Shown here: in pieces, positions 1-64,000 of the stretch
Layout of the letters: each line of letters opens with the position of its first letter
Position numbering within the stretch: position 1 is the first letter of the stretch
Assembly: GCA_963708135.1 (NCBI GenBank)
Contig: OY970192.1
Location: 3,264,001-3,328,000 of the forward strand
Direction of reading: 5' to 3'
Origin: an uncultured Gemmatimonadales bacterium
GTDB lineage: Bacteria; Gemmatimonadota; Gemmatimonadetes; Longimicrobiales; RSA9
DNA: 64,000 nt
The notes under the pieces: model-generated
What the model was told of the DNA's origin: nothing
Databases searched by the model: none
Seen by the model: only the letters and a program-made list of their open reading frames with translations
Translations under genes and position numbers: made by a program

Positions 1-2264
1 AAGTTCGCCCAGTTGAGGATCGGCAGGTCGATCCCGTGCACATACGAGTAGTTGAGCGTGACCAGGAAGCTCGAGATCGCCTGCCGGACGCCGATCGCCG
101 TCTGGATGGAATGCGGCGGCTTGAGGTCGTTCGGGATGAACCAGGCCTCCGGCTGCCCGCTGGTGTGAACCAGCTGGTCCAGCACGGCACGGTTCGCCGT
201 GAGATAGGACGGATTCCAGGCGACCTGGTTCCCCGTCGGCGTCGTGCCGGGCTGCGCGAAATTGACCGTGTAGACCGGGTGGCTGATCTTCTGCACCGGA
301 TCGACTCCGTACAGGTCGAACCCGATGCGGTCGTAGTAGATGCCCCAGCCGCCGAAGATCGTGGTGCGCTGGTTCCTGTCGAGAGCGTACGAAAAGCCGA
401 GCCGCGGCTGGACCGCGCCGTAGAAGGTCGCGTTCTTCCCGGTCCGGATGTAGCGGTTCAGGTCGAGCGGCGTGATGAGCTGGCTGTTGTAGGCGCGCAG
501 CGTGTCGGCGCTGGCCTGGGGCGTCGAGTAGTTCGAGTTCAGCATGTTGGTCTCGACATCCCAGCGCAGGCCCAGGTTCAGCGTCAGCCGGTCGACCGGC
601 GTCCAGTCATCCTGCGCGTAGACTCCGAACTCGGTGTTGTTGGCCTTGAGGAACGGGTTCCCTGTGCCGTACTCGAGCAGGTAGGGTGTCGCGTACCCGT
701 AGTCCGCGTTGAAGTGGAAGAGCGGAGTCCCGCTGTTGTCCTTGTTGATGTCATACTTCACGAAATCGACGCTCGCGCCCGTCTTGAAGACGTGCTGCCC
801 GCCCCAGTCCGCGACCGAGTAGGTGAGGTCGTTGCGCAACCCCACGGAGGACTGGATGAAGTCCTGCGTGCTGCGCGCGCTTCCGAGGATCGCGTTGCCT
901 GCGGGGAACTCGTACTGCAACTCCGGCTGCCCGGGCTCATTGGGGCTCGGATTCCGGCGCCACCGCGTGTAGTCGACCTTGGCCTCGTCCACCATCGAGC
1001 CGCGGAAGTACTTGTACGCGAGCTGACCGATGGAGACGTCCTGCCGGTAATTGTTCGCCGCGGTGAATGCCGTCGCGCCACCGAAGTCGCGGATATCGGT
1101 CTCGTGGCGGTTGTTGAAGCTGAGCTCGAACGTCGAGGAAGGGCCGGCCGAGTAATCGGCCTTGCCGAAGAACAGGTTCTCGCGGAACGGCGAGGTGAAG
1201 GAGCCCAGGTACTGGTTGAAGTCGATCGAGCCGAGCGCGGGATATCCCGTCGGGATCGTGGGGAAGGTCACCCGGTTCGCCCGGTTCTGGTAGTTGCCCT
1301 CGTAGGACACGAAGATGTGCGCCTTGTCCTTGATCAGCGGGCCGCCGATGCTGAGCGCGGTCAGCGTGCGGGAGTAGTCGGGCTTCTGGAAGGTCGAGGG
1401 GTTGGCCCGCTTGTCCGCCTGCTGGAAGGTGTCGAGCTGAATCAGGTTCTTGTTCTGGAAGCCGACGAGCACGTCACCGGACCAGGTGTTGCCGCCGGAC
1501 TTTGTGGTCGCGCTGATGATGGCGCTCGAGGACTTCTGGTACTCGGCCTTGAAGTTCTGCGTGATGACGCGGTACTCCTGAATCGCGTTGCGCGGGAACG
1601 GATTGCCCCGACTCGCGTCCTGCCCCGCCACGCCGCCGGCCGTCAGATCGTTCTTCAGGCTGGTCCCGTCGATGAAGACGTTCACGTTGTTGGGGCTCTG
1701 CCCGTTCGCGGAGAACGTACGGAACTGCTGGCTGTTGATGCGGTCCTCCGTGACGGTCACGCCCGGCGTGAGTTGCGCGAGGTCCAGGAAGTTGCGCGTG
1801 GGGCTGGGCAGCTGCTGGATCTGTTCGGGACTCACGTTGGTCGCGACCTCCGACGTGCGCGTCTCGATGGCGCGCTGCCCCGTGACCGTGATTCCCTGGA
1901 GCACGATGGCCTGCGTCGACAGCTGGAAGTCCGCCACCAGGCTCTGCCCGATCATTACCTGCAGCGTCCGGGACTCCGTCGCCTTGCCCAGCGCAGACAC
2001 CGTGATTCGGTACGTCCCGGGCCGCAGCCCCAACAGAGCGTAGGCCCCGTTCGCGCCGGCAATGGCCTGACGCTGATACCCGCTCGCGGTGTCCACCGCG
2101 ACGATCTCCGCGGAGGGCATGGGAGCGCCCGCCTCATCCCGCACGGTTCCACGAATCGTCGCGGTGCTGGTCTGCGCCGCGGCCGGGAGCGCCGCGAGCA
2201 GGCACAGCACCGCACCCGTCACCGGCGCCATCCACTGGCGTCGCATGATCCTCATCGTCCTCAT
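1..2264 (-). CDS. TonB-dependent receptor with N-terminal carboxypeptidase-regulatory-like domain (partial; runs off the window start)
   Basis: Absent from the ORF track because it has no stop in the window. Manual translation gives MRTMRIMRRQWMAPVTGAVLCLLAALPAAAQTSTATIRGTVRDEAGAP...GAYALLGLRPGTYRITV...QIQQLPSPTRNFLDLAQLTPGV, i.e. signal peptide, CarboxypepD_reg-like domain and plug. GGAGG RBS lies just upstream. Confidence 0.9.
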   Translation of the reverse strand, partial: MRTMRIMRRQWMAPVTGAVLCLLAALPAAAQTSTATIRGTVRDEAGAPMPSAEIVAVDTASGYQRQAIAGANGAYALLGLRPGTYRITVSALGKATESRTLQVMIGQSLVADFQLSTQAIVLQGITVTGQRAIETRTSEVATNVSPEQIQQLPSPTRNFLDLAQLTPGVTVTEDRINSQQFRTFSANGQSPNNVNVFIDGTSLKNDLTAGGVAGQDASRGNPFPRNAIQEYRVITQNFKAEYQKSSSAIISATTKSGGNTWSGDVLVGFQNKNLIQLDTFQQADKRANPSTFQKPDYSRTLTALSIGGPLIKDKAHIFVSYEGNYQNRANRVTFPTIPTGYPALGSIDFNQYLGSFTSPFRENLFFGKADYSAGPSSTFELSFNNRHETDIRDFGGATAFTAANNYRQDVSIGQLAYKYFRGSMVDEAKVDYTRWRRNPSPNEPGQPELQYEFPAGNAILGSARSTQDFIQSSVGLRNDLTYSVADWGGQHVFKTGASVDFVKYDINKDNSGTPLFHFNADYGYATPYLLEYGTGNPFLKANNTEFGVYAQDDWTPVDRLTLNLGLRWDVETNMLNSNYSTPQASADTLRAYNSQLITPLDLNRYIRTGKNATFYGAVQPRLGFSYALDRNQRTTIFGGWGIYYDRIGFDLYGVDPVQKISHPVYTVNFAQPGTTPTGNQVAWNPSYLTANRAVLDQLVHTSGQPEAWFIPNDLKPPHSIQTAIGVRQAISSFLVTLNYSYVHGIDLPILNWAN

Positions 2265-2337
2265 GGCCGACCTCCGTTGAGGGAATCCATCCTGGAATCC
2301 AAGAACCGCAACTCACGCCGCGCAGCCGGCCGCGCGC

Positions 2338-3348
2338 TCACGCCGCGGCGGCCCCGCACGACCTCCGTATCACCAGCTCCGTCGCCAGCACCTCCCGGCG
2401 ACGCACGTGCTCGCTGCCCGCCCGCACCGCCTCCAGCAGCCGCAACAGCGCACGCTCCCCGAGCTCCGCGATCGGCACCCGCACGGACGTCAGCGGCGGC
2501 GTCAGGTAGCGCGCGATCGGGATGTCGTCGAAGCCGACGACGGCCAGCGTCCCCGGCACGGCCACTCCCGCCTCCGCCAGCGCCGACAGCGCACCCACGG
2601 CCATCGCGTCGTTCGCGGCGAACAGCGCGTCCGGCAGCGGCCCCGACTCGAGCAGCGCCAGGGCCGCCGCGTGCCCCGAGCGCTCCGTGAAATCGCCCGC
2701 GAGCTCGAGCGCGCAGGCCGGCACCCCGGCCTCCGCCAGCGCGTCATGGTAGCCGCGCTGCCGCTCGGCCGCGTCGTGGTTGCGCGCCGGACCCGTGAGA
2801 AACACGATGCGGCGGCGGCCGTGCGCCAGCAGGTGCCGGACCATGGCCACCGCCCCGCCGTAGTTGTCGATGATGATCGAGTCCAGAAGCCGGCGCCCCG
2901 CGGGACAGTTGAGCAGCACGACCGGAAGGCTGGGGGGGAGCTCCGCCTCCAGCGCCGCGGGATCCGCATCCGGCGACATGATCACCAGACCGTCCACCCG
3001 ACGGTGCATCGCCCGGAACGCCGCCGTGATCTCGCCGTGGTCGTTGTGCGAGCCCGACAGCAGCAGGTGGTAGCCGTGCCGCTGCGCCCCCTGGTCGATC
3101 CCCCGGATCACCTCGGAGTAGAACTCGCCGTAGAGATCCGGCAGGATCACCCCGAGCGTCTCCGTCGTCCGGCGGATCAGCGTCCGCGCAGCCTCGTTCG
3201 GCACGTACCGGAGCGACTTGGCCACGCTCCAGACGCGCGCGCGCGTCTCCTCCCGCACCGGACCGCTGTCGTTGAGCACCCGCGACACCGTGGCCACGCT
3301 GACTCCCGCCTCCCTGGCGACGTCCCGTATGGTGACCGAGGGTTTCGT
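2338..3348 (-). CDS. LacI family transcriptional regulator
   Basis: HTH VTIRDVAREAGVSVATVSRVLN and periplasmic-binding-like C-terminus (VVGFDD...PPLTSV). The start is uncertain: the RBS GGAGG (3356-3360) points to an ACG codon at 3348. Confidence 0.93.
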   Translation of the reverse strand, partial: TKPSVTIRDVAREAGVSVATVSRVLNDSGPVREETRARVWSVAKSLRYVPNEAARTLIRRTTETLGVILPDLYGEFYSEVIRGIDQGAQRHGYHLLLSGSHNDHGEITAAFRAMHRRVDGLVIMSPDADPAALEAELPPSLPVVLLNCPAGRRLLDSIIIDNYGGAVAMVRHLLAHGRRRIVFLTGPARNHDAAERQRGYHDALAEAGVPACALELAGDFTERSGHAAALALLESGPLPDALFAANDAMAVGALSALAEAGVAVPGTLAVVGFDDIPIARYLTPPLTSVRVPIAELGERALLRLLEAVRAGSEHVRRREVLATELVIRRSCGAAAA

Positions 3349-3388
3349 GGCTGAGCCTCCGCTGCACGGGTTCGGGCTTCGTCCCGCG

Positions 3389-3404
3389 ATGTAAACGTTT
3401 ACAT
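3389..3404. promoter_or_regulatory. LacI-type operator, perfect 16-bp palindrome ATGTAAACGTTTACAT
   Basis: AT-rich perfect palindrome with the central AAACGTTT core typical of LacI/GalR sites, directly upstream of the lacI-family gene. Confidence 0.85.
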
Positions 3405-3432
3405 TGATACGTTCGTGACAGGGGGAGGGCAA
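3403..3432 (-). promoter_or_regulatory. Putative sigma70 promoter for the lacI-TBDT unit
   Basis: Minus strand TTGCCC-17 nt-TATCAA(T), abutting the operator. Confidence 0.45.
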
Positions 3433-3575
3433 GAGATTCGCGGGCCGGCCAACGAATGCGTGCGGCGGGAGCGACCTCTCGAGGCGGCGTCCGGCCGCAC
3501 GTTGCGCGGGCGACGTTCGGCCGCACGTTGCGGGGGTACTTCCAGCCGCGCGCGACTCAGGCGCCCAACTGCCTT

Positions 3576-3802
3576 TTGACACAGAGGGAACGGAGGAGAC
3601 GGAGGGAACGGAGAACGGATTTCCTATTTCCCCCGCCACCGCTCCAGGAGTGCGGGTCGTACCTCCCGTGTGGGGTGGGCCGGGCGCGTCGGAGAAAGGA
3701 AAACGAGAGGGCCCGAAGCTGGCGGGGCCGCGGGCCCTCGGACGCACCGGTTCCCGGACCCGCCCGCTCCGTGTCCTCCGAGTCCTCCGTTTCCTCCGTG
3801 AC
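3576..3802. repeat. Inverted pair of 9-bp-period tandem repeats
   Basis: 3576-3614 TTGACACAGAGGGAACGGAGGAGACGGAGGGAACGGAGA versus 3767-3802 CTCCGTGTC CTCCGAGTC CTCCGTTTC CTCCGTGAC. Confidence 0.8.
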
Positions 3803-3905
3803 CACTGCTGTTCTTGCAGCCTCGCCCGGATGCCGACGTCGCGCCCGCGCGGCGGCCCGGCGAGCGCCAACGCCGCGGCCTGGCGTCAGCCCGCCTCGCG
3901 CCAGC

Positions 3906-4283
3906 TCAGCCGCCGGCGGCGGTTCCGATGAGGGCCTCGATCTTGGACAGCAGGCGGGCGAACTCGACGGGCTTGGTGTCGTAGTCGTCGCAGCCGGCTT
4001 CGATAGCCCTGTCCTTGTCGCCGGCCATGGCGTGGGCGGTGAGGGCGATGACGGGGATGTCGCGCAGCCCGGCGTCGTCCTTGATCTCGCGGGTGGCGGT
4101 CCAGCCGTCCTTCACGGGGAGGCTCATGTCCATGAGGATGAGGTGGGGCAGCTCGCTACGGGCGCGGGCGATGCCATCGTCACCATCGACGGCGACGACG
4201 ACGTGGTAACCCTTGCGCTCGAGGCGGCGCGAGAGCATGTCGCGGTTCATCTCGTTGTCTTCGACCAGCAGGATCTTCGGCAT
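3906..4283 (-). CDS. Single-domain response regulator (CheY/DivK-like)
   Basis: ILLVEDN...LILMDMSLP...IALTAHAM...TKP receiver motifs. Confidence 0.95.
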   Translation of the reverse strand: MPKILLVEDNEMNRDMLSRRLERKGYHVVVAVDGDDGIARARSELPHLILMDMSLPVKDGWTATREIKDDAGLRDIPVIALTAHAMAGDKDRAIEAGCDDYDTKPVEFARLLSKIEALIGTAAGG

Positions 4284-4306
4284 TCCCCGGCTCTCCGGCT
4301 CGTGGT

Positions 4307-7300
4307 TCAGGCGCCGCCCGCGGGCGCGGTGCGCCTTCCTGCGTGTACGGCCCTGCGCAGCTCTTCGATGAGGTCGGCCGCGGAGCTCTCGCCCTTCTGG
4401 ATGACGCGCAAGGCGCCCTTCAGCCGCTGGCGGTCGTCCTCGGTCAGGGTCTTGGCGGTCAGCACGATGATGGGCGTCATGGCGTGGGTGCCGCGCGCGC
4501 GGACGACCTCGAGGAAGGCGAAGCCGTCCATCTCGGGCATCATGAGGTCGAGCAGCACGACCGCGGGGGTGTGGTCGAGCATGCGGTCGAGGGCGACGCG
4601 GCCGTTCTCGGCCTCGACCACGCGCCAGCCGTCCTTCTCCAGGGTGCGGCGCAGCATCTCGCGGACGTCGGGGTCGTCATCGACGACGAGCACCGGGCCG
4701 GCGGCGCCATCGGCGCGCACGCGCCTGAGGGCATCGGCGAGGCGGTCGCGCTCGACGGGCTTGGTGAGATAGTCGGCGGCGCCGAGGGCGAAGCCGAGGT
4801 TTCGGTCGTCGATGACGGTGACGACGACCACCGGGATGTCGGCGGTGGCGGCGTCGCCCTTGAGGCGGGAGAGGACGCCCCAGCCGTCGAGGCCGGCCAT
4901 CAGCACATCGAGCGTGATGACGTCGGGGTGCTCCTCCCGCGCCGCGCGCAGCCCGTCCTCGCCCGATGCGGCGAGGCGGACGTTGTAGCCCTCGCGGGCG
5001 AGCATGCGGGCGAGCATCTCGCGGGCGGTGGGGTCGTCATCGATGACGAGCACGGTGGCGCCGCCGCCGCCCTGTGGTAGCGGAATCTCGCGGGGCGCCC
5101 CGGCGGGCTGGGCCGGCCGGATGGTCTCGGCGTCGATGGGGAGCAGTACGGTGAAGCTGGTGCCCTGGCCGGGCTCGCTCGCCATCTCGATGGTGCCGCC
5201 CATCATCTCGCAGAAGTGGCGGGTGATGGTCAGCCCGAGGCCGGTGCCGCCGTACTTCTTGGTGGTGGAGGCATCCGCCTGGGTGAACGGCTGGAACAGG
5301 CGGGCCATCTGCTCGGCGGTCATGCCGATGCCGGTGTCGGAGATGCGGAACGTGACCTGCTCGCCGGTGCGTGCGGCGGCGAGCGAGATGGTGCCGTGCT
5401 CGGTGAACTTGGATGCGTTGGAGAGCAGGTTGAAGAGGATCTGGCGCACCTTCACCTGGTCGAGCCTGGCGCGGCCGAGATCGGGGGCGAGATCCAGGGC
5501 GAGCGCGTTCTCGTTCTTCTCGATGAGCGGCCGGATGGTGTTTGCGACCTCGTCGATCATGGCGGCGATCTCGAAGGTCTCGAGGTAGAGCTCCATGCGG
5601 CCGGCCTCGATCTTGGACAGGTCGAGGATGTCGTTGATGAGGCCGAGCAGGTGGCGGCCGGAGGTGTGGATCTTCTGGAGGTCGGGGACGTAGACGTCGT
5701 CGGCCGCGTCCGCGGCCTCCTCGATCAGCATCTCGCTGTAGCCGATGATGGCGTTGAGCGGGGTGCGCAGCTCGTGGCTCATGTTGGCGAGGAACTGGCT
5801 CTTGGCCTGGTCGGCGGCCTCGGCCTCGCGGCGCGCGCGGATGAGGTCGGTGATGTCGTGGTAGAGCGCGACCAGTCCGCGCGGCTCGCCGTTGACGAAC
5901 ACGGAGACGGCCAGCACCTCGACGTCCACCCACTCGCCGTCCTTGCGGCGGCGGCGCGTGATGCGGTGCACCGTCTCTCCAGTGGCCGCCTGCGTGATGG
6001 CCGCCGCCTCCTCGTGCATCGCCTCGTCGGTGATCAGGGCATCCAGGTCCCGGCCGTGGATCTCGGACTCGGTCCAGCCGAAGAGCCGCTCGAAGGCGGG
6101 ATTCGCCGACAGGATCCTGGACTCGAGGTCGCACGTGACGATGGCGACGGGGCTGTTCACGACCACCGACTCGAAGTACTCGCGCTGCTCCTGCGCCTCG
6201 GTGTAGAGGCGGGCGTTCTCGATCGCGACGGCCGCCTGCTGGGCGAACATGTTGAGCAGGCGGAGGTCGCCCTCGGAGAACTGGCGCTCCGGATCGTGGT
6301 GCCACACGGCGATGGCGCCCATGGGCCGCTGCCCGATGAGCAGCGGGGCCACGACCATGGCATGGGAGTCAACACCCTCGTACTGGGCGGAGCGGCCCTC
6401 CCAGGCATGGTAGTCCGGGATCATCAGCTGCTTCTGGCCGCGGATGGCGTGGCCCATGGCGCCGTCGTGCATGCCCAGCCTCATGCCCACGGTCGAGGTC
6501 GGCATGTGCTGGTTGGCCATGACCACGAGCTCCTGCCTGGCCTCGTCGACGATGGCCAGCTCGCCGCCGGCCGTGTCCATCAGCGTCACGGCGCGCTCGA
6601 GCACGGAGTCGAGCAGGCGGGCCAGCTCGAGCTGCCCCGACAGGTCGGCCATGGTGTCGATGAGCGCCTGCTGCTCCATGGCGCGCTGGCGCTCGCGCGT
6701 CATCTGCTGCTCGAGCGCCGCCGTGCGCTCGCCGACCTTGGCCTCGAGCGAGCGGTTGCTCTCGGACAGCTCGTTCGACAGGCGCTCGAAGCCCTGCGCG
6801 GTACGCGCGAAGCCGTAGGCCAGGTAGAGCGACGGCGCGAAGGCGAGGCCGAGGGAGGAGAAGTAGACCAGCCAGAGCGCGTGCGGCGCCATCTGCACCA
6901 CGCCGAAGATGCCCAGCAGGTAGTAGCCGAAGCCGGCGAGCGTCACGGCCAGGCCGGCGGCGAGCATGGCCGCGCCCTCCGTCCGGCGCGAGACGGCCAG
7001 GGCGAGAACGCGGACGGCCTCCGCGGCAAGGCCGAGGATGGCCAGGAAGCCGACGCGGCTCCACACCCGTCCGGACCCTGCCCCCGCGTGCGGCCGCAGC
7101 ACCACCAGCACGGCCACGAGGCCGATCACCGTCAGGACCAGCGGAACGGTGAAGGCGCGCGGGATGCGCCGGTAGAACATGGTGTAGAGGAAGCTCACGA
7201 GCGCGAGCAGCCCGAGCAGGCAGGAGACGCCGCCGACCAACTCGAGCGTGGTCCGAACGCGGAACGAGCCGCTGCCGTGCGCCAGGTACAGCATGAGCAG

Positions 7301-8092
7301 CAGCACGGCGAAGTGGCCGGCGAACGCCGCGTAGTGCAGGTTCGAGACGGGCTTCCGCAGCAGCAGGTACAGCACGAAGTAGAGGGCGCCGACGGCCAGG
7401 AACAGGCCGAACAGGCCGAGCAGGAGGGCGCCGTCGAAGCGCTGCGCCCGGGCGACGCCCGCGATCGCCGCGCCGGGCAGCACGCCGGCCCGGAAGAGCG
7501 CGCTGTCGGGCGCGCTGCGCGCCACATCGAGCGCGGAGCCGAGGTGGTAGCGCACGGCGAGCAGGGCCGAGGCGCTGTCGAACAGGATCGGGATCGGCAG
7601 GAGCGGCACCTCGATGGCCGCGTGGCCTCCGGCGCGGTCGAGATCGCCGAGATCGCGCAGCTTGCGGCCGTCCAGGAACAGCTCCGCGGCGCCACGATTG
7701 GCGAACTGCAGGGCGAGTGGCTGCCGGATCAGCATGCGCTCCGGCTCGATGTGCAGCCGGAACCAGCCAATGGCCGGGACGCCGCTCTTCTCCAGCTGCC
7801 GGACCCGGGCCCTCACGCTGTCGGGGAGCGGCCGGGAAGGGTCGAGCGGAGTCCAGTCCGAATCGTCGTAGGTCGGCAGCGACCAGCTCGGATTGTCTCC
7901 CAGCCGGAACTCCCAGCGCCCGTCCAGCGGGACGCCCTCCGCCTCCACGCGGCGCGCGGAGATCAGCTGGCTGGAGAGGAGCGAGCCGGCCGGGGACTGG
8001 GCGTGCAGGCGGTCGGCGCCGGCGCCGAGGGCGAGCGGGAAGAGGACCGCTAGCAGAAGCCTGAGACCACCACGACGCAGAGACCGGGGCAT
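4307..8092 (-). CDS. Hybrid sensor histidine kinase (extracellular domain, 7TM, GAF, PAS, HisKA, HATPase, two REC domains)
   Basis: Signal peptide; [20 protein letters not shown]; about 7 hydrophobic helices; [41 protein letters not shown]; two receiver domains. Confidence 0.95.
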
Positions 8093-8322
8093 GCGATCCT
8101 TTGACGGGTGGCGCGAGGCGCGTCACCGGCTGGGTCGGCCGACCAGGGATTTGGAGATGACCCGTAAAGATCGACGACGCCCGCCCTTCCGGCAAGCTTC
8201 TTACATCATCGCTCTTGTTCGGGGACCATGCGCCGGTCATCTTAATAGGCTATCCTTCCCAAATCACTCCGCTCGCGACCGGCACCGGCGACGCGCGGCC
8301 ACACCTCTTCCCCCGGAGGCGA

Positions 8323-9873
8323 ATGAAGCACGCACGGCAGGTGATCGGGTCGTCCATCGTCGCGCTGGTGCTGGCGGCGTGCGGCAACGGCATGCCCCAG
8401 GACAAGACGGCGCGGACGAACCAGACCCTCGCTCTCTGGCCGGTCACGACCTCCTCGGCCCAGGCTCGGCAGGAGGTCACGGACGGCATCCGGGAGTACG
8501 ACGGGGAGCGGTGGCCCGAGGCGGAGCAGCACTTCGACCGCGCGGTCGCCGCGGACTCGGCGCTCGCCACGGCCCAGCTCTGGGCGGCGCTGGCGGCGCC
8601 GACCGCGGAGGAAGGGAGCGCGCATATGGAGCGGGCCGTGCAGCTCGCGCCCGGTGCCGGCGCGATCGAGCGCCTCATCATCCACGTCTATCAGAAGGAC
8701 CGCGCCGGCGACGAGCAGGGCGGCCGCGCGCTCGCCGTGCAGCTCGTGAAGCAGACGCCGGGCAACCCGCGCTCCTGGATGCTGCTGTCGCAGCAGGACT
8801 CGCTGCTCGGCAACATCGCCCAGCAGCGGGTGGACCTGGACAGCGCGATCGCCGTCGCGCCGGCCTTTGCCCCGGCGTACGCCGCGCTCAGCTCTTCGCT
8901 CGTGCAGAACGAGCCGTACGAATACGCCAGGGGCGAGCAGATGGCGCGCAAGGCGGTGGAGCTCGAGCCGCAGGAGGAGGCGGCGTACCGCGTCCTCGGT
9001 AGCTCGCTGCGGTCACAGGGGCGGCTGGCCGAGGCCGCGCAGGCGTATACCAAGGAGGCGGAGCTCAATCCCACGCAGGGGCTCGGGCTGCAGCAGCGGG
9101 CGCACGCCAATTCGTTCCTGGGACACTACGCGGAAGCCCGCGCGGACTACGAGGCCGCCGTGGCGCGGGAGACCGATCCGGGGAACAAGTTCGGCTACAT
9201 CACGTTCCGGCCCAACGTCTACCTCTTCGAGGGGAACGGGCGCGGCGGCTACGCGGAGCTCGATTCGCTCTACAGGTTCGTGGACGACGAGAAGGTTCCG
9301 GACCCGGCCGGGGACAAGCTCTACCTGGCCCTGTCCCAGATCTCGGTGGCCGTCCACTACCGCCTGCTCCCCGAGGCCGAGCGTGCTTACGGGAGAGCGG
9401 ACTCGCTCGCGTCGGTGGTAGCGAAGGAGCTGGGAACGGAGACGTTCCGGCGTCGCCTGCAGGCGCAGATGGCGCTGGAGGCGGGTTACCTGGGCCTGGC
9501 GAAGAAGGACTACGCGGGTGCGGAGAAGGGGGCCGCGGAGTACATGCGGCTCGTCGCCTCGGACCAGTCCCAGACCAAGGACCGGCCCGCCCACCTGTTG
9601 CGCGCGCTCATCCTGCTCGAGCAGGGCAAGGCTTCCGACGCGCTCGGCGAGTTCGACCAGGCGCCGGTCACGACGTCGAACGTGTACGGGTTCAACGGGA
9701 TTCTGGACGTCGTGTACGCCAACTATTACCACGGCGTGGCGCTGGAGCAGGTCGGGCGCACGGCCGAGGCACGGAAGTACTACCAGAAGGTCGCAAGCTA
9801 CTACTTCAACTCGATCGACGCCGCGCTGGTCCACAACGACGCTGTCGCCAAGCTGAAGAAGCTCGGCGCCTGA
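8323..9873 (+). CDS. TPR-repeat lipoprotein
   Basis: GGAGG RBS before ATG 8323; lipobox LAAC; repeated helical TPR-like segments. Confidence 0.8.
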   Translation: MKHARQVIGSSIVALVLAACGNGMPQDKTARTNQTLALWPVTTSSAQARQEVTDGIREYDGERWPEAEQHFDRAVAADSALATAQLWAALAAPTAEEGSAHMERAVQLAPGAGAIERLIIHVYQKDRAGDEQGGRALAVQLVKQTPGNPRSWMLLSQQDSLLGNIAQQRVDLDSAIAVAPAFAPAYAALSSSLVQNEPYEYARGEQMARKAVELEPQEEAAYRVLGSSLRSQGRLAEAAQAYTKEAELNPTQGLGLQQRAHANSFLGHYAEARADYEAAVARETDPGNKFGYITFRPNVYLFEGNGRGGYAELDSLYRFVDDEKVPDPAGDKLYLALSQISVAVHYRLLPEAERAYGRADSLASVVAKELGTETFRRRLQAQMALEAGYLGLAKKDYAGAEKGAAEYMRLVASDQSQTKDRPAHLLRALILLEQGKASDALGEFDQAPVTTSNVYGFNGILDVVYANYYHGVALEQVGRTAEARKYYQKVASYYFNSIDAALVHNDAVAKLKKLGA

Positions 9874-9880
9874 GGCCCAC

Positions 9881-11782
9881 GTGACCGGGACGCCCCTCGC
9901 CCCGATCCGCGCGTTTCTGCGCGAGGCGAAGCGCCGCCGCATCTACACGTCGGCGGTCGCCTACCTCGCGGTGGCCGCGGGCGTGATCGAGGTCGGCGGC
10001 AACATCCTGAACGCCGTCCTCCCGCCGCAGTACATGTGGCTGCAGAAGCTGCTGGTCGTGCTGCTGCTGCTCGGCTTCCCGATCGTGCTCGTGCTCGCCT
10101 GGATCTTCGACATCGGCCCGGCGGGCATCACGCGCACGGCGGCCGCCGCCGAGGGGCCGGCGCTGCCCGCCCGTTCGACGGGCGGCGCGCCCGTGGCGGG
10201 CCGGGTGCGAACCGCGCCGAAGACGATCGAGCTGGTGGAGGAGGCGCCCGACCCGGAGCGCGTCCGGCGCGCATCGATCGGCTTCGTCCGCCACGAGCTG
10301 CGGACCCCGGTCAACGCCATCCTCGGCTACACCGAGATGCTCCTCGAGGACGCGCGCGACGAAGGCGACGACATCGCCGCCGCGGACCTCGAGCGGATCC
10401 TCCACTGCGGCCGCGACATCCTCACGCTCATCGAGCGCAGCCTCGACCCCGAGCGCGTCTCCGCCGAGCAGGGCCGCGACCTGGGCAGCTACGGCAAGCA
10501 GGTCCGCGCCGACCTGCGCGACCCGCTGGGCGCCATCACCGGCTACACGGAGCTGCTGATCGAGATCAGCCGCGAGGACGGCAACGAGCCGCGCGCCCGC
10601 GACCTGGAGCGCGTGCTGGCGGCCTCGCGCAAGCTGCTCGAGCTGTCCAGCGACATCGTGGCCGTGGCGACGGCGGCGCCGGAGACCTCCGGGCTGGCGC
10701 GCGCGGCCTCGATGGCCGAGGGCGTGCTGGCCAAGATCCGGGCGATGCCGGCGGAGACGGCGTCCGACCGGGAGGGCTCGCTGCTGGTGGTGGACGACAG
10801 CGCCATGAACCGCGACCTGCTCGCCCGGCAGCTCGCCCGCAAGGGCTACGTGGTGGCGACCGCGGAAGGCGGGGAGCAGGCGCTGCGCACGCTCGACGAG
10901 CAGCCGTTCGACCTCGTGCTGCTGGACGTCTTCATGGACGGCATGGACGGGATCGAGGTGCTCCGGCGCATGAAGAGCTCGGAGCGGCTGTGCGACATCC
11001 CGGTCATCATGATCTCCGCGCTCGACGAGGTGGACAGCATTGTGCGCTGCCTGGAGATCGGCGCGGCCGACTTCGTGAGCAAGCCCTTCCATCCGACGCT
11101 GCTGGACGCGCGTATCCAGGCGACGCTCGCGGCCACGAGCGCGCGCGCCGCGCCGCGCGAGGCCGGTGGGGAGATCGAGCGGCTCGTTGCCGGGACCTTC
11201 CCGGCGTACCTGCTCCAGCGGCTCCGGGCCGGCACCGTCCAGTCCCTGGACAGCAGCACGAGCGCGGCCGTCTGCTTCATCGACATCGACCAGGCCGTGG
11301 CCGCGACGGATCCGCGCGAGCGGGCCGGGCGGGTGGAGACCCTCATCGACGCGGCTTACGCCGTGGCCGGGGAACACGGCGCCACGGTGCTGCTGCACGG
11401 GATCGGGCTGCTGGTGGCGGCCGGCTTCCCCGACGCGGTCCCGGGCGCGGCCGAGCGCGTCGCGCGGACCGCGCTGGCGTTCGCTCAGCACGCGCAGGCG
11501 CACGGGCTGCCCTGCCGCTCGGCGCTGCACACGGGCGCGCTGCACGGCGCGGTGATCGGGCGGGACCGGCTGGCGTACTCCGTCTGGGGCGACGCGGTGG
11601 ACCTCGCGCGCCGGATGGCGCTGGGCGCCGAGCGCGGGGAGATCATCGTCTCGAGCGCCTGCTACGGGCTGATCAAGGAGGAGTTCGCGCTCCGGAACCG
11701 CGGCATCATCGACGTCGCGGGGCGGGGACAGATGCGGGCATATTCGCTGGAACGGGAAGGGGTGAGGGCGGGCGCGCCCTGA
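9881..11782 (+). CDS. Membrane-anchored HisKA-HisKA-REC-class III cyclase-like protein (cyclase degenerate)
   Basis: N-terminal REAKRRRIY plus two TM helices; HELRTPVNAILGY; DLRDPLGAITGY; REC domain (VVDD..LLDVFM..SKP); HTG..VIG..Y.VWGDAV.LARRM cyclase fold. Confidence 0.85.
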   Translation: MTGTPLAPIRAFLREAKRRRIYTSAVAYLAVAAGVIEVGGNILNAVLPPQYMWLQKLLVVLLLLGFPIVLVLAWIFDIGPAGITRTAAAAEGPALPARSTGGAPVAGRVRTAPKTIELVEEAPDPERVRRASIGFVRHELRTPVNAILGYTEMLLEDARDEGDDIAAADLERILHCGRDILTLIERSLDPERVSAEQGRDLGSYGKQVRADLRDPLGAITGYTELLIEISREDGNEPRARDLERVLAASRKLLELSSDIVAVATAAPETSGLARAASMAEGVLAKIRAMPAETASDREGSLLVVDDSAMNRDLLARQLARKGYVVATAEGGEQALRTLDEQPFDLVLLDVFMDGMDGIEVLRRMKSSERLCDIPVIMISALDEVDSIVRCLEIGAADFVSKPFHPTLLDARIQATLAATSARAAPREAGGEIERLVAGTFPAYLLQRLRAGTVQSLDSSTSAAVCFIDIDQAVAATDPRERAGRVETLIDAAYAVAGEHGATVLLHGIGLLVAAGFPDAVPGAAERVARTALAFAQHAQAHGLPCRSALHTGALHGAVIGRDRLAYSVWGDAVDLARRMALGAERGEIIVSSACYGLIKEEFALRNRGIIDVAGRGQMRAYSLEREGVRAGAP

Positions 11783-11909
11783 GCCTTCCGGGCTCCACTC
11801 GCGTTCGAACCTTCGCGGGCGCGTCAGCCTGCCGACCGCTTTGACACGGACCCGGTGTGACCTGCGCCCCGCCCACGAGATCGGCGGCCAGTAGTCGGCG
11901 CCGGCCTCC

Positions 11910-13832
11910 CTACCTCGCCGGCGGCCTGAACCCCAGCGTCTCCCCGGGGTCCAGCACTTCCTCGCCGACATCGCTGCGGATCCCCTCGACGCCGTCGAAG
12001 ACCTGCAGCGCGAAGGGGACCTTGCCGAAGGGGGCGCTGACCTGGAGGCCGCGCACGGCGGGGCGGACGCGCTCGAACATCTCGCGGGCGATGGCGATGC
12101 CCTCGGCCAGCGCGTGCTCCTTCCCCCTCTCGCTGGCGCGGCGCATCCGGACGAGCACGTCCTCGGGCACGACCACGCCGGGCACCTCGTTGGCGAGGAA
12201 CTCGGCGTTGCGGGCGGAGACGAGCGGCCAGATCCCGGCGACGATCGGGATCCAGATGCCGCGCTTCTCGAGCTCGGCGGTGAAGTCGAGGAGCTGGTCG
12301 GCGTCGAAGACGGGCTGGGTGACGGCGTACTCGGCGCCGGCCTCGACCTTCCAGTAGAAGCGCTCGAGCTCGTGCTCGCGGTCGGCGGCACCGGGATTCA
12401 CGCCGACGCCGATGGCGAAGGATGTCGGCTCGCCGATGGGGTTGCCGCCCGGGTCGAGCCCGTGGTTCAGCCGCACGACCAGGTTGGTGAGGCCGATGGA
12501 GTCGATGTCGAAGACGGCCGTGGACTCCGGGTACGGCCCCATCTTGGGCGGGTCGCCGGTGATGACGAGCAGGTTGCGCAGCCCGAGCGCGTGGGCGCCG
12601 AGCAGGTCGGAGAGCATGCCGAGCAGGTTCCTGTCCCGGCACGAGTAGTGGAGCACGGTCTCGATGCCGACGGTCTGCTCGATGAGCACGGCGGTGGCCA
12701 GCGCGCCCATCCGCATCTGGGCGCGCGGGCCATCCGGCACGTTGACGCCGTCGATGCCCGCGCGCTCGAGCAGCCGCACGCCCGCCAGCATCTTCGCTGG
12801 GCTGATCCCCTTGGGCGGCACGATCTCGACGGTGGTGACCAGCTCGCCGCCGGCGAGCTTCCGCCCCCAGCGCGAGCGGTCCGCCAGCGGCGTCACGGCC
12901 ACGTCGGGGGCGGCGGACTCGGGCCGGCCGACGTGCGTCGAGACGGTGCGCGGCGAAAGGGAGCGCACGGCGTCGCTTATCTGCCGGATGTGGTCGGGCG
13001 TGGTGCCGCAGCAGCCGCCCACGAACTTGACGCCGGCGCGGATGAGGCGCTGCGCGTACTTGGCCACGTACTCGGGCGAGGCCATGTACATCTTGCGGCC
13101 CGAGATCTCGCGCGGCATGCCCGCGTTCGGCTGCGCCGAGAGCTTCCTGCGCGTGACCGCGGCGGCCTTCTCGATCGCATCGAGGATCCCCGCGGGACCG
13201 ACGGAACAGTTGAAGCCGATGACGTCGGCGCCCCACTCGTCGAGCCGGACCGCGCAGACCTCGGGCGTCGTGCCGTACGTGGTCTTGCCGTCCTCCTGCA
13301 CCGTCATCTGCGCAACGACCGGAAACGTGCACGCCTCGCGCACGGCGAGCAGCGCCTCGTGGATCTCCGCGAGGTCGCTGAAGGTCTCGAGCACGAAGAA
13401 CTGCGCGCCACCCTCGAGGAGTCCTTCCGCCTGCTCCCTGAAGAACTCCCGCGCTTCCGCGAGCGATGTCGGCCCGTACGGCTCGATGCGGATCCCGAGC
13501 GGGCCGATCGAGCCGCCCACCAGCGCCCGCTCGCCCGCCGCCTCCCGCGCCACCCGCGCCGCCGCCGCGTTGATCTCGCGCACCTGCGCCTCGAGCCCGT
13601 ACTGCGCGAGCTTCACGCGGTTCGCGCCGAACGAGTTGGTCTCCAGCAGCTCCGCCCCCGCCCGCACGTACTCGCGGTGGACCTGCCGCACGAGATCGGG
13701 ATCGCGCAGGTTCAGCTCGTCATAGCAGCGGTTGATGAAGACCCCCTTCTGGTACAGCATCGTCCCCATCGCGCCGTCGAAGACGTGGGGCCGAGCGTCG
13801 GAGAGGAGGTCGAGGAAGCTGAGCTCAGGCAT
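11910..13832 (-). CDS. yitJ: Bifunctional homocysteine S-methyltransferase / 5,10-methylenetetrahydrofolate reductase
   Basis: FDGAMGT, GFNCSVGP and GGCCGTTP (HMT domain), then VEIVPPKG, HYSCRDRN, ITGDPP and TQPVFD (MTHFR domain). Confidence 0.92.
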   Translation of the reverse strand: MPELSFLDLLSDARPHVFDGAMGTMLYQKGVFINRCYDELNLRDPDLVRQVHREYVRAGAELLETNSFGANRVKLAQYGLEAQVREINAAAARVAREAAGERALVGGSIGPLGIRIEPYGPTSLAEAREFFREQAEGLLEGGAQFFVLETFSDLAEIHEALLAVREACTFPVVAQMTVQEDGKTTYGTTPEVCAVRLDEWGADVIGFNCSVGPAGILDAIEKAAAVTRRKLSAQPNAGMPREISGRKMYMASPEYVAKYAQRLIRAGVKFVGGCCGTTPDHIRQISDAVRSLSPRTVSTHVGRPESAAPDVAVTPLADRSRWGRKLAGGELVTTVEIVPPKGISPAKMLAGVRLLERAGIDGVNVPDGPRAQMRMGALATAVLIEQTVGIETVLHYSCRDRNLLGMLSDLLGAHALGLRNLLVITGDPPKMGPYPESTAVFDIDSIGLTNLVVRLNHGLDPGGNPIGEPTSFAIGVGVNPGAADREHELERFYWKVEAGAEYAVTQPVFDADQLLDFTAELEKRGIWIPIVAGIWPLVSARNAEFLANEVPGVVVPEDVLVRMRRASERGKEHALAEGIAIAREMFERVRPAVRGLQVSAPFGKVPFALQVFDGVEGIRSDVGEEVLDPGETLGFRPPAR

Positions 13833-13853
13833 CAGCCATCTCTCTCAGCAGTT

Positions 13854-13935
13854 CACGCTTTCGCATTCGCATTCGCATTCGCATTCGCATTCGCTTTCGG
13901 CGGTTCGGCGGTTCGGCGGTTCGGCGGTTCGGCGG
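13854..13935. repeat. Tandem hexamers CGC(A/T)TT x7 followed by octamers CGGCGGTT x~5
   Basis: Read directly from the sequence; forms the left arm of an inverted pair with 14463-14490. Confidence 0.9.
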
Positions 13936-13981
13936 CCCCACCCCAGCACGGACGCCGCGCCCGGATTCTGGCACACGCCGC

Positions 13982-14347
13982 TCATTCGCCTCTCCCTTTC
14001 CCTTTCCCCAGCAGTCCCGTGAGCATCGCCACGATCCGGTCCAGCAGCTCGCGCCCGGACCCGAGCTCGGTCTCGTCCGCGAGATGCAGCACTTCGAGGA
14101 CGTCGAGCACCGCCGCGCATTCCGTGGCCGAGCGACGCGCGAAGCGGAAGAACCGCGCCTTGTCCGCCTTGCTGAACTCGCCCGCGCCCTCGGCGATGTT
14201 CAGGGCCATGGACGTCGCGGCGCGCCGGAGCTGGTCGACCAGGTAGCCGTGCCCGGCCGGCAGCCGCTGCACGAGGGCGTTCGCCACGGCCACGAACTCG
14301 ATCGCGGCGCGGTAGACATCCATCTTCTCGTGAAAGAACGTGGGCAT
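13982..14347 (-). CDS. Four helix bundle protein (23S rRNA IVS protein / Avd-like family)
   Basis: HEKMDVYRAAIEF...LVDQLRRAATSMALNIAEGAG...RFFRFARRSATECAAVLD signature; GGAG upstream of the ATG. Confidence 0.92.
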   Translation of the reverse strand: MPTFFHEKMDVYRAAIEFVAVANALVQRLPAGHGYLVDQLRRAATSMALNIAEGAGEFSKADKARFFRFARRSATECAAVLDVLEVLHLADETELGSGRELLDRIVAMLTGLLGKGKGRGE

Positions 14348-14462
14348 GGTTGACTCCCGTGTCGAACATGGCAGCGTGCACCCTACCGCCTCCCGGGGGC
14401 GAGGGGGGCCTCGCCCCGCCTCACCTTCGCCCGCGGAGGGCACCCTCCCCCCGCCCCCGTTT

Positions 14463-14490
14463 CGAAAGCGAAAGCGAAAGCGAAAGCGTG
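14463..14490. repeat. Tandem hexamers (AAAGCG)x4 + TG, inverted relative to 13854-13899
   Basis: Reverse complement is CACGCTTTCGCTTTCGCTTTCGCTTTCG, matching the left arm CACGCTTTCGC... Confidence 0.9.
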
Positions 14491-14509
14491 CCCCGACAGA
14501 CTCGTCCGC

Positions 14510-17500
14510 TTACGCCGAGAAATATTTGGCCTCGGGATGATGCACCACCAGCGCCGCGGTGCTCAGCTCGGGAACGAGCGCGCCGGCCTCGGTGAGCTCC
14601 ATGTCCAGCCGCTCCCTCGCCGGCAGCAGCTCGAAGAGCGTGAAGTGCTGGCGGTGATCCGGGCACGCGGGATAGCCCCACGAGTAGCGCAGCCCGCGGT
14701 CCTCCGGGATCCCCAGCTCGCGGCGGATGCGGCGGTGCAGCCACTCGGCGGCGGCCTCGGCCAGGCGCACGCCGAAGCCGTGCAGGAAATAGCCCTCGCC
14801 GTAGTCGCCGCTCTTCATGAGGGCGGCGGAGCGCTCGAGCAGGCGGTCGCCGATGGTGACGACCTGGAAGGCGACGATGTCGGGGGCCCCGTTCGTGGCG
14901 GGCGCGAAGTAGTCGGCCAGGCAGAGACGGTCGCGGTCGGCCTGGCGTGGGAAGGGGAAGCGCGCGAGCTCGCGGCCGGCGTCGCCGGGAGCGTAGACGA
15001 CGAGATCGTCGCCTGCCGAGGCCGCGGGGAAGAAGCCGTAGGCGGCGCGCGGCGCGAGCAGGCCGGCGGCCTGGACCTCCCGGCGGTAGCGGCGCAGGCG
15101 CGGCTCGAACTCGTCGGTCACGAGCCGCTCCCACTCCTCGCCCTTGGCGTTCCTGGCGCCCCAGTGCAGGCGGTAGAGGGTGTTGAGCTCGATGTCCTCG
15201 TAGAGCTCCGCCAGCGGAGGGCGGTCGAGCACCTTGACGCCGAGGAACGGCGGCCTGGGGATGGCGACATCGCGCGAGGGGCCGCCGCCGTCCCGCGCCG
15301 GCCGGCCCGCCCGGGCGCGCGCCTGGAGCTCGGCGCGCCGGGCCACGCCCTCCCGGACATCCCGCTGCCGGTCGGCGATGAAGCCCTCGCGGCGGCCGGG
15401 ATCGAGCAGCGCGTCCACCGTGGCCAGCCCCTCGAACGCATCCTTGCAGTAGTAGACGCCGGGGGCGTAGAGGGCGCCGGCGTCGCCATCCACGAAGGAG
15501 GCGGCGCGCACGAAGGAGGGGTTGATGGCCGCGCCGCCGACCATGACGGGGAACGAGAGGCCGCGCGCGTGCAGCTCCTGGACGCACAGCGGCATCTGCT
15601 TCGACGTCGAGACGAGCAGCGCGGAGAGGCCGATCACGTCCGCGCCGACCTCCTGGGCGCGCTCGATGATGGTGTTGACCGGGACCTGCTTGCCGAGGTC
15701 GTGGACGGTATAGCCGTTGTTGGAGAGAATGGTGCCGACCAGGCTCTTGCCGATGTCGTGGACATCGCCGAAGACCGTGGCCAGGACGACCTTGCCCTTG
15801 GTCTCGCCTTCGACCTTCTCGAGGAAGGTCTCCAGCCGGGCGACGGCGCGCTTCATGACCTCCGCCGACTGCAGCACGAACGGCAGGATCAGCTCGCCCG
15901 CGCCGAACTTGTCGCCCACCTCCTTCATGGCGGGGAGGAGCACGTGGTTCAGGACGTGGACGGCCGCGCGGTGGGTGGGGCCGGGCCCGCCGGCCCCGCC
16001 GTTCACGCTTTCGCTTTCGCCTTCGCTTTCGCTTTCGATCCGTTCCGATTCCGGATCCAGAATTCGCCGCTGCTTCCCGATTGCCCTTTCCACCAGCTCC
16101 TCCACACCGTCCTTCTTCCGGTGCAGGATCTTCCAGTGGATGGCCTGCTCGGGCTCCATCTCCGCCGTGGGATCGACCGCCTCCTCGGCCTCGGCCTCGT
16201 GGGACTCGTAGAAGGCGATGAAGCGGGCGAGCGCATCCTCGCGGCGGTCGAAGATGAGGTCGTCGGCCAGCGCGCGCTGCTCGGCGTCGATCTCGGCGTA
16301 AGGGGTGATGTGCGCGGGGTTCACGATGGCCATGTCGAGCCCCGCCTCGACGCAGTGGTGCAGGAACACGGAGTTCAGCACCGCGCGCGCGTGGCGGGCC
16401 AGCCCGAAGCTGACGTTCGAGACGCCCAGCGAGGTGAGCACGCCCGGCAGCTCCCGCTTGATCAGCCGGATCCCCTCGATCGTGTCCACCGCGGAGTGGC
16501 GGAACTCGGCGTCGCCGGTGGCGAGCGTGAAGGTCAGCGCATCGAAGATGAGCGCGTCCGGGGCGAGGCCGTACTCCTGGGTCGAGATCTGGTGGATGCG
16601 GTGCGCCACCTCGAGCTTGCGCTCCGCCGTCTTGGCCATCCCCTCCTCGTCGATCGTCAATGCGACGACGGCGGCCCCGTGCTCCACCGCGTACGGCAGC
16701 ACCGCCTCGATGCGCTGCCGCCCGTTCTCCAGGTTGATCGAGTTCACGATCGCGCGGCCGGGGTACTGCTCGAGCGCGGCGCGCACGACGTCGTACTCGG
16801 TGGTGTCCACGACGAGCGGCGCCTCGACCCCCTGCGCGAGCAGCTTCACCAGCGCGCCCATCTGCGCTGCCTCGTCCTGCCGCTCGGTCACGGCCACGCA
16901 CACATCCAGCAGGTGCGCGCCGCCCTCGACCTGGCCGCGCGCGACCTCGAGGATGCCGTCGTAGTCCTCCGCCAGCAGCAGCCGCTTGACCGCGCGCGAG
17001 CCCTGCGCGTTCACCCGCTCGCCGATCAGCGTCGGCGCCGGCTGCTGCGCGAGCGCCGTGGCCGTCATGGCGCTGGCGACGCGGGCCACGTAGGCGACGT
17101 CGCGCGTGCGCGGCTTCTTCCCCCACACGCGTTCCACCACCTGCCGCAGGTGCTCCGGCGTGGTGCCGCAGCAGCCGCCGACCACGTTCACGCCGAGCTG
17201 CTCGACGAACTCGCCGTGCGCCTCCGCCAGCGCCTCCGGCGTGAGCGGATAGACGGCGCAGCCGGCCTCGTTGTGCGGGATGCCGGCGTTCGGGATCACG
17301 CTGATGGGTAGCCGCGTGTTGTCCGAGAGCCAGCGCACGGGCTGGCGCATGTGCTCGGGGCCGGTCGAGCAGTTGAGCCCGATCAGGTCGGCGCCGATCG
17401 CCTCGATGATGACCGTGGCCGCCTCGATGTCCGTGCCCAGCAGCATCCGGCCGGAGGTGTCCAGCGTGACCTGCACCTGCAGCGGCCGCCACGTGCCCAG

Positions 17501-18061
17501 CTCCGCGAGCGCCCGCCGGATCCCCGTCACCTGCGCCTTGACCTCGAGGATGTCCTGGCTGGTCTCGATCAGCAGCACGTCCACGCCGCCCTCGACGAGC
17601 CCCCGCGCCTGCTCGCGGAACACCTCCGCCAGCTCGCCGTACGTGGTGGCGCCGAGCGTCGGATCGGAGGTGCTCGGCAGGAACCCGCTCGGCCCGATGC
17701 TGCCCGCAACGAAGCGCGGCCGCTCCGGCGTGGCGAAGCCATCCGCCACCCGCCGGGCCAGGGAGGCGGCGGCGCGGTTCATCTCGACGATGCGGTCCTC
17801 GAGCCCGTACTCGCGCATGGTGAGGCGGTTGGCGCGGAAGGTGTCGGTCTCGACCACGTCGCAGCCGACCTCCAGGAACGAGGCGTGGATGCCCTCGACC
17901 ACCTCCGGCCTGGAGAAGACCAGGTGGTCGTTGCACCCCTCCAGGCCCGGACCACCGAAGTCGGCGGCCGCGAGCCCCAGCGCCTGGATGCTCGTCCCCA
18001 TGGCGCCGTCGAACACCAGCACGCGCTCCTTCAGCACATCGAGATACCGGCTCTCGCGCAT
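14510..18061 (-). CDS. metH: Cobalamin-dependent methionine synthase
   Basis: FDGAMGT, LNCSTGP, GGCCGT; pterin domain IGERVNAQGS; B12 motif GDVHDIGK..SALL; reactivation domain RYSWGYPACP. Confidence 0.96.
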   Translation of the reverse strand: MRESRYLDVLKERVLVFDGAMGTSIQALGLAAADFGGPGLEGCNDHLVFSRPEVVEGIHASFLEVGCDVVETDTFRANRLTMREYGLEDRIVEMNRAAASLARRVADGFATPERPRFVAGSIGPSGFLPSTSDPTLGATTYGELAEVFREQARGLVEGGVDVLLIETSQDILEVKAQVTGIRRALAELGTWRPLQVQVTLDTSGRMLLGTDIEAATVIIEAIGADLIGLNCSTGPEHMRQPVRWLSDNTRLPISVIPNAGIPHNEAGCAVYPLTPEALAEAHGEFVEQLGVNVVGGCCGTTPEHLRQVVERVWGKKPRTRDVAYVARVASAMTATALAQQPAPTLIGERVNAQGSRAVKRLLLAEDYDGILEVARGQVEGGAHLLDVCVAVTERQDEAAQMGALVKLLAQGVEAPLVVDTTEYDVVRAALEQYPGRAIVNSINLENGRQRIEAVLPYAVEHGAAVVALTIDEEGMAKTAERKLEVAHRIHQISTQEYGLAPDALIFDALTFTLATGDAEFRHSAVDTIEGIRLIKRELPGVLTSLGVSNVSFGLARHARAVLNSVFLHHCVEAGLDMAIVNPAHITPYAEIDAEQRALADDLIFDRREDALARFIAFYESHEAEAEEAVDPTAEMEPEQAIHWKILHRKKDGVEELVERAIGKQRRILDPESERIESESEGESESVNGGAGGPGPTHRAAVHVLNHVLLPAMKEVGDKFGAGELILPFVLQSAEVMKRAVARLETFLEKVEGETKGKVVLATVFGDVHDIGKSLVGTILSNNGYTVHDLGKQVPVNTIIERAQEVGADVIGLSALLVSTSKQMPLCVQELHARGLSFPVMVGGAAINPSFVRAASFVDGDAGALYAPGVYYCKDAFEGLATVDALLDPGRREGFIADRQRDVREGVARRAELQARARAGRPARDGGGPSRDVAIPRPPFLGVKVLDRPPLAELYEDIELNTLYRLHWGARNAKGEEWERLVTDEFEPRLRRYRREVQAAGLLAPRAAYGFFPAASAGDDLVVYAPGDAGRELARFPFPRQADRDRLCLADYFAPATNGAPDIVAFQVVTIGDRLLERSAALMKSGDYGEGYFLHGFGVRLAEAAAEWLHRRIRRELGIPEDRGLRYSWGYPACPDHRQHFTLFELLPARERLDMELTEAGALVPELSTAALVVHHPEAKYFSA
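16001..16041. repeat. Intragenic hexamer repeat (CGCTTT-type) in frame within metH
   Basis: GTTCACGCTTTCGCTTTCGCCTTCGCTTTCGCTTTCGATCC encodes ESESEGESESVN; its first 14 nt are identical to 13851-13864. Confidence 0.85.
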
Positions 18062-18116
18062 CCCCGCCTGCTCCCTGGAAGACTGCCCGCACCCGCGGCC
18101 GGCGCCCCCGGCCAGC

Positions 18117-18150
18117 AAAAAACCCCCGGCCACTCTGAAAGTGCGGGGGT
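18117..18150 (-). terminator. Intrinsic terminator/attenuator in the metH leader
   Basis: RNA ACCCCCG-CACU-UUCAG-AGUG-GC-CGGGGG-UUUUUU, about 55 nt upstream of the metH ATG. Confidence 0.85.
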
Positions 18151-18164
18151 CGCCCTGGGGCGGA

Positions 18165-18297
18165 TCCTTCATCCCGGCACTTTAGCTTTTGTGCGACGAC
18201 GCCGCGAGCGTGCCGGGCTGGGTGCGCCCTCCCTCGCGGTCGTCGTCCGGCGGTAGCAAGCGGCCTGCAAATCCCTCCGCCGGTTCAACCCTTCATC
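18165..18297 (-). ncRNA. Candidate riboswitch aptamer of unrecognised class in the metH 5' leader
   Basis: Two GC-rich stems, an 8-bp loop-to-tail pseudoknot and an AAAAGCUAAA linker, located between a promoter and a terminator, with a competing antiterminator pairing. Confidence 0.7.
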
Positions 18298-18303
18298 GTC
18301 ACG

Positions 18304-18332
18304 AATGTAGGGGTGCCCCCCACGCGGGTCAA
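18304..18332 (-). promoter_or_regulatory. Sigma70 promoter of the metH operon
   Basis: TTGACC (18332-18327) - 17 nt - TACATT (18309-18304). Confidence 0.75.
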
Positions 18333-18469
18333 CCCACTGCCACGCCGGCATTTCTCGGGAGTCGGCATTGCAGGCGACGGGATAACAAGCGAGCAGTGAT
18401 CCGTCAGGTTCTGACGGCTCGTCGGTCAGACATCATCGACGGAAACGTGAACGGCAAAACGGCCACGGC

Positions 18470-19392
18470 TCGACACGAAGGGCCCGGAGGGAGCGGAGGG
18501 AACGGACCCCCCCGCGGCACCACCCTGTCCGGCAGCGGGCGCATCGGGATGCCACGCCCACACGGCGACGGACGAGGTCGGGACGCGGGACCTGCTGCGG
18601 TCGGGGCAGGGCAGCGGGGTCGCGGTGGCGCGCGGCGGGTCGCGGGGTGCACAGCCTGCCACTCGCCAACCTCCGGCGCGTGAGGGGCGGCTCGTGCACC
18701 CCAGGCCGGCCCAACTCGCCGCCCGCTTTCTCCGGCTTCATCGAGTGGCGGATCGGGACGGTTCTGCCTGCCCGATCCGACTCTCGTTTCCGCAGCCAGG
18801 ACGAGTGGCGGGTTGTGCAGGGATGAGGTCCCCCGCCCCGGTGCGGCCGATGGCCCGCGGCGCCCGGAGGGGTGCGCGGGCCGCCGAGCCGGAAGGTGAG
18901 CCGCACGGCGTCGGCCTGGATCGTGGAGGAAGAAGGTGGGCAGCCCGAACACACGCATACGCACCCGCGGTGCGACGCCTCAAGAGCCTCTGACGCCTCG
19001 GAGTCCTCCGGCACACCCGAGCCCTCTGACGCCTCGGAGTCCTCCGGCACGCCCGAGCCCTCTGACGCCTCGGAGTCCTCCGGCACGCCCGAGCCCTCTG
19101 GCTCCGCCGAGCCCTCGGACTTCCCCGCGCCCTCCGACGCCCGAGCCCTCCGACGCCCGAGCCCTCCGACGCCCGAGCCCTCCGACGCCCGAGTCCTCTG
19201 ACGCCTCGGAGCCTTCGACGCCCCCCGAGCCCCGGTCCCCAACCCCGAGCCCGCTACCGAGCCCGCGCCCCGCGTCCCCGAGCCCGCGCCCCCGAGCCCG
19301 CGCCCCGGGCGCGAGCCAGATCCCGATCCCGATCCCGATCCCGATCCCGATCCCGATCCCGATCCCGAGCCCCGATCCCGAGCCCCGAGCCC
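18470..19392. repeat. Composite intergenic repeat region
   Basis: 9-mer arm at 18470-18506; CCACTCG/CGAGTGG-type copies at 18645-18819; 36-bp unit x3 from 18987; 16-bp unit GAGCCCTCCGACGCCC x3 from 19143; (GATCCC)x8 at 19319-19366. Confidence 0.85.
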
Positions 19393-19438
19393 CGCGGCCC
19401 GGCTCCCGCGCCCATGGTAGCGGAGCGCCTCCGCTCTC

Positions 19439-21700
19439 TCACACCCCGAGGGGCACGCGGCAGGGGAGGCGCACGGTGAACGTGGAGCCGGCGCCGGGCT
19501 CGCTCACGACCGAGATGCTTCCCCCGAGCAGCCGGGCGAGGCGGGCGGCCACGCTGAGGCCGAGGCCAGTGCCCTCCTGGTGGCGGGTGCCGGGGTCCTC
19601 CACCTGCCAGAAGGGCTCGAAGATGCGGGCGAGGTGATTGCGGCGGATCCCGATTCCGGTGTCGCGGACCTCGAAGACGATGTCGTCGCCGGCATGGGAG
19701 GCCTCGAGGGAGACGGTGCCCTCGCGCGTGAACTTCACGGCGTTGTAGAGGAGGTTGAGCAGGATCTGGCGGACCTTGCCGGGATCGGTGCGGATCAGGC
19801 CGTCGCTCTGGGGGCCGTGGACGACGAAGCGCAGGCGCTTCTCCTCGGCGATCGGGCGCATGAGGCTGTCGATCTCGTCGAGGAGCACGCCCAGGTCGAC
19901 GTCCTCGGGAGCGATCTGCTCGCGGCCGGCCTCAGTGCGGGCGAAGGCGAGCACCTCGTCGATGAGGTGCAGCAGGTGGCGCGCGCTGAGGAGGATGCGC
20001 CGCAGCTGGCCCTGCTGCTTCTCGGTCACGGGGCCGGAGATGCCGGCGGTCAGGATGTCGGCATACCCCATGATGGCGGTGAGCGGCGTGCGCAGCTCGT
20101 GGCTCATGACGGCGAGGAAGTTGGCCTTGGCGCGGTCGGCCACGACGGCCTCCTCGTAGAGGCGGGCGTTGTCCACGGCCAGGGCGGCCCGGCCGGCCAG
20201 CGACTCGAGGCGCGTCCTCTCGACGGGGCCGTAGCGGCGCTCCGGATCGGTGCTGCCCGCGGTGATGGCGCCGAGCACGCGCTCGCGCGCGACGAGCGGG
20301 ATGATGGCGAGCGAGCGGAGCCCGATGTCGCGGAGCGCGGCGAGGTGGGCGTCGTCCTGCGCGAGGTCCTGGAGCACGGCGGCGTCCACCTCCGCCTGGA
20401 CCTCGGCCTTTCCGGTCGCGAGCACGCGGGCGATGGCGCCCCGGCCGCCGTGCTCGGGCACCCAGCGGCGGCGCAACTCGCGGTCGAGCGGCGCGCGCGC
20501 CGGGTCGGCGCTCGTCGCCTCCACGCGGCGCACCTCTCCCGTCTCCTCCAGGGCGTCGACCACGCACCAGTCGGCGAGGCGGGGAACGGCGAGCTCGGCC
20601 AGGGTTCGGAGCGTGCGGTCCACGTCGAGCGAGCCGGCCAGTCGGCGGCCGGCCTCCGCCAGGAAGCGGGACCAGTCCGCAGCATCCAGCGCATCGACAC
20701 GCGCGACGTGCGCCGCCTTGCGCTGCCGCTCGAGCTCGTCGACGGTGGCCTCGAGCTCCGCCGCGGCCTGCTCCAGCCGCTCCTGCTGCCGCATCCGTTC
20801 GCTCGCATCGCGGATGATGCCGGTGAACACCGGGACCCCGTCCTGCACGAAGCTGCCGAAGGAGATCTCGAGGGGGACGTGCGTACCGTCGCGGCGGAGT
20901 CCCGGCAGCTCGACACCGTCCCAGGGGATGTTGCGGCGGCCGGTCTCGATGTAGCGCCGGAACCCGCGCAGGTGGCGCTCGCGCATCTCGGGCGGCATGA
21001 GCATCGTGAGCGGCTGCCCGACCAGCTCTTCCGGGGGGTAGCCGAAGACCCGCCGCACGGCTGGGTTCACGGACAGGATGGTGCTCGAGGCGTCGATGGT
21101 GATGATGACATCCGTCGAGGTCTCGGCCAGCAGCCGGTAGCGCCGCTCGCTCGCGGCGAGCTCGTCCGCGGCGCGGCGGCGCTGGGTGAAGAGGCCGATC
21201 TGCGCCCCCACGGCGGCCATGGTCTCGAGCAGCTCAGGATCGGACTGGCGCGGCGCCTCGGTGTAGCACTCGAGCGCGCCCAGGAACTCGCCGCCGAGAG
21301 CGACCGGGAACGCGAAGCCGCTCGACAGTCCGGCGCGAGCCGCCGCGGCCGCGCGCGGGTAGTTCGGGTCGGCGGACAGGTCGGGGATCCAGGCGGGCTC
21401 TCCGGCGGCCCAGACGCGGCCGGGCAGGCCGACCCCGCGCTCGAAGGTGGACTCGCGCGTGAGGGCCTCGAACGCATCGAGCCGCGCCGCGTCCCCTCGC
21501 CGCCAGATGGAGCGCGCCACCAGCCGCGCCGGGGCTTCCTCGAGCGCCCAGTAGACGCCGACGGCCCAGCCGAGGCTCTCGGTGACCGCCTCGACCACGC
21601 CGTCCAGCATGGCCTGCACGCTTTCGGCCTCGATCAGCACCTGCGCGGCGGCGTTGTGCGCCGCCAGCCGTCGGATCGTTTCCTCTCGCTCCGAGCCCAT
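19439..21700 (-). CDS. Cytoplasmic sensor histidine kinase (GAF-PAS-GAF-HisKA-HATPase)
   Basis: GLPGRVW GAF domain; PAS domain (NPAVRRVFGY); [30 protein letters not shown]. The ORF-track upstream extension overlaps pepP and is rejected. Confidence 0.92.
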   Translation of the reverse strand: MGSEREETIRRLAAHNAAAQVLIEAESVQAMLDGVVEAVTESLGWAVGVYWALEEAPARLVARSIWRRGDAARLDAFEALTRESTFERGVGLPGRVWAAGEPAWIPDLSADPNYPRAAAAARAGLSSGFAFPVALGGEFLGALECYTEAPRQSDPELLETMAAVGAQIGLFTQRRRAADELAASERRYRLLAETSTDVIITIDASSTILSVNPAVRRVFGYPPEELVGQPLTMLMPPEMRERHLRGFRRYIETGRRNIPWDGVELPGLRRDGTHVPLEISFGSFVQDGVPVFTGIIRDASERMRQQERLEQAAAELEATVDELERQRKAAHVARVDALDAADWSRFLAEAGRRLAGSLDVDRTLRTLAELAVPRLADWCVVDALEETGEVRRVEATSADPARAPLDRELRRRWVPEHGGRGAIARVLATGKAEVQAEVDAAVLQDLAQDDAHLAALRDIGLRSLAIIPLVARERVLGAITAGSTDPERRYGPVERTRLESLAGRAALAVDNARLYEEAVVADRAKANFLAVMSHELRTPLTAIMGYADILTAGISGPVTEKQQGQLRRILLSARHLLHLIDEVLAFARTEAGREQIAPEDVDLGVLLDEIDSLMRPIAEEKRLRFVVHGPQSDGLIRTDPGKVRQILLNLLYNAVKFTREGTVSLEASHAGDDIVFEVRDTGIGIRRNHLARIFEPFWQVEDPGTRHQEGTGLGLSVAARLARLLGGSISVVSEPGAGSTFTVRLPCRVPLGV

Positions 21701-21801
21701 GCGAACCGTTACCCGGGATCCCCGCGCGCGGCTGAGCGGCGCGGGCTGAAAAGACGCGCAAGTCGTGTCAAGAACGCAAGGTACGTACCCGGGAGCCGGC
21801 G

Positions 21802-23130
21802 TCAGTCGGCGCCGCCGATCATGGCTTCGAGCGACTCGGGGTCCGCGGGCAGCGCGGCGCTGAGGAGCTCCGCGCCGGTGAGCGTCACGGCCAGGTCGTC
21901 CTCGATGCGGATGCCGGTGCCGCGCAGGTGCGCGGGCGCGGCCTCGGCGTCGGCGGGGATGTAGAGGCCGGGCTCGATGGTGAGGACCATCCCCGGGCGC
22001 AGCGGGACGGGCGCGCCGTCGCGGCTGTAGCCGCCCACGTCGTGGACCTCGAGGCCGAGCCAGTGGGACGTGCGGTGCGGGTACCACGCGCGGAGCGCCT
22101 GCGCCTCCTCGATCGCCTGGTCCACGGTGCCCTCGAGCAGGCCGGCGTCGATCATGCCGCCGACCAGCACCTCGAGCGCGGCGTGGTGCGCCTCCTCGAG
22201 GGTGGCGCCCGGGCGAATGGTGGCGATCGCGGCATCGCGGGCGGCGAGCACGGTCTCGTAGAGAGCGCGCTGGTCGGGGGTGAAGCCGCCGGAGACGGGG
22301 AAGGTGCGCGAGAGGTCGGCCGCGTAGAGGCCGTAGGCGGCGCCGCCGTCCACCAGCAGGAGCTCGCCCGCCTGCATGGCGCGGTCGTTGTCCACGTAGT
22401 GCAGATAGGCCGCGTTCTCGCCGGAGGCGACGATGGTCTGGAACGCGAAGCCGTCGGCGCCGCGGCCGCGGAACGCGGCCTCGAGGGCGGCCTCGACCTC
22501 GTATTCGCCGGCGCCCGGCCGGATCACGGCGGCGGCCTCGCGGAAGGAGGCGGCGCTGATGCGGGCGGCCTCGCGGATGAGCTCGAGCTCGTGGGCATCC
22601 TTGACCAGCCGCATCTCGTCGAGCACGGCGCCGGGATCGACGAGCGCCTCGGGGCCGGTGCCGGTGCGCTGGCGCGAGAGGCGGGCGCGCCTGAGCACGT
22701 CGCGCAGGATGTCGTCCACGTCGGGGCGGCCGCTCTCGAGGCGCGCGTAGAGGGTGTCCGCGCCCGCGACGAGCGAGCGCAGCCGGGCGTCCAGCTCGAC
22801 CACGGACCAGGTGGCATCGGCGCCGAAGCGCTCGGCCGCGCCCTCCACCCCGAGCCGGCGTCCGCTCCACCGCTCGCGCTCCGCGTCGCGCGGCCGCACG
22901 AACAGCGTGAACGGCTGCTCCGCCTCGGGCGCGAGCACGAGCACGGCCTCGGGCTCCGTGCACCCGGTCAGGTAGTACAGCTCGGGGGCGGGGCGGTAGC
23001 GCAGCTCGAGGTCGCGGCCCACGCGCAGCTCGGGCGCCGCGGCGATCACCATCGCGGCGCGCGGCCCCACGGCCTCCAGCGCGCGGGCGCGCCGCTCGGC
23101 GTGCGCGGACGGCGGGACGGCCCGGCTCAC
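21802..23130 (-). CDS. pepP: Xaa-Pro aminopeptidase (M24B)
   Basis: YYLTGCTEPEA, LHYVDN, VDGGA..YAADLSRTFP, HWLGLEVHD, TIEPGLY, GIRIEDD; GTG start overlaps the upstream TGA. Confidence 0.92.
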   Translation of the reverse strand: MSRAVPPSAHAERRARALEAVGPRAAMVIAAAPELRVGRDLELRYRPAPELYYLTGCTEPEAVLVLAPEAEQPFTLFVRPRDAERERWSGRRLGVEGAAERFGADATWSVVELDARLRSLVAGADTLYARLESGRPDVDDILRDVLRRARLSRQRTGTGPEALVDPGAVLDEMRLVKDAHELELIREAARISAASFREAAAVIRPGAGEYEVEAALEAAFRGRGADGFAFQTIVASGENAAYLHYVDNDRAMQAGELLLVDGGAAYGLYAADLSRTFPVSGGFTPDQRALYETVLAARDAAIATIRPGATLEEAHHAALEVLVGGMIDAGLLEGTVDQAIEEAQALRAWYPHRTSHWLGLEVHDVGGYSRDGAPVPLRPGMVLTIEPGLYIPADAEAAPAHLRGTGIRIEDDLAVTLTGAELLSAALPADPESLEAMIGGAD

Positions 23131-23858
23131 GACGCGCCTCCCGCGCCCGGCGTGACGAGCACGGTCCAGTGGAGCCGCTCGTCGAGGCCGAGCAGCGCCT
23201 GGTAGTCGCCGGGCGAGAGGATCAGCGACACGGACTCGAAGAGCTGCAGCGTCACGAACACCTGGTCTCCTTCCGCCGCGGGAACGAACTGGGATGGCAC
23301 CCGGATCTCCTCCGGTGGCAGGCCGTCGCCGCCGATGCGGATGCTGTGCGCCGGCCCGCGCAGCTCGAGCTGCCACGTCCGGACCGTGGGCTCCGGCGTG
23401 GACCCCGGGGGCGGCGGCGCGACGTGGAAGATCACGTCGCCGCCCGCGGGGGCGCGGATCGTGTCCGGATCCAGCTTCTGCACCGTGTACCAGCGCAGCG
23501 ACGGCGGCGAGGCCTCGACCTCCGCCACGGCGGGGCCGGTGAGCGTGACGACGGCCGGGATGCTGTCGGTCTCGAGCGTCGCGTTGTAGCTGCGCTCGCC
23601 GGAGCGGTACGTGGTGGTGGGCGCGACCGGCTGCCCGAGCACCATGATGGTGTCATCGGGCACGGCGCGAAACTCGTGCGCGGCGTCGAGCCCGGGCCGG
23701 AGATCCGCCTCGAGGCTGGCCTGGTGCGGCGAGAGCAGCCGGACCGTGGCCGTGAGCAGCGCGGCGCCCGGCTTCGGCAGCGACGGGTCGACGAAGGTCA
23801 CGCAGCCGGCCAGCCCGAGGAGCGACGCCAGCGCGAGCGGGGGGAGGCGTCGCCTCAC
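23127..23858 (-). CDS. Hypothetical lipoprotein
   Basis: VRRRLPPLALASLLGLAGC lipobox; GTGA overlaps with both neighbours. Confidence 0.75.
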   Translation of the reverse strand: MRRRLPPLALASLLGLAGCVTFVDPSLPKPGAALLTATVRLLSPHQASLEADLRPGLDAAHEFRAVPDDTIMVLGQPVAPTTTYRSGERSYNATLETDSIPAVVTLTGPAVAEVEASPPSLRWYTVQKLDPDTIRAPAGGDVIFHVAPPPPGSTPEPTVRTWQLELRGPAHSIRIGGDGLPPEEIRVPSQFVPAAEGDQVFVTLQLFESVSLILSPGDYQALLGLDERLHWTVLVTPGAGGAS

Positions 23859-24898
23859 GGATGCTTGGCCAGATAGTCCGCCTCGACCTCCCACGGGCGG
23901 GCATCGTGGCGGCTGAAGAGCGGCCCGAGCGCCTGCAGCAGCTGCTCCGAGAGGTTCACGTCCACGCGCCGGTCCAGCCAGGCGCCGCCCGGCACGCGCG
24001 GGAGCAGCCGGTCGAGGACCGGGTCGATCACCGTGAGGAAGACGGCATCGTGCTGCAGCACGTGCACCCGCTCGTGAGCCCTCGTGCGGGTGTCGAAGAC
24101 CGGCCCCCAGACGGGCACATCGCTGACCATCACCATGCCCGGTTCCGCGAGGCCGGCGGCGTCCACGTTCTTCCCCGCCTTGATCAGCTTGTCGCGCGCC
24201 AGGAAGACGGGCACGCCCGCGGAGAGCGAGCGGCCGGCGTCGAAGCGGAGCTCCGGGCGCGTGGCGCCGTAGAGGATCCACCCCGCGGCCACCGCATCCA
24301 GGTGCGCGCGCACCCGCCACGGCGAGGCCGGCTCGACGTAGAAGTTCACCGGGCCAACCGGCAGCATCACCTTCTCCAGCAGCCCACGCCCCTCGCCCGC
24401 GTTCCGCACCATGGAGGCGCCCGTGGCCGAGAGCTCCCGCCCCAACAGCCCCGCGCCGTCGAAGCGCTGGGCCGCAACGCGCTTGCCGCCGTAGATCACC
24501 GCGCCGCCGAGCACGCCGCGGGCGAAGCCATCGCGGAACGAGCCGCCCCGCAGCAGCTGGAGGAGGCCGCCCGCCGCACCGCCGACGAGCGCGTTCACCG
24601 CGAGGTCCGAGGCCTGCCCGACCCAGTACGCGGCGCCGGGCGGCACCGGCAGCGTATCGGGCACGAAGGTCTGGATCCCCTGCGCGGCCGCTCCGCCCGG
24701 GGCCAGCACGAGCGCGGGGGCGAAGAGTGCCGGGGCGAGGAGCACGGGCGCGAGAAGCGCGGGCGGGCACGGACGGGCGGAGCGGCACCAGGCCGCAAGC
24801 ACGATCGGCAGACGCACGCCGCCGGGCGGGCCGCGACGGCGCCGGGCGCGAGCGGGACGACCCGGTCCCGGCCGCCAACGCCGCCCGGCCTCGCTCAA
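23855..24898 (-). CDS. Hypothetical exported/membrane protein (start uncertain)
   Basis: Signal-like stretch ending AAAQ; HERVH motif and PWEVEA near the C-terminus suggest a possible zincin-like site; operonic overlaps. Confidence 0.7.
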   Translation of the reverse strand: MSEAGRRWRPGPGRPARARRRRGPPGGVRLPIVLAAWCRSARPCPPALLAPVLLAPALFAPALVLAPGGAAAQGIQTFVPDTLPVPPGAAYWVGQASDLAVNALVGGAAGGLLQLLRGGSFRDGFARGVLGGAVIYGGKRVAAQRFDGAGLLGRELSATGASMVRNAGEGRGLLEKVMLPVGPVNFYVEPASPWRVRAHLDAVAAGWILYGATRPELRFDAGRSLSAGVPVFLARDKLIKAGKNVDAAGLAEPGMVMVSDVPVWGPVFDTRTRAHERVHVLQHDAVFLTVIDPVLDRLLPRVPGGAWLDRRVDVNLSEQLLQALGPLFSRHDARPWEVEADYLAKHP

Positions 24899-25167
24899 TC
24901 CAGCGCCTCGCGCATGGCGGTGGTGACGTGCGGGGTGAGCTCCGCCCAGGTCGCGTCCGCCGACTTGGTCACGGTCACGAAGTCCTCGACCATGAAGATG
25001 GCGACCACGCCCTCCAGCGCGAAAAGCGCCGAGGCCAGCCGGTCGCCGGCGGCGGCGGCCGGCGTGGCGAACGAGCGCGGCCGGTTGCCCTCGACCAGCC
25101 GCCTGCTGGCGATGAACTTGGCGGCGTTCGGGTTGGGCGTCGCCTGGAATCGGATCTCCGTCGCCAT
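24895..25167 (-). CDS. NifU/Nfu N-terminal domain protein
   Basis: FQATPNPNAAKF...LFALEGVVAIF..DFVTVTK...W; GGAGAGG RBS. Confidence 0.85.
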   Translation of the reverse strand: MATEIRFQATPNPNAAKFIASRRLVEGNRPRSFATPAAAAGDRLASALFALEGVVAIFMVEDFVTVTKSADATWAELTPHVTTAMREALD

Positions 25168-25236
25168 TCCTCTCCTCCCGGGTGTCGCGGCAGCGGAGTG
25201 CCGCGGCAGGGCGTGCGTGACTACCGGCCGGTCATG

Positions 25237-26898
25237 TCAGGGGTGCACCGGCATGGGCGGCATGGCCGGGACCGGCTGCCGGCCGCGCAGCACCTTGCCG
25301 GGCCGTGCTCCCGTGAGCGAGCCGTCGCGCAGCACGCGCACGCCGTTCACCCACACATCGTCGATGCCGACGGAGAACCGGTGCGGGTCGGCGTAGGTCG
25401 CGCGGTCCTGCACGCGGGCGGGATCGAACACGGCGAGGTCGGCCGCGAGCCCCTCGGCGATCCGGCCGCGCTCCGGCCGGCCGAAGCGCCACGCCGGCAA
25501 AGACGTCATCTTGCGCACCGCCTCCTCCAGCGTGAGCACGTGCCGGTCCCGCACGTACTCGGCCAGCACGCGGGCGTGCGCGCCGTAGTTGCGGGGGTGC
25601 GGGTGGGCGTGGCCGAGCACGCCGATGGCGCCATCCGAGGAGACCATGGTCCACGGGTAGCGCATGATGCGCTCGAGGTCCGTCTCGTCGATCACGTGCC
25701 ATACGCCGCTCGCGCCGCCGTGCGTCTGGATCTCGATGGCCAGCGCCGCGGCGAAGTCGAGCGTCGGCGCCTGCCCGCGCTCCTTCGCGATGTCGGCGAA
25801 GGTGAGCCCGTTCCACGCCGGATGGTAGGGCACGCTGGCCATCTGGATGCGCGAGAGGTCGCCGCCGCCCCGCTCCTCGACGATCGTCGCCTTGATCGAG
25901 GCGACGATGCTGTCCTTCGCCGCCGGGCGCGCCAGGCGCGCCTTCAGCGAGTCCGGCCCCCCGGCCAGCGCCCACGACGGGAACAGCACGGCGGTCGAGG
26001 TCGACGTGGCGTCGTAGGGGTACTGGTCGAGGGTGATGTCCACCCCCGCGGCGCGCGCGGAGTCCACCAGCGCCAGCGTGTTCACGCTCTCGCCCCACTG
26101 CGGCTGCCCCATCAGCTTGTGGTGCGTGATCTGTCCCGGCAGCCCGCCCTCGCGCGCGATCCGGATCAGCTCCTTCACCGCCTCGATCGAGCCCGCGCCC
26201 TCGTCGCGCATGTGCGAGCTGTACATGCCGTGGTAGCGCGCGGCCACCTTCGCCAGCGCGATCACCTCGTCCGTCGTCGCGTACGTGGCCGGCACGTAGC
26301 GCAGCCCGCTCGACAGGCCGATCGCGCCCGCGCGCATCGCCGTGTCCACCATCGCCTCCATGCGCGCCAGCTCCGCGGCCGTGGGCGCCCGGTCCGCCGT
26401 CCCCATCACCCGCTCGCGGGCCGTGTTGTGCCCCGCGAAGAACGCCGCGTTCGGCCCGATCCCCTGCTTCTCCAGCCGCGCGAGAAACGGCGCGAACGGC
26501 CATGGCATGCCGCCGTCCGCCGCGTAGATCACCGTCGTCACGCCCTGCCGGATCTCGCTCTCCACCAGCGGCCGCCGGTCGATCTGCTCGATGTGCGCGT
26601 GCGCATCGAAGAAGCCGGGCGTCACCACCCGCCCGCGCGCGTCGACCACCTCCGCCGCCAGCGCAGGGTCCAGCGGCGTGCGCGAGACCCGCGCGATCCG
26701 GCCTCCCTCGAGCGCCACGTCGGCCGCATAGCCGGGAGCGCCGGTGCCGTCGATCACCGTGCCGCCCCGGATCAGCACGTCGTAGGCAGGCGACGCGGGC
26801 GCACGCCCGCTCCCCGCCCGCGCCGCCGCCGGGCGCTGTCCCGCCGCCGGCGACGCCGCCAGGAACGCCAGCGCCAGCAGCGCCCCCGCACACCTCAC
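25237..26898 (-). CDS. N-acyl-D-amino-acid deacylase (D-aminoacylase), exported
   Basis: YDVLIRGGTVIDGTG, PGFFDAHAH, SHMRDEG, DQYPY, SSDG, HPHPRNYG, ADLAVFDP. Confidence 0.9.
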   Translation of the reverse strand: MRCAGALLALAFLAASPAAGQRPAAARAGSGRAPASPAYDVLIRGGTVIDGTGAPGYAADVALEGGRIARVSRTPLDPALAAEVVDARGRVVTPGFFDAHAHIEQIDRRPLVESEIRQGVTTVIYAADGGMPWPFAPFLARLEKQGIGPNAAFFAGHNTARERVMGTADRAPTAAELARMEAMVDTAMRAGAIGLSSGLRYVPATYATTDEVIALAKVAARYHGMYSSHMRDEGAGSIEAVKELIRIAREGGLPGQITHHKLMGQPQWGESVNTLALVDSARAAGVDITLDQYPYDATSTSTAVLFPSWALAGGPDSLKARLARPAAKDSIVASIKATIVEERGGGDLSRIQMASVPYHPAWNGLTFADIAKERGQAPTLDFAAALAIEIQTHGGASGVWHVIDETDLERIMRYPWTMVSSDGAIGVLGHAHPHPRNYGAHARVLAEYVRDRHVLTLEEAVRKMTSLPAWRFGRPERGRIAEGLAADLAVFDPARVQDRATYADPHRFSVGIDDVWVNGVRVLRDGSLTGARPGKVLRGRQPVPAMPPMPVHP

Positions 26899-27131
26899 CA
26901 CTCGTCCGGCTCGTCCCATGGCTCCCCCCAGAAGCGGTCCTCTTCGTCCCGGATCTCCTCGAGGTCCAGCGGCTCGTCCACCTCCACCCGCCCCTGCTCC
27001 TCGATCTGCCGCAGCACGTCGTCGGTCACACCCGTACCCCGTCCGCGCCTCCGGCGCAGCAGGTCGCGCGTGAACACGAACCCCGCCGCCGCCGCCAGCG
27101 CCGCGAACAGTGCGAGGAAGATCGATCCCAA
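26895..27131 (-). CDS. Small single-TM protein with acidic C-terminus
   Basis: LGSIFLALFAALAAAAGFVF..., ending EPLDLEEIRDEEDRFWGEPWDEPDEW; TTG start inferred. Confidence 0.65.
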   Translation of the reverse strand: MGSIFLALFAALAAAAGFVFTRDLLRRRRGRGTGVTDDVLRQIEEQGRVEVDEPLDLEEIRDEEDRFWGEPWDEPDEW

Positions 27132-27396
27132 GTCAGGTCGGAGTTGCGAGGAATCCAGGGTCGTGAAGCTACGTCGGCCGGCACCGGAGTCAACCGGCCG
27201 CCTCACCGCCGCGGGTGCGGGAGGCGGCCTCGCTCAATGCGGGGGAAGGCGTCCGGCGCGGCGCGGCCGGCGGCGGACACGCGGAGCGGGCGGGCACGAC
27301 TGCGCGGCGAACGAATCCGAACCCGAACCCGGGCGCGAAGCCCCGGAATCCGAACCCGGTCGTTCCCCGTGCGCCCTGCTCCGCCACCGCGCCTCT

Positions 27397-27792
27397 CTAC
27401 GCGGCAACACGGCGGAACGGGCCCTCCTCAGCGGCGCGCTGGCAGTCCAGGCAGAGCCCGGCCCAGGGGATGATGTCCAGCCGGTCGAAGGCGATCGCCC
27501 GGCCGCAGTCGCGGCACACGCCGTACGCCTTCGGGTTCCGGTACAGCGTCCGCAGCGCCTCGTCGATCTGGTAGACCAGCCGCCCCTCCTTGCTCATCAG
27601 CACGAACTCCGTCTCCTGCTCGATCGTGTCCGTCCCCTCGTCCGCGGGATGGAACGGCGTCCGCGTCAGGTCGCCATCCTCGTCCCCCGACGCCGCCCGC
27701 GCCGACTCGTCCAGCCGCACCAACGCCTGCACCGCGCGCTCCCGCTCGCGCAGAAGCCGTCGCTCCAGGTGGTCCCTCTGCTTCCGGTTCAT
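27397..27792 (-). CDS. TraR/DksA C4-type zinc finger protein
   Basis: HPADEGTD coiled-coil tip; YGVCRDCG..I...RL.IIPW..LCLDC. Confidence 0.9.
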   Translation of the reverse strand: MNRKQRDHLERRLLRERERAVQALVRLDESARAASGDEDGDLTRTPFHPADEGTDTIEQETEFVLMSKEGRLVYQIDEALRTLYRNPKAYGVCRDCGRAIAFDRLDIIPWAGLCLDCQRAAEEGPFRRVAA

Positions 27793-27925
27793 GGGTCCCT
27801 CGCAGTCCTTCATTGATCGCGGTCTCCTGATCGCGCGCGCGGGCCCGTCCACGGGGCGTGCCGGGCGCGATCGACGGCGGATGGTAGTGGCAACAACCGT
27901 ACCGCCCAAAACATGTGTTTGAAGC

Positions 27926-29224
27926 TCAGCGCGGGATGCTGTCCCGGCCGCGGTGCGGCGTGCGCACAGCGGGGCTGTCGATGGGGTGGCCGAGGAGGTG
28001 GACGCCGGGCGGCAGCGCGGGCGAGCGGAGGCCGGCACCGGGCTGCTCGGGCGCCGCGGCGGCCACGCCTTCGGCGGGGCGGCGGAAGCGGTCGAGGGCG
28101 GCAGAGTCCGCGGCGAGGGTGTCGGGCGCGGGCGGGAAGAGGTAGGGCGTCGCGCGGGCGTGGTAGAAGCGGTCGAGCCGGGCGGCCGAGTCGGGGGACA
28201 GGCTGGCAAAGATGGCCGGGTCGAGCGGCGGCGCCGGCGGCGGCGGCAGGAGGAAGGCGGGGATGGCGAAGCGGGCCTGGCGGCGGGACTCGAAGCGGCC
28301 GTCGCCGTCGGGGTCCCACATCTCGAGGTCCACGGTGCTGTCGCCGTCGAGGTCGAAGAGGTACTTGCGGGGCTTGCGATCGACGAAGAGGACGAGGAAC
28401 CGGCCGCCGTTCCCGGTGCGCCAGACTTGGGTGCTGACGACGAGGGGGTCCTCGGGGGCGCCGCACCGGGCCGTGGCGGTGCCGGCGAAGCGGAGCGTCC
28501 CCATCTGGGGCAGCGGCTGCCCGGCGTTGGCGACGTCGGTGTCGAAGATTGGCGGCGTGGGCGCCGCGTGGGCGCGCACCAGGCTGCTGTCGATGCGGAT
28601 GTCGAGAAGCCCGGTCTGGCGCCCGCGCAGATCGGCTCCGACGAAGGAGTAGAACATCTCGATGTTGGCGAGCAGGCCGGCATCGGGCGGCGTGGCCGGG
28701 ATGAAGTCGGGGACGGAGTCGGCGCCGGCCACGCAGTAGAGCGCGGGCACGACGGGCTCGAGCCAGAGGGTGTCGAGGCCGGGCGGCACGACCGGCAGGC
28801 GGCCGGGCTCGAGGGTGGTCCGGAGGCCGGCGGCCACGGTGTAGCGGACGAGCGGGCTGGTGGGTGAGAATCGGTGCGGCAGCTCCTGTCCATCGCTGGT
28901 GAGCAGGCGGTAGCGCCCGGGGACGCTCAGCTCGAGCGAGCTCGGCGTGGCGGGGCTGCTGCCGGTGTTGAGGAGCGCGAGGACGAGCGGCACGCGGGCG
29001 GTGGCGCCGTAGCTGCCGGTGAAGCTGGTGTCCGCCCACTGGAGCGGGATGCGGGCGGTGTCCTGGAAGCGGCCGCTGGCGTCCAGCGCGACGAGCGCGA
29101 GCGCGGGCCGGACCCCGGCGTGGGGCAGGAGGACGTAGACGCCGGCAAGGATCCCGAGGACGACGAGTACCACGCCGATGCGCCGCTGGATGCGGGCTCC
29201 GATTCGCGTCGCTATGGGCTGCAT
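27926..29224 (-). CDS. Hypothetical membrane-anchored protein
   Basis: GGAGGG RBS; N-terminal TM helix; DLDGD...WDPDGDG acidic motifs, possibly Ca-binding. Confidence 0.75.
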   Translation of the reverse strand: MQPIATRIGARIQRRIGVVLVVLGILAGVYVLLPHAGVRPALALVALDASGRFQDTARIPLQWADTSFTGSYGATARVPLVLALLNTGSSPATPSSLELSVPGRYRLLTSDGQELPHRFSPTSPLVRYTVAAGLRTTLEPGRLPVVPPGLDTLWLEPVVPALYCVAGADSVPDFIPATPPDAGLLANIEMFYSFVGADLRGRQTGLLDIRIDSSLVRAHAAPTPPIFDTDVANAGQPLPQMGTLRFAGTATARCGAPEDPLVVSTQVWRTGNGGRFLVLFVDRKPRKYLFDLDGDSTVDLEMWDPDGDGRFESRRQARFAIPAFLLPPPPAPPLDPAIFASLSPDSAARLDRFYHARATPYLFPPAPDTLAADSAALDRFRRPAEGVAAAAPEQPGAGLRSPALPPGVHLLGHPIDSPAVRTPHRGRDSIPR

Positions 29225-29264
29225 TCGCCCTCCGCGCGGTGCACGGCCCGTGCCGGGCGTGGCG

Positions 29265-30443
29265 TCACGGAGTCGTGTACTTGAGACCGCTCCCGGTGTT
29301 GAACAGGACGACCTCCTCGCGCGCGTCGAGCAGGCCGCGCTCCCGCAGCAGCGGCACCGCCGCGGCGGTGGCGGCGCCCTCGGGCGCGGCGAAGACGCCG
29401 GTGGTGCGGCCGACCAGGCGGACGGCATCCGCCATGGCCTCGTCGGAGACGGCGATGGCGGCGCCGCCCGACTCGCGGATGCCGCGCAGGATCAGGAAGT
29501 CGCCGACGGCGCGCGGGACGCGCAGCCCGGCCGCGTAGGTGTGGGCGTCCGCCCACGGCTCCGCGGCCTCCTCGCCGCGCTCCCAGGCGCGCACGATCGG
29601 GGCGCATCCCGCTGCCTGGACGGAGATCATGCGCGGCCGCTCGGCGCCGATCCAGCCGAGCGCCTCCATCTCGGCAAAGGCCTTCCACATCCCGACCAGC
29701 CCCGTGCCGCCGCCGGTCGGGTAGATGATGACGTCGGGCAGCCGGCCGCCGAGCTGCTCGAACAGCTCGTAGCCCATGGTCTTCTTCCCCTCCACGCGGT
29801 ACGGCTCCTTCAGGGTGGAGAGGTCGAACCAGCCGTGCGCGGCCGCGCCCTGCGCCACCCGAGCGCCCGCATCCGTGATGAGCCCGGGGACGAGCTGGAG
29901 GTCGGCGCCGAGCGAGCGGATCTCCTGCACGATCGGCGACGGCGTGTCCTCCGGCACCACCACGTGCGCCACCATCCCGGCGGCCGCCGCGTACGCGGCC
30001 GTGGCGGAGCCCGCGTTGCCGGCGGATGGGATGGCGACCTCGCCCACCCCGAGCTCCCGCGCGCGCGCGACCGCCATGGCCAGCCCGCGCGCCTTGAAGC
30101 TGCCCGTCGGGTTCTGCCCCTCGTCCTTGACCCACAGCTTCTCCACGCCGAGCTCCGCGGCGAGGCGCGGCGCGGCGAGCAGCGGCGTGAAACCCTCGCC
30201 CAGCGTGAGCCGGAACGCCGCCTCCCGCACCGGCAGCACCTCGGCGTAGCGCCAGAGCGTGGGCGCGCGGCCGGTCAGGTCGAAGGGGCGGAAATGCGGA
30301 CGGATGGCGTCCAGGTCGTAGCGCGCGTAGAGCGGCTTCTCGCAGCACGGCGAGAGCCGCCACGGCCGCTCGCTCTCGTAGTGCTCGCCGCACCGCGTGC
30401 ACTCCAGGTACGCGGCGCCTTTCCTGTTCAGCAGAATGGACAT
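29265..30443 (-). CDS. thrC: Threonine synthase (PLP)
   Basis: TLGEGFTPL, KDEGQNPTGSFKARG, SAGNAG, EGKKTMGYE, PTGGG, FNTGSGLKY. Confidence 0.9.
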   Translation of the reverse strand: MSILLNRKGAAYLECTRCGEHYESERPWRLSPCCEKPLYARYDLDAIRPHFRPFDLTGRAPTLWRYAEVLPVREAAFRLTLGEGFTPLLAAPRLAAELGVEKLWVKDEGQNPTGSFKARGLAMAVARARELGVGEVAIPSAGNAGSATAAYAAAAGMVAHVVVPEDTPSPIVQEIRSLGADLQLVPGLITDAGARVAQGAAAHGWFDLSTLKEPYRVEGKKTMGYELFEQLGGRLPDVIIYPTGGGTGLVGMWKAFAEMEALGWIGAERPRMISVQAAGCAPIVRAWERGEEAAEPWADAHTYAAGLRVPRAVGDFLILRGIRESGGAAIAVSDEAMADAVRLVGRTTGVFAAPEGAATAAAVPLLRERGLLDAREEVVLFNTGSGLKYTTP

Positions 30444-30591
30444 CCTGGCTCTCGGCTGAGGTACGGCCCGGAAGATAGCGCCCGGCCGGCCGTTCTGCAC
30501 CGGGGCGATAACGGCGAGAGTGGGAGACCACGGGCCAGCGGCGCGGGCTACGCGGCTCCCGGGGCCTCGCGCCCCGCCCGGCGCGCCGCGC

Positions 30592-30627
30592 GCCGGCCGC
30601 ATCCCCCACTCCCCCACTCTCCCACTC
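30592..30627. repeat. 36-bp dispersed repeat, identical to 50470-50505
   Basis: GCCGGCCGCATCCCCCACTCCCCCACTCTCCCACTC present at both sites. Confidence 0.9.
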
Positions 30628-30652
30628 CGGGAACGGGCGGGCGAGGGGAGGC

Positions 30653-30931
30653 CTACTCCTCCCGCAGGTCCGTCATGACCTTGCCGGGGCGGCCGTAATG
30701 GTCGCCGCCGATCGGACGGGCGCGCGCGAAGGCGGCGCGCAGCGCGTCCTCGTCCATGTCCTCGAGCGAGCCGGCGGGCACCGCGGCGCGGCGCGGTGGC
30801 CGGTTCGCGGCGCTCGTGCGGAACTCGAGCACCTCCTGCGCCTCGGCGATCTCCGCGCCGCTCGCCTCCGTCTCACTGGTGACGGGGCGCACCTCCCACT
30901 CGCACCCTTCGGCCTCGATCTTCTGCCACAT
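30653..30931 (-). CDS. Hypothetical protein
   Basis: MWQKIEAEGCEWEVRP...LEFRT; composition resembles a real protein; alternative GTG start at 30940. Confidence 0.7.
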   Translation of the reverse strand: MWQKIEAEGCEWEVRPVTSETEASGAEIAEAQEVLEFRTSAANRPPRRAAVPAGSLEDMDEDALRAAFARARPIGGDHYGRPGKVMTDLREE

Positions 30932-31083
30932 CGGCCACACCTCTCGTCTCGCGTTCGGGACCCTCGCCGTGTCCGGCGGTGTCGGAGGAAAGGAACAGGA
31001 GCAAGGGGAATGCCGGCGAGGACGGCGCCGTCGGATTCATGCCGGGCAACCCTGGCGGGCGGCCACGGCATCAGAGGGAGCAC

Positions 31084-31650
31084 ATGAGCACCGCAGCGGA
31101 CGAACAGGTACTGCTGGCACGGGCCCGCGAGGGCGACCGCGACGCGATGCAGGCGCTCTACCGGCGCCACGCGCCACGCGTCTATGCCGTGGTACGTCGG
31201 CTGGCGGGGGAGGATGCGCTCGCGGAGGACTGGGCGCAGGAGGCGTGGATCCGGGCGTTCCGGGCGCTGCCGCGGTTCCGGGGCGAGTCGAAGTTCTCGA
31301 CGTGGCTGCACCGCGTGGCCGTGAACGCGGCGCTGCACGCGCGCCGGCGGAGCGAGCGGCGGCGGGGCCGCGAGGAGCCGCTCGACCCGACGCTCGCCTC
31401 GCCGCCGGTTCCCGGCGACGGGCTGCTGCGGGCGCGGCTGGAGCGGGCGCTCGAGCGGCTGCCGGAGGGAATGCGGGAGGTGCTCGTGCTGCACGACGTG
31501 GAGGGACACACGCACGAGGAGATCGGGGCACTGCTCGGCATCGCGCCGGGCACCTCGAAGAGTCAGCTGTTCAAGGCCCGGGCCCACATGAGGCGGATGC
31601 TGCGCCCCGCGCCCGAGGCGAGCAACGGAGAAGAGGTATGTCGCATTTGA
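31084..31650 (+). CDS. ECF RNA polymerase sigma factor
   Basis: AEDWAQEAWIRAF, FRGESKFSTWLHRVAVN, VLHDVEG.THEEIG..LG...GTSKSQLFKAR. Confidence 0.93.
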   Translation: MSTAADEQVLLARAREGDRDAMQALYRRHAPRVYAVVRRLAGEDALAEDWAQEAWIRAFRALPRFRGESKFSTWLHRVAVNAALHARRRSERRRGREEPLDPTLASPPVPGDGLLRARLERALERLPEGMREVLVLHDVEGHTHEEIGALLGIAPGTSKSQLFKARAHMRRMLRPAPEASNGEEVCRI

Positions 31651-32327
31651 GCCTGGAATCGCTGGCGCGGCTCGTGGACGAGCCGCCGGGGCCGGCCGAG
31701 GCGGAGCACCTGCGGGCGTGCGCGCCGTGCCGGGCCGAGCTGGAGGCGCTGCGCGAGCAGGCGGCGGCGCTCGCGGCGCTGCCCGACCCCGCGCCGCCGT
31801 CGGAGGGGTGGGAGCGCCTCGCGGCGCGGCTTGACGCGGAGCGGGCGCCGACCCCGCGCCCCTGGGCCGCGCGCCACCCGTGGGTCATCCGGGCCGCGGC
31901 GTCGATCGGGATCTTCCTGCTCGGCGGCGTGGCCGGCGCGGCGGCCGTGCGCGCCGGCGTCGCCCCCGCCGGTGCGGCGCGATCCGCGGCCGCCGTCACG
32001 GCCGATCCGGGCGACGCCGGTGCCGCCGTGGCCCCGGCCGACGCCGCCGGCCGGGGCACGCCGCAGGACGCCGAGCGGGCGGTACGACTGGCGGAGAGCC
32101 GCTACATGCGGGCGCTCTCGCGCTACGCGGAGGTCGCGCCGCCACCCGCGGGCGGCGACCCGGTGGCGCGCGTCGCGGCGCTCGAGAGCATCGTCCTGAC
32201 CACGCGGGCCGCGCTCAACCAGGCGCCCGCCGACCCGGTCATCAACGGCTATCACCTGACCGCCATCGCCCAGCGCGATGCCACCCTGAAGCAGATCGCC
32301 CGAGCGGGCGGCGACACCTGGTACTGA
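31638..32327 (+). CDS. Putative anti-sigma factor (zinc-finger ASD plus TM helix)
   Basis: MSHLS...EHLRACAPC (HxxxCxxC), then a TM helix; overlaps the sigma stop codon. Confidence 0.8.
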   Translation: MSHLSLESLARLVDEPPGPAEAEHLRACAPCRAELEALREQAAALAALPDPAPPSEGWERLAARLDAERAPTPRPWAARHPWVIRAAASIGIFLLGGVAGAAAVRAGVAPAGAARSAAAVTADPGDAGAAVAPADAAGRGTPQDAERAVRLAESRYMRALSRYAEVAPPPAGGDPVARVAALESIVLTTRAALNQAPADPVINGYHLTAIAQRDATLKQIARAGGDTWY

Positions 32328-33382
32328 TGCGGAGCATGACCATGCGGAACGAACTCACGCGCACGCGCCCCCTGATCCTCCTCGCCCTGCTGCTGGCGGC
32401 CGGCAGCCTCCTGCCGGCGCGCGCGCTCGATGCACAGGCACGCACCCGGGTCGCCTCCGGCCGGGGCACCCCCGGCTGGCTCGGCTTCTCGATCAACAGC
32501 TGGGCCTCCCCCGACGAAGCGCGCGGCATCCTGGTGCAGGGCGTGGTGGACGGCTCGCCCGCCGCCAGGGCCGGCCTCCTGCGTGGCGACACGATCATGC
32601 GGCTCAACGGCCTCACGGCGACGCCCCGCCTCGTGGGCTCGGTCGCCCGCTCGCTCCAGGCCGGCGACACCGTCCGGCTCGACATCCGTCGCGCAGGCCG
32701 CGAGCGGCGCCTCGTCGCCGTCTCGGAGCCCCGCCCCCTGGCCATGGGCCGCGGCGAGCCCGGACCGTGGAACGTCATCACCGTCGATGGCGACTCGATC
32801 CGGCGCGCGCTGCGCGTCTACCTCGACTCCGCGCGCGTGCAGCTCGATTCGCTGCGACTGCCGCGCATCCGCGTCGAGACCGGCGACTCCGGCATGGTCA
32901 TGCTCTTCCGCGACGGCCGGACGGGCGCGCTCCGCGCCGACACCATCGACTTCCACTGGAGCGACAGCCTGAACCACGCGCTCCAGGGCCTCCACTTCCG
33001 GCTGGACAGCCTGGGCGAGCACCTGAACGCGACGGTGCCAGACCTCTACCTCCGGAAGCTCGAAACCGAGCCCGGTGGCTTCGCCTTCGCCTTCGGGATC
33101 GGCGAGCACGCCGTCGCCGGGGCCGAGCTCTCACCGCTCAACGCCTCGCTCGGCCACTACTTCGGCACCAGCAGCGGCCTGCTCGTGCTGCGCGTCGCGC
33201 CCGGCACCCCCGCCGCCCGCGCGGGGCTCCGTCCCGGCGACGTGATCGTCCGCGCCGCTGACCACGCCGTCCGCGACATCCCCGACCTGCGCGGCATCGT
33301 CGCCTCCAAGCGCCACGACCGCCTGCCGCTGGAGGTGCTGCGCCAGGGTAAGCGGACCCGGCTCGAGATGCGCTGGGACTGA
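32327..33382 (+). CDS. Exported protein with two PDZ domains
   Basis: GWLGFS..VVDGSPAARAGLLRGD; GLLVLRVAPGTPAARAGLRPGDVI; TGATG coupling to the upstream gene. Confidence 0.85.
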   Translation: MRSMTMRNELTRTRPLILLALLLAAGSLLPARALDAQARTRVASGRGTPGWLGFSINSWASPDEARGILVQGVVDGSPAARAGLLRGDTIMRLNGLTATPRLVGSVARSLQAGDTVRLDIRRAGRERRLVAVSEPRPLAMGRGEPGPWNVITVDGDSIRRALRVYLDSARVQLDSLRLPRIRVETGDSGMVMLFRDGRTGALRADTIDFHWSDSLNHALQGLHFRLDSLGEHLNATVPDLYLRKLETEPGGFAFAFGIGEHAVAGAELSPLNASLGHYFGTSSGLLVLRVAPGTPAARAGLRPGDVIVRAADHAVRDIPDLRGIVASKRHDRLPLEVLRQGKRTRLEMRWD

Positions 33383-33698
33383 GGCTCGTCGTTCCGCGCC
33401 CGCGGCTCCCGGAGGGGCCGTCGGCCCGGCCACCCTGCCGGGTGCGCACCCTGCGGGGCCCGCGCGCCTGGCCGGTTGCGTTTCGCGGCCCCGCCGGCTC
33501 CCGCAGCACCCGCAACTCCGCATCCGTGGCCCCCGTCCGCGGCCGGACGCGAGCTGGTGGCCTCATGCGCCCGCTTCTCCGCTCCCGTTCACCCGCTCGA
33601 CCCGCGCGAGCGGCGTTCGGGGTGCATGGCGCCCCTTTCTCCGCGCCACCTCCCGAAACGCGCCGCCAACGAGGAGTTCGGGACCGCCCCCCGCGCGA

Positions 33699-34031
33699 CC
33701 CCGAGCCCCGAGCCCCGAGCCCCGCACCCCGCACCCCATCAGCATCCCGTTATATGGCTCCTTGCTGTCTCACGTGGGTTCCGCCGGCCGGTGGCGGCTC
33801 CGAAACCCGTGTGCGGGTGCGTGTGCGTGTGCGAAGGTTCGTGCCCGCATCCCGCTTGCCGGATCCGCTTGCGCTTGCGGCCTGAGGCGGTGGTAGGAAG
33901 CACGGGGACGTAAGACGAAACCGCGTGAACCGCGGGCACGGGCCCGCGCCCGCAACAGCGGGAGGCGCGCAGGTGGCGCGCACACGCACACGCACACGAG
34001 GGCGGAGCCGCACCCGCACCCGCACACGGGT
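33699..34031. repeat. Heptamer run plus nested inverted repeats with hexamer arms (MITE-like, no ORF)
   Basis: CCCCG(AG/CA) x5 at 33699-33737; perfect 17-bp IR 33805-33821 / 34015-34031; inner IR 33836-33848 / 33932-33944. Confidence 0.75.
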
Positions 34032-34103
34032 CCAACCCTCACCCACTCGGAACAGCGAGCATCCTGCTATATTGAGCCGCACCTTTACCACTGGCTCGCC
34101 CGC

Positions 34104-35288
34104 ATGGCACCAACGCCCGACCCCAGGACCCACATCACGCCGGCCTCCTTCGCGGTGGCGCCGGAGCTGCTCGGCACGCCGCTGGCCGGGCCGTGGCGGC
34201 GCGCCGTCGCCATGGGGATCGACCTGCTGCTCATCGCGCTGCTGGTGAACGCCGGCGGCGTGCTGCTCGCGCTCGCGGCGGCGGGCGTGCTGCTGTGGGC
34301 GTCCTCGCGGGAGAAACGCGGGCGCCGGCGCCCGTGGGTGCGCAACTTCATCCGCTTCGGCGCGGCGTTCGTCGTCTTCGCGGTGATCGTGTCCAACTGG
34401 GGCCGGTGGCGGCGGGACCGGGCGGAGGAGGATGCCGCGTCCGCGGTCGATGAGGCGACGCAGGGGCAGAGCGTCCCCGGCGTGAACCTCACCGGCCTCG
34501 GCGCCATCGGCGCCGTGGGCGACGCGCTGGCGCTGAAGAAGGCGGACACGGAGCGGGAGGCGCAGCGCGCAGCGGACCGGCTGGTCGAGCGGCTGAAGCG
34601 GAGCGGCATGAGCGCCGACCAGATGGCGGATGCCCGCGCGGAGCTGCTGCAGCAGGACGGCAGCGGCCTGCCGCCGCGGGCGGTGGCGGCCCTGCGCCGG
34701 GCCTTCGCGGAGCGCGCCGGGATCGCGCCCGACACGGGCATGGCCGCCGGCGCCGCCGGCGCGCGCGACTCCCTCGCCCGCCGCTACGTGGCCCGGCTCG
34801 AGGCGCGCGACACGGCAGCCGCGAGCGCGCTCGCCCCCCGGCTCGGCTCCGCCTTCGCGGCCGAATCGCTCTCGCTCCTGCGCGGCCGGACGGCCCGGCT
34901 GGAGCGCAGCAACGCGGCGCTCGAGAAGCAGCTCGACGCCGAGAAGCAGAAGCCGAAGGGCGTCGGCCTCGTCAACACGCTGGCCGACATGGGCGCCGAG
35001 GTGGCGCGGCTGCTCAGGAAGGCGGGCCTGGGATTCGGCTTGACCGGCCTCTACTTCACGGCCTTCCTCGCGCTCATGAACGGGCAGACCCCCGGCAAGA
35101 AGCTGATGGGGATGCGCGTCCGCCGCCTGGACGGCGAGCCGATGGGCTGGTGGGCCTCCTTCGAGCGCTTCGGCGGCTACTCCGCCTCGATCATCACCGG
35201 GCTGGGCGGCTTCTTCCAGATCCTCTGGGACCGCAACCGCCAGGGCCTGCACGACAAGATCGCCGAGACGGTGGTGGTGCGGCTCTGA
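34104..35288 (+). CDS. RDD family membrane protein with a large central insertion
   Basis: LAGPWRRAVAMGIDLL at the N-terminus; GQTPGKKLMGMRV...QGLHDKIAETVVV at the C-terminus. Confidence 0.88.
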   Translation: MAPTPDPRTHITPASFAVAPELLGTPLAGPWRRAVAMGIDLLLIALLVNAGGVLLALAAAGVLLWASSREKRGRRRPWVRNFIRFGAAFVVFAVIVSNWGRWRRDRAEEDAASAVDEATQGQSVPGVNLTGLGAIGAVGDALALKKADTEREAQRAADRLVERLKRSGMSADQMADARAELLQQDGSGLPPRAVAALRRAFAERAGIAPDTGMAAGAAGARDSLARRYVARLEARDTAAASALAPRLGSAFAAESLSLLRGRTARLERSNAALEKQLDAEKQKPKGVGLVNTLADMGAEVARLLRKAGLGFGLTGLYFTAFLALMNGQTPGKKLMGMRVRRLDGEPMGWWASFERFGGYSASIITGLGGFFQILWDRNRQGLHDKIAETVVVRL

Positions 35289-35394
35289 CGCCTCTCGCCA
35301 CAACCGCACACCACCCTCCCCCGGGATCCCCTCCCCACCACGCAGCGGGGTTTCCCCGCGTCGGGCGGGGCGGTGGGCGGGGGCAATCCCCGGG

Positions 35395-36738
35395 TCAGGG
35401 ACGGCCGCTGGCGGGCGGGACCGCGAGGACCCGGTCCGCGGCGGCGAGGCCGCTCCGGACGGCGCCTTCCACCGTGGGCGCGACCAGGTAGTCGCCGGCC
35501 AGGGCGAGGCGCTCGGGCAGGATCGAGGGGACGAACGCCCGCAGGCGCTCGAGGTAGCCCGGGTAGAACGTGACCGCATCGGCCATCCGGTAGAGCTTGG
35601 CGCGCCGGATCCGGCCGCCGATTCCCGGGAACGCCCGCTCCAGCGCGGGCCGCATCCGTTCCAGCGCGGCCTGGGGCTCGGCGTCCGACAGCGTGGCGGC
35701 GAGCGCCGGCGCGGGGAAGGCGACGATCACGCCCGACCCGCGCGGCACGAGCCCCGCCCCCTTCCGCTCCTCGACACACGCCGCCACCAGGGTCTCGCCG
35801 GGCGGCTCCGTGCGGGGAAAAGACAGGCCGAACCAGTCCACGGGCGTCTCGCCCTCCAGCACGAGCGCGAGCGAGACCGCCGGCGCGGTGTGCACGCCCT
35901 CCAGCCAGCGCGCCGCCGGCTCGGGCAGCCCGTCGAGGGCCGCGGCCGCCCGCGGCGGCAGGGCGAGCACGAGGGCGTCGTGGGTGACGTCGCCTTCCGG
36001 GGTCCGCACGCGAACGCCGTCCGGCGCGACCTCGACCCCCTCTACCGCGACCCCACCGCGGAAGCGCGTGCCGCGCCGCTCCAGCGCGCGCAGGAGCGCC
36101 GCCGGCAGCTCTCCCACACCACCCCTCACGGCGTGGAGCGACACGTCCATGCCGGCCCGGGCCAGGCCATGGTAGAAGCCGGCGCTCGCATCCTCCGGCA
36201 CCGCGCCGTAGTAGGCGGCCAGCAGCGGGTAGACCAGCAGCTCGACGAAGTCCGCGCCCATCTCGCGCCGCCCCCACGCCGCGATGGACTCGCGGTCCAG
36301 GCCGGCGGCGGCGGCGCGCGCCGGCGCGTTGGCATCGAGTTCCGCGGCGTGGCGCTGGAGGAAGGAGACGTAGCGGGTGCCGAGCCGGAGCTTGAGCCCC
36401 ATCGGCAGAGCGCCCGAGAGCGTCATGCTGGGCACGGAGCCGTAGGTCAGCGGGTGCGCCCGGCCGCCGCGCCAGAGGGCGTCGCGCCCCGGCGAGCGCA
36501 CGAGCAGATCGGCGGCGCCGGCCTCGCGGGCGAGACGGAAGGTCTCGGTGTAGTAGGAGCCCAGGAGCTGCACGGCGGGATCGAGGCGGACACCGTCGAG
36601 CGTGTCCGTCCGCATCCGCCCGCCGGGCGTCTCGCGCCGTTCATAGAGGGTCACGGCGGCGCCGGCCCCGGCGAGCCGCCAGGCGGCGGCCAGCCCGGCC
36701 GGGCCCCCGCCCACGATGGCGATGTCGCGCCCGCCCAC
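35395..36738 (-). CDS. FAD-dependent oxidoreductase (protoporphyrinogen oxidase / amine oxidase family)
   Basis: IVGGGPAGLAAA..YERRETPGGRMRT; LAGDY...EGAVRSG. Confidence 0.88.
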   Translation of the reverse strand: MGGRDIAIVGGGPAGLAAAWRLAGAGAAVTLYERRETPGGRMRTDTLDGVRLDPAVQLLGSYYTETFRLAREAGAADLLVRSPGRDALWRGGRAHPLTYGSVPSMTLSGALPMGLKLRLGTRYVSFLQRHAAELDANAPARAAAAGLDRESIAAWGRREMGADFVELLVYPLLAAYYGAVPEDASAGFYHGLARAGMDVSLHAVRGGVGELPAALLRALERRGTRFRGGVAVEGVEVAPDGVRVRTPEGDVTHDALVLALPPRAAAALDGLPEPAARWLEGVHTAPAVSLALVLEGETPVDWFGLSFPRTEPPGETLVAACVEERKGAGLVPRGSGVIVAFPAPALAATLSDAEPQAALERMRPALERAFPGIGGRIRRAKLYRMADAVTFYPGYLERLRAFVPSILPERLALAGDYLVAPTVEGAVRSGLAAADRVLAVPPASGRP

Positions 36739-36739
36739 G

Positions 36740-37036
36740 TCAGTCCTCGGCGGCGGCGCCCGACGCGCCCGTCGGACCCCCGGCGGCGCCGCGCTGCCGC
36801 AGCCACTGGCGGAAGCTGGGGAGCTTGAGCCGCTTGAAGAGCAGGGCGTCCACGGCGTCGCGGAGAAGGATCTCGGTCAGGGGGTACTGCTCGTCGGGGG
36901 TCTCGAAGAGCTGCTGGACGGCGGCGTCCGCGATCTGCATCAGCTCGTCACGCGTGAGCGTGGCCTTGTAGTCCTCGATCTGCTCCTCGACCCAGGCCAG
37001 GTACAGCTGTCGCGGGGGGGAGGTGGGAGCCGTCAT
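36740..37036 (-). CDS. Hypothetical protein
   Basis: MTAPTSPPRQLYLAWVEEQIEDYK...LKLPSFRQW; tightly spaced within the operon. Confidence 0.75.
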   Translation of the reverse strand: MTAPTSPPRQLYLAWVEEQIEDYKATLTRDELMQIADAAVQQLFETPDEQYPLTEILLRDAVDALLFKRLKLPSFRQWLRQRGAAGGPTGASGAAAED

Positions 37037-37079
37037 CGCACGAATGGTAAGCCGCCCGCCGCCCCGCACACAAGCCCGC

Positions 37080-37610
37080 CTAACCCTCTGTGGCGACCCT
37101 TCCGGCACGGCAGTCGGCGCAGAAGTCGAGCGCCTTCGCGTCCACCTCGGCCAGCGACCGCGAGAAGCTCATGACGCATGCCGGATCGGGGCAGTGGCCG
37201 AGCCCGGCCACGTGCCCGAGCTCGTGCACCGCCTCCTTCAGCACCCGCTCGAAGAAGCGCGCCTCATCCGCGTCCCGGCGGAGCCGCGGCAGCGCCACGA
37301 CGGCGCAGCAGCCGCCGAGCGTGGCCTGCCCGAAGACGAACGCGAGCCCGTCATCGAAGAGGTCCCAGCCCGCCACGCCGAGCCGCCACGCCGCGCCGCC
37401 CCGCGCCACCAGCAGGTCCACGAGCGCGGCGGCCGCGTGCTGCCCCCGCCCGGCGTCGAACGCCGCGTCGGCCCCCTCCAGCGCCTCGCCCACGCTCGCC
37501 TCCGTGCGGATGGCCTCCGCGAGCGCGCCGGCGAGGCGCGTGAGGAGCGGACGCTCGACCGCTCCGATCGGGATCAGCTCGATGGGGGGAACGGGCGGGG
37601 CAGGCGCCAC
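37080..37610 (-). CDS. Archaemetzincin-like zinc metalloprotease (M54)
   Basis: FVFGQA; KEAVHELGHVAGLGHC....CVMSFS.S..EVD.K...FC..C. Confidence 0.9.
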   Translation of the reverse strand: MAPAPPVPPIELIPIGAVERPLLTRLAGALAEAIRTEASVGEALEGADAAFDAGRGQHAAAALVDLLVARGGAAWRLGVAGWDLFDDGLAFVFGQATLGGCCAVVALPRLRRDADEARFFERVLKEAVHELGHVAGLGHCPDPACVMSFSRSLAEVDAKALDFCADCRAGRVATEG

Positions 37611-38054
37611 TCAAGGCTCGCCGCGGAGCGAGCCGGCCAGCAGTCGCTTTCCGAGGCGCTCGGCGCTGCTCGGGTCCGCGCACCACTCGCGGAAGCGGGA
37701 CTCCGCCTCCTCGAGCGACTCCGCCAGGCGCTCCAGTGTGACCGGCTTGACGAGGTAGTCCACGACCGGGATCCGCGCCGCCTCCTCGATCAGCTCCGGG
37801 TCGTTGTAGCCGCTCAGCAGCACGATCGGCACCGGCCTGTCCGCGAAGATCCGCCGCGCCGCCGCCAGCCCCGAGAGGCGCGGCATGCCGACGTCCATGA
37901 GCACGATGTCCACGGGCTCGCGACCCGCGAGCTCGACCGCCTGCAGACCCTCGCGCACTGGACCCAGGACGCGGTGCCCCAGCGCCTCCAGCTGGGCCAC
38001 CAGCGCCATCGCACTCAGCGCTTCGTCTTCGGCAACGAGGATCGTCCGCGGCAC
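37611..38054 (-). CDS. Response regulator (receiver domain resembling AmiR/PdtaR type, no output domain)
   Basis: ILVAEDE, VLMDVGMP, LLSGY, YLVKPV; the start could instead be 38060 or 38087. Confidence 0.85.
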   Translation of the reverse strand: MPRTILVAEDEALSAMALVAQLEALGHRVLGPVREGLQAVELAGREPVDIVLMDVGMPRLSGLAAARRIFADRPVPIVLLSGYNDPELIEEAARIPVVDYLVKPVTLERLAESLEEAESRFREWCADPSSAERLGKRLLAGSLRGEP

Positions 38055-38195
38055 CCGCACCCTCTCCGTGTCGGCTGGGAAGTCCAATCAGCACTCCGCG
38101 AGTGCGGGGCGCAAGAGGCAAGCCAGCGCGATGGAGGCCGCGGGATACGGGATGCGGGACGCGCCGCAGCCCCCCGCGGCCCGTCGGGATCACCA

Positions 38196-39218
38196 TCACG
38201 ATGCCATGGCCGGCGTGCCCCGCACCTGCATGCGGAGCAGCAGCTCTTCCATGATCTGGCGGTCCGTCAGGGAGGCCGACTTGAGCAGGCGGTCCGCCCG
38301 CAGCAGGTCCTCGAGGGCCGCCTGCAGCGCACCGACGCTCCAGCGGCGCGCCTGCTTGAGGATCCGGCCGGCCAGCCAGCGCTGGTGGGGCGGCAGCGCC
38401 GACTCGAGCGCGCGCTGGCCGCCGCTGGCGGCGAGAGCGAGGCGGAGGAAATGGGTGCCGAGCCCGAGCACCAGCCCCACGCCGGACTCGCCGCTCGATT
38501 CGAGCAGCACGGGCAGGGCGTGCCTGGCGTCCGCGAAGCGCGCGTCGCCGACCAGGTCGAACCACTCCCAGCGATTCTGGCGCGGCACCACGCCCACGAC
38601 CGCCTCCACGTCCGCCACCGTGATGCGGCCGGCGTCACCCGCATACTCGCGCAGCTTGTCCAGCTCGCGGCCGAGCACGCCCAGCTCCGTGCCGATCGCC
38701 GCCGCCAGTGCCCGGGCCGCGGCCGTGTCCATCGGGGTCCCGCGCGCCTCCGCTTCCTGCATCAGCCAGCCGGGCACGTCCGCCGGGGACAGCGGCGCGA
38801 ACTCGGCCGACTGCGCCTGTTTCTTCAGGGTCTCGTAGAACCTGGCGCGCGAGCGGTCGGGGATCTGCGCCACCAGGATCAGCGCGAGCCCGGCCGGCGG
38901 CTTCGCCGCGGCGGCCTCCACGGCCGCGCGGGCGCGCGCCGACCCCGCGAGCGCCTGTACGTCGCGGAGCACGACGACGCGCCACTCGGCCATCATCGGC
39001 GGCGTGGCGAGCACGGACCCGATCGTCTCGGGATCGGCGTCGGACGCCCGCAGCTGGTCGAAGTTGAAGTCGCGCGTGCCCGGGTCGAGGTGCGCCGCCA
39101 CCAGCGCGGACACGGCCGCCTCCTTCAGGTACTCCTCGTCCCCGAAAAGGAAGAACACGCCGCCGCGTTTCCCCTTCTCCAGGGCGCGCAGCAGGGCATC
39201 GGGACGGACCAGCGGCAC
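38196..39218 (-). CDS. holA: DNA polymerase III subunit delta
   Basis: FFLFGDEEYL, DFNFD, TPPMMAEWRVVVL, ELDKL, DRLLKS. Confidence 0.9.
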   Translation of the reverse strand: MPLVRPDALLRALEKGKRGGVFFLFGDEEYLKEAAVSALVAAHLDPGTRDFNFDQLRASDADPETIGSVLATPPMMAEWRVVVLRDVQALAGSARARAAVEAAAAKPPAGLALILVAQIPDRSRARFYETLKKQAQSAEFAPLSPADVPGWLMQEAEARGTPMDTAAARALAAAIGTELGVLGRELDKLREYAGDAGRITVADVEAVVGVVPRQNRWEWFDLVGDARFADARHALPVLLESSGESGVGLVLGLGTHFLRLALAASGGQRALESALPPHQRWLAGRILKQARRWSVGALQAALEDLLRADRLLKSASLTDRQIMEELLLRMQVRGTPAMAS

Positions 39219-39228
39219 CGGGGGAGCG

Positions 39229-39837
39229 CTACTCGATGGGGTGGGAGTACACGGCGGAGGCGTCGTGCAGGACGCTCGGCCGCCCGAAGTCCGGCGGCTC
39301 CAGCGGCAGCGGCGAGTACGGACCCGGCGCAACCGCGCCCAGGTCGGGAGCCGCCGCCTCGAACGGTTCGGCCGGGAAGGAGGAAGGCTGGAACGGCGTC
39401 GGATCCACGGGCCCATCGAGCAGCGCCCGTCCGCCCGGCACCGCAACGCGGCCGGTCGCGTCCGCGGCCTGCGCCGGCCGCTGGCTCACCCCGTCGCGCA
39501 CCGCGCCCAGGTCGGCGCGCAGATCCTGCAGGAGCGGGCTCCACGCGATGGCCGCCAGCACGCCCGCGATGGCCAGCGCGCCGAGCGCGCCGACGGCGGC
39601 CGCGCGCGGCACCGGCCGCGACTCCGCTTCCCGGATCACCTCCAGCAGCCGCGCCGGCCGGCCGGGCTCCACCGGCTCCAGCTCGCACAGGCACGACACG
39701 CCCCGCCGCACCACGTCATCGTAGCGGGCGCACGACGGACAGCCCTCCACGTGCCGGCGGAAGACCGCCTCGCCGGCAGAATCGAGCTCGCCGTCGAGGA
39801 ACTCCGAATAGCGATCCAGGAATTCGCGGCAGTTCAT
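39229..39837 (-). CDS. zf-HC2 anti-sigma factor
   Basis: MNCREFLDRYSEFLDGEL....FRRHVEGCPSC, then a TM helix. Confidence 0.85.
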   Translation of the reverse strand: MNCREFLDRYSEFLDGELDSAGEAVFRRHVEGCPSCARYDDVVRRGVSCLCELEPVEPGRPARLLEVIREAESRPVPRAAAVGALGALAIAGVLAAIAWSPLLQDLRADLGAVRDGVSQRPAQAADATGRVAVPGGRALLDGPVDPTPFQPSSFPAEPFEAAAPDLGAVAPGPYSPLPLEPPDFGRPSVLHDASAVYSHPIE

Positions 39838-40145
39838 CGCACTCCAATCTGCGCACCGTCCCGCCCCGCGTCCACCCGCGCGGCCGGGCATCCGTCCCGG
39901 TGCGATTCGTCCCGGCGTTTGTACTGGAGCACCCGCCGCGAGGTTCCGCCGGCCCGGCACGGGCGAGGCCATCCGCCCGACGATGAGGGTGAGGGTGGCG
40001 GATCGGTGCTCACCGCGCCTCCCGCTCCGGGCCACTGGCCGGCGGTCCCGCACCGCCCCACTATGTCCCGTGACCGCACCCCGTCCGGCCGCGGCGCGAT
40101 CCCGTCGCGCGAGCGGGCCCGACCCTTTCGGACCGGGAGACGAAC

Positions 40146-40412
40146 ATGTGCCGCAACATCCGAACGCTCGCGAACTTCGACCCCCCGGCAACTGACGCCG
40201 AGATCCGCGCCTCCGCGCTGCAATTCGTACGCAAGCTGAGTGGCGCTCAGCAACCGTCGCGGGCCAACCAGGCGGTGTTCGAGCGTGCCGTGGACGAAGT
40301 GGCCGCTGCCGCGACGCGGCTCATCCGATCGCTCGAGACCCACGCGCCACCACGAAACCGCGAACAGGAGCGCCTGAAGGCCGCGGAGCGCGCCCGGAAA
40401 CGCTTCGCCTGA
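40146..40412 (+). CDS. DUF2277 family protein
   Basis: MCRNIRTLANFDPPATDAEIRASALQFVRKLSG signature. Confidence 0.9.
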   Translation: MCRNIRTLANFDPPATDAEIRASALQFVRKLSGAQQPSRANQAVFERAVDEVAAAATRLIRSLETHAPPRNREQERLKAAERARKRFA

Positions 40413-40618
40413 GCGGCCCCGTCGGTCCCGGGACCCCCGACGCGCCCATCAGGGCTCCGCGCCGGCGGGCGGGACGCGTGGGGACTTGATGGCGCACAGC
40501 GCGCTCGACGCCCCACCATGAGGAAAGGCCTCGCCGGTCACGACTCCGACGAGGCCTGAGGACGGACCCGGTCTTTGGAAGGAACTGCTTCGGGCCCGTT
40601 GTCCTGCGGTGGCGCCGC

Positions 40619-41254
40619 TCAGTCCAGCATGGGCGCCACGATCTGGGCGAAGTTGTTGCGCGCCCGGTTCAGCCGGCTCTTGACGGTGCCGAGGTTGACC
40701 CCCGTGATCTCGGAGATCTCCTCGTACGTCTTGCCCTCCATCTCGCGCAGCACGAACACCACGCGGTGATGGTCGGGGAGCTGCGCCACGGCGCGGTCGA
40801 TCGTCTCCTTCAGGTGCCGCTTCCGGAACAGGTCGTCCGGGCGGTACGTGTTGTCCTCCCACTCCAGCGGCCGGTGGTCCGCGTCCCAGTTCTTCTTGAT
40901 CGTCTGGAACAGCACCAGCGGGTTGCGCGAGCGGTTCCGCAGCTCGTTCTTGGCCAGGTTGCCCGCGATCGTGTAGATCCACGTCGAGAACTTCTTCGAC
41001 TGGTCGAACCGGTGCAGGTGCCGGTACACCCGGATGAACGTCTCCTGCACCAGGTCCTCCGCCCGCTCCCGATCCCCGATCGTACGGTAGATGAAGTTCA
41101 CCAGCCGTACGTTGTAGCGCTTCATCAGCTCGCCGAACGTGCGCGTGTCGCCCGCCAGGAAACGCGCCACCAGCTCGCTGTCGCCCAGATCCGCCACCCG
41201 CTCCGAGTAGCTCTGGACGGTTCGCTTCGCGCGCATCGACAGGGCCTTCGCCAT
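40619..41254 (-). CDS. ECF RNA polymerase sigma factor (RpoE/SigW-like)
   Basis: AEDLVQETFIRVY, FSTWIYTIAGN, LREMEGKTYEEISEI.G..LGTVKSRLNRAR. Confidence 0.95.
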   Translation of the reverse strand: MAKALSMRAKRTVQSYSERVADLGDSELVARFLAGDTRTFGELMKRYNVRLVNFIYRTIGDRERAEDLVQETFIRVYRHLHRFDQSKKFSTWIYTIAGNLAKNELRNRSRNPLVLFQTIKKNWDADHRPLEWEDNTYRPDDLFRKRHLKETIDRAVAQLPDHHRVVFVLREMEGKTYEEISEITGVNLGTVKSRLNRARNNFAQIVAPMLD

Positions 41255-41474
41255 GACTTCCCCCGTTAGGGCTAGAGGGCGGCGGTGCATCCGGGGAGGG
41301 TCCGGCACCACCGACGCCCGAGCGAGGGAGCAGGTTCCATTCCCTGCACGGCCCAACCGCCAGCCGCTCCCTAAGCTGTTCCAGTGCAATGTGTTGCATC
41401 GTCGCAGCCGGAGGCGGGCCCGCGCGCGCGGCGTCCACTCACGAGGACGGGACCGGGCTTATTGTGACCTCTTT

Positions 41475-42047
41475 TTAGCGCAGGGAGCTCAGCACGTAGC
41501 CGGCGGCGAAGAGGAGGGTGCAGATCGTCTTGGCATCGCGGATCTCACCATTGCGGATCATGTCGAGGGCCTCGGAGAGGCGCAGGCGGACGGGCTCGAC
41601 GAACTCGTCCTCGTCGAAGGCGGTGGTGCCGGCGGTGAGATCCGTGGCGAGGAAGAGGTGGATGGTCTCGTCGGTGAAGCCGGGGGTGGTGAGGATGGTG
41701 GTGAGGCGGGTGAGCGTGCCGGCGACGAGGCCCGTCTCCTCCTCGAGCTCCCTGCTCGCGCACGTCTCCCACGGCTCGCCGGGGCGGTCGGGGCGGCCGG
41801 CGGGGACCTCCAGCAGGTAGCCGTCGGCGGCGTAGCGGTACTGGCGGATGAGCAAGATGTGCGGATCCTCTCCCGCGGGATCGCTCAGGACCGGCAGCAC
41901 GGCGGCGGCGCCGGAGTGGCGGATCATCTCGAGCTCTCCGGTGGAGCCGTCGGGGAAGCGGACGGTGTCCACGGAGAGGTGAACGATGCGGCCGTCGTAG
42001 ACGGGCCGGCTGTCGATGCGGCCGGGCTCGCCGTTCGGTTCGGTCAC
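41475..42047 (-). CDS. NUDIX hydrolase (ADP-ribose pyrophosphatase-like)
   Basis: RQYRY, EVPAG..D.PGE....CASRELEEETG Nudix box, TPGFTDE, DAKT. Confidence 0.92.
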   Translation of the reverse strand: MTEPNGEPGRIDSRPVYDGRIVHLSVDTVRFPDGSTGELEMIRHSGAAAVLPVLSDPAGEDPHILLIRQYRYAADGYLLEVPAGRPDRPGEPWETCASRELEEETGLVAGTLTRLTTILTTPGFTDETIHLFLATDLTAGTTAFDEDEFVEPVRLRLSEALDMIRNGEIRDAKTICTLLFAAGYVLSSLR

Positions 42048-43426
42048 GGTGCTGTTTCCGGGCGTTCGGGGGTGTGGACCTGGACGCTGCCGACGCCGAG
42101 CGCCTCGAGCTCGGGGCGGATGCGGCCGGCGTCGCCGACGACGACAATGGCGAGGCGGTCGGGCACGATGTGCTCGCGGGCCACGCGCACGACGTCCTCG
42201 GGGCTCACCGCGGCGATGCGCTGGCGGTACTCGGCGAAGTAGTCGTCGGGCAGGTCGTAGATGACGAGGTCGGCCAGGCGTGCGGCGAGCTGCTCGGTGG
42301 TCTGCAGCTCGAGCGGCATGATGCCGGTCAGATAGTCGCGGGCGGCGGCGACCTCGTCGTTGGAGGCGCCGTCGTCGCGAAGCCGCTTCACCTCGCGCAG
42401 CGCCTCCTCGACGGCGCGGGCGGTGACCTCGGTGGCGACGGCGGTCTGGATGACGAACGGGCCGGGGCGGCGGCGGAAGGCGAAGCCGCTGCGGACGCCG
42501 TAGGTGAAGCCGTGCTTCTCGCGCAGGCTGAGGTTGAGCCGGCTGGTGAAGGCGCCGCCGAGGATCGAGTTCATGACCAGGAGCGGGAAGTAGTCCTGGT
42601 GGTGGCGCTCGACGCCGAGATCGCCAATGCGGATCTCCGACTGCACGGAGCCGGGGCGGTCCACGATGAAGACGGTCGCGCCCTCGTGTGCGCGCGCGAC
42701 CTCGTACTCGGCGGGGGCGTGGGCGCCCGCGGCGCTCCACGCGCCGAAGCTGTCGGCGGCCAGGCGCTCGGCGGTGTCGGCGTCAATGTCGCCGACGAGG
42801 AGCAGGCTGGCCGCATCGGGGCGGTAGTGGGCACGGTAGAACGCCTCGACCTCGGCGCGGCCGAGGCGCTCGACGGCGGCGGGCGTGCCGAGCAGCGGGC
42901 GGCCGTACGGCAGGTCGCGGCCGAAGATGAAGCGGGCGGCCATGTCGCTGGCCAGGGCGCGCGGCTCCTTCGTGCGCTGGAGCAGGTCGGCCAGCTGCTC
43001 GTCGCGCAACCGCTGCACCTCGCCCTCGGGGAACGCCGGCCGCTGGAGGATCTCGGCGAAGAGGGCGAGCGCGGGCTCGAGCCGCTCGCGCGGCACGACG
43101 ATACGCACGACCGTGGCGTCCCAGCCGACCTCGACGCCGAACTGCACGCCGAGCAGCTCGAGCGCCCAGGCCAGCTGGTCCACGCTGCGCTCCAGCGTGC
43201 CCGCGTCCAGCGCGTTGGCGGTCAGGTGCGCCACGCCTCCCTGTCCCGCGGGCTCGGCGGCGGCGCCCACATCGAGCACGAGGGTGGCGGTGACGAGGGG
43301 GAGGCGGCCGTGGCGCGCGGCCAGGACGCCCATCCCGTTGTCCAGGCGGCGGCGCTCGATGGAGGGGAAGGAGAAGGGCCGCACGGCCGCGGGCGCGGGT
43401 GGCGCGGAACGGTCGAGGGCGCTCAC
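42044..43426 (-). CDS. M16 family peptidase, non-catalytic subunit
   Basis: No HxxEH motif; SRLNLSLREKHGFTYG. Confidence 0.9.
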   Translation of the reverse strand: MSALDRSAPPAPAAVRPFSFPSIERRRLDNGMGVLAARHGRLPLVTATLVLDVGAAAEPAGQGGVAHLTANALDAGTLERSVDQLAWALELLGVQFGVEVGWDATVVRIVVPRERLEPALALFAEILQRPAFPEGEVQRLRDEQLADLLQRTKEPRALASDMAARFIFGRDLPYGRPLLGTPAAVERLGRAEVEAFYRAHYRPDAASLLLVGDIDADTAERLAADSFGAWSAAGAHAPAEYEVARAHEGATVFIVDRPGSVQSEIRIGDLGVERHHQDYFPLLVMNSILGGAFTSRLNLSLREKHGFTYGVRSGFAFRRRPGPFVIQTAVATEVTARAVEEALREVKRLRDDGASNDEVAAARDYLTGIMPLELQTTEQLAARLADLVIYDLPDDYFAEYRQRIAAVSPEDVVRVAREHIVPDRLAIVVVGDAGRIRPELEALGVGSVQVHTPERPETAP

Positions 43427-44700
43427 GCGGCACCTCCGTTCTCGGGCAGGTAGCGGAGCACGGCGCGGTTGTCCGGGATGAGGAAGCGGGCGGCGAAGTC
43501 GCGCACGGCGTCGGTCGTGACGGCACGCACGCGGTCGAGCTCGGTGTTCACGCGCGCGGGATCGTCGAAGAGGCTGGTGTGCTGCGAGAGCTGGTCGGCG
43601 CGCTCGTCCACGCGCTGCAGGTCCGCGAGCTGGCGGGCCTCGATGAGGTTGACGGCGCGGGCGACGTCGTCGTCGGAGGCCTCGCGGAGCGAGTCGATCG
43701 ACTCGTGCAGCGCGTCCTCGAGCGCGTCCAGCTCCACGCCGGGGCGCGCCGTGGCCCAGAGCGCGAGCATGGCGGCGCCGACCACGATCGGGAACGCGAA
43801 CGCCTCCGCGTCCTGCGCCAGGCGCTTGCCGCGGATCAGGCGGCGCGAGAGCAGCGAGGCCTGGCCGGACGCCAGGATGTTCGCGGCGACCGTGGCCGGA
43901 TAGAAGCCGGCGTCGCCGTAGGCGGGGACCCGGTACGCCTCGTAGATGCGGGCGAGCGAGATGTCCTGGCGGACCTCGGCGCGCACCTCCTCGCCCATCG
44001 GCACGGGCACGGCGGTGGTGCCGGGGATCGGCGGCACGGGCGGGCCGGCGGGGATCTCGCCGAAGTAGCGCTCGATGAGCGAGAGAGCGCGCGCGGGCTC
44101 GATCTCGCCGCACAGCGTGAGGACCGCGTTGTTGGGGGCGTAGTAGGTGCGGAAGAACTGCTCGACGTCCTCGAGGCTGGCCGCGTCCAGGTCCTCCATG
44201 GAGCCGATGACGGAGTGGTGGTAGGGGTGCTCGGGCGGGTAGAGCATGGCCTGGAGCCGCTCGTCCCAGTCGCCGTAGGGCTGGTTGTCGACGCGCCAGC
44301 GGCGCTCGTTCTTCACCACGTCGCGCTGGTTGTCGAGCTTCTCCTGGGTCATGGCCGGCACCAGCCAGCCCATGCGGTCCGACTCGAGCCAGAGGCCGAG
44401 CTCGAGCTGGTTGGAGGGCAGCGTCTCGAAGTAGTTGGTCCGGTCCAGCCAGGTCGAGCCGTTCAGCGAACCGCCCGCCTTCTCGATGTGCGCGAAGTGC
44501 CCCGACTCCGCCACGTGCGCCGAGCCCTGGAACATCATGTGCTCGAACAGGTGCGCGAAGCCCGTGCGGCCGGGACGCTCGTTGCGCGAGCCGACTGCGT
44601 ACCAGAGGTTGATGGCCACCACCGGCGACGACGCCTCGCGCGAGAGCACCACGCGCAGGCCGTTGTCCAGCCGGTGCCGTTCGATCGGGATCTCGATCAC
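43423..44700 (-). CDS. M16 family peptidase, catalytic subunit
   Basis: GFAHLFEHMMFQGS; DRTNY; ESDRM; NERR. Confidence 0.93.
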   Translation of the reverse strand: MIEIPIERHRLDNGLRVVLSREASSPVVAINLWYAVGSRNERPGRTGFAHLFEHMMFQGSAHVAESGHFAHIEKAGGSLNGSTWLDRTNYFETLPSNQLELGLWLESDRMGWLVPAMTQEKLDNQRDVVKNERRWRVDNQPYGDWDERLQAMLYPPEHPYHHSVIGSMEDLDAASLEDVEQFFRTYYAPNNAVLTLCGEIEPARALSLIERYFGEIPAGPPVPPIPGTTAVPVPMGEEVRAEVRQDISLARIYEAYRVPAYGDAGFYPATVAANILASGQASLLSRRLIRGKRLAQDAEAFAFPIVVGAAMLALWATARPGVELDALEDALHESIDSLREASDDDVARAVNLIEARQLADLQRVDERADQLSQHTSLFDDPARVNTELDRVRAVTTDAVRDFAARFLIPDNRAVLRYLPENGGAA

Positions 44701-44736
44701 GCTCTGCCTCCCCTCCAGCTCACGACGCCTCCCGCT

Positions 44737-46104
44737 TCACCCCGTCTCCACCACCCGGACCGGACCGAGCCCCAGCCCCGCCAGCCCTCCCTCAACCTTC
44801 TGCAGGTCACCCGCCACCACAATGGCCAGATGCTCCGGATAGAGGTGAGAACCGGCCACCCGCGCCACATCAGCCTCCGTCACCGCCTCGACGGACTCAA
44901 CGTAGCATGCGAGATAGTCATCCTCCAGTCCGTACAGCCCGATCTCCGCGCAGCGCGCCGCCAGGTCGCCCGTCGTCTCGAGGCGCCGCGGCAGCCCCAG
45001 CGCCAGGTAGCGCCGCGCCCGCTCCAGCTCCTCGCCCGCCGGCGGCTCCTCCCTCAGGCGACGGATCTGCCGCGCGAACTCGCGCACCGCATCCTCCGTG
45101 GCGGCCGTGGACACCGCCGCGCCCGCCACGAACGGGCCGGCCCCCAGGCGGAGCTCCCAGCGAGAGTTCGCGCCGTAGGTGTAGCCCTTCTCCTCCCGCA
45201 GCACCCGGTTCAGCCGCGAGGTGAACGCGCCGCCCAGCACCGTGTTCGTCACCAGAAGCGGGAAGTAGTCCGGAGTGTTCCTCGGCACGCCGGCGTGCCC
45301 CACCCGGATCTCCGACTGCGGCGCGCCCGGGCGGTCCACCACGTATACGGCCGGGCCCCCGGGCGGCGGCGGCGGCGGGACCGGCGGCGCGGGGGCGCCG
45401 CCCCCGCGCCAGCCGCCGAACGCGCGCTCCAGCCGGGCGAGCAGGGTGTCCGGGCGGACATCCCCCGCCGCCACCAGGAAGGCGTCCTCCGGCCGGACGT
45501 GCGCGGACCAGAAGCCGTGGAGCGCCGCCCGGTCGAGGGCCGCCACGCTCTCCGGCGTCCCGTGCAGCGGCGCGCCGTACGGGTGCCGCTCGCCGTAGAT
45601 CACGCGCTGCAGCGCCTGGATGGCCAGGGTGCGCGGCTCCTCCCGCTCCTGCAGCAGCGCCGCCAGCCGCTCGTCGCGCTTGCGCGCCACGTCGGCCTCC
45701 GCGAAGGCGGGCGCGCGCACGACGTCCGCCATGAGCGCGAGCGCCGGGTCCAGCCGGCCGGCCAGGACGTGGATGGCCACGTGCGTGGCATCCCAGGAGG
45801 CGCCCGTCTCGAGCGTGGCGCCGAGCACGTCCACGGCGTCCGCGAGCTCGGTGGCCCCGCGCGCGCCGGCGCCCTCGTCGAGCAGGTCCGCGGCCAGGCT
45901 GGCGCGCCCCGCCACGCGCGGCTCGTCCGCGCCGGCCCCCACGCGCACGATCAGCTCGACGTCCACGACCGGCAGCTCGTGCCGCTCCGCCATCAGCACC
46001 TCGAGCCCGCTGGACAGGCGGTGTCGCGTGATGGCGGGCACGCGCGGCGGCGTCGCGGCGGGAGGCGGCGGGGCGGGGCGGCGGGGCGGACGGGTCGTGC
46101 TCAC
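44737..46104 (-). CDS. M16 family peptidase, non-catalytic subunit
   Basis: No HxxEH motif; SRLNRVLREEKGYTYG. Confidence 0.9.
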   Translation of the reverse strand: MSTTRPPRRPAPPPPAATPPRVPAITRHRLSSGLEVLMAERHELPVVDVELIVRVGAGADEPRVAGRASLAADLLDEGAGARGATELADAVDVLGATLETGASWDATHVAIHVLAGRLDPALALMADVVRAPAFAEADVARKRDERLAALLQEREEPRTLAIQALQRVIYGERHPYGAPLHGTPESVAALDRAALHGFWSAHVRPEDAFLVAAGDVRPDTLLARLERAFGGWRGGGAPAPPVPPPPPPGGPAVYVVDRPGAPQSEIRVGHAGVPRNTPDYFPLLVTNTVLGGAFTSRLNRVLREEKGYTYGANSRWELRLGAGPFVAGAAVSTAATEDAVREFARQIRRLREEPPAGEELERARRYLALGLPRRLETTGDLAARCAEIGLYGLEDDYLACYVESVEAVTEADVARVAGSHLYPEHLAIVVAGDLQKVEGGLAGLGLGPVRVVETG

Positions 46105-47390
46105 GCGGCCGCCAGCTCCCGCCGCCCCTCGGGCACGACGCTCAGCGCCACGGCGGGCGCGGCCGCGACGTAGCGCGCCAGCGCAGCGCGCAGGTCGTCG
46201 GGCTCGAGGGCGAGGTAGCGGGCCAGGTCTCGCTCGGCGTACCCGGCGTCGCCCGTGTAGTAGGCGTAGTGGTTGAGCCGGTCGGCCTTGCCGCCGAAGC
46301 CGCCCACGTGCTGGAGCGCGTCCACGAACTCGGTCTCGATCCGGTTGCGCGCCCGCTCCAGCTCGCGCGCCGCGGGGCCCTCCTCCGCCAGCGCCGCGAG
46401 CGTGGCGCGCACCTCCGGCTCGATCCGCTCCAGCGGCACGTCCGGCCGGGCGGTGACGACCACCATGAAGCTCGAGCCGAGCAGCCCCGCGTCCTGGAAG
46501 GCGCTCACGTCCTGCGCCACCTGCCGCTCGTAGACGAGCGAGCGGTAGAGGCGGGAGGCCTTGCCCTGCGCCAGCACCGCGGCCGCCGCCTCGAGCGCCG
46601 CATCGCCCGGGGCGTACTGCGCGGGCGAGTGCCACGCCAGGTAGAGCCGCGGCAGCCGCACGCGGTCCTCCAGCACCAGCCGGCGCTCGGCGTCCAGCGC
46701 GGCGGCGGGGACGCTCACCCCGGGCACCGCGGGGCCACGCGGGATGTCCGCGAAGGCGGCCTCGACGAGCCGCTCGACGTCCGCGCCATCCACATCGCCG
46801 GCCACGGCCAGGCTGGCGTTGCTCGGGGCATAGTAGGTCCGGAAGAAGGCGCGCACATCGGCCAGGGTGGCGGCCTCGAGGTCGGCCATCCTGCCGATGG
46901 TCGGCCAGTGGTACGGGTGGTCGGGCGGGTAGAGCGCGGCCAGCAGCGTCTCGAAGGCGAGGCCGTAGGGGCGGTTCTCGTAGCTCTGGCGACGCTCGTT
47001 CATGACCACGTCGCGCTGCGCATCCAGCGTCTCCTGCGTCATGCTCAGCCAGCCCATGCGGTCCGACTCGAGCCAGAGCGCCAGCTCCAGCGCGCCCGGC
47101 GGCACCGTCTCCCAGTAGTTCGTCCGGTCCGGCGTGGTCGAGCCGTTGTTCACGCCGCCGGCCGCCTCCAGCAGCCGGTCGAAGACCCCCGGCGGCGCGT
47201 TGGCCGACCCCTCGAACATGAGGTGCTCGAACAGGTGCGCGAAGCCGGTCCGCCCGGGCCGCTCGTCCTTCGAGCCGACGTGGTACCAGAGGTTGACCGC
47301 GACCAGGGGCGCCGAGCGGTCCTCGTGCACCAGGAGCCGCAGCCCGTTGGCGAGCGTCCGCTCCGAGTGCGCGATCCCCGGGCCCGTCAT
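46101..47390 (-). CDS. M16 family peptidase, catalytic subunit
   Basis: GFAHLFEHLMFEGS; DRTNY; ESDRM; NERR. Confidence 0.93.
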   Translation of the reverse strand: MTGPGIAHSERTLANGLRLLVHEDRSAPLVAVNLWYHVGSKDERPGRTGFAHLFEHLMFEGSANAPPGVFDRLLEAAGGVNNGSTTPDRTNYWETVPPGALELALWLESDRMGWLSMTQETLDAQRDVVMNERRQSYENRPYGLAFETLLAALYPPDHPYHWPTIGRMADLEAATLADVRAFFRTYYAPSNASLAVAGDVDGADVERLVEAAFADIPRGPAVPGVSVPAAALDAERRLVLEDRVRLPRLYLAWHSPAQYAPGDAALEAAAAVLAQGKASRLYRSLVYERQVAQDVSAFQDAGLLGSSFMVVVTARPDVPLERIEPEVRATLAALAEEGPAARELERARNRIETEFVDALQHVGGFGGKADRLNHYAYYTGDAGYAERDLARYLALEPDDLRAALARYVAAAPAVALSVVPEGRRELAAA

Positions 47391-48001
47391 TTCCCCCCCA
47401 GCAGCGCGGTGGCCGGAAAGAGCAGGCTCTCGCGCAGCACGTACCGCCAGCGTATCCCCGGCGCCGCCTCGATCCGGCTCGTGGGCGTGGCCGCCGCGTA
47501 CGGCAGCAGCCCCGCCCGCAGCGCGAGCAGCTCGGCGCGGAGCATGTGGAACGGATCGCTCACCAGCAGCACCCGGCGCAGGCCGAGGGCCCGCAGGAGC
47601 GCCGCCGCGTCCACCACCGACTGCGCCGAGGTGACCCCGCGCCGCTCCACCAGGATCGCGCCCTCCGGCACGCCCGCCGCGCGCGCGTAGCGCCGGCCGA
47701 CCTCGGCTTCGCTCAGCGTGTCGTGGCGGCCGACGCCGCCGGTCAGGAGCAGGCGGGGCGCCCAGCCGGCGCGGTAGAGCGCGATGCCGTGGTCGAGCCG
47801 GGCCTTGAGCACCGGCGACGGGTGGCCGTTGTACTGCGCGGCGCCGAGGACGAGGATGGCGTCGGCCCGGCGGGGGGCGCGCGGCAGGCCGGCCAGCAGG
47901 ACGAGGCCCAGCGTCGCCAGCCAGAGCGTGGCCACGCAGGCCGCGGTCAGCAGCGCGATCCGCACGGCGGAGTGCCGGGCGCCGGGCGGCGCGGCGTGCA
48001 C
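47387..48001 (-). CDS. YdcF/DUF218 (SanA/ElyC-like) protein
   Basis: ADAILVLGAA..SPVLKARLD, TGG, SEA, VSDPFHMLRA, RE. Confidence 0.88.
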   Translation of the reverse strand: MHAAPPGARHSAVRIALLTAACVATLWLATLGLVLLAGLPRAPRRADAILVLGAAQYNGHPSPVLKARLDHGIALYRAGWAPRLLLTGGVGRHDTLSEAEVGRRYARAAGVPEGAILVERRGVTSAQSVVDAAALLRALGLRRVLLVSDPFHMLRAELLALRAGLLPYAAATPTSRIEAAPGIRWRYVLRESLLFPATALLGGK

Positions 48002-48023
48002 GGATCCATTCCCCGGCCGGCCA

Positions 48024-48866
48024 TCAGAGCGGCTGCGTCAGCCGCTCGTGGAGGATGGACGGGCCGATCTCCTCGCGCAGCATGGCCGCGGCGGCCTCGG
48101 GCCCGGAGAGGATGCGCTCGTCCGCCTCGCGCCACATCTCGACATCGCTCCCCTCGACGGCGTACTCGGCGCGCGCGAGCGCGGTCTGCGCCGCCTCGTC
48201 CCATCCCTGCGCCGCGGCGGCCAGCGCGGCCAGGAGCTGCGCCTCCGCGTCGTCGGCGCGGGTCTCCGAGGCCTCCACGAGCATCTCGGCCGCCTCCTCC
48301 GCGCGGCCGAGGTCGACGTAGACGAGGCCGAGCAGCACGCGCGTCCACGAGTCGTCGGGCGCCAGCGCGAGCGTGGTTTCCATCTCGTCCGCCCCGCCGG
48401 CAAGGTCGCCCTTGAGCGCCAGCGCCACGGCCAGCTCGCCGTGCACCACCGGGTCGTCCGGCTCCAGCCTGACCGCCGCGCGCAGGTGCTCCAGCGCGTC
48501 GTCGAAGAGCCCCTCCCGCGCCAGGTACGCCCCGTACTGGAGGCGAGTGATGGCCAGCTCGGGCCCCGCGAGCGCCGCCGCCCGCAGCGTCGGCTCGGCA
48601 TCCGGGTCGTCGAAGGCCGCCAGCCCCGCGCCGGCCACCGCCAGCAGCTGCGGGTCCGCCGGAGCCTGCGCCACGGCGCTCTTGAAGTACTCGTACGCCG
48701 CGCCGTCGTTGCCGACCTCGCGCTCCGCCACGCCGAGCCAGACGAGCAGGTAGGGCTCGTCGGGATGGTTCTGGAGCTCGCCCGCGAGCAGGCGGGCCAT
48801 CTCCTCCCAGCGCCCCTCGTCGCCCAGCGCCAGCGCCTCCTTCAGTACGGCCTCGAGATCCGCCAT
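48024..48866 (-). CDS. Tetratricopeptide repeat protein
   Basis: Repeated TPR-like helices ending in ..AP.D motifs. Confidence 0.85.
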   Translation of the reverse strand: MADLEAVLKEALALGDEGRWEEMARLLAGELQNHPDEPYLLVWLGVAEREVGNDGAAYEYFKSAVAQAPADPQLLAVAGAGLAAFDDPDAEPTLRAAALAGPELAITRLQYGAYLAREGLFDDALEHLRAAVRLEPDDPVVHGELAVALALKGDLAGGADEMETTLALAPDDSWTRVLLGLVYVDLGRAEEAAEMLVEASETRADDAEAQLLAALAAAAQGWDEAAQTALARAEYAVEGSDVEMWREADERILSGPEAAAAMLREEIGPSILHERLTQPL

Positions 48867-48876
48867 GGGCCGCTCC

Positions 48877-50085
48877 TCAGGCGCCGAACTTGGCCAGGCG
48901 GCCCGCGTGCGCGAGCGCCAGCGTCATGAGGTGCATGGAGCGGAAGATGCCGAGCTCCCCCCGCCGGCACGCGGTCTCGCCGAAGCCGTCCTGCCCGCGC
49001 GAGCGCGTCCAGCGCGAGGCGAGCAGCAGCGGCACCGGGTGCCACGAGTGCGAGCGCATCGGTGCCGGCGTCGAATGGTCGCCCGTCACCACCAGCACGT
49101 CCGGCTCGAGCGCCGTGATCCCCGGCAGCAGGGCGTCCACCCCCTCGATCGCCGCCGACTTCGCCGGCGCATCCCCGTCCTCGCCTCGCGAGTCGATCGC
49201 CTTGAAGTGCAGGAAGAAGAAGTCGTAGTCGTTCCAGCGCTCGGCGAGCGCCTCGACGATGGCCGCATCGGACGCCGGCGGCGGCTGGATGTCCATCCCG
49301 ACCAGCCGCGCCACGCCCCGGTACATCGGGTAGCGGGCGATGGCCAGCGAGCGCAGCTGGTAGCGCTCCGCGAAGAGCGGGTAGCGCTCGTACGCGGCGA
49401 ACCCGCGCGCGAGCAGCGCGTTCGCCCGCGGCTCGTCCTGGAGCACCCGGCGCGCCTCGTCCAGGATCGACTGCACGAGCCCGCCCGAGCGGACCGCGTC
49501 GCCCGAGAGCGCGCGCACCGGCAGCGGCGGCACCCCCGTCTCCTGCGGGTCCGTGTCCGCCAGCTCCGCCGACAGCCCCGGGCCGCGCACCACCAGCACC
49601 GCGCGGTGCTCCTTCTCCGGCTCGAAGAAGACCTCGACCCCCTCCGGCGCCTCGACCCCCTCGCTCAGCCTGGAGACCAGCCGCCGGTTCTCCGCGTCCG
49701 AGGGGCGACCGGCCCGCCGATCCACGATGTTTCCGTCCTCGTCCAGCGTGGCGAAGTTCAGCCGCACCGCGATGTCGCCGTGCCTGAGATCGAAGCCGAC
49801 GCCCAGCGCCGACAACACCCCCCGTCCGATGTTCCAGCGGATCGGATCGTAGCCGAAGAGCGCCAGGTGCCCCGGCCCGCTCCCGGGCGTGACCCCCGGC
49901 CCCACCGGCTCGATCAGCCCCAGCGCCGCGCGCTCCGCCAGCGCGTCCAGGTTCGGCGACTCCGCCGCCTCCAGCTCCGTCTTCCCGCTCGCCGGGTCCG
50001 GCAGTCCGCCGAGCCCATCCATCACCAGGTACACGATCTTCGTGGTCCCCCGCTCGACCAGATCGTCCGGTATCGTGATCGCCAT
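48877..50085 (-). CDS. apgM: 2,3-bisphosphoglycerate-independent phosphoglycerate mutase (archaeal/ApgM type)
   Basis: VMDGLGG, PGSGPGHLALFGYD, VTGDHSTP, HSWHPVP. Confidence 0.9.
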   Translation of the reverse strand: MAITIPDDLVERGTTKIVYLVMDGLGGLPDPASGKTELEAAESPNLDALAERAALGLIEPVGPGVTPGSGPGHLALFGYDPIRWNIGRGVLSALGVGFDLRHGDIAVRLNFATLDEDGNIVDRRAGRPSDAENRRLVSRLSEGVEAPEGVEVFFEPEKEHRAVLVVRGPGLSAELADTDPQETGVPPLPVRALSGDAVRSGGLVQSILDEARRVLQDEPRANALLARGFAAYERYPLFAERYQLRSLAIARYPMYRGVARLVGMDIQPPPASDAAIVEALAERWNDYDFFFLHFKAIDSRGEDGDAPAKSAAIEGVDALLPGITALEPDVLVVTGDHSTPAPMRSHSWHPVPLLLASRWTRSRGQDGFGETACRRGELGIFRSMHLMTLALAHAGRLAKFGA

Positions 50086-50234
50086 GCGCTTGCCTCTCCC
50101 CTGCTGACTCTCTGCCACCCGTTGTGCGCGCAACCTACCCGGGCGACGGTGCGGCCGCTACTGGCCGGGTGATCGCGAGCGCACTCCCGCGCGGGGCTCT
50201 CTCGGGCGCGCGCACATCGCGCGCCGAGACGGCC

Positions 50235-50505
50235 GGAGTGGGGGCGTGGGAGAGTGGGGGACGGGGCGGCTCCGGAGGCGCACCGCGCGCCGCCCGGACC
50301 CGAAAGCGGTCCGCGGCGTACGCGCGTTCGGCGGACGGCGACGCTGGCGCGCGCGGGTTCCGCGGACGGCGGCGCGGCGCGCGTGTTCCGGACGATGCCG
50401 ACGCCGGCGCCGGACCCGCGCGCGCCGCGCACGGCGCCGCGCCCGGAAAAGCCCGAGGGACGCCGCGAAGCCGGCCGCATCCCCCACTCCCCCACTCTCC
50501 CACTC
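50235..50505. repeat. Inverted pair of octamer-type repeats (GGGAGAGT / ACTCTCCC)
   Basis: 50235-50261 GGAGTGGGGGCGTGGGAGAGTGGGGGA versus 50480-50505 TCCCCCACTCCCCCACTCTCCCACTC. Confidence 0.8.
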
Positions 50506-50562
50506 TCGGGACAATCCCGCTACCTTCCCGCCAGCGACCACCTCCAGCCGGAGAATGCCGAC

Positions 50563-51681
50563 ATGGGTCCGTTCAAGCCCTTCGCCATGGAGCGCTGGCA
50601 GTCCACGCACGAGAACCGCGTGGGCTTCAACCTGTCCGAGAGCGGCGTGCATCCGCTCACGCTGCGCGAGCTCCTCGACCTGGCCGGCCAGGCGACCATC
50701 GACGACACGCCGATCGGCTACGGCCAGTCGAACGGCTCCGACACCCTGCGCGAGGAGATCGCGGCCCTCTACCAGGGCGCCACGGAGGCCAACGTCGTGG
50801 TCATGAACGGCAGCGCCGAAGCCAACTTCGCCGCGGTGTGGCAGCTCGTCGAGCCCGGCGACGACGTCGCCATGGTGCTGCCGGCGTACATGCAGACCCA
50901 CGGCCTGGCCGAGATGATCGGCGCCCACGTGCACCCGATCCGGCTGCGCGAGGAAGCCGGCTGGCAGCCGGCCGAGGAGGAGATCGCGGCCGCCATCGTC
51001 GCCGGGACGAAGCTCGTCATCGTGACCAACCCCAGCAATCCGACGGGGGCCGTGCTGTCGATGCAGGCGCGGCGGGCGCTGGTGCAGGCCGCCGCGCGTA
51101 CCGGCGCCTGGATCCTGGCCGACGAGGTCTACACGGGCGCCGAGCTGTCGGGCCCGGAGACGCCCTCGCTGTGGACGGAGTACGACCGCGTCGTCGCCAC
51201 CGGTTCGCTCTCGAAGGCCTACGGCCTCCCCGGGCTGCGGGTCGGCTGGGCCGTGGCCCCGGCCGACATGGCGGCCCGTCTCTGGGCGCGCTCCGATTAC
51301 ACGACCATCTCGACCGGCGCGCTCACCGACCGCCTCGCCACGCTCGCCCTCGACCCGCTCGTCCGCCCCAGGATCCTCGACCGCACGCGCTCCATCCTAA
51401 ACCGCAGCCTGGCCGTGCTCGAGCACTGGATGGAGGAGGCCGGCGTCTTCCGGTACCGCGCCCCCGACGCGGGCGCCATCTGCTGGACCCGCTACGCCCT
51501 GCCCGTGAGCTCCAGCGAGCTGGCCGAGCGGCTGCGCGTCGAGCAGTCCGTCCTGGTCGTGCCCGGCGAGCAGTTCGGCATGGACGGCTACCTGCGCATC
51601 GGCTACGGCCTGCTCGAGGACGACCTGCGCGCCGCGCTCGACCGCGTCCGCACGACCCTCGCCGCCGTTCCCGCGGGATAG
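50563..51681 (+). CDS. PLP-dependent aminotransferase class I/II
   Basis: NPSNPTG, ADEVY, GSLSKAYGLPGLRVGW, LRIGYG. Confidence 0.93.
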   Translation: MGPFKPFAMERWQSTHENRVGFNLSESGVHPLTLRELLDLAGQATIDDTPIGYGQSNGSDTLREEIAALYQGATEANVVVMNGSAEANFAAVWQLVEPGDDVAMVLPAYMQTHGLAEMIGAHVHPIRLREEAGWQPAEEEIAAAIVAGTKLVIVTNPSNPTGAVLSMQARRALVQAAARTGAWILADEVYTGAELSGPETPSLWTEYDRVVATGSLSKAYGLPGLRVGWAVAPADMAARLWARSDYTTISTGALTDRLATLALDPLVRPRILDRTRSILNRSLAVLEHWMEEAGVFRYRAPDAGAICWTRYALPVSSSELAERLRVEQSVLVVPGEQFGMDGYLRIGYGLLEDDLRAALDRVRTTLAAVPAG

Positions 51682-51754
51682 ATTCCCACCCCCCCCGCCC
51701 CCAAGCGAGGCACGTCGCTTGCCACAGAAACGGGTGGCATCGAGGAGGGGGACA

Positions 51755-52618
51755 TTGCGGAGCAACCAACGACGACTCGCCATCCTCGCCGCGGCGCTCT
51801 CCATCGCGCTGGGCGGGGCGGGCGTGAACGCATCGCTGCACGGCGGCTTCCTGGGACGCGCGCTGCACCGCGCGACGCCCCGGCTGCGGCTCGTCGTCAA
51901 CGTGCCGGCGTATAGGCTGGACGTCTACCGGGACGGCAAGCTGGTGGAATTCTTCAACGTGACCATCGGCCGGCCCGGTCACGAGACCCCGCCGGGCAGC
52001 TATCGGATCCGGAAGATCGTGTGGAACCCCTGGTGGCACCCGCCGGACAGCAGGTGGGCGCGCGGGCAGCCGCCGGAACCGCCGGGGCCGCACAACCCGA
52101 TGGGGCGGGTCAAGATGTATTTCAGCGACCTGCTCTACGTGCACGGCACCGCGGATGTAGGCGACATCGCGGAGCCAGCCTCCCACGGCTGCGTCCGGAT
52201 GAAGAACGCGGATGCGATCCGCCTGGCGCGGCTGGTCGAGCGGGCTGGTGCGCCTGGCGCGGTGGACGTGGACCGGCTGCTGGCGCACCCGCAGATGACG
52301 CGGACCGTCCGGCTCGACACGCCGATCCCGCTGGAGGTCAGCTACCGGCTGGCGGAGGTGTGGAAGGGGCGGCTCCAGATCCATCCGGACGTGTACCACC
52401 GCCGCAAGGAGCCGGTGCGGGCGCAGGTGGCGGATGCGCTGGAGGCGCGCGGCTACTCGCTGGACGACATCGACGCGAACCGGCTCGATGCGCTGATCGA
52501 GCGCGCGCGCACGAGCGGTATCTCGGTCCCGCTGGACGAGCTCATCCCCGGGGCGGGGGTGGGCGCGGCGGGGGACGGCGAGCCCGCAGGACCGTCGGGC
52601 GGGCCGTCAGGCTCCTGA
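51755..52618 (+). CDS. L,D-transpeptidase (YkuD family)
   Basis: VNVPAYRL, TPPG, NPWWHPP, PGPHNPMG, HGT...ASHGCVRM; TTG start after GAGGAGG. Confidence 0.9.
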   Translation: MRSNQRRLAILAAALSIALGGAGVNASLHGGFLGRALHRATPRLRLVVNVPAYRLDVYRDGKLVEFFNVTIGRPGHETPPGSYRIRKIVWNPWWHPPDSRWARGQPPEPPGPHNPMGRVKMYFSDLLYVHGTADVGDIAEPASHGCVRMKNADAIRLARLVERAGAPGAVDVDRLLAHPQMTRTVRLDTPIPLEVSYRLAEVWKGRLQIHPDVYHRRKEPVRAQVADALEARGYSLDDIDANRLDALIERARTSGISVPLDELIPGAGVGAAGDGEPAGPSGGPSGS

Positions 52619-52637
52619 GGAAGGGAGAGGAGGCCGG

Positions 52638-53018
52638 ATGGCGAAGATCCTGATCGTGGAGGACAACGCGGACCTGCTCGCGATCCTGCGCGAGCTGCTC
52701 TCGCAGGAGCACGAGGTGCTCGCGGCGCGGCGAGGCGAGGACGCGGTCGAGCTGGCGCGCGCGGAGTCGCCTGATGTGGTGATCCTGGACCTCCAGCTGC
52801 CCGGAATGGACGGCGTCCAGACGGGACGCTGGATCAAGCAGGAGGCGGCGCCCCGGCCGGTGCCGATCCTCGTCCTCACGGCGCTCGCCTCGGAAGGCGA
52901 CCCCGAGCGCGTCCTCGCCTCCGGCTGCTGCGACTCCTACATGGCCAAGCCGGCGTCGCTCCACGCCATCCGCGCGCGGGTGACCTCGCTGCTCGCGACC
53001 ATCGTGGAGGAGCCGTGA
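52638..53018 (+). CDS. Single-domain response regulator
   Basis: ILIVEDN, ILDLQLPGMDG, VLTA, AKP. Confidence 0.92.
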   Translation: MAKILIVEDNADLLAILRELLSQEHEVLAARRGEDAVELARAESPDVVILDLQLPGMDGVQTGRWIKQEAAPRPVPILVLTALASEGDPERVLASGCCDSYMAKPASLHAIRARVTSLLATIVEEP

Positions 53019-54007
53019 GCCTGCCGCGCACCGCGCGGCCACGGCGACTCGGCCTGCTCACGCCCCCCGAGACCACCGGCGGGCTGCAGCCGCGACGCCG
53101 CTACCCGTACGGCGTGGGCGACCGCATCGCCGGGGACCTCACCGTGATCGGCCATCTCGCGCCCGGCCGCCTCGGCCACCTCTACCAGGTGTGGAGCGCC
53201 AGGGACTGGTGCGCCTTCACGTGCAAGATCCTCGCGCCCGAGATGCACGGCGACCGGCCGGCCACCGCCGCCTTCCGCCGCGAGGCCCGGATCCTCTCCC
53301 GGATGCGCCACCCGAACCTGATCCGCAGCTTCGGGGGCGGCGACCACGAGGGGCTGCCCTACATCCTGATGGAGTACGTCGAGGGCCCCTCGCTGTTCGA
53401 GCTGCTCGAGGCACGCCCCGAACGGCGGCTCGGCACCGCGGATGCCGTCCGCATCGCCATCCACATCGGCGCCGGGCTCTACCACCTGCACCGGAACGGC
53501 TGGCTGCACCTCGACCTGAAGCCGGCCAACGTGCTGTTCCGCGATGCGCTGCCCGTTCTCGTCGACTTCGACGCCGCGCGCCCGATCGACCCGGACCGGC
53601 GGCCCAGCGGCCGGCACGGCACCGCGCCCTACATGGCGCCCGAGCAGATCCGCAAGGAGCCGCTCGGCCCCGCGGCCGACGTCTACGGCCTGGGCGCGCT
53701 CCTGTACGAGGCGACCACCGGCCGCTGGCCCTTCGAGGATGTCTACACGGAGAAGGAGCCCCGCTCGGGCGAGGAGCGGCAGCACCCGCAGCTCGCGGGG
53801 ACCGCGCCACCCGCGCCGCGCCGCTTCAACGAGGCGATCTCGCCCGCGCTCGAGGCCGCCATCATGCGCTGCCTCCAGGCCGACCCCGAGGCCCGCTTCC
53901 CCTCCATGCACCCGCTGCTGCTCGCGCTGGCCGACGAGCTCGACGAGCCCGTTGCCCTCTGGCCCGTCCACGTCCGCACCGAGCGCCGCGCCCAGCCACG
54001 GGATTAG
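53015..54007 (+). CDS. Hanks-type Ser/Thr protein kinase (cytoplasmic, stand-alone)
   Basis: CKIL, REARIL..MRHPNL, HLDLKPAN, DFD, GTAPYMAPEQ, DVYGLG. Confidence 0.9.
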   Translation: MSLPRTARPRRLGLLTPPETTGGLQPRRRYPYGVGDRIAGDLTVIGHLAPGRLGHLYQVWSARDWCAFTCKILAPEMHGDRPATAAFRREARILSRMRHPNLIRSFGGGDHEGLPYILMEYVEGPSLFELLEARPERRLGTADAVRIAIHIGAGLYHLHRNGWLHLDLKPANVLFRDALPVLVDFDAARPIDPDRRPSGRHGTAPYMAPEQIRKEPLGPAADVYGLGALLYEATTGRWPFEDVYTEKEPRSGEERQHPQLAGTAPPAPRRFNEAISPALEAAIMRCLQADPEARFPSMHPLLLALADELDEPVALWPVHVRTERRAQPRD

Positions 54008-54131
54008 TGTCGTGGCACCGAAGTCCCGGAACGGGGTGGGCCACCCGCCGCCCGTCCGGGGTATCACCGCGCATCCGGGCCCCGCGCCGTCCGCCCGGCC
54101 GGCGCCGACCCGCCGAATCGAACGAGGAACG

Positions 54132-55211
54132 ATGAACCGCAGCGCCCTTCTCCTGACCGCCTTCACCAGCACCCTGCTCTGCACCGCATGCTCGCGGAGC
54201 CCGCGCGCCGATGCTGCCAGCGCTGGCGCCGCCGCCGCGGCCACGCCGGCACCCGGGGCCGCCGACAGCCCGGCAGCCGCCCCGGCCACGACGCCCGCCG
54301 CCGCCGTGGCGGCACGCGGCGGGCGCGTCGCCTCGAGCGACTCCATCGGCCCGACGACCTCGCTGCCGCCGAACCGGATGGGCCGCATCCCCGTCCTCGA
54401 GTACCACATCATCCGCGACAGCGTGACCGGCCAGTGGGAGCGCCCGCCAGCGCGATTCCGGAAGGACCTCGAGACGCTCTATCAGGACGGCTTCCGGCCG
54501 GTGACGATGTCGGACGTGGTGGACCGCAGGATCGAGCTGCCCGCCGGCACCTCGCCCGTCGTCGTCACCTTCGACGATGCGCCGCCCTCGCAGTTCCGCT
54601 ACCTCGAGAAGGACGGCCGGCTCGTCATCGACCCGACGTCCGCGGTGGGGATCTGGCTCGACTTCTCCGCGTCGCACCCCGGTTGGGGCGACCACGCGGT
54701 GTTCTGCATGCTGCCCGCCGCCGCCGCCGGCCACGCCTTCTTCGGGGACAAGGGGATCCAGGGGCAGAAGAGCGCCTGGCGGCTCCAGAAGGTGCGCTTC
54801 CTGCACGAGAAGGGGTTCGAGCTGTGCAACCACACGCTCTGGCACGCGCAGCTGAACAGGTACTCCGATGCCGTCGTGCAGGAGCAGATCGCGCGCGGCC
54901 AGATGGCGATCGACTCAGCCGTGCCCGGCTACAAGGTGCGCACTTTCGCCCTGCCGCTCGGGGTTTGGCCGAAGAACCGCGCGCTGGCCTGGGCGGGCTC
55001 CTGGACCGACCCGAAGACCGGCCGGACCATCCACTACCACTACGATGCCGTGCTCGAGGTGGCCGGCTCGCCCGACCCCAGCCCATACGCCTCGGGCTTC
55101 GATCCGCACCGGATCCATCGCCAGATCATGACCGGCAACGCCCTCGAGCGCGTGCTCCAGATGCTCGACCGGCCCGGCCCCCAGGGGCGCTACGTGGCAG
55201 GCGACGAGTGA
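54132..55211 (+). CDS. Polysaccharide deacetylase family lipoprotein
   Basis: Lipobox CTAC; PVLEYH, VTFDD, NHTLWH, ALPLG. Confidence 0.85.
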   Translation: MNRSALLLTAFTSTLLCTACSRSPRADAASAGAAAAATPAPGAADSPAAAPATTPAAAVAARGGRVASSDSIGPTTSLPPNRMGRIPVLEYHIIRDSVTGQWERPPARFRKDLETLYQDGFRPVTMSDVVDRRIELPAGTSPVVVTFDDAPPSQFRYLEKDGRLVIDPTSAVGIWLDFSASHPGWGDHAVFCMLPAAAAGHAFFGDKGIQGQKSAWRLQKVRFLHEKGFELCNHTLWHAQLNRYSDAVVQEQIARGQMAIDSAVPGYKVRTFALPLGVWPKNRALAWAGSWTDPKTGRTIHYHYDAVLEVAGSPDPSPYASGFDPHRIHRQIMTGNALERVLQMLDRPGPQGRYVAGDE

Positions 55212-55430
55212 ACGGAGGATTCCGGGCACCGCCCACTGCCGGGCGTGCCTCGACTGCCCGGGTCAGCTTGACACCGGACGCGCTTCGACTGCCGGGCCTG
55301 TCGGATCCATAACAGCTTGTGACGCCTGCGTGCGGTTCCTCCAGGCGGCACCGCTCGCGCCGCAGGTCGCATGATCGGGCCGGCGGCGGCGCGCGCGATG
55401 CCGCCGGCGCCCGGTGCGCCCGCCGCGTGC

Positions 55431-55752
55431 GCGGCGCCGGGTGCACGACTCGCCACTCGTCACTCGGGCGCCTTTCCGCAGGGGGGTCCGACGCGACGAT
55501 CGGGCGGCGCCGGGTGCACGACTCGCCACTCGTCACTCGGGCGCCTTTCCGCAGGGGGGTCCGACGCGACGATCGGGCGGCGCCGGGTGCACGACTCGCC
55601 ACTCGTCACTTGGGCGCTCCGCTGGGGTCCGGCGCGACGTTCAGGCGGCGCCGGGTGCGCAACTCGCCACTCGTCAAACGGGCGTTCCGCTGGGGTCCGA
55701 CGCGACGTTCAGGCGGCGCCGGGTGCGCAACTCGCCACTCGTCAAACGGGCG
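55431..55752. repeat. Tandem array of 68-73-bp units with core GCGGCGCCGGGTGC(A/G)C(G/A)ACTCGCCACTCGTCA
   Basis: Unit starts at 55431, 55504, 55577, 55645 and 55713; units 1 and 2 are identical; degenerate copies continue to about 55894. Confidence 0.9.
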
Positions 55753-56030
55753 CGAGCGGCGGCCGGGTTCTGCACCCCTGGCCAGCAGAAGCCACCACTC
55801 GTCCGGGCGCCGGAAATCGAGCGGCGCCTCAGGCTCGTGGGCCCGTCCCAACCCACCACCCGCTTCCCGATCGGCCCCGAGTGGCGGGTTGTGCCGGCTC
55901 ACGCCGCTGATCCGGCGTACGCCGGGCGATGCGTGGGGACGTGCCAGCCCCTCGGCCTGCCGCCCGGCTCGAGCCTGTGCGCAGAATGCGCGCTCCTCGA
56001 TGCGCGCCTCGGCCTCGGCGGCAACGCCGT

Positions 56031-56365
56031 TCTCCGTTGCCTCCGTTCCCTTCGAGCCCTCGGTTTCAAGGCGGTTCTTGAACCCCGAATCGCCCGGCGG
56101 CCGGAAGACCCCCGCGGCCGGAGACCCCCGCGGCCGGAGACCCCCGCGGCCGGAGACCCCCGGCGGCCGGAAGACCCCTCGCGATCGGAAGGCCCCCGGC
56201 GGTCGGCCCCGGTGGTTGAAAGACCCCCGGCGGGCGGAAGACCCCCGCGATCGGAAGCCCCCCCGGCGCCGACGACCCCCGCGATCGGAAGCCGCCCCGG
56301 CGCCGACGACCCCCCGCGGCCGGAAGGCCCCGGCGGCCGGAAGCCCCCGGCGCCCGAGCGCCCCC
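56031..56365. repeat. 9-mer arm followed by 16-19-bp tandem repeats (CGGCCGGAGACCCCCG and variants)
   Basis: 56031-56069 matches the family at 3576-3614 in reverse; more than 10 degenerate units lie at 56095-56365. Confidence 0.8.
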
Positions 56366-57178
56366 TCAGAACCCCCCGACCACCCAGTAGTAGGCGAGGA
56401 TCACGACCCCGAAGGCGATGCGGTACCACGCGAACCCCCGGAAATCGTGGCTCGCGACGTAGCGGAGCAGCCAGCGCACGACGAAGAGCCCGGAGATGAA
56501 CGCCACGACGAAGCCGACGGCGAAGACGCCGGCGTCGCCGGGGTGCAGGCCGGCGCGGCCCTTGTAGAGGTCGTAGAGCGTGGCCGCGAACATGACGGGG
56601 ATGGCCAGGAAGAAGGAGAACTCGGTGGCGGCGACGCGGGAGCAGCGGAGCACGAGGGCGCCCATGATCGTCGCGCCGGAGCGGGAGACGCCGGGGAAGA
56701 GGGCGAGCACCTGGGCGATGCCGATGCCGAGCGCGGTGCGCGGCCGGATCTCGGCGACGGCCGTGATGGTGGGCGGCGGGCGGTAGCGCTCGACGAGCAG
56801 GATGCCGATCCCGCCCACGATGAGCGCGAGCGCGACGGTGACGGGGTTGAAGAGGTACTCCAGGATTAGGCTGTGGATGGCCAGCCCGACGATGGCAGCG
56901 GGGAGGAAGGCCAGGAACAGGTTCCACAGGAAGAGCCGGTCGCGGGCGCTCCGCATCCAGTGGAGCGCCACGTCCCACAGCATGCGGCGGTAGAACCAGA
57001 CCACGGCCAGGATCGCGCCCAGCTGGATGAAGATGGCGAACGTCTCCGCGCGTGCATCCTCCCAGCCCAGCAGGTGCTCGGCCAGGATCAGGTGCCCCGT
57101 CGAGGACACCGGGATGAACTCCGTGGCGCCCTCGATGAGGCCGAGGATCACGGCCTTCCCGTACAGAAACGGCTCCAT
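56366..57178 (-). CDS. uppP: Undecaprenyl-diphosphate phosphatase
   Basis: GLIEGATEFIPVSSTGHL, IQLGAILAV, PGVSRSGATI, EFSFFLAIP. Confidence 0.95.
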   Translation of the reverse strand: MEPFLYGKAVILGLIEGATEFIPVSSTGHLILAEHLLGWEDARAETFAIFIQLGAILAVVWFYRRMLWDVALHWMRSARDRLFLWNLFLAFLPAAIVGLAIHSLILEYLFNPVTVALALIVGGIGILLVERYRPPPTITAVAEIRPRTALGIGIAQVLALFPGVSRSGATIMGALVLRCSRVAATEFSFFLAIPVMFAATLYDLYKGRAGLHPGDAGVFAVGFVVAFISGLFVVRWLLRYVASHDFRGFAWYRIAFGVVILAYYWVVGGF

Positions 57179-57342
57179 TCGCTCTCCCGTTCGGGGCTCG
57201 CGCCGGCGGCATGCAAGGGACCTGCCGCCGGGCGGTGGCGGCCGCAATGTCGCGGCCGTCCCGGCGTCGCGCCAGCGGGGCCGCCCTTGCACGCCGGCCC
57301 GGCTCCCGGCCATCTTGGCCGTATTCCCCGCGGGAGGTTCCC

Positions 57343-58167
57343 ATGACCAGACTCGTGCTGTCCCCGGCCGTCGCCGTGGCGCTCCTGGCGTGCGCCGGCC
57401 TCGCGGCGGCGCAGGAGCGGATCGTCAGCGGGAGGATCGTCGTCCAGGGGACGGATGCGCCGCTCGGAAATGCGGGCGTCCACGTCGTCGGGCGGGACGT
57501 GGGCGTGTGCACGACGCAGAACGGCGAGTTCGCGCTGGCGGCACCCGCCGGGGCCACGGAGCTCGAGTTGAGCGTGCCGGGGTGGACGGGGCGCGTGTGG
57601 CTCGCGCCGTCGCAGAGCGACGTGACGCTGAAGATCGACTCGCGGGTGGTGGCCACGCTCCCCGAGCTGGTCGTGACGGCGCAGGCGGCGCCGCCGATCG
57701 AGCGCTCCGAGGGCAACGCCGTCGCGCGGATCGAGGTGGCACGGCTGCGCCGGCCGCCCGCCGGCTCGATCGAGACCATGCTGGCGGGGCTCGTGCCGGG
57801 GCTCCGCGTCACGCGGCCGAACGTGGCGGGGCGTGGCTCGCAGATCCAGATCCGCGGCGTCAACAGCATCACCGGGAGCACCTCGCCCGTCTTCGTGATC
57901 GACGGCGTGATGATCGCCGAGCCGCCGACGACCGGAGCGGCAGACGCGCGCTTCGGCTCGCCGGCGCAGGAGCTGGCGGACCGCATCGCGGAGATCGACC
58001 CGAACGACGTCGAGAGCATCCGCGTGCTGCGCGGCGCCTCGGCGGCCGCCCGCTACGGCCCGCAGGCGGCCAACGGCGTCATCCTGATCACGACCAGGCG
58101 CGGGCTGGCGCTGCCCGAGCAGGTGCGCGCCGACCCGCTTCCCGTCTGCCCTCCGGCTCATCGCTGA
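57343..58167 (+). CDS. SusC-like N-terminal plus TonB plug domain protein without a beta-barrel
   Basis: Signal peptide; IQIRGVNSI...PVFVIDGV; IDPNDVESIRVLRGASAAARYG..AANGVILITT; stop 22 codons later. Confidence 0.85.
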   Translation: MTRLVLSPAVAVALLACAGLAAAQERIVSGRIVVQGTDAPLGNAGVHVVGRDVGVCTTQNGEFALAAPAGATELELSVPGWTGRVWLAPSQSDVTLKIDSRVVATLPELVVTAQAAPPIERSEGNAVARIEVARLRRPPAGSIETMLAGLVPGLRVTRPNVAGRGSQIQIRGVNSITGSTSPVFVIDGVMIAEPPTTGAADARFGSPAQELADRIAEIDPNDVESIRVLRGASAAARYGPQAANGVILITTRRGLALPEQVRADPLPVCPPAHR

Positions 58168-58201
58168 GCCACCGATCCCGAGACCCCGACCCGGAGGAAC
58201 G

Positions 58202-60466
58202 ATGAAGCAATTCCGGCCGCATGCGGCGGTGCCGCGCCCGACCTTCCCCTCGATCCTGGCGCTCGGCGCCGCGTGCGTCCTGGCCGCCCCTCCCCGGGCC
58301 GCCGCGCAGCAGCCGATCCGCGGCTTCCCCACCGATGCCCTGGCCACGGAGGCGCAGCACGAGCAGCTCGCGCGCTCCATCCCCTCGCCCGACACGCTGA
58401 AGGACCAGCTGCGGATCCTGAGCGAGGACCCGCACGAGGCGGGCACCGAGCGCTCGAAGCACGTGGCCGAGCTGATCCTGGCGCGCCTGAAGTCCTACGG
58501 CCTGGACGCCCACATCGAGGAGCTCGAGGCGCTCATGCCGCGCCCGACCTCGCGCACGCTCGAGCTGATCGCGCCGGAGAAGTACACGGCCGTGCTCAAG
58601 GAGCCGGCGATCCCGGAGGACAAGGACTCGAACGACGCCAACCAGCTGCCCACGGCGAACTTCTACTCGCCCGACGGCGATGTGACCGGCGAGCTGGTCT
58701 TCGTCAACTACGGCGTGCCCGCGGATTACACGACGCTGGACTCGCTGGGCGTGAGCGTGAAGGGGAAGATCGTCATCGCGAAGTACGGCGGCTCGTGGCG
58801 CGGCATCAAGCCCAAGGTCGCGGCCGAGCACGGCGCCATCGGCTGCATCATCTATTCGGACCCGAAGGACGATGGCTACTGGGTGGACGACATCTACCCG
58901 AAGGGGCCGATGCGTCCCTGGCAGGGCGTGCAGCGCGGCAGCGTGATGGACATGCCCACCTACCCGGGCGACCCGCTCTCCCCCGGCTTCGCCTCCGAGC
59001 CCGGCATGCAGCCCGGCCAGGGCAGGATGCTCCAGATCTCGCAGGCGACGACGATCGAGAAGATCCCCGTGCTCCCGATCTCCTACGGCGACGCGCTGCC
59101 CCTCCTGAAAAACCTCGGCGGCCCGGTCGCGCCGGAATCGTGGCGCGGCGCGCTGCCGATCACCTACCACATCGGCGCCGGCCCCGCCAAGGTCCACCTG
59201 GCGCTCGCGTTCGACTGGCACGAGCGCCCGCTCTACGACGTCATCGCCCGCATCCCCGGCCGCGTTGCGCCCGACCAGTGGGTGGTCTACGGCAACCACC
59301 ACGACGCCTGGGTGAACGGGGCCGAGGACCCGCTCTCGGGGCAGGTCGCCCTCGACGAGACGGGCCGCGCGCTGGGCAGGCTCCTGAAGACCGGCTGGCG
59401 GCCCGAGCGCACCATCATCCTGGCCGCCTGGGACGGCGAAGAGTGGGGGCTGCTCGGCTCCACGGAGTGGGCCGAGAAGCACGCGCAGGAGCTCAGGGAC
59501 CACGCCGTGGTCTACTTCAACAGCGACACCAACTCGCGCGGCTGGCTCGGCGCCGCGGGCTCGCACTCGCTCGAGACCTTCGTGCGCCAGGTCGCCCGCG
59601 ACGTGAAGGATCCGAAGACCGGGAAGAGCGTGCTGGATGCCGCCATCGACCGCCGGCTCGAGCGCCGCGACCGCGGCCGCCGGGGCGAGGCCGCCGCGCA
59701 CGACACCGCCGCCACCCCCGTGGTCAACCGCGACACCATGTTCGCCGTCGGCGCGCTCGGCTCCGGCTCCGACTACACCGTCTTCATCGACCACCTCGGC
59801 ATCCCGTCGCTGAACATGGCCTACGGCGGCGGCGAGCACGCCGGGATCTACCACTCCATCTACGACAGCTACGACTTCTACACCCGCTTCCTCGACCCGA
59901 CCTTCGGCTACGAGACGGCCGAGGCCCGGACCATGGCGACGGCGCTGCTGCGGATGGCCGACGCACCCGTGCTCCCCTTCGACTTCACCCGCGCGGCGCA
60001 CTACTACCGGGGGTACGCCGACCAGATCGCGAAGGAGGCGAGGCGGGAGCCGAAGACGGCCGGCCTGGACCTCTCGGCCGTCCGCTCGGCGCTCGACCAC
60101 CTCGACCGCGCCGCCAGCGCCTACGAGGCGACGATGGCCCGCCTCGGCGGCGTCTCCTCGAAGACCCTCGCCTCCCGGGCGAAGCAGCTCGCCGCCGTGA
60201 ACCTCACCCTCGGCCAGGCCGAGCAGCGCCTCAGCGATGACGCCGGCCTGCCGAAGCGGCCCTGGTTCGAGCACCTCATCTACGCGCCCGGCTATTACAC
60301 GGGCTACGGCGTCAAGACGATGCCCGGCATCCGCGAGGCCGTCGAGGACGTGCCCGACCAGGCCGTCGCCCAGGCGCAGGCCGCGCGCGTCGCGAAGGCG
60401 CTCGATGCCTACGCCGCGCAGATCGAGGCGGCCAACGCCGGCCTGGAGAAGGTGCTCGGAGGCTAG
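58202..60466 (+). CDS. M28 glutamate carboxypeptidase II-like peptidase (PA and TfR-dimerisation domains)
   Basis: VFVNYG, IIYSDP, PGDPLSPG, GNHHDAW, WDGEEWGLLGSTEW, GSGSDY, YHSIYD, HLIYAP. Confidence 0.93.
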   Translation: MKQFRPHAAVPRPTFPSILALGAACVLAAPPRAAAQQPIRGFPTDALATEAQHEQLARSIPSPDTLKDQLRILSEDPHEAGTERSKHVAELILARLKSYGLDAHIEELEALMPRPTSRTLELIAPEKYTAVLKEPAIPEDKDSNDANQLPTANFYSPDGDVTGELVFVNYGVPADYTTLDSLGVSVKGKIVIAKYGGSWRGIKPKVAAEHGAIGCIIYSDPKDDGYWVDDIYPKGPMRPWQGVQRGSVMDMPTYPGDPLSPGFASEPGMQPGQGRMLQISQATTIEKIPVLPISYGDALPLLKNLGGPVAPESWRGALPITYHIGAGPAKVHLALAFDWHERPLYDVIARIPGRVAPDQWVVYGNHHDAWVNGAEDPLSGQVALDETGRALGRLLKTGWRPERTIILAAWDGEEWGLLGSTEWAEKHAQELRDHAVVYFNSDTNSRGWLGAAGSHSLETFVRQVARDVKDPKTGKSVLDAAIDRRLERRDRGRRGEAAAHDTAATPVVNRDTMFAVGALGSGSDYTVFIDHLGIPSLNMAYGGGEHAGIYHSIYDSYDFYTRFLDPTFGYETAEARTMATALLRMADAPVLPFDFTRAAHYYRGYADQIAKEARREPKTAGLDLSAVRSALDHLDRAASAYEATMARLGGVSSKTLASRAKQLAAVNLTLGQAEQRLSDDAGLPKRPWFEHLIYAPGYYTGYGVKTMPGIREAVEDVPDQAVAQAQAARVAKALDAYAAQIEAANAGLEKVLGG

Positions 60467-60474
60467 CGCCGGCC

Positions 60475-62151
60475 ATGCACGGCCCGATCGGCGGCGCGGA
60501 GGCGAGAAAGGAGCCGAAGCGCCGCGGCGTGCACGCCGCGGCGCTTCGGCTCCTCCATCTGCGCCCCTCCGAGCGGCCGGCCGTGGTCAAGCGCATGTTC
60601 CTCGAGGACCGGCGCGACACGGTGGGCTTCTGGCTGCTCACCCTCGTCTCCACGGGAATCGCCACGCTCGGCCTCGCCCTCGGCAGCACGGCCGTGGTCA
60701 TCGGCGCCATGCTCATCGCGCCCGTGATGGGCCCCATCGTCGAGCTCGGGATGGCGCTCGTCGTGGGCTCCCCCGCTCTCACCGTCCGCTCCCTCTTCCG
60801 CGTGCTCGGCAGCTTCGTCGCCGTGGCCGGCGGCGCCGCGCTCCTCACGCTGGTGCTCCCGTTCCACCAGGTCACGGCCGAGATCGCAGCGCGCACCGCG
60901 CCCACGACGCTCGACCTGCTCATTGCCATTCTCGTCGCCGTCGCGGCCGCCTTCACCACCGTGCGCGGCAGCTCCGCCACCGCCAGCGCCGCGGCCGGCA
61001 CCGCCATCGGCATCGCGCTCGTGCCGCCGCTCTGCACCCTCGGCTTCGGCCTTGGCGTGCGCGACGCCTCCATCGCCAGCGGCGCCGCGCTCCTCTTCCT
61101 CACCGACTTCACCGCCATCCTCTTCGTCTCCGCCGCCTCGTTCTGGCTGCTCGGCTTCGAGACCATCGATGCGACGGAATGGGAGGACGCGGCGCTCGCC
61201 GAGGAGCGGCCGGGTGGGCCGATGCACCGCGCCATGGCCCGGGTGCGCACCATCTTCGCGTCGCGCTACGGCCGACTCCTGCGCATCTCGCTCCCGATCG
61301 TCCTCGTCGCCGCCCTCCTCTACCCGCTGGGGGCCGCCCTCGCGGAGGTGGCGTGGGAGGTCCGCTCGCGCGCCGCCATCACCAGCCTCATCGCCGAGGC
61401 CACCGGCCGCCACCCCGCCGTGCAGACCACCGTGGCCGTGAAGTCGCACCGCGTGACCGTGGACGTCTACGTCGTCGCCGCGCCCGGCCAGGCGCAGGCC
61501 ATGGAGGATTGGCTGGGGAGCCGGATCGCCGCGGCCACCCACGTCGTCCCCACCGTTACCGTGATGGCGGTGGCGGACGTGGACGCCCTGCGCGGCGCGG
61601 TCCAGGCCGCGGTCCCCGCGGCGGCGGGCGCGGCCGGCGCGGCGCCACTGGCCGAGCTGCGCCGGCGAGTGGATGGCGCGCTCCGCCAGCAGTGGCCCGT
61701 CCGCTCGCTCGGACGCGTGCAGGCGTGGACGCTCTCGGTGGATTCGGGGATGGTGCGGGTAGACGTCGCCTACTGGGGCCGAGCCGCGGATTCCGCCGCC
61801 GCCGAGGTGCTCGGCCGCGGCCTCTCCGCCCGCACCGGCGACAGCGTGGCGGTGGGGCTCCGCTCGCTCGACTCGACCGCCATCAGCGCCCCCTTCGGCT
61901 CGGGCGTGGACTGGCTGCCGGCGCTCGCCGGCGCCGCGGCGGTCGTGGCCGCCGTGCCCGGCACGGCGGCATGCGTCGGGCTGCCCGCCCGCGACACCGC
62001 CGGCCCGCTGCACCGCGCCGCGGGCACCATCCTGGCCTCCGCCCCGCCCACGCGCGTCACGGTCGCGACCGACACCGCCTGGACCGTCCGGCTGCTGCCC
62101 CACCCCTGCATCCCGCCGCCCTCCGACACCACCCAGGCCCCACCTCCGTAG
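60475..62151 (+). CDS. DUF389 family membrane protein
   Basis: STAVVIGAMLIAPVMGPI, EIAART.PT.LDL, GTAIGIALVPPL. Confidence 0.88.
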   Translation: MHGPIGGAEARKEPKRRGVHAAALRLLHLRPSERPAVVKRMFLEDRRDTVGFWLLTLVSTGIATLGLALGSTAVVIGAMLIAPVMGPIVELGMALVVGSPALTVRSLFRVLGSFVAVAGGAALLTLVLPFHQVTAEIAARTAPTTLDLLIAILVAVAAAFTTVRGSSATASAAAGTAIGIALVPPLCTLGFGLGVRDASIASGAALLFLTDFTAILFVSAASFWLLGFETIDATEWEDAALAEERPGGPMHRAMARVRTIFASRYGRLLRISLPIVLVAALLYPLGAALAEVAWEVRSRAAITSLIAEATGRHPAVQTTVAVKSHRVTVDVYVVAAPGQAQAMEDWLGSRIAAATHVVPTVTVMAVADVDALRGAVQAAVPAAAGAAGAAPLAELRRRVDGALRQQWPVRSLGRVQAWTLSVDSGMVRVDVAYWGRAADSAAAEVLGRGLSARTGDSVAVGLRSLDSTAISAPFGSGVDWLPALAGAAAVVAAVPGTAACVGLPARDTAGPLHRAAGTILASAPPTRVTVATDTAWTVRLLPHPCIPPPSDTTQAPPP

Positions 62152-62187
62152 CCCCAGTGCGGGCCCGGGCCCGAGCGCCGAGCCCCC

Positions 62188-63222
62188 TCACGGCATCACC
62201 GTCGCCGCCAGCACCTCGTACGCCAGCATCGCGAACAGCGCGGCGGCGGGAATGGTCAGGATCCACGCCCAGACGATCCGCCCGGCAATGCCCCAGCGCA
62301 CGGCGGAGAGCCGGTTGGTGGCGCCCACGCCCACGATGGCGCCGGAGATGGTGTGGGTGGTGCTCACGGGGATGCCGAACACGGTGGCGAGCAGGATGCT
62401 CAGCGCGCCGCCGGTCTCGGCGCAGAAGCCGCCCACGGGGCGGAGCCTGGTGATGCGCGTGCCCATCGTGTGGATGATGCGCCAGCCGCCGAAGAGCGTG
62501 CCGAGCGAGATGGCGGTGTAGGCCATCACCTCGACCCAGAACGGGATGACGGCCGGATCCGGGTTGTAGAGCCGGGCGAGCGGCCCGGTCTGGTGGGCGA
62601 AGAACGTGCTGCTCGCGGCGAGCAGCCCGGCCACGACGCCCATGGTCTTCTGCGCGTCGTTGGCGCCGTGGGAGAACGAGAACAGCGCGGAGCTGGCCAG
62701 CTGCCCGTGGCGGAAGATGCGGTCCACGCCGCGCGGCGAGAAGCCGCGGAAGGTCCAGAACGTCCCCACCATCAGCGCGAAGCCGAGGACCATCCCGATG
62801 ACCGGCGAGAGCACGATGAAGAGCAGCGTCTTCGTCCAGCCGGCGGGGATGATCGCGCCGAAGCCGGCCTTCACGATGGCGGCGCCCGCGTAGCCGCCGA
62901 TCAGCGCGTGCGAGGAGCTCGACGGCAGGCCGAAGAACCAGGTGATGAGGTTCCAGATGATCGCGCCGATCAGCGCCGCCAGCACCACGCTCGGCGTCAC
63001 GATGCTGACGTCGATCATGCCGGAGCCGACCGTCCTGGCCACGGCGGTGCCGACCGTGAACGCCGCCGCGAAGTTGAACATCGCCGCCCAGCCGACGGCG
63101 GCGAGCGGGGACAGCACGCGCGTGCCGACCACCGTCGCGATCGAGTTGGCGGAGTCGTGGAAGCCGTTGATGAAGTCGAAGACGAACGCGACGGCGACGA
63201 TGACCAGGACGTAGGTGACCAC
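62188..63222 (-). CDS. Inorganic phosphate transporter, PiT family
   Basis: NGFHDSANSIAT, PSSSSHALIG, HGANDAQK, PVSTTH. Confidence 0.95.
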   Translation of the reverse strand: MVTYVLVIVAVAFVFDFINGFHDSANSIATVVGTRVLSPLAAVGWAAMFNFAAAFTVGTAVARTVGSGMIDVSIVTPSVVLAALIGAIIWNLITWFFGLPSSSSHALIGGYAGAAIVKAGFGAIIPAGWTKTLLFIVLSPVIGMVLGFALMVGTFWTFRGFSPRGVDRIFRHGQLASSALFSFSHGANDAQKTMGVVAGLLAASSTFFAHQTGPLARLYNPDPAVIPFWVEVMAYTAISLGTLFGGWRIIHTMGTRITRLRPVGGFCAETGGALSILLATVFGIPVSTTHTISGAIVGVGATNRLSAVRWGIAGRIVWAWILTIPAAALFAMLAYEVLAATVMP

Positions 63223-63225
63223 GGC

Positions 63226-63837
63226 TCAGCTGTGCTTCAGCGCGATGCTCTCGAGCATGTTCGACACGTCCTCGCAGGCGTCGAGCGCGTCCTCCAGCTT
63301 GTCCAGCATCTCCTTCCACTTCATGACCTCGAGCGGGTCCGGCGAGCCCTCGAACAGCGCGGCGACGGCGTCCTGGTAGACCGTGTCGCCCTTCTCCTCC
63401 AGCCGCTTCACGCGACGGTTCTGCTCCACCACGATGCGCGGCTTGCGGATGTCGGCGACCGCCACCCCGATGCAGGCGGCCGCCTCCACCAGGATCTCCG
63501 TGATCTTCCCCGCCGCCGGCTTCGTCTCCGTGATCCGGAACATCGCGGCGCGCCGGGCGGCGCCGTCCAGCAGGTCGATCACGTTGTCCAGCCGCGAGGC
63601 GAGCAGGTGGATGTCCTCCCGGTCCAGCGGCGTGACGAACGTCTTGTTCAGGCGGGTGATGATCTCGTACGTCACCGTGTCCGCCTCGTGCTCGACCTCC
63701 TTGATCCGGGCCACGTGCTCCGCGAGCCGCGCGGGATCCTTGAACAGCTGGTCCAGCAGCGCGGCGGAGGAGGTCAGGCGCGCGGACAGCTCCGCGAACA
63801 TCGCGAAGAAGTGCTCGTCCCTCGGGAGCAGTCGCAT
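63226..63837 (-). CDS. DUF47 / PhoU-like phosphate transport regulator
   Basis: IKEVEHEAD, TFVTPLDREDI, LEEKGD, KWKE...LE...D.CED; lies directly upstream of the PiT gene. Confidence 0.92.
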   Translation of the reverse strand: MRLLPRDEHFFAMFAELSARLTSSAALLDQLFKDPARLAEHVARIKEVEHEADTVTYEIITRLNKTFVTPLDREDIHLLASRLDNVIDLLDGAARRAAMFRITETKPAAGKITEILVEAAACIGVAVADIRKPRIVVEQNRRVKRLEEKGDTVYQDAVAALFEGSPDPLEVMKWKEMLDKLEDALDACEDVSNMLESIALKHS

Positions 63838-63843
63838 GGGCGG

Positions 63844-64000
63844 TTATCGCTCGCTGGAAGTGGACGCCCGCTTGAACTCGGCCCCGGCCCTCCACGTGGG
63901 CATTCCGGGCGCGTCCGCCACGGTGTCCGCGAGCCGCAGCACGAGGCGCGAGAGCTGCACGGCGCCGGACAGGTCGAAGTCCGGGCGGTACTCGTCCGAC
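63844..64000 (-). CDS. C-terminus of a probable M28 family peptidase (partial)
   Basis: Manual translation SDEYRPDFDLSGAVQLSRLVLRLADTVADAPGMPTWRAGAEFKRASTSSER*; resembles M28 C-termini. Confidence 0.6.
   Translation of the reverse strand, partial: SDEYRPDFDLSGAVQLSRLVLRLADTVADAPGMPTWRAGAEFKRASTSSER

Follow-up and report, generated by a model that had tools for sequence, protein, structure and literature searches.

Several described systems share features with the element reported here. Tandem heptamer arrays are known from heterocystous cyanobacteria as STRR, and Rickettsia palindromic elements insert in frame into genes. In Coxiella, the intervening sequence (IVS) of the 23S rRNA gene is bounded by terminal inverted repeats that form a 28-bp stem cut by RNase III, carries an open reading frame (ORF) for a four-helix-bundle (4HB) protein (S23p) in the loop, and contains tandem heptamers whose copy number varies between strains (PMC4990558). 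The function and origin of this ORF are called unclear in that paper (PMC4990558). In Xanthomonas, GGGAATC heptamer arrays are intergenic, lie close behind the upstream ORF, and often occur in convergent pairs that can form stem-loops (PMC4692102). One such array lies 6 nt after bccP and overlaps the start of XCC0516 (PMC4692102 supplement), the gene of the crystallised 4HB protein 2GSC; that paper draws no connection between the arrays and 4HB genes. Homopentamers are described in the literature for both XCC0516 and the DGR protein Avd. We found no paper that ties 4HB genes outside rRNA to flanking inverted tandem arrays in a literature search that covered subscription journals thinly.

Structure of the cassette between metH and yitJ

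We analysed a 64-kb stretch of Longimicrobiales DNA, referred to below as the window, in which an initial annotation had placed a 121-aa IVS/Avd-like gene between metH and yitJ. Profile searches bear out the identity of all three genes (Table 1). The 4HB protein matched PF05635 at 77.5 bits (cut-off 33.8) and TIGR02436 at 75.1 bits (cut-off 24), and its neighbours matched TIGR02082 and NF006396. The TIGR02082 match of metH begins at residue 47, and the true start of this gene may be an internal ATG near position 18064.

Table 1. Coordinates of the cassette, its flanking genes and the related array in metH (positions in the window)
Feature	Position	Strand	Basis
yitJ-type bifunctional homocysteine S-methyltransferase / methylenetetrahydrofolate reductase (MTHFR), downstream flank	11910..13832	minus	NF006396 at 720 bits
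3' arm (operon sense), (GCGAAT)n bounded on both sides by GCGAAAG units	13854..13899	minus	inverted repeat, TRF
Octamer array between gene and 3' arm, (CCGCCGAA) x5 (operon sense)	13896..13935	minus	TRF, repeat search
4HB gene, 121 aa plus stop	13982..14347	minus	PF05635 / TIGR02436 family
Degenerate hexamer array in 3' end of 4HB gene, codes GKGKGRG	13989..14008	minus	TRF
G-rich leader, 5' arm to start codon	14348..14462	minus	sequence reading
5' arm (operon sense), CACGC then (TTTCGC)n	14463..14490	minus	inverted repeat I1, TRF
metH, upstream flank	14510..18172	minus	TIGR02082 at 1089 bits
Arm-array copy in metH	16006..16037	minus	TRF period 6, 5.3 copies

The inverted hexamer arms with identical outer ends, as initially annotated, were recovered as inverted repeat I1 (13854-13881 / 14463-14490), which is 28 nt long and 89% complementary, with the outer 11 nt identical. 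Both arms are tandem hexamers, with 4.3 copies of period 6 and 100% matches at 14463-14488 in the 5' arm and 7.3 copies at 13856-13899 in the 3' arm (TRF). The 5' arm begins 20 nt downstream of the metH stop codon and the 3' arm stops 21 nt upstream of the yitJ start codon, and the gene and both arms together occupy the entire 677-nt stop-to-start spacer. When 300-nt flanks of the gene were compared, the best inverted match scored 19, against a maximum of 16 and a 99th percentile of 14 for 1500 pseudo-cassettes that were sampled at random from related DNA (1.24 Mb).

Two further repeat runs that had been noticed initially are also present. The octamer TTCGGCGG occurs in five copies within the left arm region; this array has no complementary partner, and its duplex with the 5' arm reaches -20.2 kcal/mol versus -26.2 kcal/mol for shuffled sequences. 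The 3' end of the gene decays into hexamers, its GKGKGRGE tail being coded by (CCTTTC) x3.3 (TRF period 6). This unit is one base off the 3'-arm type, and the array is an inverted partner of the 5' arm if one mismatch per unit is allowed. Dipeptide-repeat C-terminal tails were found in 48 of 120 close homologues of the 4HB protein, indicating that those ORFs extend into hexamer arrays. On the other side of the gene, the leader contains a local hairpin (14394-14406 with 14447-14459; inverted repeat I10) and a GGGAG Shine-Dalgarno-like motif 5' of the 4HB start codon. A scan of positions 13700-14700 detected no sigma-70-like promoter and no intrinsic terminator.

The AlphaFold2 model of the 4HB protein (pLDDT 93.9) consists of four long helices (residues 10-28, 34-56, 60-86, and 92-117) and resembles PDB entries 2GSC (XCC0516; TM-score 0.85-0.92, phmmer E = 1.8e-11) and 2RLD (BT_0352; TM-score 0.76-0.89). 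The ratio dN/dS is 0.24 for the gene and its orthologue at locus L001 (L numbers denote our loci) and 0.16-0.50 across seven pairs of 4HB genes; the protein is under purifying selection. The model also has the fold of DGR Avd (TM 0.74-0.87 to chains of 8UBE, 8UBB, and 4DWL). In contrast to DGR Avd, the identity is only 10-11%, and no reverse transcriptase, template repeat or variable repeat lies nearby; nor did we find the DGR hallmark of a long direct repeat pair near the 4HB gene. CRISPR, retron or DGR repeats were likewise rejected as an identity for the arrays, which have no spacers and no reverse transcriptase.

The arm array recurs within metH, 1.5 kb away. Translated, this copy gives ESESEGESES, within a B12-cap domain loop that serves as a variable insertion site in relatives. 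The copy and the 5' arm are complementary over ~28 nt (duplex -56.5 kcal/mol; shuffled partners -25.8 +/- 3.9), and the flank GCGTGAAC is common to the copy and the 3' arm. Arrays of the respective same unit are also found in metH at L013, L014, L024, and L026, with looser one-mismatch matches at L001. Such copying favours a mobile or foldback-type element that works at the DNA level. In that case, the arms would be terminal inverted repeats acting as DNA hairpins or cruciforms in insertion, excision or inversion, the 4HB protein would be cargo or a mobility cofactor, and RNA pairing would be incidental. We regard this reading as possible, although rather unlikely. Like foldback, MITE and palindromic elements, the cassette has terminal inverted repeats made of tandem sub-repeats, shows presence/absence polymorphism, and has an in-frame array copy in metH. 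Unlike foldback and MITE elements, it carries a conserved protein gene, and no multi-copy family with shared ends, target-site duplication or transposase was found.

The searches behind the latter statement also count against a DNA-level element. Pfam profiles detected no transposase, integrase or reverse transcriptase (RVT) domain among 54 window ORFs (those of at least 110 aa and a GC3 of at least 0.80), in line with the initial annotation, and no target-site duplication was visible by eye at the arm ends. The window holds one cassette and one array copy in metH, with no second cassette in these 64 kb of a 5.4-Mb genome. The arms differ at every locus, with no family of identical ends. Further inverted pairs in the window (33807-34030 and 50236-50505) use unlike units, namely CGTGTG/GTGCGG and GAGTGGGA/TCCCCCAC compared with CGCTTT. 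A telomere-like addition model was discarded because units differ between loci of one genome. The whole window gave no match to Rfam at gathering thresholds, no rRNA and no tRNAs, and PADLOC returned no match. Searches with the window 4HB protein (P0001) against plasmids (tblastn) and with the L044 4HB protein against phages also gave no match.

Distribution and inheritance of cassettes

We compared metH-yitJ junctions in relatives, as the initial annotation had proposed in order to find empty sites. Among 29 comparable Longimicrobiales-type junctions, defined by a metH at least 55% identical to that of the window, the 4HB gene fills the spacer in 14 and is absent from 15, four of the empty junctions being only 2-15 nt long. 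The cassette is a discrete presence/absence unit, both arms included, which fits a DNA-level element. An unrelated 447-aa prenyltransferase-like gene without arms occupies the junction at L068 and L076.

Inverted repeats accompany the 4HB genes far beyond the window. In 16 of 18 clear Gemmatimonadota 4HB genes, the flanks contain inverted repeats with scores of 17-41 (arms of 19-50 nt), all above the control maximum of 16; the remaining two are without clear arms. The repeat units are 6- to 9-mers that vary by species (CGCTTT, CCGCCT, GGGCTG, the nonamer AGGCTAGTC, GGGTCTG, CCCTTG, and others). The arrays are similar to those of Xanthomonas and heterocystous cyanobacteria in being intergenic tandem 6- to 9-mers, often in convergent pairs, whereas the latter use one unit genome-wide and the unit here varies by locus and species. 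In each of 14 loci compared, the left arm was best matched by its own right arm (median score 24.5 for cognate and 9 for non-cognate arms). The arms therefore turn over between species yet stay mutually complementary.

At L013, the 4HB gene is inverted between unchanged arms, another observation in favour of a DNA-level element. The genes at L013, L044, L057, and L083 are antisense to the surrounding operon and intact (dN/dS 0.16 for L044/L057), and their expression therefore cannot depend on the operon transcript.

Arms and gene might also be neighbours by ordinary co-occurrence. Inverted simple-repeat hairpins would then be general in these genomes, as mRNA stabilisers or terminators, and the 4HB gene would be a stable accessory gene of the met operon that lies between two of them. 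Several observations agree with this explanation. The 1.24 Mb of related DNA contain 47 inverted versus 21 direct array pairs, many of them geneless with loops of 10-150 nt. Arms without a 4HB gene are present at junctions L002, L004, L007, L008, and L009, as well as in the two additional pairs of the window, and inverted arrays surround a DUF167 gene at L052; such occurrences also count against an IVS-type cassette. In Xanthomonas, 70-75 convergent GGGAATC array pairs are described per genome (PMC4692102), and all 18 clear 4HB genes in the 1.24 Mb adjoin yitJ. However, the association is specific, since 4HB genes exceeded every control at 16 of 18 loci and at 11 of 16 plasmid loci (see below); a 4HB gene is enclosed in 10 of 12 places where inverted arrays lie 350-750 nt apart; and the link extends to four phyla, unrelated operons and a 23S rRNA gene. 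We therefore consider mere co-occurrence quite unlikely. The initial annotation had named stable synteny without repeats, together with paralogues lacking them, as evidence against a cassette; the gene proved to be syntenic, but with repeats flanking it at the loci just counted, and homologues elsewhere carry them too, which leaves the cassette unrefuted.

Plasmid copies of 4HB genes from cyanobacteria, Bacteroidota, Gemmatimonadota, and Alphaproteobacteria gave a similar picture. Flank scores of 14-31 were obtained for 11 of 16, and none of 20 neighbour-gene controls exceeded 13 (Mann-Whitney p = 7e-5); the other five copies were without clear arms. These genes are wedged between cas6 and cas4, cmr2 and cmr3, nrdB and nrdA, and parA and parB, positions that would also suit a DNA-level element. 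Picosynechococcus PCC 7003 has an occupied cmr2-cmr3 junction, compared with an empty 12-nt spacer in PCC 7002 (compared by eye). For the nrdB-nrdA locus of Nostoc edaphicum, no related plasmid was found for an empty-site comparison. One of the plasmid copies, that of Azospirillum lipoferum (L092), lies within an LSU rRNA gene (Rfam RF02541) between heptamer-periodic arms and is a true 23S rRNA intervening sequence. Across four phyla, homologues are enclosed in the same architecture.

The initial proposal of a mobile cassette was supported in part. The cassette behaves as one unit, as judged from the 14 occupied and 15 unoccupied junctions and from the Picosynechococcus pair, but recent mobility at this site was not borne out, and the 4HB gene tree follows the host tree where resolved, which also argues against a DNA-level mobile element. 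The supported pairs of the 4HB tree (L010+L024, L011+L022, L026+L027, and L044+L057+L064) all group in the YitJ tree as well. Evolution of the 4HB genes is about three times as fast as that of YitJ (median tip length 0.45 vs 0.15). An AU test for the junction genes as a single clade gave p = 0.123, with the frameshifted or partial L014, L019, and L027 as well as L028 left out, and a FastTree phylogeny of 137 rows was poorly resolved. The window protein shares 59-70% identity with proteins labelled Gemmataceae, Polyangiaceae, and Deltaproteobacteria but only 39-51% with most genes that occupy this site in its order; descent may therefore not have been strictly vertical, and such close homologues in other phyla are in keeping with a DNA-level element. 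The cassette is an old resident of the metH-yitJ position in Longimicrobiales, and its distribution is best read as mostly vertical inheritance with repeated loss.

Pairing of the arms and possible modes of action

As the initial annotation had suggested, the arms are able to pair. They close the outermost helix in both the minimum-free-energy and the centroid RNA folds, they co-vary between species, and their duplex is predicted at -47.0 kcal/mol, compared with -22.7 +/- 4.9 kcal/mol for shuffled partners. The 677-nt spacer as a whole folds no better than shuffled sequences (z = -0.54).

Based on these results, we conclude with moderate confidence that the window element is an IVS-type cassette situated in an mRNA operon and not in a 23S rRNA gene. 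In common with the rRNA IVSs of Coxiella, Leptospira and Azospirillum (L092), it has a protein of the same family in the loop, an ORF enclosed by a terminal inverted-repeat stem of ~20-30 bp, arms that contain or adjoin short tandem repeats, and a total size within the range of 430-640 nt. In contrast to them, it is located in an operon, between two protein genes, rather than in helix 25 or 45, and its arms consist purely of hexamer arrays. Within the transcript of the operon, both arms would pair as a ~28-bp stem at the base of the cassette. The stem is probably an RNase III processing site by analogy with rRNA IVSs, for which excision by this enzyme has been demonstrated; cleavage would free the cassette RNA and part the metH message from that of yitJ. 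Array slippage combined with template switching between arms might keep both arms matched, and the same DNA-level copying could have seeded the related array in metH.

The cassette could act at the DNA level instead. Mismatches between paired arms show no wobble bias (26 G.T vs 24 A.C among 110 mismatches at 27 loci, sense strand). Because G.T is not in excess over A.C, there is no sign of selection on the sense RNA, and this symmetry fits a DNA-level element. In the true rRNA intervening sequence L092, three of three arm mismatches are G.T.

The part played by the protein invites a further explanation. A putative 4HB pentamer might bind RNA (or DNA) from the stem or repeats of the cassette that encodes it, and thereby control its own expression or processing or recruit a polymerase for copying the cassette or lengthening the arrays. 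Structural kinship with Avd points in this direction: Avd forms a pentamer of positive charge and acts together with a reverse transcriptase, and a preprint analyses 'Avd-binding stem-loops' in DGR spacer RNA (bioRxiv 10.1101/2023.10.23.563531). The faster evolution of 4HB genes relative to YitJ, while the arms turn over too, is also compatible with it. Against it, the window contains arm-only elements with other units and no cognate gene, and the scanned ORFs include no reverse transcriptase. We regard such binding as very improbable for this cassette.

A broader scheme, which we put forward as speculative and unlikely as a whole, would place all PF05635 genes as cargo of one ancient class of stem-loop cassettes that colonised mRNA operons as well as rRNA genes, across four phyla or more. 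The pentamer would bind its own repeat-built stem, as Avd does in DGR RNA, and would drive spread or templated growth and matching of the arms; rRNA IVSs would be a special case of a general and hitherto undescribed selfish RNA/DNA element.

Implications for the PF05635 family

What the ORF in 23S rRNA IVSs does has been asked since the early 1990s, and the many copies of PF05635 outside rRNA have so far lacked a context. The non-rRNA copies keep the architecture of the rRNA element, a tandem-repeat stem around an ORF, which provides a common frame for the family. Two oddities that had been noted separately, the inverted pairs of tandem 6- to 9-mers and the 'S23 ribosomal protein' genes, are thereby joined. 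The 4HB cassettes appear as insert-like units in met, cas, cmr, nrd, and par operons, and, according to a published table, in an acc operon. Picosynechococcus PCC 7003 and PCC 7002 provide a natural pair with and without such a unit. Should RNase III cleave the stem, such cassettes would provide a means of cutting operon transcripts at defined points.

Architecture of the cassette and the metH-yitJ junction

In the window (72.9% G+C), a four-helix-bundle (4HB) gene lies between metH and yitJ, bracketed by two inverted arms that both consist of hexamer arrays. In operon sense, the metH stop codon is followed by a 20-nt spacer, the 5' arm, a 115-nt G-rich leader and the 4HB ORF, and then by a decayed array in the ORF end, the octamer array, the 3' arm, a 21-nt spacer and the yitJ start codon. 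The coordinates bore out all repeats reported in the initial annotation, namely the inverted hexamer arms, their identical outer ends, the octamer run and the GKGKGRGE tail. The arms pair with each other in both the minimum-free-energy and centroid RNA folds, with a duplex energy of -47.0 kcal/mol compared to -22.7 ± 4.9 for shuffled partners. The AlphaFold2 model of the 4HB protein (pLDDT 93.9) has four long helices; its top PDB matches are 2GSC (XCC0516; TM 0.85-0.92), 2RLD, and Avd of the DGR ribonucleoprotein, the last at 10-11% identity. PADLOC gave no match for this protein.

Coordinates of the cassette, its operon and tandem-repeat features (window, unless a relative's locus is named)
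Feature	Position	Strand	Details
metH	14510-18172	minus	Pfam + NCBIfam
4HB gene, 121 aa	13982-14347	minus	PF05635 77.5 bits (cut-off 33.8); TIGR02436 75.1 bits (cut-off 24)
yitJ-type bifunctional homocysteine S-methyltransferase/MTHFR	11910-13832	minus	Pfam + NCBIfam
Inverted arms	13854-13881 + 14463-14490		28 nt, 89% complementary, outer 11 nt identical
Octamer array	13896-13935		(TTCGGCGG) x5
Hexamer run in 4HB ORF	13989-14008		codes GKGKGRGE tail
Array copy within metH (MetH loop)	16006-16037		codes ESESEGESES
MetH-loop array, L013	2669-2825		AGAGAG...PSPSPS
MetH-loop array, L014	7532-7597		NQANQANQ
MetH-loop array, L015	7887-7980
MetH-loop array, L024	7918-7933
MetH-loop array, L026	7835-7868		SNSNSN
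MetH-loop insert, L009			RERDRER
Repeat block just upstream of metH	18987-19413		dense 36-nt, 16-nt and hexamer (CCCGAG x23, GATCCC x8) repeats
Octamer array of the 50236-50505 region	30602-30628		20 kb off
Heptamer array	33699-33724		(CCCCGAG) x3.7, just upstream of next pair
Second inverted hexamer-array pair	33807-33834 + 33979-34030		CGTGTG/GGGTGC types; identical outer ends CCCGTGTGCGGGTGCG
Inverted octamer arrays	50236-50258 + 50480-50505		GAGTGGGA / TCCCCCAC, 220 nt apart
68-nt tandem repeat	55431-55753		4.6 copies, 92% matches
17/52-nt repeat block	56093-56364
Octamer arrays in several spacers, L052	1-5900		very long; GGGGGAAC-type units in up to 27.9 copies
447-aa gene in metH-yitJ spacer, L068	2659-4005
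447-aa gene in metH-yitJ spacer, L076	8655-10001

A YitJ search of genome contigs yielded 80 loci from relatives (L001-L080), titled mostly Gemmatimonadota, with 4 from Acidobacteria/Blastocatellia. With 85% identity for the top match, that contig collection does not include the species of the window. When the window is counted with the 80 loci, 63 of the 81 sequences have yitJ after the end of metH. Among the 29 Longimicrobiales-type junctions, defined by a MetH C-terminus at least 55% identical to that of the window, a 4HB gene occupies the spacer at 14 (window, L001, L010, L011, L013, L014, L015, L018, L019, L022, L024, L026, L027, and L030) and is absent from 15, four of which have spacers of 2-15 nt (L016, L023, L025, and L029). 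The remaining 34 junctions are Gemmatimonadales-type; all lack a 4HB gene in the spacer, and 29 have a spacer of ≤40 nt. In the 1.24 Mb of sequence, iterated profile searching of every stop-to-stop ORF identified 18 clear 4HB genes, every one adjoining yitJ, 14 upstream and 4 just downstream (L028, L044, L057, and L064). The 4HB reading frames of three long-contig MAGs (L014, L019, and L027) are interrupted or truncated, reflecting either real decay or assembly indels. In two Gemmatimonadaceae genomes (L068 and L076), the spacer holds an unrelated prenyltransferase/squalene-hopene-cyclase-like gene without inverted arms.

Covariation of the arms and inheritance of the gene

In most occupied loci, inverted tandem arrays begin ~0-25 nt after the metH stop and finish near the yitJ start. 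The repeat unit varies from species to species: CGCTTT/GCGAAT in the window, CCGCCT/GCGGAG in L001, GGGCTG/CCCCAG in L013, L018, and L019, the nonamer AGGCTAGTC/GACTAGCCT in L014, GGGTCTG/CCAGACT in L015, CCCTTG/AGGGCA in L030, and in L022 the compound TCGGGA+CGTAAA, mirrored as ACGTTT+CGATCC. In L001 and L030, breaks in one arm are mirrored by the other. Arms were scored by ungapped inverted matching of the two 300-nt flanks of the gene, taking the highest-scoring match. Scores of 17-41 (arms of 19-50 nt) were obtained for 16 of the 18 4HB genes, against a maximum of 16 among 1500 random pseudo-cassettes; L026 was marginal (12), and L064 lacked arms (9). In a 14 x 14 matrix, the cognate left/right flank pair was the best in all 14 rows (medians 24.5 for cognate and 9 for non-cognate pairs), and cross-matching between loci was confined to the three with the GGGCTG unit. 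Such covariation of the arms is the comparative signature of a stem retained through sequence turnover.

The 4HB tree contains the supported groups L010+L024, L011+L022, L026+L027, and L044+L057+L064, and places the window closest to L001. These groupings recur in the YitJ tree, so that at short range the 4HB gene follows its host in descent. The 4HB gene evolves at about three times the rate of YitJ (median tip lengths 0.45 and 0.15) under purifying selection (dN/dS 0.16-0.50 in 7 pairs, with dS near saturation in most). On the host tree, empty junctions are scattered among occupied ones. L004 lacks the gene and carries GTTTACG arrays common to its occupied relatives L011 and L022, which fits gene loss with retention of the arms. 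Over longer distances, the window's 4HB protein (P0001) shares 59-70% identity with proteins labelled Gemmataceae, Polyangiaceae, and Deltaproteobacteria, and only 39-51% with most genes at this site in its own order; in a 46-row tree, proteins of other phyla are nested within a grade of junction genes, and an AU test did not reject the junction genes as one clade (p = 0.123).

Plasmid copies and kinship with rRNA intervening sequences

With the L044 protein as tblastn query, plasmids gave 33 matching records, mainly Nostocales, from which 16 loci (L081-L096) were picked non-randomly, by rank and taxonomic spread. Flank scores of 14-31 were found for 11 of these 4HB genes, exceeding those of all 20 neighbouring genes taken from these loci (maximum 13; Mann-Whitney p = 7e-5). 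Tandem heptamers or octamers in inverted orientation make up the arms, which often abut start and stop codons and have the units GGGTGTA, TAGGGAG, GGTGACA, and GGGAAAA in cyanobacteria, AAGGTTC in Riemerella, and GGGCAGGA in Gemmatirosa. The 4HB genes are placed between cas6 and cas4, between cmr2 and cmr3, between nrdB and nrdA (opposite strand), and between parA and parB. Picosynechococcus PCC 7003 has the cassette between cmr2 and cmr3; at the empty site of PCC 7002, with flanks 92.5% identical, the cmr2 stop and cmr3 ATG are 12 nt apart. Clear arms are missing in 5 of the 16: two PCC 7120 copies (L086 and L095) have a transposase on one side, and L093, L094, and L096 have complementary ends of only 9-12 nt. 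By eye, all 10 clear-arm plasmid loci examined (within L081-L092) have a G-/purine-rich repeat upstream and a C-rich one downstream on the 4HB sense strand; the polarity is opposite in the window, L001, and L030. Among 120 close P0001 homologues, 48 end in a C-terminal dipeptide repeat (GS 21, GT 21), compared to 1 with a dipeptide run in the core, indicating that 4HB ORFs running into hexamer arrays are a subfamily trait.

The Azospirillum 4HB gene (L092) is located within an LSU rRNA gene and thus represents a classical intervening sequence (IVS); a heptamer period of the GAC[AG]GA type runs through its arms. In the published Coxiella IVS (PMC4990558), RNase III cuts a stem of 28 bp formed by terminal inverted repeats, the S23p ORF occupies the loop, and tandem GACAGAT heptamers vary by strain. 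The window cassette has the layout of a 23S rRNA IVS. PMC4692102 (supplement file 2, row 27) lists a GGGAATC array that lies 6 nt past bccP and overlaps the XCC0516 start; XCC0516 is the crystallised family member (2GSC). Intervening sequences of rRNA genes and the inverted heptamer arrays of Xanthomonas are each already known on their own; our full-text literature search found no paper joining non-rRNA 4HB genes to flanking inverted tandem arrays or treating them as operon-embedded cassettes.

Array dynamics at the DNA level and the RNA-level reading

The array within metH pairs with the 5' arm over ~28 nt (-56.5 kcal/mol) and has the flank GCGTGAAC in common with the 3' arm. In-frame tandem arrays occupy a variable insertion site in a loop of the MetH B12-cap domain. 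The repeat-coded inserts are species-specific, and no insert is present in L016, L025, and L029, which have tight junctions too. L013 and L015 contain a complete inverted array pair within the metH coding sequence. Since in-gene arrays mostly match the junction-arm unit of their own genome, local array copying at the DNA level is suggested.

Other arrays were also observed. The second hexamer-array pair of the window spans ~145 nt without a 4HB gene, between PDZ-protease and RDD-family genes; the inverted octamer arrays lie in a divergent intergenic region, and the 68-nt and 17/52-nt repeats in the spacer before the BacA gene. ORFs overlapping the repeat block upstream of metH had no Pfam match. 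In L052, an inverted array pair surrounds a DUF167/YggU gene that itself follows yggT. Gemmatimonadales and Blastocatellia loci commonly contain inverted pairs of heptamer arrays with short loops; those of L035-L038, L042, L047, and L071 have 10-150-nt loops and a unit of their own each.

A DNA-level role of the arms is the main rival to an RNA-level one, and several results call for caution about the latter. Arm mismatches have no wobble bias (26 G.T vs 24 A.C), the fold of the whole spacer RNA is not significant, the 4HB genes of L013, L044, L057, and L083 are intact and run antisense to the operon, some elements consist of arms only, and one inverted array pair surrounds a DUF167 gene rather than a 4HB gene. 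Based on the IVS-like layout, the pairing arms and their duplex energy, we consider the window element most likely to be an IVS-type cassette within mRNA. Its stem would then be an RNase III site, and cleavage there would release the cassette RNA and part the metH and yitJ messages.

Follow-up and report, generated by a model that had tools for sequence, protein, structure and literature searches.

What kind of element controls metH, the gene for cobalamin-dependent methionine synthase, at this gemmatimonadotal locus? In the 64,000-nucleotide stretch of DNA that was analysed (the window), metH lies on the minus strand, presumably co-transcribed with a yitJ-like gene, and its leader had been described in a first-pass annotation as a candidate new riboswitch class, based on a pseudoknot between the loop of a hairpin (stem B) and a downstream tail. 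A riboswitch-type leader of metH proved right in outline. The comparative analysis argues strongly that the element is a SAM-II riboswitch, i.e. an H-type pseudoknot of the RF00521/RF01726 kind, with a lineage-specific hairpin in loop L3 and a terminator as expression platform, and that it very probably controls metH, and probably the yitJ-like gene as well, by transcription termination. We further infer that the ligand is SAM, which was among the candidates of the first-pass annotation, which triplex contacts are made, and in which direction and with what kinetics the leader switches.

The leader reads from the minus strand, and its features are collected in Table 1. A single promoter-like site was found between positions 17900 and 18600, where 0.0 were expected from shuffled sequences, and a TTGAC..TAnnnT pair is similarly spaced 5' of P1 in relatives, as judged by eye rather than counted. 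The promoter, stem A (which corresponds to P1), stem B, the second copy of GAUGAAGG and the U6 tract are all present as had been described, and stems A and B are both part of the minimum-free-energy fold of the leader. The overall stability of this fold is unremarkable (z = -1.58; 13 of 200 shuffles fold as well). Many genera have conserved the stems, the tail and the terminator, with compensatory changes. In contrast, other features listed in the first-pass annotation did not stand out from the background: the 8-nt complementarity of the tail to the stem B loop is at chance level, and neither copy of GAUGAAGG nor the 5' GAUGAAGGGUUGAA is kept in relatives, as judged from the loci ahead of MetH-like ORFs. 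With regard to the neighbourhood, a large gene for a GAF/PAS histidine kinase (19439-22963, minus) is situated upstream of the metH promoter region, and a 178-codon ORF, a possible gene with no Pfam match (13845-14381, minus), lies between metH and the yitJ-like gene.

Table 1. Predicted features of the metH leader and the genes it precedes (positions in the window).
Feature	Positions	Strand	Basis
Sigma-70-like promoter: TTGACC 18332-18327, 17-nt spacer, TACATT 18309-18304	18304..18332	-	promoter scan
Putative SAM-II-type aptamer, whole, including the inserted hairpin	18173..18283	-	match of model R1, 18286-18171
P1 5' arm (= stem A), CCGGCGG	18277..18283	-	minimum-free-energy fold, covariation
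L1, AGGGAUUUG; its AUUU is the presumed SAM-II triplex strand	18268..18276	-	AUUU invariant in 110/110
P2 5' strand within the P1 loop, GGC-CG-CUU-GCU	18255..18265	-	covariation
P1 3' arm, CCGCCGG	18247..18253	-	minimum-free-energy fold, covariation
Stem B, 51-nt hairpin at the 5' end of L3	18196..18246	-	covariation; arms 18246-18233 / 18208-18196
A-rich remainder of L3, CGCACAAA	18188..18195	-	alignment A1, opposite the A-run of the canonical leaders
P2 3' strand and switching tail, AGCUAAAGUGCCGGG	18173..18187	-	CUAAA invariant in 110/110
Predicted intrinsic terminator hairpin; its 5' arm CCCCCGCACU(UU) is also the candidate antiterminator partner	18123..18149	-	folding
U6 tract	18117..18122	-	sequence
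metH, cobalamin-dependent methionine synthase, start ATG 18061	14510..18061	-	S-methyl_trans, Pterin_bind, B12-binding_2, B12-binding and Met_synt_B12 domains
yitJ-like gene, homocysteine S-methyltransferase and MTHFR domains	11910..13832	-	domains; downstream of metH

The absence of an Rfam hit had been named as a sign of novelty, and at gathering scores there is indeed none: the window leader is below every Rfam gathering threshold, including those of RF00521 (36 bits) and RF01726 (44 bits). An Rfam scan of positions 16000-20000 yielded no riboswitch family at E <= 10. When 18120-18300 was scanned alone, with laxer filters, the best riboswitch match was a local one to RF01726 (SAM-II long loop), which covers model positions 6-38 of 60, spans stem A and its loop, and scores 15.1 bits (E = 1.5) against the cut-off of 44. 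RF00521 gave no match at E <= 10 on 18120-18300, and the metH leader is not among its three genome-wide matches. Similarly, neither window scan returned a SAM-I, SAM-IV or SAM-I/IV match (RF00162, RF00634, RF01725) at E <= 10; no Rfam match thus supports the resemblances to SAM-I that had been pointed out before, and a SAM-I-like reading was dropped.

The picture is different for leaders that lack stem B. In a search of 41 genomes, the RF01726 cut-off was exceeded in three (45.6 to 46.3 bits), all of them metH leaders of the sister family (L031, L032 and L033; one of the three genomes, G038, is flagged as unpublished), five further genomes reached 32 to 37 bits, and the window's genome remained without a match. 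Rfam was also run on six loci from a pattern scan of species-representative genomes, three of which (L064, L045 and L063) belong to a set of 64 hairpin-less leaders. L064 scores 40.3 bits on RF00521, above its cut-off of 36, and L063 and L045 score 43.6 and 40.6 bits, respectively, on RF01726 (cut-off 44). Hairpin-bearing relatives reach only 16.6 to 24 bits over the full RF01726 model; L109 has only 24.0 bits, and L082 returned nothing at E <= 1. The Rfam shortfall of the window leader hence tracks the insert, as hairpin-less homologues pass or nearly pass, and the missing hit is to be read as a failure of sensitivity caused by the hairpin insertion and not as evidence of novelty.

A covariance model, R1, was built from an alignment (A2) of the 64 hairpin-less leaders only. 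R1 matches the window leader over its full length (model positions 1-63) with 37.4 bits and E = 4.6e-9, the next-best match in the window having E = 7.1. In the whole genome, two matches were obtained at E <= 1, namely the metH leader (32.1 bits, E = 1.3e-5) and a second leader ahead of metK. The score for the metH leader rests mainly on the sequence blocks, because Infernal put a 56-nt insert into the loop of P1 and matched the 3' arm of P1 with that of stem B. Together, the hairpin-less relatives and the R1 match indicate that the window leader is homologous to SAM-II (RF00521/RF01726).

The relatives also show which parts of the leader are kept. A DNA search of 61 related genomes recovered two conserved blocks. 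The first comprises stem A together with its loop, at 85 to 97% identity; the second, the CAAAAGCUAAAGUGCCGGG block, reaches up to 100%. The element is located ahead of a MetH-like ORF in 23 of the 29 other loci that were fetched, and in those loci stem A, its loop, the tail and the CCCCGCAC... terminator are kept, while the length and sequence of stem B vary freely. In metH leaders of the sister family, which have no stem B, an A-run joins P1 directly to the (U/C)GCUAAAG tail. The pattern scan, in which ATTTG, CYGCTTGS and CTAAAGNGYCGGR were fixed and alignment column 131 was limited to Y, yielded 111 loci, three of which (L058, L111 and L126) are evident chance hits lacking P1. The loci are mostly from Gemmatimonadota (Gemmatimonadales and Longimicrobiales), with several from Thermoanaerobaculia/Acidobacteriota and two from Neisseriaceae. 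A MAFFT alignment, A1, comprises 110 distinct aptamers, 46 with the hairpin and 64 without; its rows L018, L020, L023 and L031 come from genomes flagged as unpublished, and no claim is based on those rows alone. AUUU, GCUUG and CUAAA are invariant in 110/110 sequences of A1, which is partly by construction because most of these sequences were gathered by the fixed pattern. A MetH N-terminal motif follows in 42 of the 46 hairpin variants and in 38 of the 64 short forms, numbers that have to be read in the light of the short flanks of many loci.

The structure that was scored on A1 had been written from the SAM-II topology. Paired cells amount to 91.9%. The shuffles give 81.0%, none of the 500 being as high as the real alignment, and sliding the 3' partners lowers the value to 30 to 48%; as the A1 sequences are related to one another, the shuffle controls overstate the significance. 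Compensatory changes occur in all six P1 pairs tested (n = 110) and in all five pairs at the base of stem B (45 to 47 hairpin-bearing sequences with letters at these positions). Within the proposed pseudoknot, the 3' strand reads AGC-U-AAAG-U-GCC (18187-18176), in which GCC (18178-18176) would pair with the GGC of the P1 loop and AGC (18187-18185) with its GCU. Pair 28-131 (G/A at 18264 with C/U at 18177) is GC in 73 sequences, AU in 35, GU in two and unpaired in none (n = 110). Pair 37-118 (18255 with 18187) is paired in 84/110 sequences (UA 28, GC 27, CG 15, AU 9, GU 5) and unpaired in 26, and pair 26-133 is unpaired in 31/110. Columns 28, 37/118, P1 and stem B were free in the search pattern, and 131 was limited to Y. 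The CUU/AAG core and the adjacent G-C never vary and are hence uninformative on pairing; for the same reason, the two possible middle registers of P2 (CUU paired to AAG or, following the description of the crystal, UU paired to the first AA) are not distinguished by the alignment. The conservation and compensatory changes that had been asked of metH leaders were found, and covariation in A1 supports an H-type topology in which the P1 loop pairs with a downstream 3' strand. These data indicate that the true pseudoknot partner of the AAAGCUAAAGUGCC tail is the loop of stem A (GGC..CUUGCU), forming the SAM-II P2 helix.

This assignment bears directly on the pseudoknot proposed originally, in which CCCGGCAC in the stem B loop (18217-18210) pairs with GUGCCGGG (18180-18173). 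The exact complementarity of the two is real, yet it does not exceed chance. The longest complement between loop and tail is 8 nt in one of the 46 hairpin variants, 6 nt in two and at most 5 nt in the remaining 43, and shuffled inserts give about 4 nt. Since about 1% of mononucleotide-shuffled versions of the window insert contain an 8-nt complement, one such case in 46 is unremarkable. The pairing of the stem B loop with the tail is confined to this genome and was rejected for its lack of conservation among the hairpin variants; the tail covaries with the stem A loop instead. A new riboswitch class, built around the stem B pseudoknot and unrelated in fold and ligand to the known SAM classes, could draw on the existence of the 8-nt complement and on the lack of an Rfam family at gathering score. 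However, apart from the one variant the complement is at the level of shuffles, where about 1% per sequence attain it, stem B is missing from 64 homologous leaders that keep tail and terminator, several hairpin-less relatives reach Rfam cut-offs, and R1, a model of hairpin-less SAM-II leaders, finds the element at E = 4.6e-9, with the tail covarying with the P1 loop. We therefore regard a new class as extremely improbable.

Stem B is a hairpin specific to this lineage; it forms an insert at the 5' end of L3 and has no counterpart in canonical SAM-II. Canonical L3 is short, single-stranded and A-rich; in the window, the A-rich 3' part CGCACAAA is retained and the 51-nt hairpin is placed ahead of it. 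A whole family of Gemmatimonadota has retained stem B, with pairs that covary, and in the window genome the loop contains an exact 8-nt copy of the tail's pairing target. It might be speculated, although we consider it improbable, that the stem B loop acts as a decoy, so that the tail could choose among three partners (P1 loop, terminator arm and stem B loop), resulting in a three-state switch in which basal termination is tuned independently of SAM.

R1 was searched at E <= 0.001 in 151 genomes of the order, and the spans of the matches were tallied by hand; the counts include the genomes G016, G019, G038, G106 and G150, which are flagged as unpublished. A match was present in 44 of 50 other genomes of the window's family, in 47/50 of the sister family and in 2/50 of a third family. 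Insert-bearing matches (79 to 117 nt) occur in 42 of the 50 other family genomes and in the window's own, and in none of the matching genomes of the sister (0/47) or the third family (0/2), where all matches span 52 to 67 nt. The window genome itself harbours both forms: beyond the window, at locus L152 (G000, contig C1, minus strand, 3453231-3453308), a SAM-II-like aptamer of 65 nt, canonical and hairpin-less, is followed by a terminator and then by metK, the gene for SAM synthetase. As this metK leader scores 31.7 bits on RF00521 (E = 5.6e-5), below the cut-off of 36, it would also go unannotated.

Downstream of the aptamer, the predicted terminator hairpin has a free energy of -18.2 kcal/mol when folded alone; a simple terminator scan returned 0 terminators owing to a 2-nt bulge in this hairpin. 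For the nascent RNA before synthesis of the 3' arm (18192-18135), the computed fold has -19.5 kcal/mol and pairs the tail, AAAGUGC.CGG, with the 5' arm. In 99/110 leaders the aptamer is followed, at a distance of 4 to 57 nt (median 23), by one hairpin (dG <= -10 kcal/mol) and a U-rich tract, and among the 11 leaders without a terminator by this criterion three have less than 120 nt of downstream DNA. The duplex of the tail with the 5' arm of its own terminator has a mean energy of -12.2 kcal/mol, compared to -6.65 kcal/mol for shuffled tails, and in 98 of 99 leaders the duplex is more stable than the mean of that leader's own shuffles. Tails of the AGC, AGT and CGT types pair best with arms of their own type, and for the TGC type the arms of three types are about equally good partners. 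Because both P2 and the antiterminator need the tail at 18183-18176, they are mutually exclusive. The competition between pseudoknot and antiterminator for the AAAGUGCCGGG tail, and the pairing of this tail with the terminator arm, had thus been recognized correctly at the outset, albeit with the wrong pseudoknot partner. The same holds in outline for an OFF switch acting by termination, which agrees with the terminators of 99/110 leaders and would be SAM-dependent.

From the order of these parts, a mechanism may be proposed. The P1 loop would supply the U-rich L1 strand (AUUU) as well as the P2 5' strand (GGC..CUU-GCU). With SAM bound, P2 and the triplex would hold the tail, the terminator hairpin and U6 would form, and transcription would stop before metH. 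Without SAM, the free tail would pair with the 5' arm of the terminator (AAAGUGC with GCACUUU and GGG with CCC) and allow read-through; since this arm is transcribed before the 3' arm, the tail would be able to capture it first. According to the excerpt of PMC3303485, SAM-II is a classic H-type pseudoknot with the L1 uridines in the major groove of P2b (structure 2QWY), and the adenine of SAM is sandwiched between a U and a G on the 5' strand; its pairing partner is an otherwise unpaired U of the 3' strand, which precedes an A-A. By consensus position, the SAM-site residues given in that excerpt would map onto AUUU, CUUG and CUAAA, and SAM would be expected to shield AUUU (18271-18269 region), CUUGCU and AGCUAAAGUGCC. 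A precedent for the coupling to termination may be found in the SAM-II riboswitch of Sinorhizobium meliloti metZ, for which transcription termination upon SAM binding is predicted in the excerpt of PMC9373788.

Alternatively, the choice between terminator and antiterminator might be made without a ligand, by translation of a leader ORF or by a protein. A 3-codon ORF, AUG AAG GGU UGA (18295-18284), does precede P1, and a further ATG at 18172 is in frame with metH, but neither AUG is conserved in relatives and the parts that are conserved and covary are the pseudoknot strands, so that we give such an attenuator almost no credence and retain the SAM-II reading. The reading frame from ATG 18172 contains no stop until ATG 18061 (18172-18062, minus strand). 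A metH start at ATG 18172, which would extend the protein by 37 codons, was considered and rejected: the codon lies in the conserved tail region, is itself not conserved in most relatives, and would place the terminator inside the ORF. Automatic gene callers could nevertheless lengthen metH by this stretch, which runs through the terminator.

Other riboswitch classes include variants whose ligand has changed, and by analogy the hairpin could have reshaped the binding pocket of a SAM-II-derived aptamer towards, e.g., SAH or another metabolite of the methionine cycle. The target genes might be taken to point the same way, as metH and metK lie outside the proteobacterial SAM-II targets listed in the excerpt of PMC4239095 (metY, hom, metA, metX, metC and metW). 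Against a changed specificity, the pocket blocks AUUU, CUUG and CUAAA are the same in hairpin-bearing and canonical forms of A1, the insert sits at the far end of L3 beside P1 and away from the P2 triplex, and the metK leader of the window genome is canonical. A shift in ligand is therefore very unlikely in our view, and SAM itself remains the presumed ligand of the metH leader.

Two further groups of loci came up among the relatives. The two Neisseriaceae loci (L052 and L128) have P1, the AUUUG, GCUUGCG and AGCUAAAGCGUCGG blocks and a terminator, with an RF00521 score of only 21.8 bits; these leaders may be the terminator-antiterminator element of beta-proteobacterial metXZ that the excerpt of PMC4239095 mentions. 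A third, short SAM-II-like type of 59 to 62 nt (RF01726, 28.7 bits) was encountered in two other genomes of the window's family, at L039 (about 1501-1702, plus strand) and L040 (about 1336-1560, minus strand), and was not found in the window's genome. In L039 the aptamer is followed by a 31-codon ORF with 10 Met codons, including a run of six, and then by a gene for homoserine dehydrogenase; in L040 it is followed by a 37-codon ORF with 6 Met codons and then by panB, encoding ketopantoate hydroxymethyltransferase. In this type, a riboswitch and a leader peptide with Met codons may be joined.

Taken together, the analysis removes a false lead to a new riboswitch class and suggests that current Rfam cut-offs miss a family-level group of SAM-II riboswitches in metH leaders of Gemmatimonadota, which annotation pipelines would leave blank. 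SAM-II control of metH and metK via intrinsic terminators outside Proteobacteria and Bacteroidetes would somewhat widen the regulon. In addition, L3 appears to tolerate a large insertion at the site where the hairpin occurs naturally, which may help engineering. Within one limited literature collection, we found no paper linking a SAM-II riboswitch to Gemmatimonadetes.

Among the known systems, SAM-I (S-box) would share with the metH leader the presumed ligand and the class of gene, and has GA-rich and GCUAAA-like fragments in common with it, but is built on a four-way junction, in contrast to the two-helix pseudoknot proposed here. The metZ riboswitch of S. meliloti has in common the termination coupling predicted in the excerpt of PMC9373788, while gene and phylum differ. 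The closest counterpart in architecture is SAM-II proper (RF00521, 'SAM_alpha'), which has the same order of blocks, i.e. P1, GAUUUG, a loop strand of the GGCCGGCUUGCA type, an A-rich L3 and a GCUAAAG..GCCGG tail, the same H-type pseudoknot topology, and a position ahead of a methionine/SAM gene. The metH leader differs from it by the 51-nt hairpin at the start of L3, its score below the cut-off, the gemmatimonadotal host, and target genes, metH and metK, outside the proteobacterial list in the excerpt of PMC4239095. The best Rfam match to the window leader is the SAM-II long loops motif (RF01726), described from Bacteroidetes and marine metagenomes (Weinberg et al. 2010, PMC2864571). In one sequence of its seed alignment (supplement of PMC2864571), about 40 additional nt separate the P1 3' arm from the A-run, at the same position of L3. 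What is different in the window's family is that a single conserved and covarying hairpin at this position is the rule, being present in 42 of the 50 other genomes.
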